From positions 7,514 through 71,513 of the forward strand of contig NZ_JAFRGN010000020.1 of NCBI RefSeq assembly GCF_017433805.1: a DNA stretch of 64,000 nt, in the 5' to 3' direction. This document shows, piece after piece, positions 1-64,000 of this stretch. Position 1 is the first letter of the stretch; every line of letters starts with the position of its first letter. The translations under genes were made by a program, and so were the position numbers. This DNA comes from Butyrivibrio sp. (GTDB lineage: Bacteria; Bacillota; Clostridia; Lachnospirales; Lachnospiraceae). The notes below the pieces were generated by a model that did no database searches, had not been told where the DNA came from, and worked only from the letters and a program-made list of their open reading frames with translations.

Positions 1-684
1 GGTTGGTATCAGGTAGCATTCTTCTTCGGAACAGGCTGCCAGCTTACATATGATACAGATGATCAGGGTAACTTCACAGGATGCAATGTTGACTATGCAT
101 CAGACAAGGGTCTTGTGGCTCTTAAGGAGATGATCGAGCTTGCTTCTTCATCAGCTTACCAGGCTGGTTCTTCAGCTGGCGATGCTGTTAACTATGCAGC
201 AATCATCGATGGTACATGGGATGCTGATACAGTAAAGAGCGTTCTTGGTGACAATTACGCTTGTGCTAAGCTTCCTACATTCACAGGTTCAGATGGCAAC
301 ACATACCAGATGAGCGGATTCAACGGATGCAAACTCCTTGGTGTTAAGCCTCAGGAAGATGAAGATAAGCTTCAGATCTGTGATGACCTTGCATACTACC
401 TCACAAACGAGGAAGTTCAGCTTGCAAGATTCAATGCAGTTGGTTGGGGCCCTTCAAACTTAAATGCTCAGGCATCAGACGCTGTTAAGGCTAACGAAGC
501 TCTTTCAGCTCTTGCAGATCAGTTCGCATTCACAATTCCTCAGGGCAACTATCCTGGAGATTACTGGTCACGTGCTGAGTCACTTGCAGGTGATGTTAAG
601 GACGCATTCCAGAAGGCTTCTGATGAGGACCTTACAGCTGCACTTGAAGCATACCAGGCTGACCTTGAGTCATATGCTAAATAA
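1..684 (+). CDS. Sugar ABC transporter solute-binding protein (5'-truncated by window edge)
   Basis: Frame 1 is open from base 1 (GWYQVAFFFG...) to TAA 682-684; contains YACAKLPTF and F.GCKLLGVKP segments typical of MalE/GanS-like binding proteins; lies upstream of two permeases. Confidence 0.8.
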   Translation, partial: GWYQVAFFFGTGCQLTYDTDDQGNFTGCNVDYASDKGLVALKEMIELASSSAYQAGSSAGDAVNYAAIIDGTWDADTVKSVLGDNYACAKLPTFTGSDGNTYQMSGFNGCKLLGVKPQEDEDKLQICDDLAYYLTNEEVQLARFNAVGWGPSNLNAQASDAVKANEALSALADQFAFTIPQGNYPGDYWSRAESLAGDVKDAFQKASDEDLTAALEAYQADLESYAK

Positions 685-734
685 TTGATAATCATAGGCA
701 TTTCTGCCGATTATTACGAAACTTTTGCTTAATG

Positions 735-769
735 TTCTTCCGGTGGAAAGACGCTTTCTGCCGGAAGAA
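735..769 (+). other. Strong stem-loop after the binding-protein gene (probable mRNA stabiliser/attenuator)
   Basis: ttcttccgg...ccggaagaa outer arms with inner ggaaag/ctttct pairing; no U-tract; typical position in carbohydrate ABC operons. Confidence 0.55.
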
Positions 770-800
770 TTATTGTTAGGAGAACTTGGAGGAAGCAGAT

Positions 801-2201
801 ATGGCTAATACAAAAGGTGGCCAAAAAAAGAAAAATGCAATTGCTGATTTCTTTAGTATGTTAGGAAAAGACCTAAAGGAAATCGGTGTTACTTTTAAAG
901 AGGGAGATTTTAAGACAAAGATTTCATTTCTGATCTTTGGCTTTGGGTCTTTGCTTCGCGGCTTATGGCTGAGAGGACTGACTCTTTTAGCTGCTGAGTG
1001 TGGACTTTTATATTTTATATTCTCATTTGGATGGTCATATTTTTCCAAGATAGGAAGTCTTGGAACTATTGCTACTACCAAGCAGGGAAGGAAAACAGTA
1101 TATGGAGACAACAGCTTTTTGATACTGCTGTTTGGTCTTCTTACTTTGTTTGCGGTTATCGCATTTATAGCTATTTGGAGAATAAATGTCAGAGTTAATC
1201 GCAATGAAGAACTTATTATCAAAAATGGCAGAAAGCTTCCGTCAAACAAAGATGACTTCAAGTCACTCTTTGATTCTAATTTTGACAAGACACTTCTTGC
1301 ACTTCCTGTTGCAGGAGTCTTTGTATTTACAGTGTTGCCTATCGTGTTCATGATATGCGTTGCCTTCACCAATTATGACGCTAACCATCAGCCACCTTCT
1401 AATCTTTTTACATGGGTTGGCATTGAGAACTTTAAGAATCTGTTCTCATTTGGTACAGCAGGCTTTGGTGGAACATTCGTGACAGTTCTTATCTGGACGC
1501 TTGTATGGGCCTTTTTTGCTACATTTATCGATTATTTCCTTGGTATTGCAGTTGCAATGCTGATCAATAAAAAAGGAATCAAGTTCAAGAAATTGTGGAG
1601 AACAATCCTCGTAATGACAATTGCTGTTCCACAGTTTGTATCACTTTTGTATGTTTCCAAGCTATTTGCTAATGATGGACTTATAAACGGATATCTTCTC
1701 AAGTGGGGAATCATCGATCAGGCAATTCAGTTCTGGGTTAATCCTACACTTGCCAAGATCACTATCATAGTTGTTAATATCTGGATTGGTATTCCATACA
1801 TGATGCTGATAGCAACAGGACTTCTTATGAATATTCCTGAAGATCTCTATGAGAGTGCACGAATTGACGGTGCAACTCCATGGCAGATGTTCGTTAACAT
1901 TACAATGCCATATATGCTGTTTGTAACAGGACCGTTCCTTCTTACTCAGTATACAGGTAACCTTAATAACTTTAACGTTATTTTCCTTTTGACACAGGGA
2001 CAGCCCAAGACAGGAAACCTTGTTGGAGGAGCCGGACGTACGGACCTTCTCATTACATGGCTTTATAAGATGACTATTAACGATACCAATTACCGTATGG
2101 CTGCTGTAATAGGTATCATGGTATTCGTTGTAACTGCTGGAATCAGCCTTGTTGTTTATAACTTATTACCATCTGTCAAGGACGAGGAGGGCTTCCAATA
2201 A
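801..2201 (+). CDS. Carbohydrate ABC transporter permease (MalF/GanP-like)
   Basis: Multiple TM helices; EAA loop LYESARIDGATPWQMF. Start moved to ATG 801 behind GGAGG (track start 786). Confidence 0.9.
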   Translation: MANTKGGQKKKNAIADFFSMLGKDLKEIGVTFKEGDFKTKISFLIFGFGSLLRGLWLRGLTLLAAECGLLYFIFSFGWSYFSKIGSLGTIATTKQGRKTVYGDNSFLILLFGLLTLFAVIAFIAIWRINVRVNRNEELIIKNGRKLPSNKDDFKSLFDSNFDKTLLALPVAGVFVFTVLPIVFMICVAFTNYDANHQPPSNLFTWVGIENFKNLFSFGTAGFGGTFVTVLIWTLVWAFFATFIDYFLGIAVAMLINKKGIKFKKLWRTILVMTIAVPQFVSLLYVSKLFANDGLINGYLLKWGIIDQAIQFWVNPTLAKITIIVVNIWIGIPYMMLIATGLLMNIPEDLYESARIDGATPWQMFVNITMPYMLFVTGPFLLTQYTGNLNNFNVIFLLTQGQPKTGNLVGGAGRTDLLITWLYKMTINDTNYRMAAVIGIMVFVVTAGISLVVYNLLPSVKDEEGFQ

Positions 2202-3082
2202 TGGCTAATACAAATACTGGTTCAATGAAAAGAAAAAGAGCTGTAGGAAATTTCTTCGGCTATGTTTTACTTATTCTCATAAGTTTGATCTGGCTTTTCC
2301 CATATTTTGGACTTCTTATGGCAAGCTTTAGATCTTTTGATGCATCTATTGAATATGGTGGAGTTGTAGACTACATAATTCCACACACATTTTCACTTGA
2401 TAACTACAAGTTTTTGTTTAATGGTCAGACCAATTATGTAAGATGGTATGCCAACACACTGATCATCTCAATATTTGTATCACTGTTTAATACATGTATT
2501 GTTCTGTGTGTAAGTTATGCACTTTCCAGAATGAGATTTGCGGGAAGAACATTCCTCATGAGATTCTGGCTGGTTTTGGGAATGTTCCCTGGATTCCTTA
2601 CAATGATCTGTCTGTATTTCCTTCTCAAGCAGATGGGACTTACTCAGGCAGGAGCTATTCCAGGACTCATTCTTGTATCTGTAGCAAGCTCGGGTATGGG
2701 CTACTATGTATGTAAGGGTTACTTTGACACAATTCCCAAGGCGCTTGATGAGGCTGCCAGAATTGACGGTGCTTCTCGCGCAAGAGTCTTTTTCCAGATG
2801 ATAATTCCTATGGCTAAGCCAATTATCATTTACACAGCTCTTGTAGCATTTATGGGACCATGGTGTGATTACGTTTTCGCTTCATATATTGCTTTTGGAC
2901 ATGATGCAAGTTACAATGTAGCAGTTGCCATGCAGAGATGGATGGTTGTAGGCGACTATCAGGGTTACTTCACAAGATTCTGCGCAGGCGGAATTGTAGT
3001 TGCAGTTCCTGTTACTATTTTGTTCATGTTCCTTCAGAAATACTACGTAGAGGGTGTTACTGGTGGAGCAGTAAAGGGCTGA
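2201..3082 (+). CDS. Carbohydrate ABC transporter permease (MalG/GanQ-like)
   Basis: EAA loop LDEAARIDGASRARVF; C-terminal QKYYVEGVTGGAVKG; TAATG overlap with the previous gene. Confidence 0.9.
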   Translation: MANTNTGSMKRKRAVGNFFGYVLLILISLIWLFPYFGLLMASFRSFDASIEYGGVVDYIIPHTFSLDNYKFLFNGQTNYVRWYANTLIISIFVSLFNTCIVLCVSYALSRMRFAGRTFLMRFWLVLGMFPGFLTMICLYFLLKQMGLTQAGAIPGLILVSVASSGMGYYVCKGYFDTIPKALDEAARIDGASRARVFFQMIIPMAKPIIIYTALVAFMGPWCDYVFASYIAFGHDASYNVAVAMQRWMVVGDYQGYFTRFCAGGIVVAVPVTILFMFLQKYYVEGVTGGAVKG

Positions 3083-3084
3083 GA

Positions 3085-3232
3085 GAACTTGGCGAGGTTT
3101 TGTCGAGCCTAGTTCGAACGTCTACCGGCTCACGAAGTGAGAGCGGTAGGTTCCTTTTCTAGGTTAGTGAGAATCCCAGAGAGGACTTGGCTCGATAAAA
3201 CCGGCTCACGAAGTGAGAGCGGTAGGTTCCTT
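3085..3232. repeat. Mosaic palindromic intergenic repeat (REP/BIME-like)
   Basis: Perfect 33-bp direct repeat accggctcacgaagtgagagcggtaggttcctt at 3124-3156 and 3200-3232; 16/18 inverted repeat 3096-3113 vs 3185-3202; hairpin 3085-3115. Confidence 0.8.
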
Positions 3233-3254
3233 GTTCTTATTGTGGTGAAAGTGT

Positions 3255-4253
3255 ATGACTGACGAGAAAATTACAATCGATGACGTGGCCAAGGCTCTTG
3301 GTATTTCCAAGACTACTGTTTCCAGAGCCATTTCCGGAAAGGGAAGAGTGGGGAATAGTACAAGAGCCAAGGTTATGGATTTTATTGAAAAGCATAATTA
3401 CAGGCCTAATGTCATGGCCAGGGCGCTTGCTCAGCAGAGGACTTTTAATATCGGCGTCGTCTGGCCTGATGACTATAATGCTGTAGATCTTCCTTTTTTC
3501 CAGAGATGCATGATCGGAATGAGTGAGATCACATCGAGTTTTGGTTATGATATAGTGGTGTCCCTTATTGCAGGTGATGACCTGTCCAGTTTGAAGAGAA
3601 TAATAGAGAATCATAAGGTTGATGGGGTTGTGCTGACCAGGACTATGGTCAATGATACACCGGCCAAGTATCTGAAGGAGTCGGGAGTTCCCTTTGTTGC
3701 CATAGGCAAAACCGATGATCCTGATATTATTACTGTGGATAATGACAATCTTGGAGCCTGCAAGGAACTTACATCTATACTTCTTGCCAAGGGACTTAGG
3801 AAGCTTGCATTAATAGGAGGTTCCACCAATCATATAATTACCAGGACAAGGTACGAAGGCTTTGTTAATGCTTTTGAGAGTATGGGGCTTGATGTTGACC
3901 AGAATCTGGTTTATCTGGATGTTGAGAATAATATCAAAATAGGCGGTATCATCAAATCGATTCTTAAAAAAAACATAGACGGTGTTATCTGCATGGATGA
4001 CAGTATCGCGGGAGAGGTTATTTCAAGATGCCGTGATGAACATATAAAGATCCCTGATGATCTTCGAGTGGCGTCTTTTTATAATAGTTCACTTCTTGAG
4101 AGTACTGTTCCTTCGGTTACATCCCTTAATTTTAATGACAGGAATCTTGGAGCTGAGGCAGCCAGAACACTGCTTGCGATAATAGCAGGGGAAAATGCTC
4201 AGAGCAAGATGCTCAAGAATTACGAAGTGATTTTAAAAGAAAGTACTAAGTGA
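3255..4253 (+). CDS. LacI-family transcriptional regulator
   Basis: N-terminal TIDDVAKALGISKTTVSRAIS HTH, YRPNVMARAL hinge, periplasmic-binding-protein-like sensor domain. Confidence 0.92.
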   Translation: MTDEKITIDDVAKALGISKTTVSRAISGKGRVGNSTRAKVMDFIEKHNYRPNVMARALAQQRTFNIGVVWPDDYNAVDLPFFQRCMIGMSEITSSFGYDIVVSLIAGDDLSSLKRIIENHKVDGVVLTRTMVNDTPAKYLKESGVPFVAIGKTDDPDIITVDNDNLGACKELTSILLAKGLRKLALIGGSTNHIITRTRYEGFVNAFESMGLDVDQNLVYLDVENNIKIGGIIKSILKKNIDGVICMDDSIAGEVISRCRDEHIKIPDDLRVASFYNSSLLESTVPSVTSLNFNDRNLGAEAARTLLAIIAGENAQSKMLKNYEVILKESTK

Positions 4254-4321
4254 TAAGCATGGGCGATGATTATACTGATCACCGCCCATGTAGTGTATAT
4301 GAGAAAATGAGGAGAAAAGTT

Positions 4322-6523
4322 ATGAAGATAACTTCTGGGTCTAAGGTTGGTTTTGACAATGTAAGCCTTCTTGTAGATGGAAAAAGATGGTTCCCTATGA
4401 TGGGAGAGATGCATTTTAGCAGATATCCCAAGAAAAATTGGGAACAGGAACTATGCAAAATGAAGGCCGGTGGCATAGATATTGTTTCTCTTTATGTTAT
4501 CTGGATCCACCATGAAGAGATACGTGGCGAATTTGATTTCACAGGCGACAGGTGCCTTAGAGACTTCCTTGAGACTGTCAAGAAAGTTGGAATGTACAGC
4601 ATATTAAGAATCGGACCATGGGCTCACGGAGAAGCGAGAAATGGAGGCTTCCCTGACTGGCTCTTGGAGGATGCAAGGAAAAGGGGCTATGAAGTAAGAA
4701 GCAATGCTCCAGAGTACCTTGAACATGTGAGAAACTTTTATTCTAAGACTTATGAGCAGGCTAAGGGATATTTTATCAAAGATGATGGCCCTGTTATTGG
4801 AATACAGATAGAGAACGAGTTTGGCCACTGCGGAGGTCTCACTGGCGATGAAGGTGAGAAACATATGCAGACTCTTAAGGCTATGGCAGAGGAGATTGGC
4901 TTTGTTACTCCTATATACACAGCAACAGGCTGGGGTGGCGCTGTTACAGGTGGAATGCTTCCTGTTATGGGTGGCTACTGTGAAGCTCCATGGGATCAAA
5001 GATTAACTGAGATAGAGCCAAGCGGAAACTATATTTTTACAAGAGAGAGAAATGACCATAATATCGGTTCTGATCATGGACTTGGTGCGGGAATTACTTT
5101 TGACATGAATAAGTTCCCATTCCTTACAGCTGAGCTTGGTGGCGGCGTTCAGGTTACTCACCACAGAAGACCTATAGCTACAGGCCTTGATACAGCTGCA
5201 ATGACCATGACCAAGATTGGATGTGGAGCTAATCTGCTGGGATATTATATGTATCACGGAGGCACAAATCCCAAGGGTAAACTTACAACTCTTCAGGAGA
5301 GCAGAGCTACTGGTTATCCTAATGATCTTCCTGAGTATTCCTATGATTTTAATGCTCCTCTTCGTGAATTTGGTCAGATGGAAGGAACTTACAGAGAGGT
5401 TAGACTTATAGCAAGCTTCATCCATGATTTTGGAAATGACCTGTGCGATATGAACTATGTCGAGCAGCCTGGAAACCCTCTTAAGCCTGATAATTTAACT
5501 GACCTTCGTACATCAGTAAGATACAAGAAAAAAACTGATGAGTCCGGCAAAGAGTTTAATAAAGGATATCTTTTTGTAAATAATTATCAGAGAAGATATG
5601 AGATGGCTCTTCACAAAGATATAGAACTTACAGCTTATGCGGAAGATGGCCAAACAAAGCTTGCATCCTTTGCAAGACGCGATGTAGCAAATGGAGACTT
5701 TTTCTTTTACCCATTCAATATGGAGGTAGGCGCTAAGGCGCTTGTAACTATTGATGCTACTCCTATGTGCATTATTCATGATGCCTGCGGTCAGGGACGC
5801 CATGCCTACGTCTTCTACACTGATACTGACAGAGAAGTATCTATGGATATTCAGGGAGACCTTGATGGCAATAAGATCATTGTTTTGAGCAGAGACGAAG
5901 CAGTTCATGCATCCAAAGTAGTGATAAATGGTAAAGAGCATCTGATCATTTCTGCTGCAGAGGCTGTAACTGATGCTCACGGAGATGTTAATCTTTTCTT
6001 TGAAACTGAAGCTGATTCAAAGCTTGTATTCAGGGCATATCCTGAAATTAGTGGCAGCCTTGATAAGTTCGCCTGCCAGAAAGCAGCTATTGCAGACGGC
6101 GAATATACAACTTCAGATGCTTTTGCAATATATGAGAGCAAAGAAGTATATAAGAATACTGCAGAGGCTTCCTTTGAATTAACAGGAAAAGAAGGTGGCG
6201 GACTTCACTATAAGCTGTCGATTGCAAATATGTCACCTGATGCAAATGAAGTTTATGCGCATCTTGATTTTACAGGTGATATTGGAAAGCTCATAATAGG
6301 TGGAGAAATTGCAACTGATACCTTCTACACAGGCCAGATATGGGAAATAGGACTTAAGAGATATGCGGAAAGTGCCTTAAATGCTGAGGTTACAATTACT
6401 CCTTTGTGTGCGGAGGATAAGAAACGCATGTATTTACAGGAATGGCCTGACATGACAGACGGAAAAGCATGTGAATTGAAAGAAATACGTTTAAGCACAC
6501 AATTTGCTATCAAAATTGCATAA
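4322..6523 (+). CDS. Beta-galactosidase, glycoside hydrolase family 35
   Basis: GEMHFSRYP, IRIGPWAHGE, IQIENEFG (acid/base), TAELGGG (nucleophile), YYMYHGGTN, YDFNAPLREFG. Start ATG 4322 behind GAGGAG. Confidence 0.85.
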   Translation: MKITSGSKVGFDNVSLLVDGKRWFPMMGEMHFSRYPKKNWEQELCKMKAGGIDIVSLYVIWIHHEEIRGEFDFTGDRCLRDFLETVKKVGMYSILRIGPWAHGEARNGGFPDWLLEDARKRGYEVRSNAPEYLEHVRNFYSKTYEQAKGYFIKDDGPVIGIQIENEFGHCGGLTGDEGEKHMQTLKAMAEEIGFVTPIYTATGWGGAVTGGMLPVMGGYCEAPWDQRLTEIEPSGNYIFTRERNDHNIGSDHGLGAGITFDMNKFPFLTAELGGGVQVTHHRRPIATGLDTAAMTMTKIGCGANLLGYYMYHGGTNPKGKLTTLQESRATGYPNDLPEYSYDFNAPLREFGQMEGTYREVRLIASFIHDFGNDLCDMNYVEQPGNPLKPDNLTDLRTSVRYKKKTDESGKEFNKGYLFVNNYQRRYEMALHKDIELTAYAEDGQTKLASFARRDVANGDFFFYPFNMEVGAKALVTIDATPMCIIHDACGQGRHAYVFYTDTDREVSMDIQGDLDGNKIIVLSRDEAVHASKVVINGKEHLIISAAEAVTDAHGDVNLFFETEADSKLVFRAYPEISGSLDKFACQKAAIADGEYTTSDAFAIYESKEVYKNTAEASFELTGKEGGGLHYKLSIANMSPDANEVYAHLDFTGDIGKLIIGGEIATDTFYTGQIWEIGLKRYAESALNAEVTITPLCAEDKKRMYLQEWPDMTDGKACELKEIRLSTQFAIKIA

Positions 6524-6536
6524 ACTTTAGTATAAT

Positions 6537-6574
6537 AGTGTTATCGAAAGTTTGCGCTTTCGGTAACACTTTTT
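6537..6574 (+). terminator. Intrinsic terminator after the GH35 gene
   Basis: 14-bp stem agtgttatcgaaag/ctttcggtaacact followed by ttttctt. A TATAAT at 6531-6536 abuts its 5' arm and could start the next transcript inside the hairpin. Confidence 0.7.
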
Positions 6575-6604
6575 CTTCTGATTAAGTACTTTTGGGGGCA
6601 GGAC

Positions 6605-6865
6605 ATGGCTGATGGCAATATGACAATGACATATTCTGCAATCGTTCGGGACAAGGATGGAAGGAAAATAGTCCGGGTCAAGTTCGAGAGAATGGGCAAA
6701 GGGGTTATGGAAGTAGCAGAAGGAATCCTTCCTGATTGTAAGATTATCAGCCAGAATGGATACACAGCTGAGGAAGTCACAGGATTAGAGGAGTATTTAA
6801 GGGGGAATTTGGATGACTTTATGAGCAAAGCCAAGGTTATCAGCAATCCGCTGAAGTGGCTTTGA
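6605..6865 (+). CDS. Small hypothetical protein (86 aa)
   Basis: G-rich RBS (gggggcagga) before ATG, host-like codon usage, 22 bp upstream of the EAL pair. Confidence 0.7.
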   Translation: MADGNMTMTYSAIVRDKDGRKIVRVKFERMGKGVMEVAEGILPDCKIISQNGYTAEEVTGLEEYLRGNLDDFMSKAKVISNPLKWL

Positions 6866-6887
6866 TAAACTAGCTGGAGGCTAGCGC

Positions 6888-8840
6888 ATGCAGTATAACT
6901 ACTACTTTGATATCTGCGCTTTATGTATAATCGCAACCATAGCCATAACGACTATGTCCCGAAAGGCTGTTCCGGCCTACAGGCAGAAAGCTTATGGCCT
7001 TCTTGTTTTGGCGATTTTTGTAGCCACTGCAGCTGAGAGAGTGGAAACATTCCTTCAGATGCATCCAGTTAATGCGCCCTGGTATCATGGCGCAGAAATG
7101 ACCTTTGGCTCTATCTATTTCCTTGCACATCTGTTTTCTGCTACATCTTATATGCTCTATATCATGTCCGTTTTGGACATCTATGTTAATTTCAGAGAAC
7201 TGAAAAACTTCATGCAAGTGGCCTTTGGATATCTTGTGGGCGTTGTTTTTGTGGCAATTAACCTCTTTGTTCCGGTTCTTTTCTACTATTCAGAGGATGG
7301 ACTGTATCACAGGGGCGATTATATCGGCATCTATTACGTTATAGCTTTTTACTATATAGCTACTGGTGTTTCTCTCATGCTCAGATATAACAAGCTCATG
7401 AGAAGTAAGACCAGGCTCTTCATTGCGTCCTACGTAGTCTTTGTTGTTATTGGTATCGCGCTCCAGTTCTTTTTCCCATCTCTTCTTATCGAAAACTTCT
7501 GCAACACAGTAAGTGCGACGCTTGTTTTCATCACACTTCAGAATCCAAGTGAGATGGTAGATGATGGTCTTAACATGCTCAACAGAAAGGCATTTCTGGA
7601 AGGCCTTGATCTTAAGGTTAAGAGAAAAGAGCCTCATAGTACTATCTTTGTAACTATCGACAACGTTGGAGCGCTCAGTGCAGAGATTGGTTATAAGCAG
7701 GCTCAGAACGTTGTTAAGCTGATTGCTAATTACCTTAGGAATGTAGGTTTTAAGGAGTATGGACTCCAGAGCTATGCATATAGATATGCAGAGTATATGT
7801 TTGCTGTGACGATCCATAGTAAGGATGATGAAAAGATAAGACAGCTCCTTGAAAAAATTGCCCTAAGACTTAATGAGCCTTGGAATAGCTCGGGTATGGC
7901 AATCAGAGTAGAGGGACATTGCTTTCTTATGAGATACCCTGTTAATTACATGACTACTGCTGAACTGATGAGCAGAATCGATATTGTTACTCAGGATATT
8001 CCTACCGCTGAAGAAACAATAGTTGATATAGACAGTGTGGAATTCAAAGAACTTAAAAAGGCCAGAGATTATGACAATACGGCCAGAATAAGCCTTGATA
8101 AAAAGGCCTCTGTTATTAAGTATCAGCCGGTTTTATCCAAAATTTACAAGATAAACTACAGCGCTGACGTAATCTTTTTTCCATTGGATAAAGATGGCAA
8201 TGAGATTGATTTAAGGAAGCATATACCTGATGTCAAAACAACACAGACTCTTATGGACGTAGATGAGTACGTGTACAGAAGAGCTTGCCGAGCTCTGTCT
8301 TTTTGGAATGACGGAGATAAAAAAGGCAAATACAGAGCTGTTGTCGGACTTTCTCAGGGCGAGATATCCAAAAATGATTTTGTCAGAAGGATCAAAAAGA
8401 TACTGAGAGAAGAGAACGCAGAGGCTTCATGGATAAGCCTTAAGCTCACAGAGACTACAGTTACTACCATGAACAAGGTTGCTGAGCATAACTTAAGGCT
8501 CTTGGGAGAAATGAACAGCTACATTATTGTGGATAAATTTGGAAGCGGCTATGGAGACCTGGATAGAATTCTGTCTCTGCCTGTATTTCAGATTAATCTG
8601 GATATATCGGTACTTCGAATGGCTCAGGCTTCAGAAAAGATGAAGCTTGTGGCAGAAGGAATTGTTAATCTGTTCCATGACGTAAGTATCTTTGTTGGCG
8701 CTACAGAAATAGAGAATGAAGAAGACAAAATGATGGCAGAAGAACTGGGATGTGATTTCCTTATTGGAGATTACATGGGCGAACCTATGCAGGATAGTTC
8801 TTATGTCAAGTTTATTGATGCGTATTTTGAGGAAGGTTGA
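6888..8840 (+). CDS. Membrane protein with degenerate GGDEF and degenerate EAL domains
   Basis: About 7 N-terminal TM helices, FQNPS-type linker (LQNPSE); EAL-domain landmarks KYQPV, LKLTE, VDKFGSGYG, LGCDFLIG present but catalytic motifs altered. Confidence 0.8.
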   Translation: MQYNYYFDICALCIIATIAITTMSRKAVPAYRQKAYGLLVLAIFVATAAERVETFLQMHPVNAPWYHGAEMTFGSIYFLAHLFSATSYMLYIMSVLDIYVNFRELKNFMQVAFGYLVGVVFVAINLFVPVLFYYSEDGLYHRGDYIGIYYVIAFYYIATGVSLMLRYNKLMRSKTRLFIASYVVFVVIGIALQFFFPSLLIENFCNTVSATLVFITLQNPSEMVDDGLNMLNRKAFLEGLDLKVKRKEPHSTIFVTIDNVGALSAEIGYKQAQNVVKLIANYLRNVGFKEYGLQSYAYRYAEYMFAVTIHSKDDEKIRQLLEKIALRLNEPWNSSGMAIRVEGHCFLMRYPVNYMTTAELMSRIDIVTQDIPTAEETIVDIDSVEFKELKKARDYDNTARISLDKKASVIKYQPVLSKIYKINYSADVIFFPLDKDGNEIDLRKHIPDVKTTQTLMDVDEYVYRRACRALSFWNDGDKKGKYRAVVGLSQGEISKNDFVRRIKKILREENAEASWISLKLTETTVTTMNKVAEHNLRLLGEMNSYIIVDKFGSGYGDLDRILSLPVFQINLDISVLRMAQASEKMKLVAEGIVNLFHDVSIFVGATEIENEEDKMMAEELGCDFLIGDYMGEPMQDSSYVKFIDAYFEEG

Positions 8841-8846
8841 TAATTA

Positions 8847-10802
8847 ATGGGACTTATTACTAAACCTCAAACTTATAATATATGCTTCTCGATAGCAGCT
8901 CTTGTGCTTATTTTTGTTACTTATCTGATTCATGCTTCAGAAGAAAAAGTATTCAACAGGCAGGGGCATATTTTTGGCGCCCTGATTTTTGATGCATTCA
9001 TGCTGAATCTGATGGGGCTTATACATAACGCATATCTTTATAGTGATGTCGGCGCTGCAGCAATAGGCTATGACATCAACTGCTACGTGGTTCTTGCGGA
9101 AAAGCTCTTTGCACACCTTCTTCCGTATCTGTCAATCTGCTATGTGATGAGTATTTTCCAGATTGATTTCAATACTGTTTTGAAAAAAGCTATCATTATA
9201 ATTCCTACAGCTTATTCACTGTCTGTATTTATGATTGGCTTCTTTACCAGGTTCTTCTTCTACTTTACTGAAGATGGCAATATTAAGTTCATTTATCCTC
9301 AGGGAGCTACAGTATATATAGGGGCAGATCTGTATTTCATTTTTGCTACATATCTTTTGATCAAGTATACCAAGACACTTAGCTCGGAGAAGGCTTACGC
9401 CCTGTGGGTTTATTACATTTTGATGTTACTTGCTGTACCGATCAGGATTATTTCAAGGTCAAGCTCTATCTTTGAATTCAGTGTTTCACTGGCGCTTCTT
9501 TTATGCGTTTATACCTTCCAGAATCCAAGCGAATTTGTCGACAGGATGTCGGGGGCGGCAACCAGAAATGCGCTCAATTTTGCTGTGTCTACAAATCTTT
9601 TACAGAAAAAAGAATTTACTCTTTATGGAGTTCACATCGACAGATTATCAGTTCTGATCGGAGAAAAACAGCCAGAGAAAGCTGCAGAATTACTGAGCCA
9701 GATAACTGAATATCTAAGAGGCTTCAGTCCTGATGGAATAGTTTATTATCCATACATGGAAGATTTTGTGATGCTGTTCCCTGATGTTACAGCAGATGAG
9801 TCAACAATCGAGAAGATAACTGACGAGATCAAAAGGCGCTTCAGAGATCATTGGAAGGTTGGGGATGAAGAAATCAAGCTGATAGAAACCCCTTATGCTG
9901 TTGTGTTCCCTGAGGAAGTAGACAGTCTTGAAAGATACAATGAAGTTAGAGGTGTTCTTGAGAAGGCTCTGACCAAGCAGAGCAGAGATATTGTCCGTGT
10001 TGCTGACATCAACCTCAAGGTGGTTGAGCATGATAAAAAGATAGATGGAATAGTTAAGCATGCCCTTGATGATGAGCTTCTTGACGTATACTATCAGCCT
10101 ATTTACTCACCGGTTACCGGTAAGTTCTCATCCTGTGAGGCTCTCCTTAGACTTAAGGACCCTCAGCTTGGATTTATTTCGCCTGCAATCTTCATGCCGA
10201 TTGCTGAAAGAAATGGTACAATCCTTGCTATTGATAAGTTTGTTCTGTCTTCAGTGTGCGACATGCTCTCTAAGACGGATGTCAGAAAATATGGCCTTGA
10301 ATATACCGAGGTCAACCTTTCTGTAGTTGACTGTATCCAGACTAATCTTGCAGATAATGTCATGGGAACTTTGAATAAGTATCAGATTGCACCAAAAGAG
10401 ATCAATTTTGAGATCACAGAGACTTACGAGCAGGGCATTACAGCTGCTATGGATGAGAATATCAGGAAACTGATGGAAATGGGTATTTCTTTTTCCATGG
10501 ATGACTTTGGAACTGGATATTCTAACCTTGTGAGAATAGCTACTATGCCAGTGGAAATATTCAAGCTGGATAAGAGTATAATTCAGTCTGCGTTCGAGTC
10601 TGAAACTTCTTATATGGTCATGCTCAATCTTATCAAGATCATCAAATCCCTCGGAAAAGAAATAGTGGCTGAGGGTGTGGAAACTGGCGAACAGGCTCGT
10701 CAGCTTATTAAGCTTGGCTGTGACCATATCCAGGGATTCTTTTACGCTCGTCCTATGCCTCGAGATCAGTTCGTGCAATTCCTGAAAGAGCACAACGGGT
10801 AG
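8847..10802 (+). CDS. Membrane EAL-domain c-di-GMP phosphodiesterase (degenerate GGDEF)
   Basis: YYQPI, CEALLRL, VNLS, FEITE, MDDFGTGYS, FKLDKS, AEGVET, QGFFYARP all intact; N-terminal TM domain. Confidence 0.88.
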   Translation: MGLITKPQTYNICFSIAALVLIFVTYLIHASEEKVFNRQGHIFGALIFDAFMLNLMGLIHNAYLYSDVGAAAIGYDINCYVVLAEKLFAHLLPYLSICYVMSIFQIDFNTVLKKAIIIIPTAYSLSVFMIGFFTRFFFYFTEDGNIKFIYPQGATVYIGADLYFIFATYLLIKYTKTLSSEKAYALWVYYILMLLAVPIRIISRSSSIFEFSVSLALLLCVYTFQNPSEFVDRMSGAATRNALNFAVSTNLLQKKEFTLYGVHIDRLSVLIGEKQPEKAAELLSQITEYLRGFSPDGIVYYPYMEDFVMLFPDVTADESTIEKITDEIKRRFRDHWKVGDEEIKLIETPYAVVFPEEVDSLERYNEVRGVLEKALTKQSRDIVRVADINLKVVEHDKKIDGIVKHALDDELLDVYYQPIYSPVTGKFSSCEALLRLKDPQLGFISPAIFMPIAERNGTILAIDKFVLSSVCDMLSKTDVRKYGLEYTEVNLSVVDCIQTNLADNVMGTLNKYQIAPKEINFEITETYEQGITAAMDENIRKLMEMGISFSMDDFGTGYSNLVRIATMPVEIFKLDKSIIQSAFESETSYMVMLNLIKIIKSLGKEIVAEGVETGEQARQLIKLGCDHIQGFFYARPMPRDQFVQFLKEHNG

Positions 10803-10885
10803 CGCATCGCACATCCAGACCTCCGATGATGCTTGGTGTCAAATCGGTCTGGCTGCACATATGCTTTGAACGCTCTAACGAGGCA

Positions 10886-10914
10886 TTGCAAAGAAGTTTT
10901 CCAAAGTGTATTAT
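10886..10914 (+). promoter_or_regulatory. Sigma-A promoter of hisS
   Basis: TTGCAA (10886-91), 17-bp spacer, TATTAT (10909-14). Confidence 0.65.
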
Positions 10915-10949
10915 ATTGAAAGAATTTTTCTATATAAGGATGGTAATTT

Positions 10950-12215
10950 ATGGCATTAATTAAGAAACCAGTTACAGGAATGAAGGATATTCTGCCCTCA
11001 GAAATGCAGCTGAGGGATTATTGTATTGGAATAATCAAGAAGACTTATGCAGAGTTTGGATTTACATCTATCGAGACTCCTGCAGTAGAGTCACTTGCCA
11101 ACCTCAACAGCAAACAGGGCGGCGAGAACGAGAAGCTTATCTTCAAGGTAATGAAGAGAGGCGAGAAGCTCAATCTTGAGACAGCCAAGGAGGAGAACGA
11201 TCTTACAGATTCAGGTCTTCGTTATGACCTTACAGTTCCCCTCGTTCGTTTTTATGCTAATCATGCTAATGAGCTTCCAGCACCTTTCAAGGCACTTCAG
11301 ATGGGCAATGTATGGAGAGCTGACAGACCTCAGAAGGGTAGATATCGTCAGTTCATGCAGTGCGATATAGATATTCTGGGTGAGGCTTCTAACCTTGCTG
11401 AGATCGAGCTTATTCTGGCTACAACTACAACACTTGGAAGACTTGGCTTCAAGGACTTCAAAATCCGTATCAATGACAGAAGAATGCTCAAGGCAATGGC
11501 TGCATACAGCGGATTCCCAGAGGAAGAGTACGACAACGTATTCATCACTCTTGATAAGATGGACAAGATCGGAATGGACGGCGTAGCAGAGGAACTTGTT
11601 AAGCAGGGCTATGCTCAGGACAGTGTTGATAAGTATCTTGATCTGTTCAAGGCAGCAGAAGGTAAGCAGAACCTTGAAGGAATCAAGGTTATTGCTGATA
11701 AGCTTGGTGATTTCCTTGATGCTGATACAAGAGACAACCTCAATGAGATCATCAGCAGCGTAGATGCAACTAAGACAGCTCAGTTTGAGATGGAGTTTGA
11801 TCCTACACTTGTAAGAGGAATGAGCTATTATACAGGAACTATCTTTGAGGTAGCTATGCCTCAGTACGGCGGAAGCTGCGGTGGTGGCGGACGTTATGAC
11901 AAGATGGTTGGCAAGTTCCTTGGACAGGACACACCAGCTTGTGGATTCTCAATTGGATTTGAGCGTATCATCATGATCATGATGGATGAAGGCTTCAAGA
12001 TTCCGGGTGAGAGCGACAAGATTGCTTTCCTTATTGAGAAAGGTATCAAGGGCGACAGACTTGCTGAGATCATTTCAGAGGCGCAGAAGGAGAGAGCAGC
12101 TGGTAAGAGTGTTCTCGTAGTTCGCATGGCCAAGAACAAGAAGTTCCAGAAGCAGCAGCTGAATGAACAGGGCTATGAGGATATCAGAGATTTCTACGAG
12201 AAGCCATTGAACTAA
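10950..12215 (+). CDS. hisS: Histidine--tRNA ligase
   Basis: KPVTGMKDILP, LRYDLTVP, WRADRPQKGRYRQFMQCDIDI, LVRGMSYYTG, GGGRYD, GFSIGFERI. Confidence 0.96.
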   Translation: MALIKKPVTGMKDILPSEMQLRDYCIGIIKKTYAEFGFTSIETPAVESLANLNSKQGGENEKLIFKVMKRGEKLNLETAKEENDLTDSGLRYDLTVPLVRFYANHANELPAPFKALQMGNVWRADRPQKGRYRQFMQCDIDILGEASNLAEIELILATTTTLGRLGFKDFKIRINDRRMLKAMAAYSGFPEEEYDNVFITLDKMDKIGMDGVAEELVKQGYAQDSVDKYLDLFKAAEGKQNLEGIKVIADKLGDFLDADTRDNLNEIISSVDATKTAQFEMEFDPTLVRGMSYYTGTIFEVAMPQYGGSCGGGGRYDKMVGKFLGQDTPACGFSIGFERIIMIMMDEGFKIPGESDKIAFLIEKGIKGDRLAEIISEAQKERAAGKSVLVVRMAKNKKFQKQQLNEQGYEDIRDFYEKPLN

Positions 12216-12301
12216 TTTGCTAAGAATTTGAGAATAAATGCGTAGATGGGGATAATCTGGTATGACACAATAAAAGAAAAACCAGATTGGGGGATTACAC
12301 A

Positions 12302-12616
12302 ATGATTAGAAAAGGCTTTAAGATGAAGCTGTATCCAGGGATGGAGAAAGAGTACGAGAAGAGACACAATGAGCTGTGGCCAGAAATGCAGCAGATGATC
12401 CATGAGCATGGCGGACACAACTACAGTATTTATCTTGATCCGGAGACTCTTGTCCTCTATGGATATATAGAAATTGAAGACGAGGAGTTGTGGGCTAAGA
12501 GTGCAGACACTGCCATCAACCGTAAATGGTGGGATTTCATGGCAGATATTATGGAGACCAATCCAGATAACAGCCCTGTAGCTGTAGATTTGCACCCTGT
12601 GTTCCATTTAGACTGA
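12302..12616 (+). CDS. rhaM: L-rhamnose mutarotase
   Basis: EYEKRHNELWPEM, HNYSIYLD, RKWWDFMADIM, VFHLD. Start ATG 12302. Confidence 0.88.
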   Translation: MIRKGFKMKLYPGMEKEYEKRHNELWPEMQQMIHEHGGHNYSIYLDPETLVLYGYIEIEDEELWAKSADTAINRKWWDFMADIMETNPDNSPVAVDLHPVFHLD

Positions 12617-12619
12617 TCA

Positions 12620-13285
12620 ATGAAATGTAATACAGTTATTTTTGATCTTGATGGCACTCTTCTTAACACTCTGGAGGATCTGATGGATAGCGTTAACTAC
12701 GCTCTTTCCAGGTATGAGATGCCTCTTAGAACTTTGGAAGAGATCAGACACTTTGTTGGAAATGGCGTTGAGAGACTGATGGAGCTTGCTGTTCCACGGG
12801 GCAAAGAGAATCCTCTTTTTCAGGAAGTCTTTGCGTGCTTCAAGGAATATTACCTTATTCACTGTAACGACAAGACAGGTCCTTATCCACATATTATGGA
12901 GCTTTTAGAGGCTCTTAGCGACAGGGGCTATAACATGGCAATCGTGTCCAATAAATACATGAATGCGGTTAAAGAGCTGAATGAGTTATATTTTAGTAAG
13001 TTCATTTCAGTTGCCATCGGTGAATCAGCAGGAATTCGCAAAAAACCGGCACCTGATACTGTAGAAGCAGCTATCAGAGAGCTTGGAGTAAATAAGAATA
13101 CCTGCATATATGTGGGAGACTCAGAGGTTGACCACATGACAGCTGTTAACAGCGGACTTAGATGTATATCCTGCCTTTGGGGCTTTAGAACCAAAGAAGA
13201 GCTTATAGCTGCAGGAGCAGGCAACAATATATTTGTAACAGACCCAATGCAAATACTTGATGTTTTACAGGAGGAAGAACTTTGA
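12620..13285 (+). CDS. HAD-family hydrolase (phosphoglycolate phosphatase-like)
   Basis: FDLDGTL motif I, VSNK, KKPAPD, YVGDSEVD. Confidence 0.88.
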   Translation: MKCNTVIFDLDGTLLNTLEDLMDSVNYALSRYEMPLRTLEEIRHFVGNGVERLMELAVPRGKENPLFQEVFACFKEYYLIHCNDKTGPYPHIMELLEALSDRGYNMAIVSNKYMNAVKELNELYFSKFISVAIGESAGIRKKPAPDTVEAAIRELGVNKNTCIYVGDSEVDHMTAVNSGLRCISCLWGFRTKEELIAAGAGNNIFVTDPMQILDVLQEEEL

Positions 13286-14568
13286 ACGTTCACTTGGTCA
13301 GGCTGATAGTGCTAATTGTGTTAGTACTTCTCTCAGCTTTTTTCTCCTCTGCAGAAACTGCTTTTATGACTGTAAACAGAGTCAAGATCAAAGCGCTTGC
13401 AGACGAGGGCAACAAAAGAGCTGCATCTGTTATCAGAATTTGTGAAGATACACAGAAGATGCTATCAGCGATCCTGATTGGCAATAATATCGTTAATCTG
13501 AGCGCGTCAGCGCTGATGACTGTCTTTGTGACAGACCTATGGGGAAGCTTTGCTGTAGGAATAGGTACCGGAGTTTTGACTCTGGTTGTCCTTATTGTAG
13601 GTGAGATTCTTCCCAAGACCATAGCTACAGCATATTCTGAGAATATGTCACTGTGGTATGCGGAAATCATCATTTTTATAATGGCAATCACCAAGCCACT
13701 TAGCTTTATCATCAATGGCGTTGCATCTGCCATCCTCAAAGTGCTCAGGGTAGACGTACAGAACAGAGTTGCCATGACAGAAAACGAGCTCAAGACCTAC
13801 GTTGATGTAAGCCATGAAGATGGTGTTATTGAGTCTGGAGAAAAAGAGATCATCTACAATGTCTTTGATTTCAGTGATGCTGTGGCCAAGGATATTATGA
13901 TTCCAAGAATTGATATGTCCTGTGTCAGCACAGATGACGACTACAATGAAGTCATGAAGGTGTTCAAGGATGAAATGTACACCAGAATCCCTGTGTATGA
14001 AGGCAATGAGCAGGATAACATCATTGGACTTATTAATATTAAGGACCTTATCCTTATAGAAGATAAGGATAATTTCAAGATTAAGGATCATCTCAGAAAA
14101 GCTTATTATACCTATGAGTTCAAGAAGACAGCAGATCTTTTGATGGAGATGAGAGAGAAGTCTCAGAACGTTGCATTTGTACTGTCTGAGTACGGAACCA
14201 CGGTTGGTATGATCACACTTGAGGATCTTCTTGAGGAAATTGTTGGTGAGATCAGAGATGAATATGACTCTGATGAGGCACAGTTCATCAAGGATCTGGG
14301 CGATAACAAGTACCTGGTTGAAGGTAATATGAAGCTTGATGATATCAATGATGCCCTTGGAACTGACCTTGATTCTGAGGACTATGATTCAATCGGCGGT
14401 CTTATGATCGAGAACCTGGACAGACTTCCGGGATATGGGGAAACAGTTAATCTGGATAATGGCATAACACTTACAGCAAGAGCCATTAAACGTAACAGAA
14501 TAACCAAAGTACTCATGCATGTTGAACCTGCCAAAGAGCGGGAAACTGAAGAAGATAATAAAGAATAA
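13282..14568 (+). CDS. CNNM/HlyC/CorC-family transporter (DUF21-CBS-CorC)
   Basis: FFSSAETA, GEILPK, CBS pair (IMIPR; TRIPVY; GMITLEDLLEEIVGEI), CorC C-terminal domain; TTG start overlaps the upstream stop. Confidence 0.9.
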   Translation: MNVHLVRLIVLIVLVLLSAFFSSAETAFMTVNRVKIKALADEGNKRAASVIRICEDTQKMLSAILIGNNIVNLSASALMTVFVTDLWGSFAVGIGTGVLTLVVLIVGEILPKTIATAYSENMSLWYAEIIIFIMAITKPLSFIINGVASAILKVLRVDVQNRVAMTENELKTYVDVSHEDGVIESGEKEIIYNVFDFSDAVAKDIMIPRIDMSCVSTDDDYNEVMKVFKDEMYTRIPVYEGNEQDNIIGLINIKDLILIEDKDNFKIKDHLRKAYYTYEFKKTADLLMEMREKSQNVAFVLSEYGTTVGMITLEDLLEEIVGEIRDEYDSDEAQFIKDLGDNKYLVEGNMKLDDINDALGTDLDSEDYDSIGGLMIENLDRLPGYGETVNLDNGITLTARAIKRNRITKVLMHVEPAKERETEEDNKE

Positions 14569-14574
14569 AAGTTC

Positions 14575-14603
14575 TTTATAAATTTAGAAAAATATGTTAT
14601 ACT
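14575..14603 (+). promoter_or_regulatory. Extended -10 sigma-A promoter of scfA
   Basis: TTTATA (14575-80), 17 bp, TG-t-TATACT (14595-14603). Confidence 0.55.
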
Positions 14604-14660
14604 GAGTCGATGAAAAACTCGAAATATGGTTGTTACCACATTTTCAAGTAGGAGGCAATT

Positions 14661-14807
14661 ATGAAACACGTTAAATCATTAGTTACAAGAAACCTTAAGG
14701 AATCAATGAAGAAGGGCGGATGCGGCGAGTGCCAGACATCTTGCCAGTCTGCTTGCAAGACTTCCTGCACAGTAGGAAATCAGAGCTGCGAACAGCTTAG
14801 CAAGTAA
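14661..14807 (+). CDS. scfA: Six-cysteine ranthipeptide SCIFF precursor (48 aa; absent from ORF track)
   Basis: Hand translation MKHVKSLVTRNLKESMKKGGCGECQTSCQSACKTSCTVGNQSCEQLSK behind AGGAGG; directly upstream of a radical SAM/SPASM maturase. Confidence 0.96.
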   Translation: MKHVKSLVTRNLKESMKKGGCGECQTSCQSACKTSCTVGNQSCEQLSK

Positions 14808-14823
14808 TTACCGGTTACAGATA

Positions 14824-14942
14824 TTCCGGGAAGCACATAATTTATCCCGGAAACATGATTTAGTCATGTCGGGCAGCGACTTTGTCGCTGCCCAAATTTT
14901 GTGGTATTCAAAGCCATGCATTTTCGAGTCTGGCTTTGAATA
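14824..14942 (+). other. Four back-to-back hairpins in the scfA-scfB spacer
   Basis: Stems 14824-14852 (8 bp), 14853-14869 (6 bp), 14871-14893 (10 bp perfect), 14905-14942 (12 bp perfect). Confidence 0.7.
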
Positions 14943-14962
14943 ATTGTTAGTTAGGAGAAATT

Positions 14963-16402
14963 ATGATTCACGCTTATAAGAACAACGGCTATAATATTGT
15001 TCTGGACGTTAACAGCGGATCAGTTCATGTTGTAGATGACGTTGTTTTCGACCTTGTAGAGGTCGTAGAGACAAGACTGCAGGATAAATATGGTACTGCA
15101 GCAGCCGCTGAGGACAACAATGGTGTAGATGAAGCTGATGTTAAATGGCTTCTTGAGGATGTTCTTTCTACTACAGACGTTAAGAGCAAGTACTCAGAGG
15201 AAGATATTAAGGAAGCTATTGAGGAGATCCTTGAGCTTCGCGCTTCAGAAGTTCTTTATGTAGACGATGTTTACGAGAACTACGTAGAAGATTTCCAGAA
15301 CAGGGATACAGTTATTAAGGCTCTTTGCCTTAATATAGCTCATGACTGTAACCTTAGATGTAAATACTGCTTTGCTGACGAGGGTGAGTACCACGGCAGA
15401 AGAGCACTCATGAGCGAAGAGGTTGGTAAGGCAGCACTTGATTTCCTTATCAAGAATTCAGGTAATCGTAGAAATCTTGAAGTTGACTTCTTTGGTGGCG
15501 AGCCACTTATGAACTGGGAAGTTGTCAAGAAGATCGTCGAGTACGGCAGATCAATTGAGAAAGAGCACAACAAGAACTTCAGATTCACAATTACTACAAA
15601 CGGAACACTTTTGAATGATGAGATCCTTGAGTATGTTAACAAGGAAATGGGCAATATTGTTCTTTCTATCGACGGCCGTAAGGAAGTTAACGACTTTATG
15701 CGTCCTAGAAGAGGCGGACAGGGCTGCTATGATGACATAGTACCTAAGTTCCAGAAGGTTGCAGAATCTCGTCATCAGCTCAGATATTTCGTAAGAGGAA
15801 CCTTTACTCACAACAATCTTGATTTCTCAGAAGATGTCAAGCATCTTGCAGATCTTGGTTTCAAGCAGATATCTGTAGAGCCTGTAGTTGCCAAGCCTGA
15901 GGACTGGTACGCACTCAAGGATGAAGATATTCCTAAACTTTGCGAAGAGTACGACAAGCTTGCCAAGTTCTACATCGAGAGACACAAGGAAGGTAAGGGC
16001 TTTAACTTCTTCCACTTCAACATCGATCTCGAGGGTGGCCCTTGTGTTGCCAAGAGACTTTCAGGATGTGGTTCAGGATGCGAGTATTTGGGTGTTACTC
16101 CTTGGGGAGACCTTTATCCATGCCATCAGTTTGTTGGTAATGAGGACTTCATCATGGGTAACGTATACGATGGAATAACCAGAAATGACATCAGAGAGAT
16201 GTTCAAGAAGAGCAATGTTTATTCCAGACCCGAGTGTGAGAAATGTTTTGCCAGGTACTACTGCAGTGGCGGATGTGCTGCCAATGCATATAATTTTAAC
16301 GGGGATATCAATACGACATATAAGCACGGATGTGAGCTTCAGAGAAAGCGCATAGAATGTGCCATTATGATAAAAGCGGCTTTAGCCGAAGAAGAAGGTT
16401 AA
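14963..16402 (+). CDS. scfB: SCIFF thioether-forming radical SAM/SPASM maturase
   Basis: MIHAYKNNGYNIVLDVNSG N-terminus, CNLRCKYC radical SAM motif, FFGGEPL, SPASM cysteines (GCGSGC, PCHQF, CEKCFARYYCSGGC). Confidence 0.93.
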   Translation: MIHAYKNNGYNIVLDVNSGSVHVVDDVVFDLVEVVETRLQDKYGTAAAAEDNNGVDEADVKWLLEDVLSTTDVKSKYSEEDIKEAIEEILELRASEVLYVDDVYENYVEDFQNRDTVIKALCLNIAHDCNLRCKYCFADEGEYHGRRALMSEEVGKAALDFLIKNSGNRRNLEVDFFGGEPLMNWEVVKKIVEYGRSIEKEHNKNFRFTITTNGTLLNDEILEYVNKEMGNIVLSIDGRKEVNDFMRPRRGGQGCYDDIVPKFQKVAESRHQLRYFVRGTFTHNNLDFSEDVKHLADLGFKQISVEPVVAKPEDWYALKDEDIPKLCEEYDKLAKFYIERHKEGKGFNFFHFNIDLEGGPCVAKRLSGCGSGCEYLGVTPWGDLYPCHQFVGNEDFIMGNVYDGITRNDIREMFKKSNVYSRPECEKCFARYYCSGGCAANAYNFNGDINTTYKHGCELQRKRIECAIMIKAALAEEEG

Positions 16403-16418
16403 CGGGAGGATTTTTAGT

Positions 16419-18686
16419 ATGAAACGCTTAAAATCAGTGATCGGACTGATCCTTATGCTGGCTCTCCTTGGGGGACTTGGATACTCAGCAGTTGTAGGAC
16501 TTGGTCCAGACAAGTCAGGATCTCTGTCCAGTATTCCTTTAGGACTTGATCTTGCGGGTGGTGTCAGCATCACTTATGAAGTAGTTGGGGAAGAAAACCC
16601 TGATAAAGAGGATATGTCAGATACAATTTACAAGCTTCAGCAGCGTGTAGATCAGTACAGCACAGAGTCACTTGTATATCAGGAAGGTTCCAACAGAATC
16701 AACATCGAGATTCCTGGTGTATCAGATGCCAACGCTATTCTTGAAGAGCTTGGTCAGCCAGGTAACTTGTACTTTATTGCTCAGACAGACTCTGAGGGTA
16801 ATCCAAACTATGAGTACAAGCTTGATTCAACATATGGTCTTTTCTATACATATGAACTGAACAAGACAATTGAAGAACTTGAGGCAGATGGTTCAATCGT
16901 TCTTTCTGGTTCAGACGTTGAGACAGCACAGGCTGTATATCAGCAGGATTCATATGGCGGAAATGAACCTGTAGTATCTCTTGACTTTACAGAGGCTGGA
17001 GCAGCTGCTTTTGCAGAGGCTACAACAAAGGCTTATGCTAATGGCGAGAGCATCGGTATCTACTATGATGGTCAGTTCATCAGCGTTCCTACAGTTCAGG
17101 CAGCTATTACAGATGGTAAGGCTGTTATCACAGGAATGTCAGATTATGAGAATGCAGCTAGTCTTGCTTCTATGATCAGAATCGGTGGACTTAAGCTTCA
17201 GCTTAACGAACTTCGTTCTAACGTAGTAGGCGCTCAGCTTGGTTCAGATGCTATCAGAACATCTCTTTATGCAGCAGCTGTAGGATTTGCACTTATTGCA
17301 GTATTCATGATCGTATTCTTCAGAATACTTGGTTTCTCTGCAACACTTGCACTTGCATTCTACACAACACTTATGGTATTCATGCTCTCAGCATTTGAGC
17401 AGACACTTACACTTCCTGGTATTGCAGGTATCATTCTTTCAATCGGTATGGCAGTTGATGCTAACGTTCTTGTATTCTCTCGTATCAAGGAAGAGATTGC
17501 AGGCGGTAAGGATGTTAACGAGGCTAGAAAGGCCGGATATAACAAGGCTCTTTCATCAATCATTGATGGTAACGTAACAACATTCATCGTTGCTTTTTGG
17601 CTCTACATTTTAGGAACAGGTTCAATCAAGGGATTTGCTATAACACTTATGTTTGGTATTGTCCTTTCAATGTTCACTGCTCTTGTTATTACTAGAACAA
17701 TTACATCACTCCTTTATGGCATCGGCCTTCAGAGCCCAGTTCTCTATGGTAAGGCTAAGGCACCTGTTAAATTTGATTTCGTTGGTAAGAGAAAGATATT
17801 CTACGGAGTTTCATGTGCTATCATCATTGCTGGTTTCGTAGCAATGGGTGTTAACGCAGGACAGGGCAAGGGAGCATTCAACTACAGCCTTGATTTCGTA
17901 GGTGGAACATCTACAACAGTTACATTTAGCGAAACTAAGGAGCTTGCTGATCTTGAGAAGACAGTTGCTGAGGATATCAAGAAAGCAGCTGGAATCAACC
18001 AGATTCAGATTCAGACAGTTTCAGGAACAACTCAGGTTATCTTTAAGACACCTACTCTTAACGTTCAGCAGAGAGAGGCAGTTGAGGATGTACTTGTTAA
18101 CACTTATGAAGTATCAGCTGATAACATTGCAGCAGAGACAATCAGCTCAGTTATCAGTAGCGAGATGAGAGCAGACGCTATTGTAGCTCTTCTTGTATCA
18201 CTTGTATGTATGCTTATCTACATCTGGATCAGATTCAAGGATATCAAGTTCGGCGCTGCAGCTATTATCGCTCTTGCACATGATGCACTTATTGTAATCG
18301 TATCTTATGCATTCACAAGATACGCAGTAGGTAACACATTCATCGCAGTTGTACTTACAATCATCGGTTACTCAATCAACGATACAATCGTCACATTTGA
18401 CCGTATCAGAGAAAACCTTGCAAATGTAACTAGCAAGAAGGAATATGCTGAGCTCGTTAATGGTAGTGTTGCTCAGACAGTTACACGAAGCTTGTTCACA
18501 TCAGCTACAACATTCTTCACAGTATGCGCACTTTACGCATTCGGTGTTGCTGATATCAAAGCCTTCGCGCTTCCTCTTATGGTTGGTGTAATCTGTGGTA
18601 CTTACTCATCAATCTTCGTTGCATCACCTATGTGGTACGACCTCAAGACTAAGTTTAAGACACTGTTTACAAAGCAGGCAGCTTAA
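16419..18686 (+). CDS. secDF: Fused protein translocase subunit SecDF
   Basis: LGLDLAGG, GMAVDANV, LDFVGG, GYSINDTIVTFDRIRE motifs for both halves. Confidence 0.94.
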   Translation: MKRLKSVIGLILMLALLGGLGYSAVVGLGPDKSGSLSSIPLGLDLAGGVSITYEVVGEENPDKEDMSDTIYKLQQRVDQYSTESLVYQEGSNRINIEIPGVSDANAILEELGQPGNLYFIAQTDSEGNPNYEYKLDSTYGLFYTYELNKTIEELEADGSIVLSGSDVETAQAVYQQDSYGGNEPVVSLDFTEAGAAAFAEATTKAYANGESIGIYYDGQFISVPTVQAAITDGKAVITGMSDYENAASLASMIRIGGLKLQLNELRSNVVGAQLGSDAIRTSLYAAAVGFALIAVFMIVFFRILGFSATLALAFYTTLMVFMLSAFEQTLTLPGIAGIILSIGMAVDANVLVFSRIKEEIAGGKDVNEARKAGYNKALSSIIDGNVTTFIVAFWLYILGTGSIKGFAITLMFGIVLSMFTALVITRTITSLLYGIGLQSPVLYGKAKAPVKFDFVGKRKIFYGVSCAIIIAGFVAMGVNAGQGKGAFNYSLDFVGGTSTTVTFSETKELADLEKTVAEDIKKAAGINQIQIQTVSGTTQVIFKTPTLNVQQREAVEDVLVNTYEVSADNIAAETISSVISSEMRADAIVALLVSLVCMLIYIWIRFKDIKFGAAAIIALAHDALIVIVSYAFTRYAVGNTFIAVVLTIIGYSINDTIVTFDRIRENLANVTSKKEYAELVNGSVAQTVTRSLFTSATTFFTVCALYAFGVADIKAFALPLMVGVICGTYSSIFVASPMWYDLKTKFKTLFTKQAA

Positions 18687-18697
18687 CATAAAATATT

Positions 18698-18737
18698 AAC
18701 AGAGCCGACTTCCATTCGGAAGTCGGCTCTGTTTAGT
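18698..18737 (+). terminator. Intrinsic terminator after secDF
   Basis: 16-bp perfect stem aacagagccgacttcc/ggaagtcggctctgtt with T-rich tail. Confidence 0.85.
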
Positions 18738-18795
18738 TTCTGCATAGTTTTGCAAACTACTACGCATTTTTTAATATATATGATCGAGGTTATTT

Positions 18796-20643
18796 ATGGC
18801 AAAATGGATGGTAGCTAATAAGAAAGCTGATTTCGACAGACTTGCCCAGGAATTTGGCATCAGAAATATTACAGCAAGACTTATAGCTAATAGACTTATT
18901 AATAGCAGAGAGACAGAAGAACAGGACTGCTCGGATGAGGCAGTTAGAAGATACCTTTATGGTGATCTTTCAATGCTTCATGATCCACATGGGATGGCGG
19001 ATATGGATAAAGGCGCTGCAGTTATGCGTGACAGGATCAAGGCTGGCGCCAGGATCAGAGTTATCGGTGACTATGACGTTGATGGTATATGTTCTTCTTA
19101 TATTCTTGCGCATGGACTTTCTCTTTTGGGAGCTGATGTTGACTACGTGCTTCCAGACAGAGTCAAGGATGGATATGGACTTAGCATCAAGCTTGTTGAT
19201 GAAGCACTTGAGGCTGGAATAGATACTATCATTACATGTGACAATGGGATTGCAGCAAGTGAACAGATTGCTCATGCCAAAGAGAAGGGAATGACTGTAG
19301 TAGTTACAGATCATCATGAGATTCCTTTTGAAGAAACTGATAGCGATGCAGATTCATCAGATGATAATTTGGCGGGCAGAAGAGAAATTCTTCCACCAGC
19401 GGATGCAGTCATTGATCCTAAGAGAGCAGATGGTAGCTATCCTTTCAAGGAAATCTGCGGAGCTGTAGTTGCTTATAAGTTTATGCAGGTCCTCGCAGAA
19501 CTTTTTGAGGAAAGCGGAGACAAACTTGGCAATTACTTTACAGAGATGCTCATCTATGCAGGTCTTGCGACAGTATGTGATGTAATGGAACTCAAGGATG
19601 AGAACAGGGTTATAGTCAAGGAATCTCTTAAGCTTATTGATAAGACTGAAAATGCAGGACTTCGTGCACTTATTCATCAGAATGGCCTTGATGAGGGCAA
19701 GATATCCTGTTACCACTATGGTTTCGTTATTGGACCATGTCTTAATGCGACAGGAAGACTTGATCTTGCTACACGTGCCCTTGCACTCTTTTTTGAAGAG
19801 GATGAGAACAAGGCAGCTATGATAGCAGCTATTCTCAAGCAACTCAATGATAACCGTAAGGATATGACCAAGCTTGGCGTAGATACAGCTATAGAGATGG
19901 TTGAAGAGCAGAAAAAGGGTAATGACAACGACCTTCCTAAGGTTCTCGTCATCTATCTTCCTGATGTTCATGAATCAATTGCCGGAATTATAGCTGGTAA
20001 GGTCAAGGAGAAATACTACAGACCTACAATAGTTCTGACCAAGGCTGCTGATGGCGGCGTTAAGGGATCAGGCAGATCTATTGAGAAATACGATATGTAT
20101 GAAGAACTCTCTGGCTGTAAGGAATTATTCACCAAGTTTGGTGGACACAAGATGGCAGCTGGCTTGTCACTTTCAGAAGAGAACATTGATATTCTCAGGA
20201 GCAGACTCAACGAGAACTGCAGTCTTTCAGAGGGTGATTTTGAACCTACACTTCATATAGATATGGTTATGCCACTCAAATATGCTGACATGAACCTTGT
20301 TCGCGAATTCGAGTGCCTTGAACCTTTTGGCAATGGTAACACCAAGCCTATTTTTGCTCAGAGAGATGTGGCTTTATTATCAGGTCGTATTCTTGGTAAA
20401 AACAGGAACTGTGGTAAATATCGTATCTCAGATGAGAGTGGTCAGATTTATGATATGATGTATTTCGGAGATATGGAGAAATGGCATGATTACCTGTCTG
20501 AGAAGTATGGACAGGACGCTATTGATGATCTCTACAGTGGGAAAACTGATGGTTCAATGAAGGTAAATATTGCGTATTATCCGGATATTAACAGCTTCCA
20601 GGGACGACAGAGCCTTCAATTTGTCATGAGTGATTTCATGTAA
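18796..20643 (+). CDS. recJ: Single-stranded-DNA exonuclease RecJ
   Basis: GDYDVDG, TCDNG, VTDHH (DHH), GPCLNATGR, GSGRS, GGHKMAAG, LEPFGNGN. Confidence 0.94.
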   Translation: MAKWMVANKKADFDRLAQEFGIRNITARLIANRLINSRETEEQDCSDEAVRRYLYGDLSMLHDPHGMADMDKGAAVMRDRIKAGARIRVIGDYDVDGICSSYILAHGLSLLGADVDYVLPDRVKDGYGLSIKLVDEALEAGIDTIITCDNGIAASEQIAHAKEKGMTVVVTDHHEIPFEETDSDADSSDDNLAGRREILPPADAVIDPKRADGSYPFKEICGAVVAYKFMQVLAELFEESGDKLGNYFTEMLIYAGLATVCDVMELKDENRVIVKESLKLIDKTENAGLRALIHQNGLDEGKISCYHYGFVIGPCLNATGRLDLATRALALFFEEDENKAAMIAAILKQLNDNRKDMTKLGVDTAIEMVEEQKKGNDNDLPKVLVIYLPDVHESIAGIIAGKVKEKYYRPTIVLTKAADGGVKGSGRSIEKYDMYEELSGCKELFTKFGGHKMAAGLSLSEENIDILRSRLNENCSLSEGDFEPTLHIDMVMPLKYADMNLVREFECLEPFGNGNTKPIFAQRDVALLSGRILGKNRNCGKYRISDESGQIYDMMYFGDMEKWHDYLSEKYGQDAIDDLYSGKTDGSMKVNIAYYPDINSFQGRQSLQFVMSDFM

Positions 20644-20740
20644 AAAAAGAACCCCATAAAACCACAAAAACACACGCGTCGGCGTGTGTCTGCGGTTTCT
20701 TATGAGGGGGAGATAGTGAGTAAAGTTGTTACTCACTTCT
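20642..20740 (-). ncRNA. Candidate small structured RNA convergent to recJ
   Basis: Minus-strand 9-bp hairpin (20715-20737), long interrupted hairpin (20652-20710) and U7 tail (plus-strand A7 at 20642-48), with no minus-strand gene nearby. No family recognised. Confidence 0.3.
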
Positions 20741-20876
20741 TGATTATTATGTTAACAAAAAAATGTGAATAAATTGTGAAAAAATTCTAAAAATTAGAAT
20801 TAATCAAAATTAGTTAATTGTTAGCTTAAATTAATTATTTTTTAAGTTAACTAATAGATTAAACGGAGGTGGAAAA

Positions 20877-22361
20877 ATGGTACTTTCCAAATTATTAGAA
20901 GAGCTTGAATGCAGGGTGACAGCAGGTAATTCCGCAGAAATACTGGATACAGACAGAATAGAAATCAAAGATGTAGTTAACGACAACAGAAAGATTTCAG
21001 AAGGATCTCTTTTCATATGCATTAAGGGTGCTAATTTTGATGGACATTCATGTGCAATGGAAGCAGCTCAGAAAAATGCAGCTGCAATTGTAGTTGAGCA
21101 TGATGTTGAACTCCCGGATGATTGCAAGATGGCTGTTATCAGAGTAGAGAATACAAGATATGCTATGGCATTTATTTCTGCAGCATACTTTGATCATCCA
21201 GCCAGAAAGCTTAAGACTATCGGTATTACTGGAACTAAGGGTAAGACAACAACTACATATCTTATCAGAAACATGCTCCAGAACGCCGGTCACAAGGTTG
21301 GTCTTATTGGAACAATCGAAGTTATAATTGGTGATGAGCATATTCATGCTGAGAATACAACACCTGAGTCCTTCACACTTCAGGAATATATGGCTAAAAT
21401 GGTAGAAGCAGGCTGTGATAGTGTTGTTATGGAGGTTTCTTCACAGGGACTTATGCTTCATAGAACTCAGGGCTTTGTTTTTGATATTGGTATCTTCACA
21501 AACATTGAGCCAGATCACATCGGACCTAATGAACACAAGGATTTCGAGGATTACATGCATTGCAAGGGACTTCTCTTTAAGCAGTGCAAGATCGGTATCT
21601 GTAACGGAGACGATATCCACACAGACGATATTCTCGAAGGACATACATGTAAGGCATACACATATGGATTTAGTGAGGGACTCGACCTTAGAGCTATCAA
21701 CCTTGCATATATCCGCAAGCCAGGTGAGCTTGGTGTATTCTTCGACACAGAAGGCCTTATCAATATGCATGCCGAGATCAGAACACCTGGTAAGTTCAGT
21801 GTATACAATGCACTTTGCGCTATAGCTGTTGCTCAGGAGCTTGGCTGCACACCAGAGGAGATTGCTCCTGCACTTAAGGAAGCCAAGGTTAAGGGCAGAA
21901 TCGAGATGGTTAAGGTGTCAGACGACTTTACTCTGATGATTGACTATGCTCACAATGCTATGGCTCTTAAGAGTCTTCTCACAACACTTAGAGATTATCA
22001 TCCAAACAGACTTATCAGTGTATTTGGATGTGGCGGTAACAGAAGTAAGCTTCGCCGTTTTGAGATGGGTGAAGTAAGTGGTAAGTATTCAGACTTTACT
22101 ATCATCACTTCTGATAACCCAAGATTTGAAGAACCTGAGGATATCATGAATGATATCGAGACAGGCATGAAGAAAACTGATGGTAAGTATATCAAGATCA
22201 CAGACAGAAAAGAAGCCATCAAATATGCAATTGAGCACGGTGAGCAGGGCGATATCATCGTTCTGGCCGGCAAAGGACACGAGGACTACCAGGAGATCAA
22301 AGGCGTTAAATATCCTATGGATGAGCGCGTGATCATTCAGGAGATTCTTGAGGAGAGATAA
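20877..22361 (+). CDS. murE: UDP-N-acetylmuramoyl-L-alanyl-D-glutamate--2,6-diaminopimelate ligase
   Basis: GITGTKGKTT, MEVSSQG, DYAHN, FGCGGNR, TSDNPR (DNPR, DAP-type), AGKGHE. Confidence 0.94.
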   Translation: MVLSKLLEELECRVTAGNSAEILDTDRIEIKDVVNDNRKISEGSLFICIKGANFDGHSCAMEAAQKNAAAIVVEHDVELPDDCKMAVIRVENTRYAMAFISAAYFDHPARKLKTIGITGTKGKTTTTYLIRNMLQNAGHKVGLIGTIEVIIGDEHIHAENTTPESFTLQEYMAKMVEAGCDSVVMEVSSQGLMLHRTQGFVFDIGIFTNIEPDHIGPNEHKDFEDYMHCKGLLFKQCKIGICNGDDIHTDDILEGHTCKAYTYGFSEGLDLRAINLAYIRKPGELGVFFDTEGLINMHAEIRTPGKFSVYNALCAIAVAQELGCTPEEIAPALKEAKVKGRIEMVKVSDDFTLMIDYAHNAMALKSLLTTLRDYHPNRLISVFGCGGNRSKLRRFEMGEVSGKYSDFTIITSDNPRFEEPEDIMNDIETGMKKTDGKYIKITDRKEAIKYAIEHGEQGDIIVLAGKGHEDYQEIKGVKYPMDERVIIQEILEER

Positions 22362-22370
22362 TAAACTTAT

Positions 22371-24632
22371 ATGACATCATGCGAGTATGCCAACATAATA
22401 ATTGACATATCCCATGAAAAAGTAGACAGGTTATTCCAGTACAGAATACCGGATAGACTTAAGGACAAAGTCGAAGTGGGCTGCCCTGTGGAGGTGCCTT
22501 TTGGAAAAGGCGATACCATCAGAAAGGGCTATGTGCTGGAAGTAACTGACGAACCAAACTGGGATCCAGACAAAATCAAAGAGATAGCTTCAGTTCCTGA
22601 TGATAAGCTGGGAGCTGAGGATATCTCTATTAAGCTTGCCGCCTGGATGAAAAGATATTATGGCTCAACCATGATATCGGCTCTCAAAACTGTTCTGCCT
22701 GCAACCAAGAAGCAGAACATTCAGAAGCATAAGTTTGTTTCCCTGCGAATGAGCGTAAGGGAAGCTACAGAGTATTATTATGAGTGTGCAGGTAAAAAGA
22801 ATCAGAAGGCCAGAGAGAGGATTCTTGCTGAGCTTCTTATTACTCCGGATGACAGAATCCCTTACGAGCTTATAACTCAGAAGCTCCATGTTTCAGCGGC
22901 TACGATCAAGAGTCTTGCAGATAAGGGTGTCATCAGGATTGAAGAGGAAGAGTACTACAGAAAGCCGGTGGCAGGTGATTCTTCCAGATATGGCGCCAAG
23001 GTTCTGAGCCAGGAACAGCAGAATATTGTAGACAGTTTCATAACTGACTACGATGCCGGGGTAAGAGATACTTATCTGATCCACGGAATTACCGGAAGTG
23101 GCAAGACTGAGGTTTACATAGCACTCATAGATGAAGTCATCAAAAGAGGCAAACAGGCGATAGTTCTTATCCCTGAGATTGCCCTTACATATCAGACTCT
23201 CATGCGATTCTACAGGCATTTTGGAGACAGGGTTTCTGTCATGAACTCATCTCTTTCACCTGGAGAAAAGTATGATCAGATGGAGAGAGCAAGGACTGGT
23301 GATATAGATATTATCATTGGCCCAAGATCAGCTCTTTTCACACCATTTCCAAATACAGGAATAATAATAATCGACGAGGAGCATGAATCCACATATAAGA
23401 GTGAGTCCATGCCTAAATATCATGCAAGGGAAACAGCTATAGAGCTGGCTAAACTGGTTCCTGATGGAGCGAGTGTTGTACTAGGCTCAGCTACTCCTTC
23501 ACTTGAATCCTACTATAGAGCTCTTACTGGGCAATATCATCTCTTTGAACTTAAGAGGAGACTGACTGGTGGAACACTTCCTCAGGTTGAGATCGCTGAC
23601 CTTAGAGAAGAGCTTAGAAGCGGTAACAGATCAATCTTTTCCAGAAGACTTCAGGAGCTTATGGAGGACAGATTATCTAAGGGCGAGCAGGCTATGCTCT
23701 TTATTAACAGAAGAGGTTTGGCTGGTTTCGTGTCCTGCAGATCCTGTGGCCATGTTTTTAAGTGTCCGCACTGCGATGTCTCTCTTTCTGAGCACAGGGG
23801 TGGAAGACTTGTGTGCCACTACTGCGGCTATGAAGAGCCCCTTAAAAAGATATGTCCTAAGTGTGGCTCCAAGTATGTGTCTTCATTCCGCGCCGGAACC
23901 CAGCAGATAGAGGATGAGGTCAAGAAATTCTGGCCAAATGCCAGAACACTTCGAATGGATGCAGATACCACGAGGACTAAAGGTAGCTACGACAAGATAT
24001 TGTCTTCATTTGCTGCCAAAGAGGCAGATGTTCTTGTGGGAACACAGATGATAGTTAAGGGCCATGACTTCCCGGATGTTACTCTTGTGGGAATTCTGGC
24101 TGCTGATATGTCTCTTTACGCAAGTGACTACAGAGCAAGTGAGAGAACCTTCCAGCTCCTTACACAGGCGGCAGGAAGAGCTGGTAGAGGAGAGAAGCCT
24201 GGAAACGTAGTTATTCAGAGCTATGAGCCAGAGCACTACAGCATACAGACTGCATCGAGACAGGACTATGAGGCATTTTATGAGGAGGAGATCGCCTATA
24301 GAGATCTTCTTCGATATCCGCCTATATCCCATATGATGTCTGTTCAGATACTTAGTTACGATGAAGAGCTTGGAATGCAGTTTGCTACAAGACTTCGCGC
24401 TATTATGGAACAGAATAAGAGAGAGGGGGCTATTTTTATAGGCCCTGCAGCTGCAGCAATCGGCAAGATCAACGACGTCTATAGAATGGCTGTCTATGTC
24501 AAGATGGATGATTACGACGGCCTTATAGCGTATAAAGATATGTTGGAAAAATATATACATCAACTGGAAGAAATGGGTAAGCTTAAGAAAATTTCAGTGC
24601 AATTTGACTTTGATCCCGTTAACGGCTTCTAG
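22371..24632 (+). CDS. priA: Primosomal protein N' (replication restart helicase)
   Basis: GITGSGKT, DEEH, GSATPS, two CxxC pairs twice, GTQMIVKGHDFP, QAAGRAGR. Confidence 0.95.
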   Translation: MTSCEYANIIIDISHEKVDRLFQYRIPDRLKDKVEVGCPVEVPFGKGDTIRKGYVLEVTDEPNWDPDKIKEIASVPDDKLGAEDISIKLAAWMKRYYGSTMISALKTVLPATKKQNIQKHKFVSLRMSVREATEYYYECAGKKNQKARERILAELLITPDDRIPYELITQKLHVSAATIKSLADKGVIRIEEEEYYRKPVAGDSSRYGAKVLSQEQQNIVDSFITDYDAGVRDTYLIHGITGSGKTEVYIALIDEVIKRGKQAIVLIPEIALTYQTLMRFYRHFGDRVSVMNSSLSPGEKYDQMERARTGDIDIIIGPRSALFTPFPNTGIIIIDEEHESTYKSESMPKYHARETAIELAKLVPDGASVVLGSATPSLESYYRALTGQYHLFELKRRLTGGTLPQVEIADLREELRSGNRSIFSRRLQELMEDRLSKGEQAMLFINRRGLAGFVSCRSCGHVFKCPHCDVSLSEHRGGRLVCHYCGYEEPLKKICPKCGSKYVSSFRAGTQQIEDEVKKFWPNARTLRMDADTTRTKGSYDKILSSFAAKEADVLVGTQMIVKGHDFPDVTLVGILAADMSLYASDYRASERTFQLLTQAAGRAGRGEKPGNVVIQSYEPEHYSIQTASRQDYEAFYEEEIAYRDLLRYPPISHMMSVQILSYDEELGMQFATRLRAIMEQNKREGAIFIGPAAAAIGKINDVYRMAVYVKMDDYDGLIAYKDMLEKYIHQLEEMGKLKKISVQFDFDPVNGF

Positions 24633-24713
24633 TTATCTGTGAAATAGTGACGAAGCACAGGTACACAACATATGGTATACTTGAATAAGAATGTTTAGTA
24701 CAAGGAGAAAGAA

Positions 24714-25208
24714 ATGGCACTTAGAACTATAAGAGAGATCGGTGATGATGTTCTTGTCAAGAACTGCAAAGAAGTCAAAGAAATCACACCTAGAATAAAG
24801 GAACTTGTGGAAGATATGTTTGAGACTATGTACGAGGCTAACGGTGTTGGTCTTGCAGCTCCACAGGTAGGGATTCTTAAGAGAATTTTTGTTATTGATG
24901 TTACTGGCGAGGATCCTATGGTATTCATCAACCCTGAGATTCTTGAGACAAGCGGAGAGCAGACAGGCTATGAAGGATGTCTTTCTGTTCCTGGCAAGTC
25001 CGGAGTAGTAACAAGACCTAATTATGTTAAGGCTAAGGCCTTCGACCTCGAGGGTAACGAGTTCATTATCGAGGGCGAGGAGCTTCTTGCAAGAGCTATT
25101 CTTCATGAGAATGATCACCTCAACGGAACAATGTATGTTGAGAAGGTAGAGGGTGAGCTTGTAGATAATGAAGAGCTGATAGCGCAGCAGGAAGAGGAAG
25201 AAGAGTAA
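24714..25208 (+). CDS. def: Peptide deformylase
   Basis: GVGLAAPQ, EGCLS, HENDHL. Confidence 0.96.
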   Translation: MALRTIREIGDDVLVKNCKEVKEITPRIKELVEDMFETMYEANGVGLAAPQVGILKRIFVIDVTGEDPMVFINPEILETSGEQTGYEGCLSVPGKSGVVTRPNYVKAKAFDLEGNEFIIEGEELLARAILHENDHLNGTMYVEKVEGELVDNEELIAQQEEEEE

Positions 25209-25211
25209 TAT

Positions 25212-26207
25212 ATGAAGATAATCTTTATGGGAACACCTGATTTTGCCAGGGCAGCCCTTGAGAAGATAATTGAGGCAGGACATGAAGTGGTGCTGGTTGT
25301 AACACAGCCAGATAAGCCCAAGGGCAGAAGTGGTGAACTTCAGATTTCAGATGTCAAAGAGTGCGCACTAGAGCATAACATTCCTGTTTTTCAGCCTGTC
25401 AGGATCAAGCTTCCTGAGAATGTGGCTGAGCTTCGTAAATATGACGCAGATATCTATGTGGTAGCTGCATTTGGACAGATCCTTTCACAGGAAATCCTTG
25501 ATATTCCTAGGTTTGGATGCGTGAATATCCATGCTTCACTCCTTCCTGAGTACAGAGGAGCAGCTCCAATCCAGCAGTCTATCATAGATGGTAAAAAAGA
25601 GACTGGAGTGACCATTATGCAGATGGCAGCCGGCATGGATACAGGTGATATCCTCACTCAGAGGACTATCCCTATAGCAGATGATGAGACAGGTGGCGGC
25701 CTTTTTGATAAACTCTCAGCGCTGGGAGCAGAGCTCATTGTTGAGACACTTCCCAAGATTGAGAGAGGCGAGATCACTCCGATTCCGCAGGATGAGGATA
25801 AGGCTACCAAATGTGGCAAGCTTAGCAAGGATATGGGCAGAATCAACTGGGGGGATAATGCCGAAGATATCAGAAACCTTGTTAGGGGCCTCAATCCCTG
25901 GCCAAGTGCTTATACATCACTTAACAAGAAGAGTTTCAAGATCTGGAGAGCCAAGGCTCTTATGGAACTGGAATTCAGACAGATGGCCAAGGAACTTAAT
26001 GATGGCTTTGACAGCCTTAGAGCAGAAGCCATAACAAATGGCAACGCTGGGGCAGTTGTAGCAGTACTTAAGGATTCTTTTGTTGTTCTGACTGGCGATG
26101 GATATCTTCAGATATTCGAAGTACAGTTAGAGGGCAAGAAGAGAATGCCAGTTAAAGATTTTCTTATGGGATACAAGCTTCTAGTAGGAGCAAAATTAGG
26201 GGAGTAA
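25212..26207 (+). CDS. fmt: Methionyl-tRNA formyltransferase
   Basis: FMGTPDF, TQPD, NIHASLLP.YRGAAPI, MDTGD. Confidence 0.96.
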   Translation: MKIIFMGTPDFARAALEKIIEAGHEVVLVVTQPDKPKGRSGELQISDVKECALEHNIPVFQPVRIKLPENVAELRKYDADIYVVAAFGQILSQEILDIPRFGCVNIHASLLPEYRGAAPIQQSIIDGKKETGVTIMQMAAGMDTGDILTQRTIPIADDETGGGLFDKLSALGAELIVETLPKIERGEITPIPQDEDKATKCGKLSKDMGRINWGDNAEDIRNLVRGLNPWPSAYTSLNKKSFKIWRAKALMELEFRQMAKELNDGFDSLRAEAITNGNAGAVVAVLKDSFVVLTGDGYLQIFEVQLEGKKRMPVKDFLMGYKLLVGAKLGE

Positions 26208-26264
26208 ATGATACCGTGAGGATATTTACTTGCATCTTATCATGGTGTCAGATGGATAAGATTT

Positions 26265-27617
26265 ATGGTTAATGTAAGAGAAATAATTTTAAATATACTT
26301 ATAGAATACGACAGGGATGGCAATAGAAAGCCATCCCTTTTAAAGGACACACTGGAGAAATACGATTATCTCGATACCAGAGATAAGTCTTTTATCAAAA
26401 GAGTCACAGAAGGCTGTCTTGAGAGAAATATACAGATAGATTACATCATTGACTCTTTTGCCAAGACTCCTGTAGCGCAGATGCAGCCATTTATCAGAAG
26501 CCTTATGAGAATGAGCGCTTATCAGATCATGTTTATGGATTCTGTTCCTGACAGTGCAGCCTGCAATGAAGCAGTCAAGCTTGCTGCCAAGCACAAGTTC
26601 TCCGGGCTCAAGGGCTTTGTAAATGGCGTTCTTCGCAATATTTCACGTAACAAGGATCAGATCAAATATCCTGATCCTAAAGAGGACGGGGGAATTAAGT
26701 ATTTATCTGTGGTTTACTCAATGCCAGAATGGCTCTGCGAGATGTGGACAGCAGAATATGGCTTTGACAAGACTGAGAAGATGCTGAGCTTCTTCCTTAC
26801 TCCTAGACCAACTACCATCAGAGTAACTCATGGCCTTAGCCAGAGTAGATCAGTAGAGGAACTTCAAAAGAGCCTTGAGGAAGCAGGTGCTTCAGTTAAG
26901 GTAAATGATCTTCTGCCATATGCTCTTGAGCTTGAAAAGACAGATAATATCAAGTACCTGCCAGGCTTTAAAGAGGGCGAGTTTGCTGTCCAGGATGTGA
27001 GCTCAATGCTGGTTGTAGAGGTTGCAGATCCACAGAACAAGCAGGTTGTGGTGGATGTGTGCGCAGCTCCTGGCGGTAAGAGTATGCATGCTGCTGAGAG
27101 AGTTTATCCGGATGGAAGAGTCTATTCAAGAGATGTTTCAGATAGGAAATGTCAGCTTATAGAGGAAAATGCAGACAGACTAGGACTTTCCAATATCAGC
27201 GTCAAGGTCAACGATGCCAAGATTCATGATGAGGATCTCAAGAGCCAGGCAGATGTGCTTCTTTTGGACCTTCCATGTTCAGGACTTGGTATTCTGGGCC
27301 GTAAGAACGATATCAAGCACAATGTTAAGCCCAAGGGCCTTGAGGAACTTGAGAAGCTCCAGTGGGAGATCATCAAGTCCTGCTGGGATTACGTCAAGGT
27401 TGGCGGAACACTGGTTTATTCAACCTGCACCGTCAATAAGGCGGAGAATGAGGATATGGTCAAGAGAATCTGTAACGAGCTTCCGTTTAAGCTGGAGGAT
27501 TTCACGGATAAGCTTCCGGAGGCACTTCGTAAGAGCTCTTCTAAGGGATATATACAGCTTATACCAGGCGAATATGGAACAGATGGATTCTTTATTGCCA
27601 AGCTAAAGAGGATTTAA
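26265..27617 (+). CDS. rsmB: 16S rRNA m5C967 methyltransferase RsmB/Sun
   Basis: NusB-like N-terminus, VQD.SS, DVCAAPGGK, DLPCSG, YSTCT, DGFFIA. Confidence 0.93.
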   Translation: MVNVREIILNILIEYDRDGNRKPSLLKDTLEKYDYLDTRDKSFIKRVTEGCLERNIQIDYIIDSFAKTPVAQMQPFIRSLMRMSAYQIMFMDSVPDSAACNEAVKLAAKHKFSGLKGFVNGVLRNISRNKDQIKYPDPKEDGGIKYLSVVYSMPEWLCEMWTAEYGFDKTEKMLSFFLTPRPTTIRVTHGLSQSRSVEELQKSLEEAGASVKVNDLLPYALELEKTDNIKYLPGFKEGEFAVQDVSSMLVVEVADPQNKQVVVDVCAAPGGKSMHAAERVYPDGRVYSRDVSDRKCQLIEENADRLGLSNISVKVNDAKIHDEDLKSQADVLLLDLPCSGLGILGRKNDIKHNVKPKGLEELEKLQWEIIKSCWDYVKVGGTLVYSTCTVNKAENEDMVKRICNELPFKLEDFTDKLPEALRKSSSKGYIQLIPGEYGTDGFFIAKLKRI

Positions 27618-27623
27618 GATTTT

Positions 27624-28682
27624 ATGAGTTATATACAGGGTATAAATGGGAAAACTGACATCAAGTCTCTGACACTTGACGAGCTGACTGCAGCTATCAA
27701 GGAACTGGGTGAGCCAGCCTTTAGAGCCAAGCAGCTCTACGAGTGGATGCATGTGAAGATGGCAAGGGACTATGATGAAATGACCAATATTCCCAAGTCG
27801 CTTAAAGAAAAATGCAGAGAGAACTTCGATTTTGTATCACTTCGAAGCGAAATGGTACAGGAATCCAAGCTCGATGATACCAAGAAGTTTCTGTTCGCGC
27901 TTTCAGATGGCAACATGATCGAGAGCGTATTTATGAAGTACAAGTTCGGAGTAAGCGTCTGCATCTCATCTCAGGTTGGCTGCAGAATGGGATGTAAGTT
28001 CTGTGCTTCGACAATAAATGGCGTTGTGAGAAATCTTTTGCCATCAGAGATGCTTGATCAGATCTATTCTATATCCAGAATTACTGGTGAGAAGGTTGGT
28101 AGAGTAGTTGTAATGGGAAGTGGCGAGCCGCTTGATAACTACGACAACCTCCTTAGATTCATAGATCTTTTGACTAATGAAAATGGTCTTAACATGGGCC
28201 AGAGAAACCTTACAGTTTCTACCTGTGGAATCGTGCCTAATATCCTGCGACTTGCAGAGGAAGACCTTTCAATTAACCTGGCACTTTCACTTCACGCTTC
28301 CAATAACGATAAGCGTAAAGAGCTTATGCCTATAGCCAATAAATATGAGATCCATGAGGTGCTTGATGCCTGCAAGACCTATTTTGACAAGACAGGCAGA
28401 CAGCTTACCTTTGAGTATTCTTTGGTTTCAGGTGTCAATGACACAGACGAGGATGCCAGAGAGCTCACTGAATTATTATCGGGATTTAATTGCGTAGTTA
28501 ACCTAATACCGGTCAATCCTATCAAGGAGAGGGATTTCAAACCTACAGACCGCGCTGGTGCTCAGGCTTTCAAAAATAAACTTGAAAAAAGCCGAATAAA
28601 TGTTACTATTAGAAGAGAAATGGGCAGGGATATTGATGGAGCCTGTGGGCAGCTTCGCAGACGACATTTAGAGGAAAATTAG
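27624..28682 (+). CDS. rlmN: 23S rRNA m2A2503 methyltransferase RlmN
   Basis: CISSQVGCRMGCKFC, MGSGEPL, VSTCG, SLH, DIDGACGQL. Confidence 0.95.
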   Translation: MSYIQGINGKTDIKSLTLDELTAAIKELGEPAFRAKQLYEWMHVKMARDYDEMTNIPKSLKEKCRENFDFVSLRSEMVQESKLDDTKKFLFALSDGNMIESVFMKYKFGVSVCISSQVGCRMGCKFCASTINGVVRNLLPSEMLDQIYSISRITGEKVGRVVVMGSGEPLDNYDNLLRFIDLLTNENGLNMGQRNLTVSTCGIVPNILRLAEEDLSINLALSLHASNNDKRKELMPIANKYEIHEVLDACKTYFDKTGRQLTFEYSLVSGVNDTDEDARELTELLSGFNCVVNLIPVNPIKERDFKPTDRAGAQAFKNKLEKSRINVTIRREMGRDIDGACGQLRRRHLEEN

Positions 28683-28739
28683 TATTTCTGCTTATTTTGT
28701 GTTGATTGAAAACGACAGACAGGGTTGGAGGGAGCTTTT

Positions 28740-29504
28740 TTGTTAAAAACTTTTTCCGTTACGGACATTGGAAAAAAGCGAAAACTGAATCAGGATTATG
28801 TGTTTTCTTCTGACAGGAAGATAGGTAATCTTTCCAATGTGTTTATCGTAGCTGATGGCATGGGCGGACATAACGCTGGGGACTATGCTTCAAGGTATAC
28901 GGTAGATACTATGGTAGAGGAAATTGAGAAGTCTTTTGAACAGAGTCCTATCAAGATTCTGGAGAAGGCTATCAAGACAGCTAATACCAAGCTTCGTGTT
29001 AAGGCTTCTGAAGATCCCAAGCTTTTCGGTATGGGTACTACAGTTGTAGCCTGTACAGTTCTAGGAAGATATTTACAGGTCGCCAATGTTGGGGATTCAA
29101 GACTCTATGTTATAGGCGGCGACAAGATTACCCAGATTACAAGAGATCACTCTCTTGTTGAGGAAATGGTCAGAATGGGCGGTATCGATAGAGAGACAGC
29201 CAGACATTCTCTCGACAAGAATATTATTACAAGGGCCATCGGTGCTGATGAAACCGTGGACGTTGACTTTTTTAATGTGGAATTGAACAGAGGGGATATA
29301 GTTCTCATGTGCTCTGACGGACTTACGAATATGTTAGAGGACGAAGAAATTCGCATGATAGTAAGTGGCCAAAGAGATATTATCGAGAAGGCCCAGAAGC
29401 TGGTAGTTGCGGCTAATAACAATGGGGGTAAGGATAATATTGCTGTTATCCTTATAGAGCCGTTTGCTGATGAAGCGGCACATGACGGAGGACTAAATGA
29501 TTAA
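28740..29504 (+). CDS. stp: PP2C-type Ser/Thr phosphatase (Stp1/PrpC)
   Basis: VADGMGGH, GMGTT, NVGDSR, TRDHS, CSDGL, GGKDN. TTG start at 28740 behind GGAGGGAG. Confidence 0.92.
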   Translation: MLKTFSVTDIGKKRKLNQDYVFSSDRKIGNLSNVFIVADGMGGHNAGDYASRYTVDTMVEEIEKSFEQSPIKILEKAIKTANTKLRVKASEDPKLFGMGTTVVACTVLGRYLQVANVGDSRLYVIGGDKITQITRDHSLVEEMVRMGGIDRETARHSLDKNIITRAIGADETVDVDFFNVELNRGDIVLMCSDGLTNMLEDEEIRMIVSGQRDIIEKAQKLVVAANNNGGKDNIAVILIEPFADEAAHDGGLND

Positions 29505-31554
29505 GATAGGAATGGTGATCGGCGACCGCTATGAAGTGCTGGAGAAGATAGGCACTGGCGGAATGTCCGATGTTTATAAAGCAAAAGATCATAAGCTTAA
29601 CCGACTTGTAGCTGTTAAGGTACTCAAGCAGGAGTTTTCAGAGAACGAGAATTTCGTTTCCAAGTTCCGCGTTGAGGCCCAGTCTACAGCAGGGCTTATG
29701 CATCCAAATATAGTTAATGTTTATGACGTTGGTGATGAGGATGGTGTCAACTACATCGTAATGGAGCTTGTTGACGGCATTACCCTCAAAAAGTACATTG
29801 AAAAGAAATCCAGACTCTCAGTAAAAGAGGCTGTTAGTATAGCTATTCAGGTAGCTATGGGTCTTGAGGCTGCTCATAACAACAATATTATTCATAGAGA
29901 TATCAAGCCTCAGAATATTATGATCTCCAAGGAAGGTAAGGTTAAGGTTACAGACTTTGGTATCGCCAAGGCTGCTACCAGCAACACTATAACTTCCAAT
30001 GTTATGGGATCAGTTCACTACACATCACCTGAGCAGGCAAGAGGCGGCTACAGTGATGCCAAGAGTGATATTTATTCTTTGGGTATTACTTTATTTGAGA
30101 TGCTGACAGGACGTGTTCCATTTAACGGAGACACAACTGTAGCAATTGCTATCAAACACATTCAGGAGGATTTACCAACTCCTGCAGACTATAACGATGA
30201 GATTCCGATCAGCGTTGAGAAGATTGTTCTCAAGTGCTGTCAGAAGAGCCCTGACAGGAGATATCAGAATGCAGCAGAGCTCATTGCTGATCTCAAGCGT
30301 TCACTGATAACACCTGACAAGGATTTTGTATCTCTGTCTAACCCTGATGAAGAGGGCGCTACAAGAGTAGCTTCTGAAGAGGAAGTATCTTCAGTTAAAA
30401 ATGGTAATGGCAGATTCTCAGATACAGAGAAGATGCGTCTCAAGGACGAAGAGCTCCGCGACTACGATGAAGATGACGATCGCTATGATGATCGTGACAG
30501 AGATCGCAGACGCAAGAGACGTGATTATGATGAAGATGACGATTTCTACGGATATGACAGAGATCGTGAGAATAGACGCCGCAAGCAGAGCCCGCCAGAA
30601 GCTGGCAGAATAGAGAAGCTTACAATTGCTATGGCAATTGTGCTTGCTGTTCTTATTGGCTTTATGGGACTTCTACTTGTAGGTAGGAAGCTTGGACTGT
30701 TCGGTGCATCTGAGGCTGGAACAGAGGCTTCAAGTGCAGCATCATCTGTTGTAGCTACAAGTGACAGCTCAGCTCCTGAGGAGACTGCAGAAGGCATCAT
30801 TATTCCTGATGTTGCAGGCAAGTCTTACGCAGAGGCTGTTGCTACTCTCAATGAGAAGGGCTTCAAGGTTGAAAAGGGTGAGGACTCATCAAGTTCTCTT
30901 GCCAAGGATGTGGTTTCTTATACTAATCCAGCAGCAGGCAACAGAGCACAGAGCGGATCCACCGTTAGTGTATTTGTCAGTACAGGAGCATTTGCTTCAT
31001 CCAGTAGTGCTACAACTGCAGTTACTACAGCCAAGGCTGACGGACAGGTTACTGTTCCTAATGTTATAGGCAAGACTTCTGAAGAAGCTGTTATCATGCT
31101 GGTAGAGGCTGGACTTACAGCTGGATCAGTTGTTGAGACCAGCAACGAAGATCCTAATCTTACAGGACTTATCTGTGCACAGAGCATTGCTTATGGAACA
31201 TCAGTATCTGAGGGCACAACCATCAATATGGAGTTGTCTACAGGTCCTGCAACTGTTACTTACAGCTATGTATCAGATATTTCTGCTCCTACTGAGGGAG
31301 AGAACTATACTGGTGGCCTTTCAGTTCATGTAACACTTGTTACTTCAGATGGAACAACACTTCTTAATACAACTACTTCAGATTTTCCTATTCAGATGAA
31401 TTCCAAGGGAATCACATCTCCTACAGGAACTCTGACATTTGTTTATACAGCAACATCACCTACAACTACCAATCCAGAGACTGGAGAGACTACTGGTGGT
31501 GAGACCAAAGAGATAACAGTTACCAGAGCAGTAACTTTCACACAGGAGAATTAA
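29497..31554 (+). CDS. pknB: PASTA-domain Ser/Thr protein kinase (PknB/PrkC)
   Basis: GTGGMS, VAVK, HRDIKPQN, DFG, GSVHYTSPE; one TM helix; two PASTA-like repeats. Confidence 0.93.
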   Translation: MIKIGMVIGDRYEVLEKIGTGGMSDVYKAKDHKLNRLVAVKVLKQEFSENENFVSKFRVEAQSTAGLMHPNIVNVYDVGDEDGVNYIVMELVDGITLKKYIEKKSRLSVKEAVSIAIQVAMGLEAAHNNNIIHRDIKPQNIMISKEGKVKVTDFGIAKAATSNTITSNVMGSVHYTSPEQARGGYSDAKSDIYSLGITLFEMLTGRVPFNGDTTVAIAIKHIQEDLPTPADYNDEIPISVEKIVLKCCQKSPDRRYQNAAELIADLKRSLITPDKDFVSLSNPDEEGATRVASEEEVSSVKNGNGRFSDTEKMRLKDEELRDYDEDDDRYDDRDRDRRRKRRDYDEDDDFYGYDRDRENRRRKQSPPEAGRIEKLTIAMAIVLAVLIGFMGLLLVGRKLGLFGASEAGTEASSAASSVVATSDSSAPEETAEGIIIPDVAGKSYAEAVATLNEKGFKVEKGEDSSSSLAKDVVSYTNPAAGNRAQSGSTVSVFVSTGAFASSSSATTAVTTAKADGQVTVPNVIGKTSEEAVIMLVEAGLTAGSVVETSNEDPNLTGLICAQSIAYGTSVSEGTTINMELSTGPATVTYSYVSDISAPTEGENYTGGLSVHVTLVTSDGTTLLNTTTSDFPIQMNSKGITSPTGTLTFVYTATSPTTTNPETGETTGGETKEITVTRAVTFTQEN

Positions 31555-31558
31555 GCCT

Positions 31559-32500
31559 TTGAAGGGAAGAATTCTTAAGGGAATTGCCGGTTTTTACTAC
31601 GTTGAGACCTTTGAAGAAAAGGTATACGAATGTAAGGCAAAGGGCATTTTCCGCAAATCTAATTTGAAACCGCTGGTGGGAGATGATGTTGAGATTGATA
31701 TCATCAACGAGGAAAAGAAACTGGGAAATATCACAGACATCTTTCCCAGAAAGAATCAGCTACTTAGACCGCCTGTTGCCAATGTGGACCAGGCGGTTAT
31801 TTTGTTTGCAATAGTTAAGCCTAATCCAAGCTATAACCTGCTGGACAGATTCCTTATCATGATGCGTCAGCAGAACCTTCCTGTTATCATCTGCTTTAAC
31901 AAGCAAGATATTGCTACTAAGGAAGAGCAGCAGGAACTATACGATGCATATGAGAAGTGTGGCTATAAGGTACTTTTTATAAGTGTTCGTGAGGAGCGAG
32001 GACTTGACGAGCTTAAAGAGATGCTTAAGGGTAAGACAACCACTCTGGCTGGACCAAGTGGAGTTGGTAAGTCATCTCTTTTAAATAAACTGGTTCCTAA
32101 CGCTCAGATGCAGACTGGAGAGCTTAGCCGTAAGATTGAGCGAGGCAAGAATACTACAAGACATTCGGAACTCTTTTTCGTGGAAGAGCTATCTGCTAGT
32201 GATGCAGAGTCAGGCAGTGCTGCGACCTGTGACACTTATGTAATAGATACTCCAGGCTTTACATCTCTTGAGATGAGGGATGTTACTCCTGAGAATCTGT
32301 GCCAGTTCTATCCTGAATTTGAGGAGTATGAACCGGAATGCAGATTTGGCGGATGCTCACATATCGCAGAGCCTGACTGCGGAGTCAAGAATGCCATAGC
32401 AGAGGGCAAGATCGCCAAGGTCAGATATGACAACTACAAGGTTCTCTATGAGGAACTTAAGAATATGAGGCCTGATTACAGCAAGAAGGCCCGTAGATAA
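31559..32500 (+). CDS. rsgA: Ribosome small-subunit-dependent GTPase A
   Basis: NKQD, GPSGVGKSS, GKNTT, DTPG, C-terminal CRFGGCSH..EPDC zinc site; TTG start. Confidence 0.95.
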   Translation: MKGRILKGIAGFYYVETFEEKVYECKAKGIFRKSNLKPLVGDDVEIDIINEEKKLGNITDIFPRKNQLLRPPVANVDQAVILFAIVKPNPSYNLLDRFLIMMRQQNLPVIICFNKQDIATKEEQQELYDAYEKCGYKVLFISVREERGLDELKEMLKGKTTTLAGPSGVGKSSLLNKLVPNAQMQTGELSRKIERGKNTTRHSELFFVEELSASDAESGSAATCDTYVIDTPGFTSLEMRDVTPENLCQFYPEFEEYEPECRFGGCSHIAEPDCGVKNAIAEGKIAKVRYDNYKVLYEELKNMRPDYSKKARR

Positions 32501-32516
32501 TAAGGAATAGTAATTT

Positions 32517-33104
32517 ATGAAGATATGGGTTACAAGACATGGACAGACTGATCTCAATGCTCAGAAGCGCATGCAGGGCAGATCAGATATTCCTCTTAAT
32601 GACAGAGGAAAGGCTCAGGCGAGGACTGCCAGAGAGCTTATAGGAAATGTGAAATTTGATGCGATTTATTCAAGTCCTTTGAGCAGGGCTGTAGAGACTG
32701 CCCAGATCATAGGAGATGTTGACCGCTCTGATATCATTTTGGATGAGCGTATTATCGAGGCGGATTTTGGCAAATATGAGCAGAGACAGTATATTGCAAC
32801 TGGTCTTCCGATGAGTTTGTACTGGGCTATACCTGAGCTGTTTCCGGCTCCCAGGACTGCAGAGACTACAGATCATATGATAGAGAGAGTCAGAAGCTTT
32901 TTTACCGAACTTGAAGCTAAAGACTACGAGAACGTTCTTGTGACCTGCCATGGCGGTATAATCCGTGTAATAAGGGGCTATCTGGAGGACGTGGAGAGAG
33001 GCTATATCTGGAGACCAAGACCTAAAAACTGTGAGATCAGGGTATATGAATCAGTTAATGGAGTTCACAGTTTTATTAAAAGCTATGATCCATCAAGCAA
33101 ATAG
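32517..33104 (+). CDS. Histidine phosphatase (phosphoglycerate mutase-like)
   Basis: RHGQT, SSPLSRA, EADFG, VTCHGG. Confidence 0.88.
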   Translation: MKIWVTRHGQTDLNAQKRMQGRSDIPLNDRGKAQARTARELIGNVKFDAIYSSPLSRAVETAQIIGDVDRSDIILDERIIEADFGKYEQRQYIATGLPMSLYWAIPELFPAPRTAETTDHMIERVRSFFTELEAKDYENVLVTCHGGIIRVIRGYLEDVERGYIWRPRPKNCEIRVYESVNGVHSFIKSYDPSSK

Positions 33105-33216
33105 GGATATCAGGACGTTTTGATGTGTTGAATTGTTGCTTCAAAATGTCATATAATATTATAAATATTTGATGTATCGGACATGTCAAACACGTTGTGG
33201 TTTGGGAGGTTCTCGC

Positions 33217-33570
33217 ATGAAGAGCGTGCTAATAGTAGACGATTCGAGAGTTTCACGCAAGATGATCAGACATCTGCTGGAACATTCCGGATTCGAGGTT
33301 GCAGCAGAGGCTATAAATGGCAAAGAGGGACTGGACTTATATATTAAGCTCAGGCCTGATGTGGTTGCGATGGACATTACTATGCCTGAGATGAATGGAA
33401 TTGATGCTCTCAAGGCAATCAAAGAGCACGATCCTGATGCCAAGGTTGTGATCATTTCAGCGGCAGGACAGGATTATAATAAGGCTGATGCGATCAGAGC
33501 TGGTGCTGTAGCATTTGTCACTAAGCCTTATTCAGACGAGGAGATACTAGAAGCGCTCAGGAGCAGTTAA
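33217..33570 (+). CDS. Stand-alone CheY-like response regulator
   Basis: IVDDS, MDITMPEMNG (phospho-Asp), ISA, VTKP; receiver domain only. Start ATG 33217 behind GGGAGG. Confidence 0.9.
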   Translation: MKSVLIVDDSRVSRKMIRHLLEHSGFEVAAEAINGKEGLDLYIKLRPDVVAMDITMPEMNGIDALKAIKEHDPDAKVVIISAAGQDYNKADAIRAGAVAFVTKPYSDEEILEALRSS

Positions 33571-33587
33571 GTTATGATTAGATTTTC

Positions 33588-33620
33588 AAGCTGACCGGAT
33601 TTATATCCGGCCAGCTTTTT
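33588..33620 (+). terminator. Intrinsic terminator after the response regulator
   Basis: aagctgaccggat/atccggccagctt stem followed by ttt. Confidence 0.7.
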
Positions 33621-33648
33621 GTGTAATTCTTTTAAAGGAGGAAAAGGT

Positions 33649-34671
33649 ATGAAGGCATTATTTATCGGCGGCACTGGGACAATCAGTATGGCAATTGTAA
33701 GGAAGCTGGCTCAGGATCCAATGTGGGAAGTGTGGCTCCTTAATCGTGGTAACAGGAAGAGCGAGGTCCCTGAAAATGTCCATGAGATCATCTGTGATAT
33801 TTCTGATGAGGAAGACGCCAAAAAGAAGCTTGAGGGGATGGAGTTTGACGTTGTAAGTGAGTTTATTGGCTTTACCAGAGATCAGGTTGAAAGAGACTAC
33901 AGGCTCTTTAAGGGTAAGACCAAACAGTATATGTATATAAGCTCAGCTTCAGCCTATAATAAGCCGGCTGCAAGCTACGTGATCACAGAAGGCACAACTC
34001 TTTCTAATCCTCATTGGGAGTACTCCAGGAACAAGATCGCCTGCGAGGAGTTCCTCATGGAGAAGTACAGAACAGAGGGCTTTCCTGTTACTATCATAAG
34101 ACCTAGTCACACCTATGATGAGAGAAATATTCCTCTTGGCGTTCATGGTAAAAAAGGCTTCTATCAGGTTGTAAAGAGAATGATGGAAGGTAAGCCGGTT
34201 CTCATTCAGGGGGATGGACCATCTCTTTGGCATGTGACCTTTAACAGAGATTTTGCTGTGGGTTACACAGGACTCATGGGCAATCCTAAGGCTATTGGTG
34301 AGGCTTTCCAGATTACTGGTGATGAGTGTCTTACCTGGAATCAGATATATCAGACAATCGCAGATGCACTTGGGGTAGAACTTAAGCCTTATCATGTTTC
34401 TGCTTATTATCTAAGTGCAGTTGGAGATAAGTACGGCTACGACTTCGAGGGAAGTCTCCTTGGCGATAAGTCAGTGTCAGTAGTATTCGATAACAGTAAG
34501 CTCAAAAGAGCTGTTCCGGCAATGACCACAACTATAAGGTTTGATCAGGGCGTTCGCATAGCTCTTGACTATATAAAGGCGCATCCTGAGTGCCAGGTTG
34601 AAGATCCTGAATTTGATGAGTGGTGTGACAAGGTTATTGCAGCTCTTGAGGAGAGCAAGAGTAAAATATGA
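33649..34671 (+). CDS. NAD-dependent epimerase/dehydratase (extended/atypical SDR)
   Basis: GGTGTIS, LNRG, ISSASAY, YSRNK, IRPSHTY. Start ATG 33649 behind AAGGAGG. Confidence 0.85.
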   Translation: MKALFIGGTGTISMAIVRKLAQDPMWEVWLLNRGNRKSEVPENVHEIICDISDEEDAKKKLEGMEFDVVSEFIGFTRDQVERDYRLFKGKTKQYMYISSASAYNKPAASYVITEGTTLSNPHWEYSRNKIACEEFLMEKYRTEGFPVTIIRPSHTYDERNIPLGVHGKKGFYQVVKRMMEGKPVLIQGDGPSLWHVTFNRDFAVGYTGLMGNPKAIGEAFQITGDECLTWNQIYQTIADALGVELKPYHVSAYYLSAVGDKYGYDFEGSLLGDKSVSVVFDNSKLKRAVPAMTTTIRFDQGVRIALDYIKAHPECQVEDPEFDEWCDKVIAALEESKSKI

Positions 34672-34740
34672 TCATGCCTGGTGAATACCAATGCGTGAAA
34701 TATAGAGAAAAAATCAGTCTGTGAGAGGGTGATTGGGGAA

Positions 34741-35400
34741 ATGAAAATTAGCAATAAGACTCAGAATATCATTTATGGTGTGATCATTGGTGTTTCTGTG
34801 CTGGTGATGCTCATATTATGTGTGGGATATATTCGGGATAAAAAGGCAGAAACAGGAAATGCTGATATTCCGCAGACGGCGGCTCTTAAGCCCAAGGAGG
34901 ACAAGGTAAAGATAACCGTCAACACAGAGATCATAGAGGAAGGCCTTGATGATATGGGCTTTCTGGTGACTCAGGAATACTATTTTACTCAGGTTGAAAC
35001 CTACACTAAAGAAAAGAAGGTACTGAAATTCTTTGATGCTACTTCTGAGCTTGCATACAGCTACGATGGCTCAGTTACTGCGGGTGTTGATTTTGAGAGA
35101 ATCAAGATCAGAAAAGATGAAGAGACCAAGGTGATCATTGTAGATGTTCCCAAGGCTGAGATTCAGACGGTGAGTATTGATAAAGACTCATTCAAGGTTT
35201 TCTCGGAAAAAGAGTCTATGTGGAACAAGCTAAACATATCTGATTACAATGATTCTTTGGCTGAATTTGAGAAAGCTGCTAAAGAAAAAGCTATTGAAAA
35301 TGGCATTCTTGACAGGGCCCAGGAACGAGCTGAGGAACTTATTTTGCAGTTTGTCAGTAAGTACCAGGGCACTTCAGATTACAGAATTGTGTGTGAGTGA
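34741..35400 (+). CDS. DUF4230-like membrane-anchored protein
   Basis: Single N-terminal TM helix; YSYDGSVTAGVDF, VPKAEI, A..AI..GIL..AQ..AE pattern recognised as DUF4230. Confidence 0.7.
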   Translation: MKISNKTQNIIYGVIIGVSVLVMLILCVGYIRDKKAETGNADIPQTAALKPKEDKVKITVNTEIIEEGLDDMGFLVTQEYYFTQVETYTKEKKVLKFFDATSELAYSYDGSVTAGVDFERIKIRKDEETKVIIVDVPKAEIQTVSIDKDSFKVFSEKESMWNKLNISDYNDSLAEFEKAAKEKAIENGILDRAQERAEELILQFVSKYQGTSDYRIVCE

Positions 35401-35411
35401 GGAGGAGAGAA

Positions 35412-36185
35412 ATGGAACTTAAAAAAATAACGGTGGCAGTGGTACTCTTACTACTGGCCGTAATATCTTTTACCAAGCTTGCACCATGGGCAGCAGATCC
35501 AAACAATCACACTCATTCCATTGAACAGACAGAAGAAAAGATTACAACAGTCATGACACTTTCAGGAGGGGCAGCGGCTACATCGGCTACGTTATCTCTT
35601 TTACCAGGTGATATGTGTACTCCGCTTTCTGAGCAGCTTGCTGAGCTGGCCAAGTACTTTCTGCTGGTTTTAAGTTCACTATATCTTGAGAAATTCATGA
35701 TCTGTATCACAGGGTATATAGCATTTTCTGTATTGATCCCGCTGGCGTGTGTTATTATGGCGGCATCGATACTGTTTGGGCAGGATAGCTGGAAGAGAAT
35801 ATCAGGTAAGATCGCAATCTTTGCAATAATAGTTTTTCTTATAGTTCCTGCCAGTGTTCAGCTGTCTGACATGGTGTACCAGACGCAGGCAGAAAGAGTA
35901 AACAATGCAGTTGAAGAGTACAATGAGCTTGATGTTGACGGAGATTCAGATGGCGGAATCATCAGTGATCTTAATACCATCACCAATTCTACGATTCAGA
36001 AAATAACTACATTTATTGGCAGTCTTTTGGAGGCCCTTGCAGTTATGCTTGTAACAGCCTGCATTATCCCAATTCTTGTTTTTGTGTTATTGGTGTGGCT
36101 TGGGAAGACCATTTTCAGCTCAAATGTAATGACACTGGATATTAGCTCATTGAATAAGATAAAAGAGAAACTGGATAAGCACTAA
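35412..36185 (+). CDS. Conserved hypothetical membrane protein
   Basis: Several hydrophobic helices; ATG 35412 behind GGAGGAG. Confidence 0.7.
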   Translation: MELKKITVAVVLLLLAVISFTKLAPWAADPNNHTHSIEQTEEKITTVMTLSGGAAATSATLSLLPGDMCTPLSEQLAELAKYFLLVLSSLYLEKFMICITGYIAFSVLIPLACVIMAASILFGQDSWKRISGKIAIFAIIVFLIVPASVQLSDMVYQTQAERVNNAVEEYNELDVDGDSDGGIISDLNTITNSTIQKITTFIGSLLEALAVMLVTACIIPILVFVLLVWLGKTIFSSNVMTLDISSLNKIKEKLDKH

Positions 36186-36205
36186 GATGAGCTTTGGGGG
36201 AGATT

Positions 36206-36787
36206 ATGAACGAATTTGACGAGAGGTACAGCACTGTGGAGGATGCCATTTTTGATTCCTTCTTTTTGCTGTTAAAAGAAAAAGAGATAGATAAGATTAC
36301 GGTTTCTGATGTGGTGAAAAAGGCTGGAATAGTAAGAAGTACTTTTTATAACCACTACGAGAATATTCCTACCCTTGTTAATGCTGCGGAGGAAAAGACA
36401 ATTGAGAAGATTTTTAATCTCATGGAGAGCTTCCATCCCAAGGATGACAGGGGAATCTGCAAATCATTTTTTCTTGCTATCTGTAATTACACCAAGGAGA
36501 ATCCCTTTTTGGGGACTCTCCTTGATAGTACCAGAGGCGATGCTTTTTTTGAGAAAATGCTGCTGATGTTTGACCGCTATATGCGCACTGTGACTGATGA
36601 TGAGGCCTATCAGATAAAAGACAGGAAGAGTGCCACCTACTATATAGCATCAAGCATTGGAAGTACTATAGGTGTTCTACATAAGTGGTCAACTACAGGT
36701 TTTGATGTGCCTGTGGATGAGATTGCAGACATCCTGACACAAGTCTTTGTAACAGGAATCCTGCCTGGACTAAGTAACAGAGCTTGA
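36206..36787 (+). CDS. TetR/AcrR-family regulator
   Basis: ITVSDVVKKAGIVRSTFYNHY HTH; ATG 36206 behind GGGGGAG. Confidence 0.9.
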   Translation: MNEFDERYSTVEDAIFDSFFLLLKEKEIDKITVSDVVKKAGIVRSTFYNHYENIPTLVNAAEEKTIEKIFNLMESFHPKDDRGICKSFFLAICNYTKENPFLGTLLDSTRGDAFFEKMLLMFDRYMRTVTDDEAYQIKDRKSATYYIASSIGSTIGVLHKWSTTGFDVPVDEIADILTQVFVTGILPGLSNRA

Positions 36788-36828
36788 GAGTAATACGAGA
36801 AAATGGATTCTGAAAATTGGATTATGAC

Positions 36829-38337
36829 TTAGGCAGGAACGTCTTCTGCTGCGTACTGCCTTAGGATTTTTCTTGTTGTATTGCGCCTGAATGGGTTTTC
36901 TCTTATAACAAGGTGAGCTATTCTTCTGTAGGAAGGCACACCACTATTGTATTCATCTAGAATCTTGCGCAGTTTTTCTTTTATTTTCTCAGAGTCTAAT
37001 TTCTTTTTGGCTATCAGCTCCTGATCTGGATATATTCTGGCAGTAAGGCCATTTCCATCTCCTGTTACTACGACTTCTTCGATTAGTGGATACAGGCAGA
37101 GCTTATTCTCTATTTCTTCAGGAGATACGTTTTCACCATTTGAAAGGATGATAAGGTTCTTGACTCGTCCGTTTATGAAAAGATATCCTTCTTCATCCAT
37201 ATAGCCCTTGTCTCCGGTATGAAGCCATCCATCTGAAAGTGCCTCATTAGTCTCTTTGGGCATTTTGTAATAGCCGGTCATAAGGCTGCTACTCTTAACC
37301 AGAATCTCACCATTTTTAAATCTGACTTCCGCGTTTTTCAGAACTTTACCAACGGAACCAGGTTTGTGGGCAGTTGGCGTATTTGTGCTGATAACAGGAG
37401 AGCATTCGCTCATTCCATAGCCTTCATAAACATTCACGCCATATTCAGCAAATTTCTCAATATAAAATGGATCGAGGTGGGCTCCACCTGAAAAGACAGT
37501 AGTCAGACGGCCGCCAAAAACCTTATTTGCCACAACCTTCTTGGGAAGGAGCTTTGCGGCGCCCTGAAGCTTTTTATATATGGTTTCAAGCATCATTGGA
37601 ACCATCAGCATAACCTCAGGCTTAAAGAGCTGCATGTTCTTTACCATGTGAAGGAAAGAGTCGTTGATGCAGACCGTTGAGCCAAGGGATAAGCATTTAA
37701 GATAGTCCATTACAAGACAGAAGGCGTGATGTATTGGTAGTACACTTAAGACAACTCTTCCAGGAACTGACTCATATTCTACAGCTTCCACATTGCTGAC
37801 AAGGTTCTTTTGGGTGAGCATTACGCCCTTGCTTTTGCCGGTAGTTCCTGAGGTAAAGATTATCATGGCTGTATTATCACCAGAAAGACCAAATACATCT
37901 GATGAATATGATGATGAGTCTTTTAGACTATGAAGTGAGTCCAGGTAATAAGTATTCCTGACCAAAGGGCAGGAAGTTTGCAGCTTTTCAGATAGAGCTT
38001 TCTTGGAAGTGTCAAGAAAAACAGCGCTGCTGTCTGACCTTACGAGAAGATCAATGATTTCCTCATCAGAAAGAAGCGGGTCAATAAGAACTGCAGTGTT
38101 ATCACCGGTTGTTATGGCAAAGAAGGCTTCAATCCAGCTTTCTGAGCTAAAACCTACGATTGCAATATGATCCTTACTAAGGCCATCCGCGCGAAGCCCT
38201 TTTCTTAACCTGGAAACATTCTGACCAAGTCCTGTGTAAGAAATTTCGGATACATCATTATTTACAGGCCATTTGAGTGCGGGAGTATCAGAGTATTCAT
38301 TTACCATATAATCAAAGAGCTGTCGTATACTTTCCAT
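36829..38337 (-). CDS. AMP-binding long-chain acyl-adenylating enzyme (FadD-like A domain)
   Basis: IIFTSGTTGKSKG, LPIHH, SGGA, GYGMSE, LHTGD, GRVKNLIILSNGENVSPEEIE, C-terminal TTRKI. Confidence 0.9.
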   Translation of the reverse strand: MESIRQLFDYMVNEYSDTPALKWPVNNDVSEISYTGLGQNVSRLRKGLRADGLSKDHIAIVGFSSESWIEAFFAITTGDNTAVLIDPLLSDEEIIDLLVRSDSSAVFLDTSKKALSEKLQTSCPLVRNTYYLDSLHSLKDSSSYSSDVFGLSGDNTAMIIFTSGTTGKSKGVMLTQKNLVSNVEAVEYESVPGRVVLSVLPIHHAFCLVMDYLKCLSLGSTVCINDSFLHMVKNMQLFKPEVMLMVPMMLETIYKKLQGAAKLLPKKVVANKVFGGRLTTVFSGGAHLDPFYIEKFAEYGVNVYEGYGMSECSPVISTNTPTAHKPGSVGKVLKNAEVRFKNGEILVKSSSLMTGYYKMPKETNEALSDGWLHTGDKGYMDEEGYLFINGRVKNLIILSNGENVSPEEIENKLCLYPLIEEVVVTGDGNGLTARIYPDQELIAKKKLDSEKIKEKLRKILDEYNSGVPSYRRIAHLVIRENPFRRNTTRKILRQYAAEDVPA

Positions 38338-38349
38338 AGTGATCTCCCT

Positions 38350-38589
38350 TTATAAGATTTTCTGTGCCATGCAGATTAGATCAAGAGCTTCGCCGATAGT
38401 GGTGATATTACCAACATTGTCGAGATTGAGCTCCAAGTCGAAGTTGTCCTCCAGGTCTCCCAAAAGAGACATGAAGTCAAAGGAGCTAAGACCAAGATCT
38501 TCGCAAAATCTCATATCGTTCTTCATGTCAGCAGGTGCTACGCTGCAGTACTGTGCCAGGAATTCTTTGAATAGTTTTTCGTTTTTCAT
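38350..38589 (-). CDS. Acyl carrier protein (T domain)
   Basis: 79 aa, acidic; EDLGLSSFDFMSLLGDLEDNF helix with phosphopantetheine Ser; TIGEA near the C-terminus. Confidence 0.88.
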   Translation of the reverse strand: MKNEKLFKEFLAQYCSVAPADMKNDMRFCEDLGLSSFDFMSLLGDLEDNFDLELNLDNVGNITTIGEALDLICMAQKIL

Positions 38590-38606
38590 ATTGTTTCTCC
38601 TCCGAT

Positions 38607-39992
38607 TTATACACTTTCTATAATGCTTCCTATGGTTATGTCAGGGGTTTCTATACCCGCAAACAGTATTTTCATCATGTAATAGTAGAAAAGCTCTATA
38701 TCTTTTTCCACAAGGTGCGCCGTCTGGTAATGGTAAGAAAAATTAAGGCCGCCCTCCGGAGTGTGGGTTACTGTCAGGTATACCTTCTTGGTGGCTGCGC
38801 CGTTTGCGTACCATTTGAAGTACAAAGGAATTCCGGAAAGGTCAAGGGTTTTATCTGTTATTTCCAGTGGCTGGTAGGTGAGGTAGCAGCTTTCGTAGGT
38901 TGTTCCATCCGGTGTGCCAAAGCGTCTTTTCATGGATGAATTTATCTTTTCCGGGTCGTAGTTACTGTGGATGTAGATATTATTCTGAGCGTTTTGTATC
39001 ATAAGTGCTGCATCCATAAAGCTTACTTTGCCTCCAATTATTGTTCTGCAGGGGAACATGATGGTGCGGCTTCCTCCGCTGGTCCATTCATCGTGGGTGG
39101 AGCGTCTTGCGATGAAGTTTTCAATTGTGATATCTTCCTGACCATCGTTAACCTTGGATAAATAGGTTCGCATGGATAGTAGCAGCAGATTGTTAAAAGA
39201 AATCCTGTTTTTGCTGCAAAAATCCATCAGGCGTCTTGTTGGTTCTGGTTCAAGTTTATAGTTTTTTACAGCTACATACAGGTTTTGAGTCTCGATATCA
39301 GCACTTCTAAGATTTGGATTGTTGTGAGCCAGCCTTGACTTTTCAAGGACTTTTTTACCCTGAATATCGGAATATAGAGGCTCGCCATATTTATCGAGCT
39401 GTCCTTCAAAGAAAGCCATGTCCCTGGTCAGGCGCTTTTCGTTTGTGGATTTAGTAAGGTCGGATATCAAAACGTCTTCGAATTTGGCAAGTGCCTCGGG
39501 GTAAGACTTTCCAAAGGCGTAGTGTGCATAAAGTGCCATGATATCTTTTACCATAACGGCGAGTCCGCAGGAATCAATGAGTCTGTGATCGATATGTACA
39601 AAAAAGCCATTGAAACCATCAGGAAGCTTTACCATCAGGAATTCATACATTGGAATATCATCTCCATCAAAGGTTTCATAAGCCATGGTCTGCAGGACAT
39701 TATCGGCTTCTTCAAAAGACATGGACGACAGACTTAGAATCTTGGTATTTCGTATTACTTTTCTTTTCAGGTATTGTCGTATCTGTCCGCTTTCATCAGG
39801 CTTGGTGAAGCGAAGATTTAGACATTCATATCTTTTGGTCTCTTCGTTGATACACCTTTTGAGAAGTGCAAAGTCAAGCTCCAGCTGAATTGCAGCGACA
39901 ATGCTGATTCCCGAAACCTGCTGGGTGTGATACTGCCGGATCCACTGATAATGCATGTTTTGGGCAGCAGTAAGGGGATATAATTTTTCCAT
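38607..39992 (-). CDS. Stand-alone condensation (C) domain protein
   Basis: YPLTAAQ, RYECLNLRF, active-site variant HIDHRLIDSCG (HHxxxDG-like), LLLSMRTYLS..GQEDI; 461 aa single domain. Confidence 0.85.
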   Translation of the reverse strand: MEKLYPLTAAQNMHYQWIRQYHTQQVSGISIVAAIQLELDFALLKRCINEETKRYECLNLRFTKPDESGQIRQYLKRKVIRNTKILSLSSMSFEEADNVLQTMAYETFDGDDIPMYEFLMVKLPDGFNGFFVHIDHRLIDSCGLAVMVKDIMALYAHYAFGKSYPEALAKFEDVLISDLTKSTNEKRLTRDMAFFEGQLDKYGEPLYSDIQGKKVLEKSRLAHNNPNLRSADIETQNLYVAVKNYKLEPEPTRRLMDFCSKNRISFNNLLLLSMRTYLSKVNDGQEDITIENFIARRSTHDEWTSGGSRTIMFPCRTIIGGKVSFMDAALMIQNAQNNIYIHSNYDPEKINSSMKRRFGTPDGTTYESCYLTYQPLEITDKTLDLSGIPLYFKWYANGAATKKVYLTVTHTPEGGLNFSYHYQTAHLVEKDIELFYYYMMKILFAGIETPDITIGSIIESV

Positions 39993-40025
39993 AACGTTCC
40001 TCCCTGTTAGTATTCTCTAACTGCA

Positions 40026-40040
40026 TGTGAAATTATCACA
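40026..40040. promoter_or_regulatory. Palindromic operator candidate overlapping an extended -10 of the C-ACP-A operon
   Basis: TGTGA-aatta-TCACA; on the minus strand it reads TGtGATAAT, 34 bp upstream of the C-domain start codon. Confidence 0.4.
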
Positions 40041-40238
40041 GAGAAAAGAAAGAGAAAATAGTGTTTTGGATTTAACATACACATTTACGTAAAGTGACCG
40101 AAACATATCGAACACTTGGGCCAATAATGTTTGATAACATGATTTAAAGGTCAGAAGTGCGGTTTAGATGCAGGTTTTGTAATAATAAGTTTTTTCTTGT
40201 GATACAATAGTGAAATCATATGAAGGAAGGGGAAAGCA

Positions 40239-41009
40239 ATGAACTATTTTATTGAAGGCCTTCAGGGAAGCGGAAAAAGCACACTGGTAGGGAAAATATC
40301 CGAGAAACATCCGGAATGCAAAGTGTATAGAGAAGGAGACTATTCTCCTGTTGAGCTTGCATGGTGTGCCTATGTCACCAGGCAGGAATATGCAGACTAT
40401 CTTGATAAATATGAGAATCTAAGAAGCGAGCTTGAGGAAAAGAGCCATGAAGAAGGGGATAAGGTGATTATCTGCTACACTCAGATAATTACTGATACTC
40501 CTGGCTTCCACAAAGATCTTGAGCAGCATGAAATATACAACGGTCGTGTCAGCAGACAGGAGTTCAAGGAGATTATCTTAAGACGACTTTCTAATTGGAA
40601 TGGAGATAATAGCATATTCGAGTGTTCAATTTTCCAGAATATTGTAGAGGATATGATCCTATTCCAGAATGCATCTGATGAGGAGATTGTTGATTTCTAC
40701 AAGGAAATCAGTAAAGCATTAGGGGATAAAGAATTCAAGATTTACTATCTTAAATCTGAGGATATCGAAGGCAACATCGGTGTTATCAGAAAAGAGAGAT
40801 CTGATGATAAGGGAAATGAAATGTGGTTTCCGCTTATGATCGGATACTTTAACGAGTCTCCTTATGCAGTTAAAAATGGGCTCTCTGGGGAGAATGCTCT
40901 TTTTGCACACTTTAGGCACAGACAGGAGCTGGAGCTGAGGATTTTACAGGAAGTGTTCGCTGGAAAGTATGTGGTACTGAAGTCTAAGGGTTATGAGGAT
41001 GTGGACTGA
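40239..41009 (+). CDS. P-loop nucleoside/nucleotide kinase-like protein
   Basis: N-terminal FIEGLQGSGKST (dNK/TMPK-type Walker A); substrate unknown. Confidence 0.65.
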   Translation: MNYFIEGLQGSGKSTLVGKISEKHPECKVYREGDYSPVELAWCAYVTRQEYADYLDKYENLRSELEEKSHEEGDKVIICYTQIITDTPGFHKDLEQHEIYNGRVSRQEFKEIILRRLSNWNGDNSIFECSIFQNIVEDMILFQNASDEEIVDFYKEISKALGDKEFKIYYLKSEDIEGNIGVIRKERSDDKGNEMWFPLMIGYFNESPYAVKNGLSGENALFAHFRHRQELELRILQEVFAGKYVVLKSKGYEDVD

Positions 41010-41032
41010 TATTTGAATGGGAGGAGCAGGGG

Positions 41033-41830
41033 ATGAAAGAAGCTCTTAAGCAAATCATTGATAATTTCCATAAATATAATTCTGAGCACATGGCACAGCA
41101 GGCCTTTGGACTTAGAGATGACATCGAATACGATGCTCTTGTGGTTGCGCCGAGTTTTTCTCCATATAAGCTTCATTTAGAGGATAAGTACAAGGTTACA
41201 ACAATGAAGGAAGGCGCCTATATTGCAGGATATCTGGTTGAGGTGGATGACCACAAGATCGCCTGGATCAAGATCGGCTCATCAGCTGGAAATCTGATAG
41301 ATCATCTTGCAATTTGTGCTGAACTTACCTTCCAAAAAGTGATCTTCATTGGGGCAGTAGGAGCCCTCAAGGAAGGCTTTGAACTTGGCGATATCTGCAC
41401 ACCATCTTATTCAGTTTCCGGCAGCAGTGCTGATGCGTACCTTATGAAGAATTCTATCAGGGATGATATGCGCTTTGAGAAGGTTTATCCTGATATGGAT
41501 TTTGTTGATAAGGTGGTTTCTTTTGCAGATGAGAGAGGGTATGAGCTTAGGAAAGCAAGCGTGTTCTGCACGCCATCTATTGCGCTTGAGTATTCCCACA
41601 TCGACGAAATCAGATCTTTTGACACAGACCTTATCGAGATGGAGACCAGCTCTTTTTACCTGATGACAGATCTATTGGAAATCCCAGGCATTGCACTCCT
41701 CGTTGTATCTGATAATTCCGCGACCAGTGCGGCACTGGTGGGAAGAACTGAAGAGCAGCAGGCTAAATACGATAAGGGAAGAAACGAAGTGCTGCCAGAA
41801 CTGACGGTGGCGTTGGCAATCAGTGAGTGA
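41033..41830 (+). CDS. Nucleoside phosphorylase (PNP/UDP family)
   Basis: IFIGAVGAL, GDI, LIEMETSS, LLVVSDN. Confidence 0.78.
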   Translation: MKEALKQIIDNFHKYNSEHMAQQAFGLRDDIEYDALVVAPSFSPYKLHLEDKYKVTTMKEGAYIAGYLVEVDDHKIAWIKIGSSAGNLIDHLAICAELTFQKVIFIGAVGALKEGFELGDICTPSYSVSGSSADAYLMKNSIRDDMRFEKVYPDMDFVDKVVSFADERGYELRKASVFCTPSIALEYSHIDEIRSFDTDLIEMETSSFYLMTDLLEIPGIALLVVSDNSATSAALVGRTEEQQAKYDKGRNEVLPELTVALAISE

Positions 41831-41886
41831 TGCGCAAGAGTAATAAGTAGAATTAGGGGATTTACACAGTGGAGGTTTGAAAAAAG

Positions 41887-42591
41887 ATGATCAGAGCGGT
41901 ACTTACAATAGATGATATTCCAACAATACACACGCCTGAGCTTGTTGATTATCTTAATGACAAGGGAATTCAGGTTGTGATGTTCGCAGTTGGACGCGAC
42001 ATAGAAAAATACCCTGAGCAAGTAATCTATGCTCTGCAGCATGGGATGATTGTTGGAAATCACAGCTATTCGCATATTAACTTTTCAGAAGTTTCTTTTG
42101 AAGAGGGAGTAAAAGAAATAGAGAAGTGCGAGGCGCTTCTTGATGATATTTATAAGAGAGCTGGAGTTGAGAGGAAATTCAGACCCTTCCGTTTTCCTTA
42201 TGGCAACAAGGGCGGAGAGAACAAGGAAAAGCTCCATCAGTATCTGATTGATAAGGGCTTTACCAAGGTTGATGACAGGGAAATTAAGTATCCATGGTGG
42301 AAAGAGACAGGTCTGGACAAGGATATTGATACGCTTTGGACTTTCGACTTTGCGGAGTATCAGATTCGCCCTGATAGCGGTTTTACTCTTGATGATGTCT
42401 TTAAGAGAGTTCACGATGAAAAGCCTGCTTCAGGTGGAGCTTTGCTGGAGGATGGCAGCCACCATATTATCCTGTTGCACGATCATGACGAGACAAGAGA
42501 GATGGTTCCTGATTACTACAAGCTGATGCTTCAGCACGTAATTGATAATGGAGTAACCTTTGTGAAGCCAGGATTTATTGTGGAGGTGTGA
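41887..42591 (+). CDS. Polysaccharide deacetylase (CE4/NodB)
   Basis: LTIDD, GNHSYSH, FRFPYG, ILLHD. Confidence 0.85.
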   Translation: MIRAVLTIDDIPTIHTPELVDYLNDKGIQVVMFAVGRDIEKYPEQVIYALQHGMIVGNHSYSHINFSEVSFEEGVKEIEKCEALLDDIYKRAGVERKFRPFRFPYGNKGGENKEKLHQYLIDKGFTKVDDREIKYPWWKETGLDKDIDTLWTFDFAEYQIRPDSGFTLDDVFKRVHDEKPASGGALLEDGSHHIILLHDHDETREMVPDYYKLMLQHVIDNGVTFVKPGFIVEV

Positions 42592-42593
42592 AC

Positions 42594-43253
42594 ATGACTA
42601 AGTACGACTATGTGCTCTTTGATCTGGATGGAACCCTGACAGATTCAGGTCCGGGTATTATGAGTTCTTTTGCCTATGCTGTAGAGAAAATGGGTGATCC
42701 TGTAGAGGATAAGCAGCAGTTCAGAAGATTTGTAGGCCCGCCACTTAGAGACTCATTCGAGAAATCTCTTGGATATTCAGCTGAGGATGCTGACAAGGCA
42801 GTTACATTCTACAGAGAATACTATTTTGGCATGGGCGGAGCTCTTGAGAATACTGTATATCCAGGAATAGAAGAATTGCTGGCTGGTCTCAAGGCGGAAG
42901 GTAAGAAACTTATTGTTGCCACATCTAAGGCTGAAAAGGGTACCAAGCTGGTACTTGAGCACTTTGGACTTGATAAATACTTTGATTTTGTGGCAACCTC
43001 CAACGACGCCGACAGGAAATACAAGATTGATGTTATCAGATATGCCTTAGAGCAGTGTGGTATCAAGGACTTGGATAAGGCAGTCATGGTTGGCGATAGA
43101 GAAAATGATATTTCTGCGGCAGCAGAGGCCGGAATGGACTCAATCGGTGTTCTCTACGGATATGGGGATGAAGAGGAGCTCACCACTGCAGGGGCTACAT
43201 TCATTGCAGCTACTGCTGAGGAAGTTGGAGAAATTATTGGTAAGAATAAGTGA
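42594..43253 (+). CDS. HAD-family hydrolase (5'-nucleotidase/phosphatase-like)
   Basis: FDLDGTLTDS, FVGPPL, ATSK, MVGDREND. ATG 42594 behind GGAGG. Confidence 0.88.
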   Translation: MTKYDYVLFDLDGTLTDSGPGIMSSFAYAVEKMGDPVEDKQQFRRFVGPPLRDSFEKSLGYSAEDADKAVTFYREYYFGMGGALENTVYPGIEELLAGLKAEGKKLIVATSKAEKGTKLVLEHFGLDKYFDFVATSNDADRKYKIDVIRYALEQCGIKDLDKAVMVGDRENDISAAAEAGMDSIGVLYGYGDEEELTTAGATFIAATAEEVGEIIGKNK

Positions 43254-43329
43254 TGACTGAAAAATGAGTGGGGAAAGAAATACATAGAAGTAGATATAAA
43301 GAGCCAGAAATAGATAGCTTGAGGAGATA

Positions 43330-43923
43330 ATGAAAATGGAAAAAAGTAATGTTGAGATAGTGTCACTTCCCAAGGAGAAGTGGGAGGGAGTAACAATTCC
43401 CCTTGTTACCAGGAGTGATAGCTACTACGATGTGCAGATAGATCCGCTTGATGAAAAGGGATGCACAGTCAAACTTGTTAAGAAGAAGGCCGAGAAAGAG
43501 ATTCTCCATACACCTGAGGAGTATGACTTCCCGGATTCTTTGTATCAGCCCCATTGGGTAGATGCGCAGGCTTTCGGAGTTGTAAGTGAATCAGGTGAGC
43601 TTCTTGCATGCATCGAGGTTTGTCCTGAAGATTGGTCTAACCGTATGCTGGTAACAGAGCTTTGGGTTTCAGATGAGCTCAGAGGACAGGGTGTAGGTAA
43701 ACGCCTTATGGACAAGGCTAAGGAAGTTGCTAGATCTCAGAACAGACGAGCAATCATTCTGGAGACTCAGTCCTGCAACACAAATGCAATTGGATTCTAC
43801 CTTCATCAGGGCTTTGAACTGATCGGCTTTGATACCTGTTGCTACACCAATGCAGACATTTACAGACATGAAGTCAGGATCAATCTTGGATTCTTTTTCC
43901 ATAGAGAAGCTATAAGGCACTGA
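43330..43923 (+). CDS. GNAT acetyltransferase (streptothricin-acetyltransferase-like)
   Basis: LWVSDELRGQGVGKRL acetyl-CoA motif, LETQSCNTNAIGFYLHQGF. Confidence 0.85.
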   Translation: MKMEKSNVEIVSLPKEKWEGVTIPLVTRSDSYYDVQIDPLDEKGCTVKLVKKKAEKEILHTPEEYDFPDSLYQPHWVDAQAFGVVSESGELLACIEVCPEDWSNRMLVTELWVSDELRGQGVGKRLMDKAKEVARSQNRRAIILETQSCNTNAIGFYLHQGFELIGFDTCCYTNADIYRHEVRINLGFFFHREAIRH

Positions 43924-44246
43924 ATTGTATTTGCCTTGGATTGTTTTGCTTTTTGGCGAATATCGAAAAGACAGATATGAACATTCAAGATACCGAGTAA
44001 AATTACGTCTATATTTTAAAAAATGCTAATCTGACGGTAGCCCTATTTTTTTCTTACGGCTAGAAAAAGGAAAATGAAAAAATGATAGTAGCAAAAGAGA
44101 AAAAGATAGTTCGATTTCAAAGGATGATTACTGCTGCTAGAGGGAAATAATGGTTTTAGGGGTAAGCTTACGTACAAAATTAAAAAATCTATCTGGAAGA
44201 CGTAATGAAATAGAGAGTTGACTACTAACAAAATAAGAAAAAACAA

Positions 44247-44285
44247 AATCCAGCGGTAATGAAAAAATATCGTTACCGCTGGATT
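44247..44285. terminator. Bidirectional intrinsic terminator
   Basis: Perfect 13-bp stem aatccagcggtaa/ttaccgctggatt flanked by A-rich (5') and T-rich (3') tracts; lies between convergent GNAT and aminotransferase genes. Confidence 0.8.
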
Positions 44286-44373
44286 ATTCTTTTGTTCAAA
44301 AAAGACGTAAAAACTACTTGCAATACCGATAAATGCAATCGTAATAACGATAACATCGCCCGGCATCAATTTG

Positions 44374-44438
44374 CAGATAAACCAATAACAGATAAACCAA
44401 TAACAGATAAGCCAATAACAGATAAACCAATAACAGAT
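44374..44438. repeat. 15-bp tandem repeat (VNTR), 4.3 copies
   Basis: cagataaaccaataa x4 (third copy has one a>g change) plus cagat. Confidence 0.95.
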
Positions 44439-44445
44439 TACCTAA

Positions 44446-45738
44446 TCACTCACCCAATCCCTCGAGAATCTTCTGGGCAGCAGTGATTCTTACACAAACT
44501 GTGAAGATATCCATTGCTGTGCGGAGGTCTGCAAGAGAAGGATATGTAGGAGCAATACGGATATTGCTGTCGTGTGGATCCTTCTTGTAAGGATATGTAG
44601 CACCAGCGTTAGTCATTGTAACTCCGGCCTTCTTGGCTCTGTCTACGATAGTCTTAGCACAGCCCTCTGGAGCGTCAAAGCTGATGAAGTATCCACCGTT
44701 TGGCTTGGTCCAGTCGCCGATTCCGCAAGGAGTAAGGTCTCTGTCGAGAATCTCAAGAACTGCCTCGAACTTAGGCCTGATAATGTCAGCATGCTTTCTC
44801 ATGTGAGCCTTCATACCATCGATATCACCAAAGAATCTAACGTGACGGAGCTGGTTAACCTTGTCGTGACCGATTGTCTGGTTAGTGAGCTGAGCCTTGA
44901 TATCATCAAGGTTATTAAGTGAAGTAGCAAGAGCTGCGATACCACTTCCAGGGAATGTAATCTTGGAAGTAGAAGCAAACTTATAAACAAGATCTGGATT
45001 ACCAGCCTTCTTACACTCCTCAAGGATCTCGATAAGATAATCCTGATTGTTGTCGTAGAGGTGGTGAATACCATATGCGTTATCCCAGAAGATACGGAAA
45101 TCCTTGGCTGCAGGCTTAAGTCTTGCAAAACGTCTGACTGTATCATCTGAGTAGGAGTAGCCCTGAGGATTGGAATACTTAGGAACGCACCAGATACCCT
45201 TGATGGACTCATCAGAAGAAACAAGCTCTTCAACTTTGTCCATGTCAGGACCTGTTGGAGTCATATCAACGTTGATCATCTCGATTCCAAAGTATTCAGT
45301 AATAGCGAAGTGTCTGTCATAGCCTGGAACAGGGCAGATGAACTTAACCTTGTCCAGCTTGCACCATGGAGTGTTGCCCATGATACCGTGAGTATATGCT
45401 CTTGATACTGTATCGTACATGACATTAAGTGAGGAGTTACCATAGATGATAATGTTCTCTGGCTTGTTCTCCATCATGGCGCCGATGAGAACCTTGGCTT
45501 CATCAATACCTGTAAGAACGCCATAGTTACGGCAATCTGTTCCATCTTCACAGGAAAGGTCAGCCTCAGAATTAAGGGCATCCATAAGTCCCATAGAAAG
45601 ATCAAGCTGTTCTCTGCATGGCTTACCTCTAGCCATGTTGAGATTAAGATCCATCTCCTGGTATTTCTTGTACTGAGCCTTGAGCGCTACGATCTCTTCT
45701 TCAAGCTCCTGGCGGCTCATTTCTGCATATTTCTTCAT
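44446..45738 (-). CDS. PLP-dependent class I/II aminotransferase (aspartate aminotransferase-like)
   Basis: LNMARGKP, NYG, WDNAY, FASTSKITF (PLP lysine), NIRIAP. ATG 45738 behind AGGAG. Confidence 0.88.
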   Translation of the reverse strand: MKKYAEMSRQELEEEIVALKAQYKKYQEMDLNLNMARGKPCREQLDLSMGLMDALNSEADLSCEDGTDCRNYGVLTGIDEAKVLIGAMMENKPENIIIYGNSSLNVMYDTVSRAYTHGIMGNTPWCKLDKVKFICPVPGYDRHFAITEYFGIEMINVDMTPTGPDMDKVEELVSSDESIKGIWCVPKYSNPQGYSYSDDTVRRFARLKPAAKDFRIFWDNAYGIHHLYDNNQDYLIEILEECKKAGNPDLVYKFASTSKITFPGSGIAALATSLNNLDDIKAQLTNQTIGHDKVNQLRHVRFFGDIDGMKAHMRKHADIIRPKFEAVLEILDRDLTPCGIGDWTKPNGGYFISFDAPEGCAKTIVDRAKKAGVTMTNAGATYPYKKDPHDSNIRIAPTYPSLADLRTAMDIFTVCVRITAAQKILEGLGE

Positions 45739-46053
45739 AGTCCGTCTCCTCACTAAATCTGATATTTTATATGATTCTAGCCTATAAAAATTATGTCCAA
45801 AAAACACTATGACAATATTACAACGTAGCCCCAGGAAAATGCAACATAATTTATTACTTTAAAGGAGTAAATTTATGATTATAAGATTTCTATAAAATAT
45901 GAAAAGATATTGATTATTGTTTAACAAATTGTAGTAAGATATATTTGTATAGATATGTGCGATATAACGACAAGGTGGCCAAATATAACAATTGCGACAA
46001 ATACAATAAATTCGATATACTAGCTACCAATAATCAACCAAGAGGCCGGTATT

Positions 46054-47949
46054 ATGTGGAATTACTCATATGTTTTTCCAAGTTTATTAATACTATTCAT
46101 ATTAGTCAGCTATTATTTTATGCTGCCACGAATTCCAATCAGAATGAACCGTACCTTCATTCATCTGATTGGTATCGAGTGTGTAGTTATGATAATGGAC
46201 ATCATATCCTCCTGGGCAGATATGAATTATCAGCTCTTCCCAAGATGGGCTCTCTATGCCCTTAACAATCTGTATTTCATTGCATTCTTTGCAAGAGCTT
46301 TATTCTTCTGTGTATTTACCATAAGCGTCTTAAGACTGGAATTTCTCAATAACCACTTTAAATATTTACTTGTTATGGTTCCGTTTGTATTAGAATCTGT
46401 ACTTGTATTGATCACGCCATTTACCAGGAATTTCTACTATATGGATGACACCGGCTATCACAGTGCGCCTTTATACAACACACTTTATCTTTTGTTCTGG
46501 CTGTATCTTGGCATCAGTTTTTTTGCAATTCTAACTCATAAGGAAAGACCTAGGAGTAAAAGAGAGTTTAATACTGCGCTCTGGATCAACACAATTCTTC
46601 TTATAGGAACTATCTGCAGACTGGCTTTTCCACAGTATCTTCTCATGGATACCTTCTGTCTCATTGCGCTTCTTGTAAGCTATCTGTCCTACATGAATCC
46701 TGACTTTTACCTTGAGGGTAGAACCTGGATTTTTAATACCAGAGCCATAAGAGAGTACCTGGATGAGATAAATGGGCAAAAGAAATACCGGATATTTGCT
46801 TTTGCTATCCATGATTACAGAGATGTGAGAGAGCTGTATGGAATAAGACAGATGGATCGCGGTGTTAACCTGATTTGCGATTATCTTAAAAAGACCTTCC
46901 CTAACAAGATTGTTTTCTATTATAGAAGCGGACGCTTTGGAATTGTCTGTGATGACAAAGATAATATAGATAAAATACATGAAACCTTGCAGGAAAAATT
47001 CAGCGAACCATGGGTTTCAGATGATGTAGAGCTTTATGTTGAGATAGGCTGCGCACTCTTAAATCCCGGTGATAGGAAGCTTGATTATAACACCATGACA
47101 CAGGTTCTCATGACTGCTTTTAACGAGGCTGATCTGGCTGAAAAGCATGAAATCAGAGTAATAGACGAGGCGGGTCTTCAAAAGGCAGAAAAAGAGCTTG
47201 AGATCAAAAGAGCTATCGAATATGCTGTTGATCATGATGCGGTAGAGATTTTCCTGCAACCTATTATGGATGCTGCTACAGGTAAGCTTGCGGGTGCAGA
47301 AGCGCTTGCAAGAATCAGAGATGCAGAAGGCAACGTTATTCCTCCAGGCCTCTTTATTCCAATAGCAGAACACAACGGACGAATATCAGAGCTTGGAACC
47401 CAGGTGTTTATTAAGACCTGTAAGTTTATCAAGGAAAATAATATCAAAGAGCTGGGACTTAATTGGATAAATGTTAACCTTTCACCGATTCAGTTCATGA
47501 AGGCTAATCTTGGTAATAACCTTATGCACTACATCAAGAAATACGACATTGACCCCAGATTCATTCATCTGGAGATCACTGAGGAAGCCATGGTCGACGA
47601 TCAGCTCCTTGTTTATCAGACCAATATGATAAAAGAGATGGGCTTCCACTTTGTGCTTGATGACTACGGCAAAGGTTATTCCAACCTGACAAGATTAAAA
47701 AGATGTCCATTTATTAATATCAAACTTGATATGAGCATAGTTTGGGACTACTGCAGAAAGCCTGATGTTATGCTGCCTAACATGGTCAAAACCTTTGCAA
47801 GTATGGGCTTTGGCATAACAGCTGAAGGCATAGAAAGCGAATATATGGCCCAGACTATGGCTGCACTTGGATGCACATATTTACAGGGTTACTACTATTC
47901 AAAGCCTATTTCTGTTGATGAATTTATCAAAAAATATTCACAAGGATAA
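46054..47949 (+). CDS. Membrane EAL-domain c-di-GMP phosphodiesterase (degenerate GGDEF)
   Basis: About 7 TM helices; FLQPI, AEALARI, VNLSP, LEITE, LDDYGKGYS, IKLDMS, AEGIE, QGYYYSKP. Confidence 0.88.
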   Translation: MWNYSYVFPSLLILFILVSYYFMLPRIPIRMNRTFIHLIGIECVVMIMDIISSWADMNYQLFPRWALYALNNLYFIAFFARALFFCVFTISVLRLEFLNNHFKYLLVMVPFVLESVLVLITPFTRNFYYMDDTGYHSAPLYNTLYLLFWLYLGISFFAILTHKERPRSKREFNTALWINTILLIGTICRLAFPQYLLMDTFCLIALLVSYLSYMNPDFYLEGRTWIFNTRAIREYLDEINGQKKYRIFAFAIHDYRDVRELYGIRQMDRGVNLICDYLKKTFPNKIVFYYRSGRFGIVCDDKDNIDKIHETLQEKFSEPWVSDDVELYVEIGCALLNPGDRKLDYNTMTQVLMTAFNEADLAEKHEIRVIDEAGLQKAEKELEIKRAIEYAVDHDAVEIFLQPIMDAATGKLAGAEALARIRDAEGNVIPPGLFIPIAEHNGRISELGTQVFIKTCKFIKENNIKELGLNWINVNLSPIQFMKANLGNNLMHYIKKYDIDPRFIHLEITEEAMVDDQLLVYQTNMIKEMGFHFVLDDYGKGYSNLTRLKRCPFINIKLDMSIVWDYCRKPDVMLPNMVKTFASMGFGITAEGIESEYMAQTMAALGCTYLQGYYYSKPISVDEFIKKYSQG

Positions 47950-47975
47950 AGCTTTGTATTAATATTATAAGTAAC

Positions 47976-48005
47976 AAAAAGAGTAGTGGCGGCGCTACTC
48001 TTTTT
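47976..48005. terminator. Intrinsic terminator
   Basis: aaaaagagtagtg/cgctactcttttt. Confidence 0.75.
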
Positions 48006-48057
48006 AATTGTGATGAGCAAGACGTGCTATGGATGTGCATTTACGAGAGGTGACAGT

Positions 48058-48897
48058 GTGAAAAAAGGGCTTGTACTTGAGGGCGGCGCTATGCGAGGTA
48101 TGTTTACCTGCGGCGTTTTGGATGTTTTAATGGAAAACGATATTTCTTTTGACGGGGCAGTAGGAGTGTCGGCAGGAGCTACCTTTGGCTGCAATATCAA
48201 GTCCCATCAGATAGGCCGTGCCTACAGATATAACAAGAAGTACTGCTCAGATCCCCGCTATCACAGTATCAGATCACTTATCACCACTGGTGATATCTAT
48301 AACGTGCCATTTTGCTACGATGAGCTTCCCTATAGGCTTGATAAATGGGATACCAAGGCTTTTGCAGACAGCCCAATGGAGTTTTACTGCGTGGTTACTG
48401 ACATTAACACAGGAAGACCCGTTTATCACAAATGCAATGATGGACAAAAAGAGGACATCACCTGGATTCAGGCATCCGCTTCTATGCCGATTGTTTCAAG
48501 GCCAGTTCACATTGACGGCGGAGTGTATCTGGACGGTGGAATCTCAGATTCAATTCCTCTTAAATTTATGGAAGATAAGGGCTATGACGACATACTGGTC
48601 GTAGAGACCCAGCCAGTTGACTATGTCAAAGGCAAACAGAAATACATGCCAGTTGTCAGATGGTCACTCAGGAAGTATCCCAATATGATTAAGTGCATGG
48701 AAGAGCGCTATATTATGTATAACGAGGAAAAGAAATACATAAGGCAGCAGGAGCTTGCCGGTAAAGTACGAGTAATAAGGCCCAAGGAGCCACTTAATAT
48801 AAGCTCGATAGAAAAAGATCCAGCCCAGATAGAGAGAGTTTATAAACTGGGAAGACAGGCGGGGGAGGAGTACCTCGCAAAGGAGAAGCAAAAATGA
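48058..48897 (+). CDS. Patatin-like phospholipase/acyl hydrolase
   Basis: GGAMRG oxyanion loop, GVSAG nucleophile elbow, LDGG. GTG start 48058 behind GAGAGG. Confidence 0.9.
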   Translation: MKKGLVLEGGAMRGMFTCGVLDVLMENDISFDGAVGVSAGATFGCNIKSHQIGRAYRYNKKYCSDPRYHSIRSLITTGDIYNVPFCYDELPYRLDKWDTKAFADSPMEFYCVVTDINTGRPVYHKCNDGQKEDITWIQASASMPIVSRPVHIDGGVYLDGGISDSIPLKFMEDKGYDDILVVETQPVDYVKGKQKYMPVVRWSLRKYPNMIKCMEERYIMYNEEKKYIRQQELAGKVRVIRPKEPLNISSIEKDPAQIERVYKLGRQAGEEYLAKEKQK

Positions 48898-50957
48898 AGA
48901 AAGAATATGAACCACTGTTTACGCCCTGGAAGATTGGAAATTGTGAGATCAAGAATAGAATAGTCCTTACTTCTATGGGCGGTACAGACCTCTTTGGATG
49001 GATGGAAAAGAACCATTTTGATAAGGCAGGAGCAGACTTTATTCTGGAAGTTGCAAGGAACAACGCAGGACTTGTGCTTCCTGGATGCCAGCCAGTTTAC
49101 AATCCAATGTTTGGTCAGTGGCTTTATACCAATAAGAAAATGTATCAGGACCTTGCTGAGTGGATGAAGGAGTTCCACAAGACAGGAGCCAAGCTTTTTG
49201 TGCAGCTCACTGCCGGCTTCGGACGCTCTTTTACCATAAGTCCTATGATGGAAAAATTATATACCAACAAGGTGCTCAGAGTCCTCAGTAAGCCTGTAAT
49301 GGACCTTGATAAGATCACAGCATCAGCCAGCGATTCACCTAACCGCTGGTCAGACGTGGTGCCATCAAGAGCCCTCACTGTTGACGAGATTCATGAATAT
49401 GTAACTGCCTTTGGTAAGACTGCAGAGCTTCTCAAGAAGGCCGGCGTTGACGGCGTTGAGGTTCATGCGGTTCATGAAGGATACCTTTTGGACCAGTTCA
49501 CACTTGATTATGTCAACAAAAGAACTGACGAATACGGCGGAAGCTTCGAGAACAAGTACCGTTTTGCCTGCGAGATAGTTCAGGAGATCAAGAAAAAATG
49601 TGGTAAGGATTTCCCTGTTTCCCTTCGCTACAGCGTAATCTCCAAGACAAGAGGCTTCAGACAGGGAGCGCTTCCAGGGGAAGACTACGACGAAGTTGGA
49701 CGTGACTTTGAAGAGAGCAAAAGAGCTGCCAAATACCTGCAGGATGCTGGCTACGACATGCTCAACTGCGATAACGGAACCTATGATGCCTGGTACTGGG
49801 CACATCCTCCTATCTATATGCCTGAGAACTGTAACCTTGAGGATGTTGCAAACCTTCGTAAATACGTGGACATTCCAGTTGTCTGCGCTGGCAGAATGAA
49901 TCCAACAGTGGCAGCAGAGGCTGTTACAGCTGGAAGAATTGACGGAGCAGGCTTTGCAAGGCAGTTCCTTGCTGATACAGAGTGGGTAACCAAGCTCATG
50001 GCAGACAAAGAGGAGGATATCAGACCTTGTATCCTCTGTCATAACGGCTGCTTTAACATGTGCCACTACAAGGGAGTTCCTAATGATCAGGACCTTTCAG
50101 ACAGTCTGCACCTTGCAAGATGCGCAGTTAATGCCGAGACTATGCAGAAGGATAAACATCACATAAAGAAGACCAAGCACCCTAAAAAGGTTATCATCAT
50201 CGGCGGCGGTATTGGTGGTATGGAGGCTGCAAGAGTACTTAAGCTTCGTGGCCACGAGCCTGTTATCTATGAGAAAACTGATGAGCTTGGTGGAACCTTC
50301 ATTGCTGCAAGTGCAGAATCCTATAAGGGTAAGCTCCGCGATCTTCTTGCATGGTATCGCAGACAGATGGAGCAGCTGGGAATCGAGATTCACTTTAATA
50401 CTGAGATAACCGATGTCAAAGAGTTTGGTAAGCACGACATTATCATTGCTACTGGCGCTGTTCCCAGAAAGCTTAAGAGTGTTCCGGGACATGAGCTCAT
50501 GATAGAGGCCTGTGAGTACCTTAGAGGCGCAGAGGTTGGTGATAAGGTCGTAGTAGTAGGCGGAGGCCTTACGGGTTGTGAAATTGCCTATGAGCTTGCA
50601 CTTCAGGGCAAGAAACCTGTCACTGTTGAGATGAAGGACGACATCATTTCACAGAAGGGTGTGTGCCTTGCAAACAGCTCATATCTCAGAGAATGGTTTG
50701 ATCTGTACAGAGTTCCAGTTTACCTTGAGACCACTCTCAAAGAGGTTTGGGAGGATTGCATCGTCTGCGTAGACAAAAATGGCAAGGAATTCACTATTGA
50801 CTGCGACAGCGTCATCAGTAGTGCCGGCTATATTCCTAATCCTGTTGTCAAAGAAAATGAGAGAGAGAGCAACATGGACTATATTGGCGACTGCAAGCAG
50901 GTAGGGAATCTTAGAAGCGTAATATGGCGTGCATACGAGGTAGCTATGCGCATCTGA
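48894..50957 (+). CDS. 2-enoate reductase-like flavoenzyme (OYE barrel + [4Fe-4S] + FAD/NAD domain)
   Basis: QLTAGFGR, VHAVHEGYLLDQF, YDAWYWAHPP, CILCHNGC...C cluster, GGGIGG and GGGLTG dinucleotide motifs. Confidence 0.82.
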   Translation: MKKEYEPLFTPWKIGNCEIKNRIVLTSMGGTDLFGWMEKNHFDKAGADFILEVARNNAGLVLPGCQPVYNPMFGQWLYTNKKMYQDLAEWMKEFHKTGAKLFVQLTAGFGRSFTISPMMEKLYTNKVLRVLSKPVMDLDKITASASDSPNRWSDVVPSRALTVDEIHEYVTAFGKTAELLKKAGVDGVEVHAVHEGYLLDQFTLDYVNKRTDEYGGSFENKYRFACEIVQEIKKKCGKDFPVSLRYSVISKTRGFRQGALPGEDYDEVGRDFEESKRAAKYLQDAGYDMLNCDNGTYDAWYWAHPPIYMPENCNLEDVANLRKYVDIPVVCAGRMNPTVAAEAVTAGRIDGAGFARQFLADTEWVTKLMADKEEDIRPCILCHNGCFNMCHYKGVPNDQDLSDSLHLARCAVNAETMQKDKHHIKKTKHPKKVIIIGGGIGGMEAARVLKLRGHEPVIYEKTDELGGTFIAASAESYKGKLRDLLAWYRRQMEQLGIEIHFNTEITDVKEFGKHDIIIATGAVPRKLKSVPGHELMIEACEYLRGAEVGDKVVVVGGGLTGCEIAYELALQGKKPVTVEMKDDIISQKGVCLANSSYLREWFDLYRVPVYLETTLKEVWEDCIVCVDKNGKEFTIDCDSVISSAGYIPNPVVKENERESNMDYIGDCKQVGNLRSVIWRAYEVAMRI

Positions 50958-51034
50958 CGCAGAATTAATTTACGACATAAATTTAATCCAAATTTAATAA
51001 TAGTTAATACTTAATATAGAGTATTAATTAACGG

Positions 51035-51071
51035 TAGAGTGCTACAATTGATTGTGTGGCACTCTATTTTT
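51035..51071 (+). terminator. Intrinsic terminator
   Basis: tagagtgctac/gtggcactcta stem followed by ttttt. Confidence 0.7.
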
Positions 51072-51107
51072 ATTTAATTTATAAAAGAAACAGGAGATCA
51101 GAGAACT

Positions 51108-52163
51108 ATGAATATCTTTTACGGTAAAAGCGCTTCTGGCAGAGTTTCAGAGGCTGTTAGCGGACTTGGAACAGCAAAGCTTATTATCATGACTAGTTCT
51201 GCAGATGATTTTGAAGAGAACGTTCAGGCACTTGAAAAGCTCTATCCTGGCGTGCCAAGCATTGCGTGCGTAGGAATGGGCTATGACACAGCCATTCTTG
51301 AAAAAGGAACCTTTGTTATGGCCTTTAAGGATGGTGTTTCTGTTGCGACAGGAGTTCTGGAGAAAGTTTCTGTATCTCCTGCAAGATATATTACCAGGGT
51401 AGAAAAAGATATTGAGTCTGTTCGTCCGGGAAGAGAGAACACAGCTATCATCGATTTCTGCACAGGTAATGATGCAGCTGTTCTCACAACTTTAAGCGCT
51501 CTTGTTGATAAGTACAACCTACAGGTAATGGGAGCAACAGGCGATGCTGGTAAAGTTGCTGTAAATGGAACGGTTTATCAGGATGCCATGGTATATGCTG
51601 TTATCAAGAATGAGGGAGGTAGAGTTAAGACCTATAAGGAGAACATCTACGTACCTAAGGATAACAAGCAGCTCATAGCTTCCAAGACAGATAAATCCAA
51701 GTATTATCTAGGAGAGCTCAATGGTCGCCCGGCTAAACAGCTGTACATGGAGCTTACAGGTGCTGCGGAGAATAAGGTTGTAGATCAGACCTTCAAAAAT
51801 CCATTTGGTAAGATGATGGGTGATGATGTCTGCATCGTTTCCCTCAAAGATGTTTCCGGAAATGGACTTATCCTATACAGACAGATCAACGACTCAGATA
51901 TCCTGACACTTCTCGAAATGAGAGACCCAATGGAAATCGCGCAGTCCACGGTCAATAAGATCAAAAATGATTTCTCACATATTTCTGCTATTTATTCAGT
52001 CAACTGCATATTCAGATATTTGGTATTAAAAGACAGAAGCGAGCTAGGAACATATCTTAGCAAGATAGGAACACTTGGAACCAGCTGTGGTCTTGTTGGA
52101 TTTGGTGAGCATTACAACACTCAGTTTGTTAACCAGACAATGACCTGTGTAGTATTCGAATGA
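51108..52163 (+). CDS. FIST-domain (FIST_N + FIST_C; NosP-like) sensor protein
   Basis: GATGD, ELNGRPA, VNCIFR, C-terminal [19 protein letters not shown]. Confidence 0.8.
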
Positions 52164-52176
52164 TGAGGAGATAGAA

Positions 52177-53136
52177 ATGTTTGAGAACATGTTTGGAAAA
52201 AAGAATGAGCAGGAACCTGTAGCTGTTCAGGCTAAGCCTGATAATAGTTTTGAAGAGCGTTCCAGATCACTTGTCTATATCGCAAACTCCATCAAGGACT
52301 GCCAGAAAAAGCTGGTAGAAAATGAGGTTAAATCTCTTACAGAGATCCATGATATGGGCGAAGCTGTCAACGATGTTATGGAGAGTAACATACAGCTTCG
52401 TGATGAGATGACAAACTTCAACGAGATGTTCGAAGCAGTTAACCAGAGCGCTTCCAAGTTCGAGGATGTTAAGCAGAATATCCTGAGCAGCGTTCATAAT
52501 GCACAGGACAAGGTTGAAGAGCTTAAGACAAGTTCAAATGAAGTGAGATCCAGCTTTGATGAGATGTCCAGAGGTTTTGAGTCCTTCAAGGAATCAGTTG
52601 ATCAGATCTCTGATTACATGAAAAAGATCATCAGCATCGCTTCACAGACTAACCTCCTTGCACTTAATGCTTCTATTGAGGCTGCAAGAGCCGGAGCAGC
52701 AGGTAAAGGCTTTGCCGTAGTTGCTACGGAAGTAAGAGAGCTTGCAGATGAGATCAAGACTATGATCGATCAGGTTAATGCTTCAATTGCCAATGCAGGA
52801 GAAGAGAGTGAGAAGCTCTCAGCCAGTATGGAAAACTCAATTGCAGCCATGGATAAGAGCCTTCAGGAAGTTGAGGCGACTCATGCTACCTTTGATGAGA
52901 TCATTGAGAGCACAAATGGAGCTAATGCAGTTCAGCAGGAAATCGCAGATACTGCGGACATAGCTTCTGATGAGCTCAAAAAGATCGGCAGTAAATTCGA
53001 TGATGTTAACAGGAAATTTGATGATCTGGCTGTTCAGCTGGATAGAGTTAATTCCATGGGAACTACCAAGAGTAGCGTATTCGAGAACATCGACAATCTG
53101 GTTTCCCAGATTGAGCCAATTGTAAAAGAGAAATAA
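52177..53136 (+). CDS. Soluble methyl-accepting chemotaxis protein (signalling domain only)
   Basis: [37 protein letters not shown] hairpin tip; no TM helix. Confidence 0.9.
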
Positions 53137-53160
53137 TAAATATTTCAATACTAACAATGA

Positions 53161-53197
53161 GAAACTATCAGTGGTAAAATACTGATAGTTTCTTTTG
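53161..53197 (+). terminator. Intrinsic terminator
   Basis: 12-bp perfect stem gaaactatcagt/actgatagtttc followed by tttt. Confidence 0.8.
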
Positions 53198-53225
53198 TAT
53201 TAATGACAAATGAGGAGAATAAAGT

Positions 53226-55256
53226 ATGGTATTCGAATGTAGAGATAACGCACTTTGCTTTAAGAAGCAGGGAGAAACAGTTTTGATCGAGGCTTGGGGA
53301 GAGGATTCCCTTCGAGTTCGCGCAACTATGAACAGGAACTTTACTGGCAGAAACTGGGCTCTTACAGAGGCAGTAGCTCCTACTAAGGCAGAAGTTAAGA
53401 CATATATAGTTCCAGAGAAAACAGGTGAAGGAACTATCCAGGATAACGAGTGGGCCAGCATCACAAATGGTCGCATCAGAGCAGAGGTCAACTATGCGGG
53501 AGTGATTTCTCTTTTCCGTGATGACAAGCTCTTTTTACGTGAATATTTCAGATCCTACGGCGGCACTATCTCCAAGGAGAGCAGATGCCTTAAGCTAGTA
53601 AACAGAGAGTGGAAGGGCCTTTACGGCGGAGATAACTATTCTCTTAAGGTTCGCTTTGAGAGTAACGACGGCGAGAAGATCTTTGGTATGGGACAGTACC
53701 AACAGCAGCAGATGGACTTAAAGGGCTGCACACTTGAGCTTGCCCAGAGAAATTCACAGGCTTCAGTTCCTTTTGCTGTTTCCAATCTTGGTTATGGACT
53801 TTTGTGGAATAACCCGGGCGTTGGTCAGGTTACCTTTGGTGGCAACATGACTCTCTGGGATATGAGATCAACCAAGGAGATGGACTACTACGTTACTGTA
53901 GCCGACACTCCTAAGGAGATTGTGGCTAATTATACTAAGGCTACAGGACATGCTGGCGAGTTCCCTGAAGAGCTCATGGGACTTTGGCAGTGTAAGCTCA
54001 GATATCGTACACAGGAGGAAGTTCTTTCTATCGCCAGAAAGTACAAGGAGCTCGGTATTCACATCGACCAGATCATCATCGACTTCTTCCACTGGACATA
54101 TCAGGGCGACTGGAAATTCGATACCAAGTACTGGCCAGATCCTAAGGCTATGATTGACGAGCTCCACAGCATGGGTATCAGAGTAATCGTATCTGTATGG
54201 CCATCTGTAGACAGAAAGAGTGAGAACTTCTACCCAATGCTGGAAAAGGGCCTTCTTATCAAGACAGAACGCGGTGCCCTCCAGACCTATGACTATCAGG
54301 GCGACTGTGTAGAAATAGACGCCTTTAATCCTGAGACAAGAGATTATGTCTGGGAGATTTGTAAAAAGAACTACTATGACTTTGGAATTGATGGCTTCTG
54401 GCTTGATAATTCAGAGCCTGATTATGGTGTATATGATTTTGAAAACTTCAGATACAGCGAGGGTACAGCACTTGAAGTTACTAATATGTATCCTCAGATG
54501 TATTCAAGAGCATACTATGATAAGATGAAGGACCTCAGAGATGGCAAGGTTGTTAACCTTCTTCGCTGTGCATGGGCAGGAAGCCAGAAGTACGGCAACG
54601 TTGTATGGTCAGGTGATGTACCAAGTACCTTTGAATCTCTTCAGGATCAGGTACAGTGCGGTATCAACATGGGGCTTGCTGGTATTCCATGGTGGAATAC
54701 TGATATCGGCGGCTTCATGACAGATGATGTCAACGATCCTGATTTCAGACAGCTCCTTATCAGATGGTATCAGTTTGCTGTATTTACAGCAGTTATGAGA
54801 CTTCACGGAGATCGTGGCCCTTACAATATTCCAGCTCTTGATGATAGAGACTGGGGCGGCGGATATCTTCACACAGGCCAGGACAACGAGATGTGGAGCT
54901 ATGGCGATGACAACTTCAAGATCATGAAGAAGTACTATGACATCAGACAGGAGATGAAGCCTTATATCAAGCAGCTCTTTAACGAGGCTTCTACAAACGG
55001 CTCACCTCTTATGAGAGCTATGTTCTACGAGTTCCCTGAGGATGAGAAGTGCTGGACTATCAAGGATCAGTTCATGTTCGGTGACAAGTACCTTGTAGCA
55101 CCTATCCTTCATCTCAATGAGTTTGAGAGAGAAGTTTACCTTCCAAAGGGTGAGTGGAAGCTTACAAGCGATGGCACAAGCTACGCTGGTGGCCAGACTG
55201 TTAAGGTTAAGGCTCCTATTGAATATATGCCAGTATTTGAGCGTATATACGCGTAA
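53226..55256 (+). CDS. Glycoside hydrolase family 31 (alpha-xylosidase/alpha-glucosidase)
   Basis: GMGQ, IIDFFHW, FWLDNSEPD (nucleophile), VWSGD, WNTDIGGF, RWYQF, QFMFG, YLVAP. Confidence 0.9.
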   Translation: MVFECRDNALCFKKQGETVLIEAWGEDSLRVRATMNRNFTGRNWALTEAVAPTKAEVKTYIVPEKTGEGTIQDNEWASITNGRIRAEVNYAGVISLFRDDKLFLREYFRSYGGTISKESRCLKLVNREWKGLYGGDNYSLKVRFESNDGEKIFGMGQYQQQQMDLKGCTLELAQRNSQASVPFAVSNLGYGLLWNNPGVGQVTFGGNMTLWDMRSTKEMDYYVTVADTPKEIVANYTKATGHAGEFPEELMGLWQCKLRYRTQEEVLSIARKYKELGIHIDQIIIDFFHWTYQGDWKFDTKYWPDPKAMIDELHSMGIRVIVSVWPSVDRKSENFYPMLEKGLLIKTERGALQTYDYQGDCVEIDAFNPETRDYVWEICKKNYYDFGIDGFWLDNSEPDYGVYDFENFRYSEGTALEVTNMYPQMYSRAYYDKMKDLRDGKVVNLLRCAWAGSQKYGNVVWSGDVPSTFESLQDQVQCGINMGLAGIPWWNTDIGGFMTDDVNDPDFRQLLIRWYQFAVFTAVMRLHGDRGPYNIPALDDRDWGGGYLHTGQDNEMWSYGDDNFKIMKKYYDIRQEMKPYIKQLFNEASTNGSPLMRAMFYEFPEDEKCWTIKDQFMFGDKYLVAPILHLNEFEREVYLPKGEWKLTSDGTSYAGGQTVKVKAPIEYMPVFERIYA

Positions 55257-55275
55257 TTGTTAAGGAGAAAACATC

Positions 55276-56262
55276 ATGCCCAAGGGTGCAGGACAAAAAC
55301 TTAAGCTCTACCATCTGAGTCAGATCATGATCAAGAAAACTGATGATGAGCATTCTCTTACAATGCCTCAGATCATAGAGCTTTTGGCAGAAAAAGGAAT
55401 AAGTGCCGATAGAAAGAGTATTTACGACGATTTTGAAGCGCTTAGAGACATAGGTCTTGATATTATCGGAGAGCAGGTTGGAAGGGGCTACTACTATCAC
55501 GTTGGAGGCAAGAGGTTTGAGCTTGCAGAGCTGATGCTCCTTGTAGATGCCATCCAGTCTTCCAAGTTCATAACAGCCAGGAAATCAAGTGATCTTATCA
55601 AGAAGATAACTGACCTTGCAAGTGAGCATGAGGCCAAGCAATTAAAGCGTCAGGTGGTGGTTCAGGGCAGGATCAAGACCATGAATGAGAGTATCTATTA
55701 CCTAGTTGATGATATTCACAGAGCCATGGTGGAGAATAAGAGCATCACCTTCCAGTACCTTCAGTGGAATCTTGATAAGGTAATGGTTCCGAGGAAAGAT
55801 AAGCTCTATGTTACAAGTCCCTGGGCTCTTACATGGGACGATGAGAACTACTACCTTATCGGCTATGACCCTGAGGCTGGTAAGATCAAGCACTACCGCG
55901 TAGATAAGATGAAGGACATCAGATTAACTGATGACAAGCGCGTAGGTAAGGAAGAGTTTGAATCCTACGATATGGGATCATATTCCAAGCAGAACTTTGG
56001 AATGTTTGGTAAAAAAGAGACTACAATCGTTGATCTTGAATTCAACAATACCTTTGTTGGGATCATGATTGACAGATTTGGCAAGGAAATGCCAATAAGA
56101 GCTGCGGCCAAAGAGGGCTGGTCTAAGACGCACGTTGACGTATTTATCAGTGACCAGTTCTATGGCTGGGTATTTGCCATGGGGGGCAATGTCCGCATCA
56201 CAGGTCCGCAGAGGATTGTAGACGAATATAGAGGAGAGTTGCAGAAGCAGCTTGAAGAGTAA
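55276..56262 (+). CDS. WYL-domain transcriptional regulator (wHTH-WYL-WCX)
   Basis: N-terminal winged HTH (ADRKSIYDD), ITFQY, SPWALTW....YYLIGY, HYRVDKM; C-terminal WVFAMG. Confidence 0.85.
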   Translation: MPKGAGQKLKLYHLSQIMIKKTDDEHSLTMPQIIELLAEKGISADRKSIYDDFEALRDIGLDIIGEQVGRGYYYHVGGKRFELAELMLLVDAIQSSKFITARKSSDLIKKITDLASEHEAKQLKRQVVVQGRIKTMNESIYYLVDDIHRAMVENKSITFQYLQWNLDKVMVPRKDKLYVTSPWALTWDDENYYLIGYDPEAGKIKHYRVDKMKDIRLTDDKRVGKEEFESYDMGSYSKQNFGMFGKKETTIVDLEFNNTFVGIMIDRFGKEMPIRAAAKEGWSKTHVDVFISDQFYGWVFAMGGNVRITGPQRIVDEYRGELQKQLEE

Positions 56263-56294
56263 GGTATTTTCTAATTTGATTGGGGAGAAGACGA

Positions 56295-57695
56295 ATGTCA
56301 ATTGTGGGTGCGTTTATGGTTCCGCATCCTCCGCTGATCGTTCCACAGATCGGCAGAGGCGGCGAAGCCCAGATTTTAGAGACAACAAATGCATATAATA
56401 TAGTGGCGGACATGGTGGCTGAGCTCGAGCCTGAGACTATCATCATCACCAGTCCCCACGCTACTATGTATTCAGATTATTTTCATATTTCACCAGGGAA
56501 TGCTGCCACTGGTTCTTTTGCCCAGTTTGGAGCAGACGGGATCAAATTCCTCGAAGCTTACGATATGGAGCTTGTAATGCAAATAGAGAGCATTGCAAGG
56601 AAACAGGATTTTCCTGCAGGAACTCTTGGTGAAGTTGATAGGGATTTAGACCATGGAACTATGGTTCCTTTGTGGTTTATCAGACAGAAATATAAAGGCG
56701 GGAATATAGTCAGAATAGGACTTTCCGGCCTTCCATTAACTGACCATTATAAGCTTGGTCAGATTATCCAGAAAGCTGTAGATAAGTGCGGCCGCAGGGC
56801 TGTAGTTATCGCAAGCGGCGATCTTTCCCACAAGCTTCAGGAATATGGGCCTTATGGTTATGCTCCAGAGGGGCCTGTCTATGACCAGAAGATAATGGAT
56901 GTATGCTCCAGAGCTGCATTTAAGGAACTCCTTGATTTCGAAGAGGGGTTCTGCGAGAGAGCTGCTGAGTGTGGGCATAGGTCTTTTGTCATAATGGCTG
57001 GATGCCTTGATGGTGTCAGAGTTTCTGCTACCAAGCTGTCTCACCAGGACGTAACAGGTGTAGGCTACGGAATCTGCACCTTTATTCCAGGAGACAAGGA
57101 TTCCAAGAGGTGTTTTCTCAAAGAGTATTACAAGGACCTTGAGAGGAATATGGAAAAAGAGCTTGAGGCTTTCAGTAACAAGCCTGATCCTTATGTTAAA
57201 CTGGCCTATCAGACAGTCATTAACTATGTTGTTAAAGGCAAAAAGATGTCTGTACCTGACTATGTTACTACGGAGATGCTCAACATCAGAGCAGGAGCTT
57301 TTGTATCTATCCACAAAAATGGAAGACTTCGCGGTTGCATCGGAACAATCGCCCCGACCAGGGATAATGTGGCGCTAGAGATCATTGAGAACGGCATCAG
57401 CGCTGCAACAAGGGATCCAAGGTTTTCACCTATAGCACCGGAGGAACTCAAAGAGCTTGAGATAAACGTAGATGTTCTGGGAAGACCACAGGACATTTCA
57501 TCTATAGATGAGCTTGATGTGAAAAGATATGGTGTTATCGTTTCAAGTGGTATGAAGAGAGGACTTCTTTTACCAGACCTTGAAGGTGTTGATACGGTAG
57601 AGGAACAGGTGGCTATTGCCATGCAAAAGGGCGGTATTACTGAGGATGACGAAATCAAACTTCAAAGATTTGAGGTTATCAGACATACATGTTAA
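56295..57695 (+). CDS. Memo/LigB-like dioxygenase domain fused to AMMECR1 domain (AmmeMemoRadiSam B-A fusion)
   Basis: N-terminal PHPP, SPH, DHG, SGDLSH; C-terminal GAFVSI, LRGCIGT, DPRF, GLLLPDL. ATG 56295. Confidence 0.85.
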   Translation: MSIVGAFMVPHPPLIVPQIGRGGEAQILETTNAYNIVADMVAELEPETIIITSPHATMYSDYFHISPGNAATGSFAQFGADGIKFLEAYDMELVMQIESIARKQDFPAGTLGEVDRDLDHGTMVPLWFIRQKYKGGNIVRIGLSGLPLTDHYKLGQIIQKAVDKCGRRAVVIASGDLSHKLQEYGPYGYAPEGPVYDQKIMDVCSRAAFKELLDFEEGFCERAAECGHRSFVIMAGCLDGVRVSATKLSHQDVTGVGYGICTFIPGDKDSKRCFLKEYYKDLERNMEKELEAFSNKPDPYVKLAYQTVINYVVKGKKMSVPDYVTTEMLNIRAGAFVSIHKNGRLRGCIGTIAPTRDNVALEIIENGISAATRDPRFSPIAPEELKELEINVDVLGRPQDISSIDELDVKRYGVIVSSGMKRGLLLPDLEGVDTVEEQVAIAMQKGGITEDDEIKLQRFEVIRHTC

Positions 57696-57738
57696 TATAT
57701 TACTTTATGTAATAATATATTAATTTTTGAGGTTTGAT

Positions 57739-59109
57739 ATGAAAGAGAGAGAAACACTTGGCAGCAGAATGGGATTTATTCTGTTGTCTGCAGGTTGCGC
57801 TATAGGAATAGGAAATGTGTGGCGCTTCCCATATATGGTAGGAGAGAACGGAGGAGGCCTTTTCGTTCTTGTTTACGTTCTATTCCTGCTGATCCTTGGT
57901 GTACCTATTATGACAATGGAATACGCCATGGGACGTTCATCCAGAAAGAGTATTCTTTTGGCTTACAAGCAGCTTGAACCAAAGGGTTCAAAGTGGCATA
58001 TTTTCGGATATTTTGCTATCGCAGGTAATTACCTTCTTTTGATGTTTTATTCAGTTGTTTCAGGTTGGATACTGAGATACTTTGTGCTGTCAGTTATGGG
58101 AGCCTTTGAAGGTCAGATGCCTGAACAGATAGAAGAATTATATCAGGAGATGATGAGTGGTCCTGTAGTTCTAATTGGATTTATGGCAGTTACTATGCTG
58201 ATCACTATCGTGGTTACTTCCCTTGGCCTTGAAGCAGGCGTTGAGAGAGTTACCAAGATCATGATGGTGGCGCTTATCATTATTATGATAGGCCTTGGAA
58301 TAAGATCACTTACACTTCCAGGAGCTGGAGAGGGTGTCAGATTCTACCTCATGCCAAATGCTGAGAATGTACGCAAGGTGGGACTTGGAAATGTTCTCTA
58401 CGGCGCACTTAACCAGAGCTTTTTCACACTTAGCCTTGGTATCGGCAGTATGGGGATTTTCGGAAGCTATATTCAGAAGGATAGAAGCCTTGTTGGAGAA
58501 GCACTTATTGTTGCAGCTCTTGACACCTTCGTTGCAATAGTTGCCGGACTTATCACTATTCCAGCCTGCTTTGCTTATGGAGTTGCACCAGACAAGGGGC
58601 CAAGCCTTATTTTCTTAACCCTTCCTAATGTGTTTGCATCCATGAAGGGCGGAAGATTACTTGGCAGTCTGTTCTTTTTGTTTATGTATTTTGCTGCTCT
58701 TTCTACAATGATCGGTGTATTTGAGAACGACGTTAGTTTTTCAATCGATCTTTTCGGACGCTCCAGGAGAAAGGCTTCATTAATAGCTGGTCTTGTGATC
58801 ACACTTGGCTCTATTCCATGTGCCCTTGGCTTTAACGTTCTTAGTTTTTTCCAGCCACTCAAGGCAGGAAACACAGTTATGGATTTAGAGGATTTTATTG
58901 TTAGTAACCTTCTGCTTCCTATTGGTGCTCTTATCAGCTGCCTGTTCTGTACCTGCAAGTATGGCTGGGGCTTTGAAAAGTACCTTGAAGAGGTCAACTG
59001 CGGAGAGGGCATTAAGGTAAGCCGGGGGCTTAAGTGGTATTTTAAGATCGTGCTTCCTGCAGCGCTTATATTCCTCGGCGTTTACGGCCTTTGGAGTTAC
59101 TTTGCATAA
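57739..59109 (+). CDS. Sodium-dependent transporter, NSS/SNF family
   Basis: AGCAIGIGNVWRFPY, GGG.F, E..MGR, QSFFTLSLG, AALST. Confidence 0.92.
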   Translation: MKERETLGSRMGFILLSAGCAIGIGNVWRFPYMVGENGGGLFVLVYVLFLLILGVPIMTMEYAMGRSSRKSILLAYKQLEPKGSKWHIFGYFAIAGNYLLLMFYSVVSGWILRYFVLSVMGAFEGQMPEQIEELYQEMMSGPVVLIGFMAVTMLITIVVTSLGLEAGVERVTKIMMVALIIIMIGLGIRSLTLPGAGEGVRFYLMPNAENVRKVGLGNVLYGALNQSFFTLSLGIGSMGIFGSYIQKDRSLVGEALIVAALDTFVAIVAGLITIPACFAYGVAPDKGPSLIFLTLPNVFASMKGGRLLGSLFFLFMYFAALSTMIGVFENDVSFSIDLFGRSRRKASLIAGLVITLGSIPCALGFNVLSFFQPLKAGNTVMDLEDFIVSNLLLPIGALISCLFCTCKYGWGFEKYLEEVNCGEGIKVSRGLKWYFKIVLPAALIFLGVYGLWSYFA

Positions 59110-59162
59110 TTTGTGCTTGGATATATCGTGATTTTTTAGATTTGAGTTTTGAGGTATTTGTA

Positions 59163-59654
59163 ATGAATAAAGATATTGTACCTGAGAATTTTACTATGGG
59201 ACTTGCGCTTTTTGACGCAGTCCCAGTTATTTTGTTTGGAGTTGCCACCTTTTTTTTGTGGCAGAATATTGGAGGATTATTCCTTCTATTGGGCGCACTG
59301 GTATGCTTTGTATCAGGAATGCTCAAAGTATTATGGAAAGTAATAGTAGTACTTCGCCACAAAAACGTATGGCCCTTGTTCCTCCAGATGAGAATCGGAA
59401 TGCCAGTTGGCTTTGTTCTTCTCATCATCGGCTTTATCGTAGCCGGCATAACAGGGAGGCTATCCGCCTTCGTTTCCGGGCTTCTTCACCCATTGCCACT
59501 ACTATTCATGTTCATCACTATCACCGGCATGACAGGCATGATCATTTGCGGCTCCAAGCTCGACTCCTCCGACGTCAAAGCCAACTGGATCGAGCAGACC
59601 TGCAACACCATCGCCTAAGCCAGCTTCCTCCTCATGACAATCCTTGCACTGTAA
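59163..59654 (+). pseudogene. Hypothetical membrane protein with probable premature stop (TAA 59616-18); intact product would end at 59654
   Basis: ORF 59163-59618 ends ...TCNTIA*; the frame continues ASFLLMTILAL* to 59654, just before the terminator. Confidence 0.5.
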
Positions 59655-59668
59655 CGTGTAAATTTAAA

Positions 59669-59709
59669 AACGGCAGGTGACCGGATATATGATCTGGTCA
59701 TCTGCCGTT
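59669..59709. terminator. Hairpin terminator between convergent genes
   Basis: aacggcaggtgaccggat/atctggtcatctgccgtt (with G-U pairs), A-tract on the 5' side. Confidence 0.75.
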
Positions 59710-59749
59710 GTATTTAAAACCTTAAGGAGAAAGGTTTTGGCTGAATTTA

Positions 59750-61480
59750 TTATGCTGAGATCTGCTCGAGTGAGAAGTAATCCATCTTCTCGTTGAGTGT
59801 CTCTGCCATGTTGCGGAGCTCTGCAGCAGCATCGCTGATAAGAGCGAATGTAGCGTTGAGCTCTTCCATAGAAGCGTTTGTCTCCTCTGTAGAAGCTGCG
59901 TTCTGCTGTGAAATAGCTGAAAGCTCTGCCATGATATCTGCAAACTTGTTCTTGAGTTCGTTAAGTGTGTTAAGCTTGTCTGCGATCATCTTTGTTGAGT
60001 TATCTACGTTGTTAACATTTACTACTACAGCGTCCATGTCATCCTTAGTAGATGTGAGCTGGCTGTTCTGTGCCTTCATATCTTCGCTGAGCTGCTCGAT
60101 TGTCTCAACTGACCTCTGTGACTCACCAACAAGAGTCTCAACGATCTTCTTGATTGATACAGCTGCTTCCTTAGACTGGTTAGAAAGGTTACCAATCTCT
60201 GTAGCAACTACTGAGAAGCCCTTACCATACTCGCCTGCTCTTGCAGCCTCGATAGAAGCGTTAAGAGAAAGAAGATGTGTCTGCTCAGCGATAGCTGTGA
60301 TTGCGTTTGAAGCCTCAGCAATATCTTTTACTGAATCATTTGTAAGGCGGATCTGTGCATTGATATCCTGCATAGAATTCATAACGCCCTGGTTAGTTGT
60401 CATAAGGTTGTTAAGTGTCTCAACTGTACGGTTAGCACCTGTCATCATATCACTAGCTGCAGCTGTAAGCTCTCCAACTCTCTCTGTGATATCGTCGATG
60501 CTATCACCCATTTCGTTAGTGTTGTTAACTGAAGTTTCTACGCTCTCAGCCTGTGAAGTTGCGCCACGGCTGATATCTTCAACTGCGCTTGTTACCTGCT
60601 CTGCAACATTTGAAGCTGTCTCTGCTGAAGTTGCAAGGCTTACACCAGACTTAGTAACGTCAGCGGAAAGCTCTTTTGTTGTTCTGATAACATCCTGAAG
60701 CTTGTCACGAACCTGTGCTGTACTGTTAGCAATTGTTCCAAGCTCGTCTCTACGGTTAAATGTACGATCATCAATGTAGAGGAACAGATCACCATCTTCA
60801 AGCTGCTTAAGTCCAGTGATGATGTCGCGGATTGATCTTGTTGATCTTGTGATGATGATACGTGCTACGCCCCAGTTAAAGAAGAAGAAAATCACAAATG
60901 TAAGGGTGATAGCGTTTGCAGCCTTCTTAAGGTTTGCCTCAACGATTGATGTGTCACGACCTGCAAATACCATACCAACGACAGTGCCATCTGTGTTCTT
61001 AAGTGGAAGATAGTATGTATACCATTCCTGACCTGCTATTTCAACATTATCTGCAAGGTACTCATTTCCACCCTTTAATACCTCAGAGATAACTGTATCT
61101 GAAGCCTTTGTTCCTTCCATACGCATACCTGTTGTAGCATCTGTAAGAGAAGTAACATAACGTGTATCACCATAGAATACTGTGAAGTGCATTCCTGTTT
61201 TCTGATTAAGATCATCGAGCTGACCCTGGATCAAGTCATGGACTTCCATATCGCCCTTTAAGAGCTGACCATCTTCAGATACTGACCAGTCACCCTCAAC
61301 CTGATGAGTAACCTGATTATCAAGAAGAACTGCTGCTGCGCGAAGTCCCTCTGAGAATGATGTGTAATAAGCTTTCTTAATGTGGTTGTATCCGATTACA
61401 CCGATAAGAGTGCACATAAGGCATGCAAGTACGGTAGCTATCAAAATGATAGTGCGGACCATGTTTCTTTTTCTTTTCAT
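59750..61480 (-). CDS. Transmembrane methyl-accepting chemotaxis protein (Cache-like sensor, HAMP)
   Basis: TM1, sensor with [12 protein letters not shown] and YYLPL, TM2, HAMP (RRDELG), [33 protein letters not shown] 61480 behind AAGGAG. Confidence 0.92.
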
Positions 61481-61554
61481 TTTTTTCTCCTTCCTTTTTC
61501 GATTGCAACATCGCAATCTATAAAAACTAACTATGAAACAATAATATAGAGCAT

Positions 61555-61585
61555 AAAAAAAGCATGGGCAGTCATGTCCATGCTT
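61555..61585 (-). terminator. Expression-platform terminator of the c-di-GMP riboswitch
   Basis: Minus strand AAGCAUGG-ACAUGACUGC-CCAUGCUU followed by U5, between the aptamer and the MCP start. Confidence 0.75.
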
Positions 61586-61614
61586 CGGATAATCCTAATA
61601 AACGTGAAAAATTA

Positions 61615-61693
61615 AGATGCAACTGGCTGACATGTTAAAGTCCCTATAGCTTTGCGCCACAAGCTTTCGCTTGCTTTGCCCGATATTTATTTA
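61615..61693 (-). ncRNA. c-di-GMP-I (GEMM-I) riboswitch
   Basis: Minus strand GGGCAAA-GCAAGC-GAAA-GCUUGU-GGCGCAAA-GCUAUAGGGAC-UUUAACAU-GUCAGCCAGUUGC matches the GEMM-I layout: P2 with GAAA tetraloop, P3, conserved CGCAAA and CAGCCAG. Confidence 0.87.
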
Positions 61694-61704
61694 AACCAAA
61701 GGAG

Positions 61705-61733
61705 ATTATATGGAAGTGCAAATAAAAAAGCAA
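61705..61733 (-). promoter_or_regulatory. Sigma-A promoter of the riboswitch-MCP transcript
   Basis: Minus strand TTGCTT (61733-28), 17 bp, TATAAT (61710-05); predicted start about 61698. Confidence 0.75.
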
Positions 61734-61834
61734 CAACATTTTGCACGCTTTACAAATCTTTTTGCATTGTGTGATAAGGTGACAAAAAACTGAACTAAAA
61801 CTTGTGTATTTTGCACAAAAACCTGCCTCAATTT

Positions 61835-61849
61835 ATGAAAACGCTTACT
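61835..61849. promoter_or_regulatory. cre/LacI-type operator candidate
   Basis: atgaaaacgcttact fits WTGNAANCGNWNNCW; lies in a divergent promoter region. Confidence 0.35.
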
Positions 61850-61886
61850 AATAGATATATAGGGAGCTCTTTAGTATAATGTCCCT

Positions 61887-62792
61887 ATGAGCATAGAGAA
61901 AAAGGCAGTTTTTCATCTGCCAGGACTATTTGAATTTTATGAACTGTACAAGGTGTTTCTGCCTCTTTTCAAAGGGCATAGAGAGTATTTCTATGACTGG
62001 TGCGAGATAGGCTCTATTTATGGTGCGCCTGCGGATTGCATCTGGGGCGGCGGAAGAGTAGGCTTTGGTGAAGCAGGTTCTACGGAAGTAGCTGCGCTTA
62101 TGAGAGAGTATGGGATTTCAGCAAGGCTCACATTCAGCAATTCCCTGATTCAGGAGAGTCACCTTATTAATAAGAGATGCAACGCTCTTTGTGATCAGTT
62201 CGAGCATAATGGCGATGTTCCAAGTGGCATCATCCTTCATTCGGACCTTTTGCTTGATTACATCAGAAACAGATACCCTGACTTTTATTTTGTATCTTCC
62301 ACCACCAAGGTGTTAACTGACTTTGATGATCTTGTGGAGGAGCTTAACAGAGAAGAGTTTAGCTATGTGGTTCCAGATTTCAGGCTTAACAGAGAAATTG
62401 ATAAGTTAAAAGAACTACCTCAGGCTTATAAGGATAAGGTAGAGTTTCTCTGTAACGAGTGCTGCTGGTTTGGCTGTTATGACAGGAAGAAATGCTACGA
62501 GAATGTCAGCCGTAAGAGTCTTGGAGAGGAATGCGAAGACCACGTATGTGTATCTCCTGATGCAGATAAGGGCTACAGGTTTTCTCTTGCCATGGAGAAT
62601 CCTGGTTTTATTGGAATAGACGCCATCCGAGACGTCTATATGCCTGCAGGTTTTTCTAATTTTAAGATTGAAGGAAGGAGCCTTGGAAGCGCAATAATCC
62701 TTGAGTTCCTTCTCTATTACATGACTAGGCCTGAGTATCAGCTCAAGGTAAGAGAAGAAATCTATCTGGACAGTTCGCTTGATCTGTTTTAA
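61887..62792 (+). CDS. Peptidase-U32-like Cys-rich TIM-barrel protein
   Basis: FKIEGR signature, CNECCWFGC.....C cluster, LSSTTK-like strand; function unknown. Confidence 0.6.
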   Translation: MSIEKKAVFHLPGLFEFYELYKVFLPLFKGHREYFYDWCEIGSIYGAPADCIWGGGRVGFGEAGSTEVAALMREYGISARLTFSNSLIQESHLINKRCNALCDQFEHNGDVPSGIILHSDLLLDYIRNRYPDFYFVSSTTKVLTDFDDLVEELNREEFSYVVPDFRLNREIDKLKELPQAYKDKVEFLCNECCWFGCYDRKKCYENVSRKSLGEECEDHVCVSPDADKGYRFSLAMENPGFIGIDAIRDVYMPAGFSNFKIEGRSLGSAIILEFLLYYMTRPEYQLKVREEIYLDSSLDLF

Positions 62793-62847
62793 CAGATAAT
62801 ATTTGTATATTGAATTAGAAATAAGAAGTATTGGAGTTTTAGTTTTA

Positions 62848-64000
62848 ATGGGTAAGAATCTTAAGTTTAGTAAGGACAAAGATCTAACTACAGGAAGCCC
62901 CTTTAGCCTGATCTTTTCTTTTGCAGTTTCAATGATGATGGGAAATGTCTTCCAGCAGCTATACACCGTTGTTGACAGTATTATTATCGGCAAGAAAATA
63001 GGGCCTCTAGGACTTGCAGCAATTGGAGGAACGGACTGGCTCATATTCCTTGTTAATGGCTTTTTGATTGGCCTTATTCAGGGCTTTTCAGTTATACTTG
63101 GCAAGAAGTTTGGGGAAAAGAACGAAAAAGACTTTGCTACTTATTATAAGAAGGCAAGACTTATCTGTCTTGTGATCTCTATAGTATTTGTTGCTGGGCT
63201 CCTTGTGTCATCAGGGCTTCTTTTAAGGCTCATCGGTACCAAGACAGAAGCCTTCAGCTATGCCAAGACCTATGTTGATGTGATCTTTGCCGGAATCCCA
63301 TTCCTCGTGTTCTACCAGTTTTTTGCAGCTGTACTCAGGAGCAGAGGTAACAGCCAGATTCATCTTATGGCCATGACCATATCTTCTATATGTAACATAA
63401 TCCTGGACCTTTTCTTTATATGCGTGCTGAACATGGGAATTGCAGGCGCTGCTCTAGGAACAGTTCTTTCAGAGTGCCTTGTTATGGTAATCTGCGGATA
63501 TTATGTCTACACCACAAGAAAGGGCGCTGTAACCACAGAGGGCAAGAGCACCGATGACATCAGTGTTCACACCGCTGGTAGTTCTGCAGTGGTACAAGAG
63601 CTTCTTACAGTGGGCCTTCCAATGGCTCTTCAGAGTGTTATCACTGCAATTGGAGGACTTATCGTAATCAGATGTGTCAACCAGTTTGAGATTGACTTCC
63701 TCACTGGCTACACAATCGCTGGCAAAATCTACGCTCTTCTGGAGATTGCAGCATCCTCCTATGGAATGGCAGTAGTAGCCTACGTTTCACAGAACTACGG
63801 CGCAGGCAGACATTACAGGATCAGAAGTGGCGTTCGTATAAGTGTCCTTATGGGCGTAGTTACAGCTCTTGTATGCTCTTTTATCATGATTTTCTTTGGA
63901 ACAGAGGGAATGAAGCTCTTCGTAGATGAAGCTACAGTTTCAGACAAGATATTTGTCTATGGTCAGGAATACCTCCTGATTCTCGGAATCTTTTACCCGC
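62848..64000 (+). CDS. MATE-family efflux transporter (3'-truncated; absent from ORF track)
   Basis: Hand translation MGKNLKFSKDKDLTTGSPFSLIF...QQLYTVVDSIIIG...RSRGNS...NIILD.FFI...MGIAGAALGT...GLPMALQ; open to the window end. Confidence 0.92.
   Translation, partial: MGKNLKFSKDKDLTTGSPFSLIFSFAVSMMMGNVFQQLYTVVDSIIIGKKIGPLGLAAIGGTDWLIFLVNGFLIGLIQGFSVILGKKFGEKNEKDFATYYKKARLICLVISIVFVAGLLVSSGLLLRLIGTKTEAFSYAKTYVDVIFAGIPFLVFYQFFAAVLRSRGNSQIHLMAMTISSICNIILDLFFICVLNMGIAGAALGTVLSECLVMVICGYYVYTTRKGAVTTEGKSTDDISVHTAGSSAVVQELLTVGLPMALQSVITAIGGLIVIRCVNQFEIDFLTGYTIAGKIYALLEIAASSYGMAVVAYVSQNYGAGRHYRIRSGVRISVLMGVVTALVCSFIMIFFGTEGMKLFVDEATVSDKIFVYGQEYLLILGIFYP

What the first reader, a model, noticed from the sequence alone, without database searches (positions are those of the whole stretch)
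36829..39992. Minimal NRPS-like C-ACP-A cluster: candidate fatty-acid-amide (acyl-amine conjugate) pathway with a variant condensation active site
Seen: three co-transcribed minus-strand genes with 12-17 bp gaps encoding a stand-alone condensation domain, a 79-aa carrier protein and a FadD-like adenylating enzyme. There is no amino-acid A domain, thioesterase or tailoring enzyme. Known: this C/T/A trio is the architecture of the gut-Clostridia fatty-acid-amide pathways (Chang et al., Nat Microbiol 2021), which join fatty acids to amines such as tryptamine or dopamine to give host GPCR ligands. Seen: the catalytic motif is DHRLIDS instead of HHxxxDG, and the carrier motif is LGLSS instead of GxDS. 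Inference: a probably rumen-type Lachnospiraceae makes acyl amides or esters with an uncharacterised acceptor, possibly also as a way to detoxify unsaturated fatty acids.
Basis: partly seen in the sequence, partly recalled or inferred. Interest (0 to 1): 0.72.

Follow-up and report, generated by a model that had tools for sequence, protein, structure and literature searches.

The report
Known-type fatty-acid-amide operon in Butyrivibrio
This is an intact but ordinary copy of the already described three-gene "CTA" operon that Lachnospiraceae gut bacteria use to join fatty acids to amines; its odd-looking active-site motifs are the family's normal signature, and the one addition here is a conserved neighbouring TetR regulator gene.

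Summary
Three minus-strand genes with 17- and 12-bp gaps encode a free-standing condensation protein (461 aa), a 79-aa acyl carrier protein and a 502-aa fatty-acid-type adenylating enzyme, all above Pfam cut-offs. The C protein is 52% identical over its full length to OaaC of Coprococcus eutactus (PDB 12KH), the structurally and biochemically characterised fatty-acid-amide (FAA) condensation enzyme. DHxxxDS is the published hallmark of that clade: DHRLxDSC occurs in 80/80 related loci, and the ACP motif LG(F/L)(S/T)S in nearly all. The fatty-acid-detoxification idea was proposed in a 2026 Blautia preprint. Relatives occur in at least 298 species genomes. The window belongs to a Butyrivibrio clade from ruminant guts and carries the minimal form, without the alpha/beta-hydrolase found upstream of C in 46/77 loci. 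Two increments come from this work. A convergent TetR regulator (36206-36787) accompanies the operon in 64/65 loci. A conserved extended -10-like element, a perfect palindrome in the window (40026-40040), lies upstream of C. I infer fatty-acid-responsive control. The amine acceptor cannot be predicted. Verdict: new member of a known kind, low interest.

The parts
38607..39992 (-). Free-standing FAA-type condensation protein (OaaC orthologue-like, 461 aa). Catalytic motif DHRLIDS is residues 135-141 (nt 39570-39590). The family-specific insertion helix is retained at residues ~211-224.
   Evidence: Pfam Condensation 89.4 bits. PDB 12KH (OaaC) 536 bits, full length, ungapped over the insertion helix. 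52% identity to OaaC. 1252 homologues, the 120 listed at 63-99% identity.
38350..38589 (-). Dedicated 79-aa acyl carrier protein. The predicted phosphopantetheine attachment site is Ser36 (nt 38482-38484) in EDLGLSSFDFM.
   Evidence: PP-binding 34 bits. Below-cut-off hits to NCBIfam acyl_carrier models. Alignment to B. subtilis AcpP places Ser36 on the modified Ser. The motif is conserved in nearly all related loci.
36829..38337 (-). Free-standing fatty-acid-type adenylating enzyme (502 aa) that should load the ACP. It has the A3 motif TSGTTGKSKG and a C-terminal TRKILR (A10-like Lys).
   Evidence: AMP-binding 205.9 bits plus AMP-binding_C_3. The best NCBIfam model is the long-chain-fatty-acid--CoA ligase subfamily NF004837 at 240 bits, below its cut-off. 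Motifs are conserved across the family. There is no close solved structure; the best is 117 bits.
36206..36787 (+). Convergent TetR/AcrR-family regulator (193 aa from the ATG; an alternative TTG start lies at 36194). It is a conserved fourth component of the module. Its stop codon lies 41 bp from the stop codon of A.
   Evidence: TetR_N plus TetR_C_8. Present in 64/65 related loci with room, and in 62 convergent immediately downstream of A. 3/3 independently chosen orthologues sit next to A-ACP. 1285 homologue clusters, the 120 listed at 60-94% identity. AF2 model with pLDDT 80, whose nearest folds are FasR and FadR.
40026..40040 (-). TGTGATAATTTCACA, a perfect 5-N5-5 palindrome 34-48 nt upstream of the C start codon. 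It matches the extended -10 form TGTGnTAnnnT. It is a candidate promoter -10 region overlapped by a candidate TetR operator.
   Evidence: TGTGNTA lies within 120 nt upstream of C in 49/80 loci, against a background of 0.03 per 120 nt. Non-seed positions are conserved: T14 in 49/49 and C17 in 40/49. It is the only exact match in the window. 40 of 52 strong PWM hits in 888 kb lie upstream of C.
40068..40110 (-). Distal non-coding block conserved within the Butyrivibrio clade (...TTCGGTCAnTTT...AAATGTGTnTGTTAAnTC). Its role is unassigned; it could be a second promoter or operator element.
   Evidence: Alignment of upstream regions of the window and L001-L004.
39999..40005 (-). Shine-Dalgarno sequence AGGGAGG for the C gene.
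   Evidence: Read directly from the sequence.

Best explanation
This is an intact, minimal fatty-acid-amide (FAA / 'CTA') operon of a ruminant-gut Butyrivibrio-like Lachnospiraceae. By homology to the reconstituted OaaA/OaaACP/OaaC system, it should work as follows. The A enzyme adenylates a free medium- or long-chain fatty acid and thioesterifies it onto the phosphopantetheine arm on Ser36 of the dedicated ACP. The free-standing C protein, using His136 of DHRLIDS as the catalytic base, then transfers the acyl group to a freely diffusing small amine and releases an N-acyl amide without any thioesterase. These steps are inferred from orthology and were not shown here. The module's conserved fourth gene, a convergent TetR regulator, most likely represses the operon from the conserved extended -10/palindrome element upstream of C and releases it when a lipid ligand (a free fatty acid or an acyl thioester) accumulates. 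That would make the operon an inducible way to mask the toxic free carboxyl group of unsaturated fatty acids. This regulatory part is my inference. The amine acceptor cannot be read from the sequence.
For: All three domain calls are well above their Pfam cut-offs. The C protein matches OaaC (PDB 12KH) over its full length at 536 bits, E 6e-160 and 52% identity, and keeps the OaaC-specific insertion helix. The DHxxxDS signature is described for the FAA clade (PMC13310621), and DHRLxDSC is present in 80/80 loci. The C-ACP-A order is conserved in essentially every related locus among at least 298 species genomes. ACP Ser36 aligns to the AcpP attachment Ser, and the A-domain core motifs are intact. 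In vitro, OaaA/OaaACP/OaaC make FAAs with acyl donors of several chain lengths (PMC13310621). CTA+ Blautia and Coprococcus isolates make more acyl amines than CTA- relatives, and dopamine rescues B. wexlerae growth in oleic or linoleic acid (PMC13060934). PUFA are bacteriostatic to Butyrivibrio fibrisolvens, whereas their methyl esters are harmless, so masking the carboxyl group removes the toxicity (PMC2836310). For the regulatory part: the TetR is linked in 64/65 loci and in 3/3 reverse look-ups, the motif is specific to the region upstream of C, and the TetR model's nearest folds are the acyl-sensing regulators FasR, FadR, AlkX and PfmR.
Against: No product, substrate or expression data exist for this organism, and the public RNA runs were uninformative. 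Characterised family members at similar identity use different amines (tryptamine, 5-aminovalerate, dopamine, putrescine), so acceptor specificity is open. The best NCBIfam hits for A are CoA-ligase models below their cut-offs, so loading of the ACP rather than CoA rests on homology alone. The TetR structural matches have TM-scores of only about 0.6, which is usual for any TetR pair, and the model has mean pLDDT 80. Dyad symmetry of the upstream element is only partial across the family, and the conserved positions are explained by an extended -10 promoter alone. No PPTase is encoded nearby, so activation must rely on a PPTase encoded elsewhere in the genome.
Confidence: 0.85

Rival explanations
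1. The chemistry is the same, but the acceptor is a hydroxyl group rather than an amine. The C protein would make fatty acyl esters, for example O-acylating an alcohol, a sugar or a lipid head group, as some condensation-superfamily enzymes do.
For: Condensation-fold enzymes can form esters (established knowledge of the superfamily). The acceptor cannot be read from the sequence. The Butyrivibrio clade is only 47-52% identical to OaaC.
Against: Every characterised member of this clade makes amides with small amines. The catalytic motif and the whole active-site block HxDHRLxDSCG are invariant between the window and the amide-forming branches.
Confidence: 0.06
2. The A enzyme and ACP act as an acyl-ACP synthetase that salvages exogenous fatty acids for membrane or other lipid synthesis, and the C protein is an acyltransferase towards a cellular lipid. 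Acyl amides seen in vitro would then be a side reaction.
For: The family is highly conserved (62-75% identity across genera), sits in core chromosome next to housekeeping genes, and has a lipid-regulator-like TetR. One relative (L082) keeps TetR, A and ACP but has no C gene.
Against: CTA+ isolates accumulate more acyl amines than CTA- relatives, and amines rescue growth in fatty acids. The ACP is a dedicated divergent one, below all AcpP equivalog cut-offs. No phospholipid acyltransferase is linked to the operon.
Confidence: 0.06
3. The trio is a lipo-initiation (starter) module that works in trans with a larger NRPS or PKS encoded elsewhere in the genome.
For: FAA C domains are phylogenetically closest to C-starter domains (PMC13310621).
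Against: No NRPS or PKS gene is present in the genes scanned within about 15 kb on either side, nor in the 6-kb flanks of the related loci whose called genes were listed. The three-gene unit is self-contained in at least 298 species. The reconstituted system needs no acceptor carrier protein.
Confidence: 0.02

Closest known systems
OaaC / OaaACP / OaaA of Coprococcus eutactus ATCC 27759 (oleoyl aminovaleric acid pathway; OaaC crystal structure PDB 12KH; Chang et al. 2021, Singh et al. 2026)
   Same: Three free-standing proteins of the same kinds (the C-ACP-A gene order was checked in the related loci, not in C. eutactus itself). The C proteins are 52% identical over their full length. Both have the DHRL(I/M)DSCG motif and the 17-residue insertion helix, and neither has a thioesterase or an acceptor carrier protein.
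   Different: The window's protein lies in a separate Butyrivibrio-only clade from ruminant guts. The acceptor amine and preferred acyl chain are unknown. Homodimer regulation was not tested.
'CTA operon' of Blautia wexlerae and other human-gut Lachnospiraceae (oleoyl dopamine, acyl ethanolamines; PMC13060934, PMC10871352)
   Same: Same operon. The C protein is about 63% identical to the copy in Ruminococcus sp. 5_1_39BFAA, which is Blautia-like by my own recollection of its taxonomy and not checked here (L050). The proposed role in detoxifying unsaturated fatty acids fits Butyrivibrio physiology.
   Different: L050 (Ruminococcus sp. 5_1_39BFAA) has the hydrolase homologue nearby, and most other loci have it directly upstream of C; the window lacks it. 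The host is a ruminant-gut Butyrivibrio rather than a human-gut Blautia.
Enterocloster ecf/ebf FAA clusters (IBD-enriched; N-oleoyl putrescine and related FAAs)
   Same: Stand-alone C, T and A genes of the same NRPS-like group.
   Different: ecf/ebf have six genes, adding a PPTase, an SCP2-like lipid-transfer protein and a hydrolase. None of these was found around the window's operon.
Starter (lipo-initiation) condensation domains of lipopeptide NRPSs, and free-standing amine-accepting C proteins such as VibH
   Same: Condensation fold with an acyl donor. Like VibH, the acceptor is a free small-molecule amine.
   Different: The donor is an acyl-ACP loaded by a stand-alone A enzyme rather than acyl-CoA or an aryl carrier protein. 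The motif is DHxxxDS instead of HHxxxDG. The family forms a distinct monophyletic clade.
Acyl-sensing TetR regulators: FadR (Bacillus subtilis, B. halodurans, Thermus) and FasR (M. tuberculosis)
   Same: These are the nearest structural matches to the AF2 model of the window's TetR. All are TetR regulators that control lipid-metabolism genes.
   Different: Sequence identity is only 11-18% and TM-scores are about 0.6. The window's protein belongs to Pfam TetR_C_8. Its ligand and operator are untested.

Membership tests
FAA / CTA pathway (Chang et al. 2021; Singh et al. 2026) | Free-standing condensation protein belonging to the C_FAA clade | tested here: met
   Full-length match to OaaC (12KH) at 536 bits, E 6e-160 and 52% identity. 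The next PDB hit (PvdL) scores only 21.5 bits. Pfam Condensation 89.4 bits.
FAA / CTA pathway | Non-canonical (D/H)HxxxD(S/A/G) catalytic motif with the second His and the Asp conserved | tested here: met
   DHRLIDS at residues 135-141. DHRLxDSC is present in 80/80 related loci. The motif is described in PMC13310621.
FAA / CTA pathway | Stand-alone carrier protein with a Ser attachment site, encoded between C and A | tested here: met
   79-aa PP-binding protein. Ser36 aligns to the AcpP Ser. The C-T-A order is conserved in the related loci. PMC13060934 states that T lies between C and A in all homologues.
FAA / CTA pathway | Stand-alone fatty-acid-type adenylating enzyme, not an amino-acid A domain | tested here: met
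   AMP-binding plus AMP-binding_C_3. The best NCBIfam hits are long-chain fatty-acid ligase models. It is 54-75% identical to the A genes of loci where A is complete.
FAA / CTA pathway | No acceptor PCP, thioesterase or further NRPS module | tested here: met
   Pfam scans of the flanking genes between 22 and 55 kb show none.
FAA / CTA pathway | ACP is phosphopantetheinylated and acylated by A, and C releases an N-acyl amide from a free amine | not testable with these tools
   This needs biochemistry. It is known for OaaA/OaaACP/OaaC.
FAA / CTA pathway | OaaC-type 17-residue insertion helix (OaaC Gln214-His224) | tested here: met
   The window's QGKKVLEKSRLAHNN aligns without gaps to OaaC's QGQRILQESRRLHND.
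Extended FAA clusters (ecf/ebf type, or hydrolase-C-T-A type) | Accessory hydrolase (with or without PPTase and SCP2-like protein) adjacent to C | tested here: not met
   The hydrolase is directly upstream of C in 46/77 loci but has no hit in the whole window or in the Butyrivibrio clade.
Fatty-acid/acyl-CoA-sensing TetR regulators (FadR/FasR type) | Binds a long-chain acyl ligand and an operator at the regulated promoter | tested here: inconclusive
   The top Foldseek hits are FasR and FadR, but at TM about 0.6 and 11-18% identity. A candidate operator is conserved upstream of C. No binding data exist.

The most novel reading that the evidence does not exclude
The CTA module is not a three-gene 'host-signalling' cluster. 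It is a four-gene, TetR-controlled, fatty-acid-inducible detoxification regulon inherited across Lachnospiraceae. In rumen Butyrivibrio it would provide a second, unrecognised route besides biohydrogenation for coping with dietary polyunsaturated fatty acids: it would divert them into N-acyl amides made with abundant rumen amines such as putrescine, cadaverine, tyramine, 5-aminovalerate or ethanolamine. That would influence the fate of PUFA in ruminants and produce bioactive lipids there.
Probability: 0.3. Interest if true: 0.5.

Novelty: new member of a known kind. Interest (0 to 1): 0.2.

Why it matters
The finding adds little on its own. The pathway family, its non-canonical motif, a crystal structure and the detoxification hypothesis are all published. 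Its value is in the context. It shows that the FAA/CTA operon is widespread in ruminant-gut Butyrivibrio and other Lachnospiraceae, with relatives in at least 298 species genomes. It shows that a minimal, hydrolase-less form exists. It also shows that a dedicated TetR regulator and a conserved promoter element travel with the operon. Together these give a concrete, testable handle on when these bacteria make acyl amides, and a possible link to PUFA toxicity and biohydrogenation in the rumen.

Tried and rejected
1. Transcription evidence. RNA-labelled public runs held only 6% of the sampled words, and the contigs laid on the region were shallow and of uncertain library type. Nothing can be said about co-transcription or induction.

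2. Rfam scan of 35800-40500 at E <= 0.1. No riboswitch or other RNA family was found.

3. Autoregulation. No PWM hit lies within 200 nt upstream of the TetR genes in any locus. In the window the TetR starts 20 nt after the stop of the upstream membrane-protein gene and may be read through from it.

4. Operator by palindrome. The TGTGA-N5-TCACA palindrome is perfect in the window, but only 2 of 49 family instances are perfect. The conserved core is sufficiently explained as an extended -10, so the operator assignment stays a hypothesis.

5. Solved structures for A and the ACP. No FAA-specific entries exist; only generic acyl-CoA ligases, luciferases and AcpP turned up.

6. Predicting the acceptor amine. 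The paper's acceptor-site residues are given only in a figure that is not held, and characterised relatives at similar identity use different amines. I abandoned this.

7. Chang et al. 2021. The paper is not in the held library. Its content is cited only through PMC13310621, PMC10871352 and PMC13060934, so I cannot exclude that its cluster figures already show the TetR.

8. Neighbouring genes. The P-loop (PRK06761-like), PNP_UDP_1, DUF4230 and membrane-protein genes are not conserved next to CTA in other genomes and were rejected as parts of the module.

9. Mobile-element or island origin. I rejected this: the flanks are housekeeping genes and the GC content is unremarkable.
Full report
**Observation.**
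- C: 38607-39992, 461 aa
- ACP: 38350-38589, 79 aa
- A: 36829-38337, 502 aa

The intergenic gaps are 17 and 12 bp. Each gene has its own Shine-Dalgarno sequence, and there is no room for a promoter or terminator between them. An operon is therefore the natural reading, although it is not demonstrated. Pfam confirms all three domain assignments far above the curated cut-offs: Condensation 89.4 bits, PP-binding 34 bits, and AMP-binding 205.9 bits plus AMP-binding_C_3 40.4 bits. DHRLIDS is residues 135-141 of C. LGLSS is residues 32-36 of the ACP, and the second Ser (Ser36) aligns to the phosphopantetheinylated Ser of B. subtilis AcpP. The A protein has intact core motifs, TSGTTGKSKG and a C-terminal TRKILR. 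Its best NCBIfam matches are long-chain fatty-acid ligase models, all below their equivalog cut-offs.

**What it is.** The C protein matches one solved structure over its full length: PDB 12KH, at 536 bits and E 6e-160. The next PDB hit scores 21.5 bits. 12KH is OaaC of Coprococcus eutactus, the free-standing condensation enzyme of the oleoyl-aminovaleric-acid pathway (PMC13310621). Identity is 52% over 458 aligned residues, and the OaaC-specific insertion helix (Gln214-His224) aligns without gaps.

That paper, citing Chang et al. 2021, states that FAA condensation domains carry a non-canonical (D/H)HxxxDS motif, form a monophyletic clade next to starter C domains, and work with a stand-alone A enzyme and ACP on freely diffusing amines. 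In my own survey, DHRLxDSC is present in 80/80 related loci and the ACP motif LG(F/L)(S/T)S in nearly all.

**Distribution and taxonomy.** The protein database holds at least 1252 homologue clusters; the 120 listed are 63-99% identical. A scan of one genome per species found 298 genomes that encode a relative. The closest is Butyrivibrio sp. AE3009 at 75%, followed by rumen Butyrivibrio MAGs. In a distance tree the window groups with these in a Butyrivibrio-only clade. The window's own sequence is present in sheep and bovine gut metagenomes, and a 99%-identical copy with identical gene order lies on an ENA metagenome contig. The flanking genes are core chromosome, including the priA-fmt-rsmB-rlmN-PP2C-PASTA kinase-rsgA block, and the GC content is unremarkable. 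This is not an island.

**Architecture across the family.** tblastn of the window's proteins against the 80 best loci shows C-ACP-A in that order wherever the contig allows. Two accessory genes vary.
- **Alpha/beta-hydrolase.** A homologue lies directly upstream of C on the same strand in 46 of 77 loci with room, and nearby in 7 more. It is absent from the whole 64-kb window and from the Butyrivibrio clade.
- **ecf/ebf accessories.** The PPTase and SCP2-like genes of the Enterocloster ecf/ebf clusters (PMC10871352) were not found in the flanking genes scanned.

'Minimal' is therefore an accurate description.

Immediately downstream of A, convergent and with the two stop codons 41 bp apart, lies a TetR/AcrR regulator. 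It runs from 36206 to 36787 (193 aa from the ATG; TetR_N plus TetR_C_8).
- **Linkage.** It is present in 64 of 65 related loci with enough sequence, and in 62 of them in the same convergent position. Identity to the window's TetR is 46-85%. Three independently chosen orthologues all sit next to A-ACP.
- **Family size.** It has about 1285 homologue clusters, comparable to the C family.
- **Literature.** The word TetR does not occur in the four FAA papers I could read, and a literature search found nothing relevant. Chang et al. 2021 is not held, so I cannot exclude that the gene appears in its figures.
- **Structure.** An AlphaFold2 model (pLDDT 80) has as its nearest solved folds FasR, Bacillus and Thermus FadR, AlkX, PfmR and a C. 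perfringens fatty-acid regulator. This is suggestive, but TM-scores of about 0.6 are usual within the TetR family, so I treat it as weak support.

**Regulatory DNA.** The sequence TGTGATAATTTCACA (40026-40040, minus strand) begins 48 nt upstream of the C start codon. It is a perfect 5-N5-5 palindrome and the only exact match to the family pattern in the window.
- **Conservation.** TGTGNTA occurs within 120 nt upstream of C in 49/80 loci, against a background of 0.03 per 120 nt. Positions outside the seed are also conserved: T14 in 49/49 and C17 in 40/49.
- **Specificity.** A PWM built from these instances places 40 of its 52 strong hits in 888 kb upstream of C, and none upstream of the TetR genes. 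The PWM was built from those same instances, so this is partly circular.
- **Reading.** The invariant positions spell TGTGnTAnnnT, the Firmicute extended -10 form, so the element is first of all a promoter. The additional C-n-C-A conservation gives partial dyad symmetry and makes an overlapping operator plausible but unproven.
- **Second block.** Within the Butyrivibrio clade a distal block at about 40068-40110 is also conserved.

No Rfam family matches the region.

**Mechanism.** By orthology with the reconstituted Oaa system:
1. A adenylates a free fatty acid and loads it on holo-ACP at Ser36.
2. C, using His136, transfers the acyl group to a free amine and releases the amide. No thioesterase is needed.

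For the physiological role, the best current evidence is from Blautia. CTA+ isolates make more acyl amines than CTA- relatives, unsaturated fatty acids inhibit most Lachnospiraceae, and dopamine, serotonin, ethanolamine or GABA rescue growth (PMC13060934). Butyrivibrio fibrisolvens is strongly inhibited by PUFA, but not by their methyl esters (PMC2836310). This fits the idea that masking the carboxyl group detoxifies them. I therefore propose that the TetR couples operon expression to lipid load. That step is inference. The amine acceptor cannot be predicted, because characterised relatives at similar identity use tryptamine, 5-aminovalerate, dopamine or putrescine.

**Rivals.** I considered three alternatives and rate each unlikely:
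- **Ester formation.** Every characterised member of the clade makes amides.
- **Acyl-ACP salvage for lipid synthesis.** The operon is linked to acyl-amine production in live bacteria.
- **A trans-acting starter module for a larger NRPS.** The three-gene unit is self-contained, and no NRPS lies in the scanned flanks.

**Verdict.** This is a new member of a known kind: a minimal, hydrolase-less form in a ruminant-gut Butyrivibrio clade. The modest increments are the near-universal TetR partner and the conserved promoter element. Interest is low, about 0.2.

Noticed in passing
window 47986-48897 (+) and 48894-50957 (+): A patatin-like phospholipase gene (Patatin plus DUF6363) overlaps by 4 nt a 687-aa Old-Yellow-Enzyme/FadH-like reductase gene (Oxidored_FMN plus Pyr_redox_2). 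In a Butyrivibrio-like rumen bacterium this pair could be a lipolysis plus unsaturated-fatty-acid reduction (biohydrogenation) unit, about 8 kb from the CTA operon.
   Followed up: no
L082 5001-7436 (ENA ERZ1029114 contig k87_21467601): A variant locus has the orthologous TetR, A and ACP genes and the alpha/beta-hydrolase, but no C gene (no tblastn hit). A response-regulator-GGDEF-HD protein occupies the position of C.
   Followed up: partly
L084/L085 9014-10030, and 46 of 77 related loci: An alpha/beta-hydrolase (Hydrolase_4/Abhydrolase_1, about 320-340 aa) lies directly upstream of C on the same strand in most genera, so the commonest architecture is hydrolase-C-ACP-A plus TetR. It is missing from the window and the Butyrivibrio clade. 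Its role is unknown; it could be a lipase supplying fatty acids or a proofreading thioesterase.
   Followed up: partly
L084/L085 1-4421 and L086 1-3168: Hybrid sensor histidine kinases, one of them carrying a DegV (fatty-acid-binding) domain, sit next to the TetR in two different CTA loci. This hints at further fatty-acid sensing in the neighbourhood.
   Followed up: no
window 36186-36208: The TetR ORF can start at TTG 36194 or ATG 36206. The 99%-identical ENA contig is called from the ATG (193 aa). The ATG start is only 20 nt after the stop of the upstream 262-aa membrane-protein gene, so in this species the TetR may be co-transcribed with the DUF4230/membrane-protein pair, which is not conserved next to CTA elsewhere.
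   Followed up: partly
window, whole: Gene orientation is strongly biased. About 43 of 50 large ORFs are on the + strand, and the GC skew is positive throughout. The CTA operon is one of the few minus-strand (presumably lagging-strand) units.
   Followed up: no
window 40239-41009 (+): A 256-aa P-loop protein, divergent from C, resembles NCBIfam PRK06761 'hypothetical protein' (136 bits, below the cut-off of 270). It is followed by a PNP_UDP_1 phosphorylase-family protein, a polysaccharide deacetylase, a HAD hydrolase and a GNAT acetyltransferase. None is conserved beside CTA in other genomes.
   Followed up: partly
window 46054-47949 (+): A 631-aa protein has a hydrophobic N-terminal half and a C-terminal EAL domain, with no GGDEF hit at E <= 1e-4. 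GGDEF/EAL proteins also flank CTA operons in L082 and L084.
   Followed up: no
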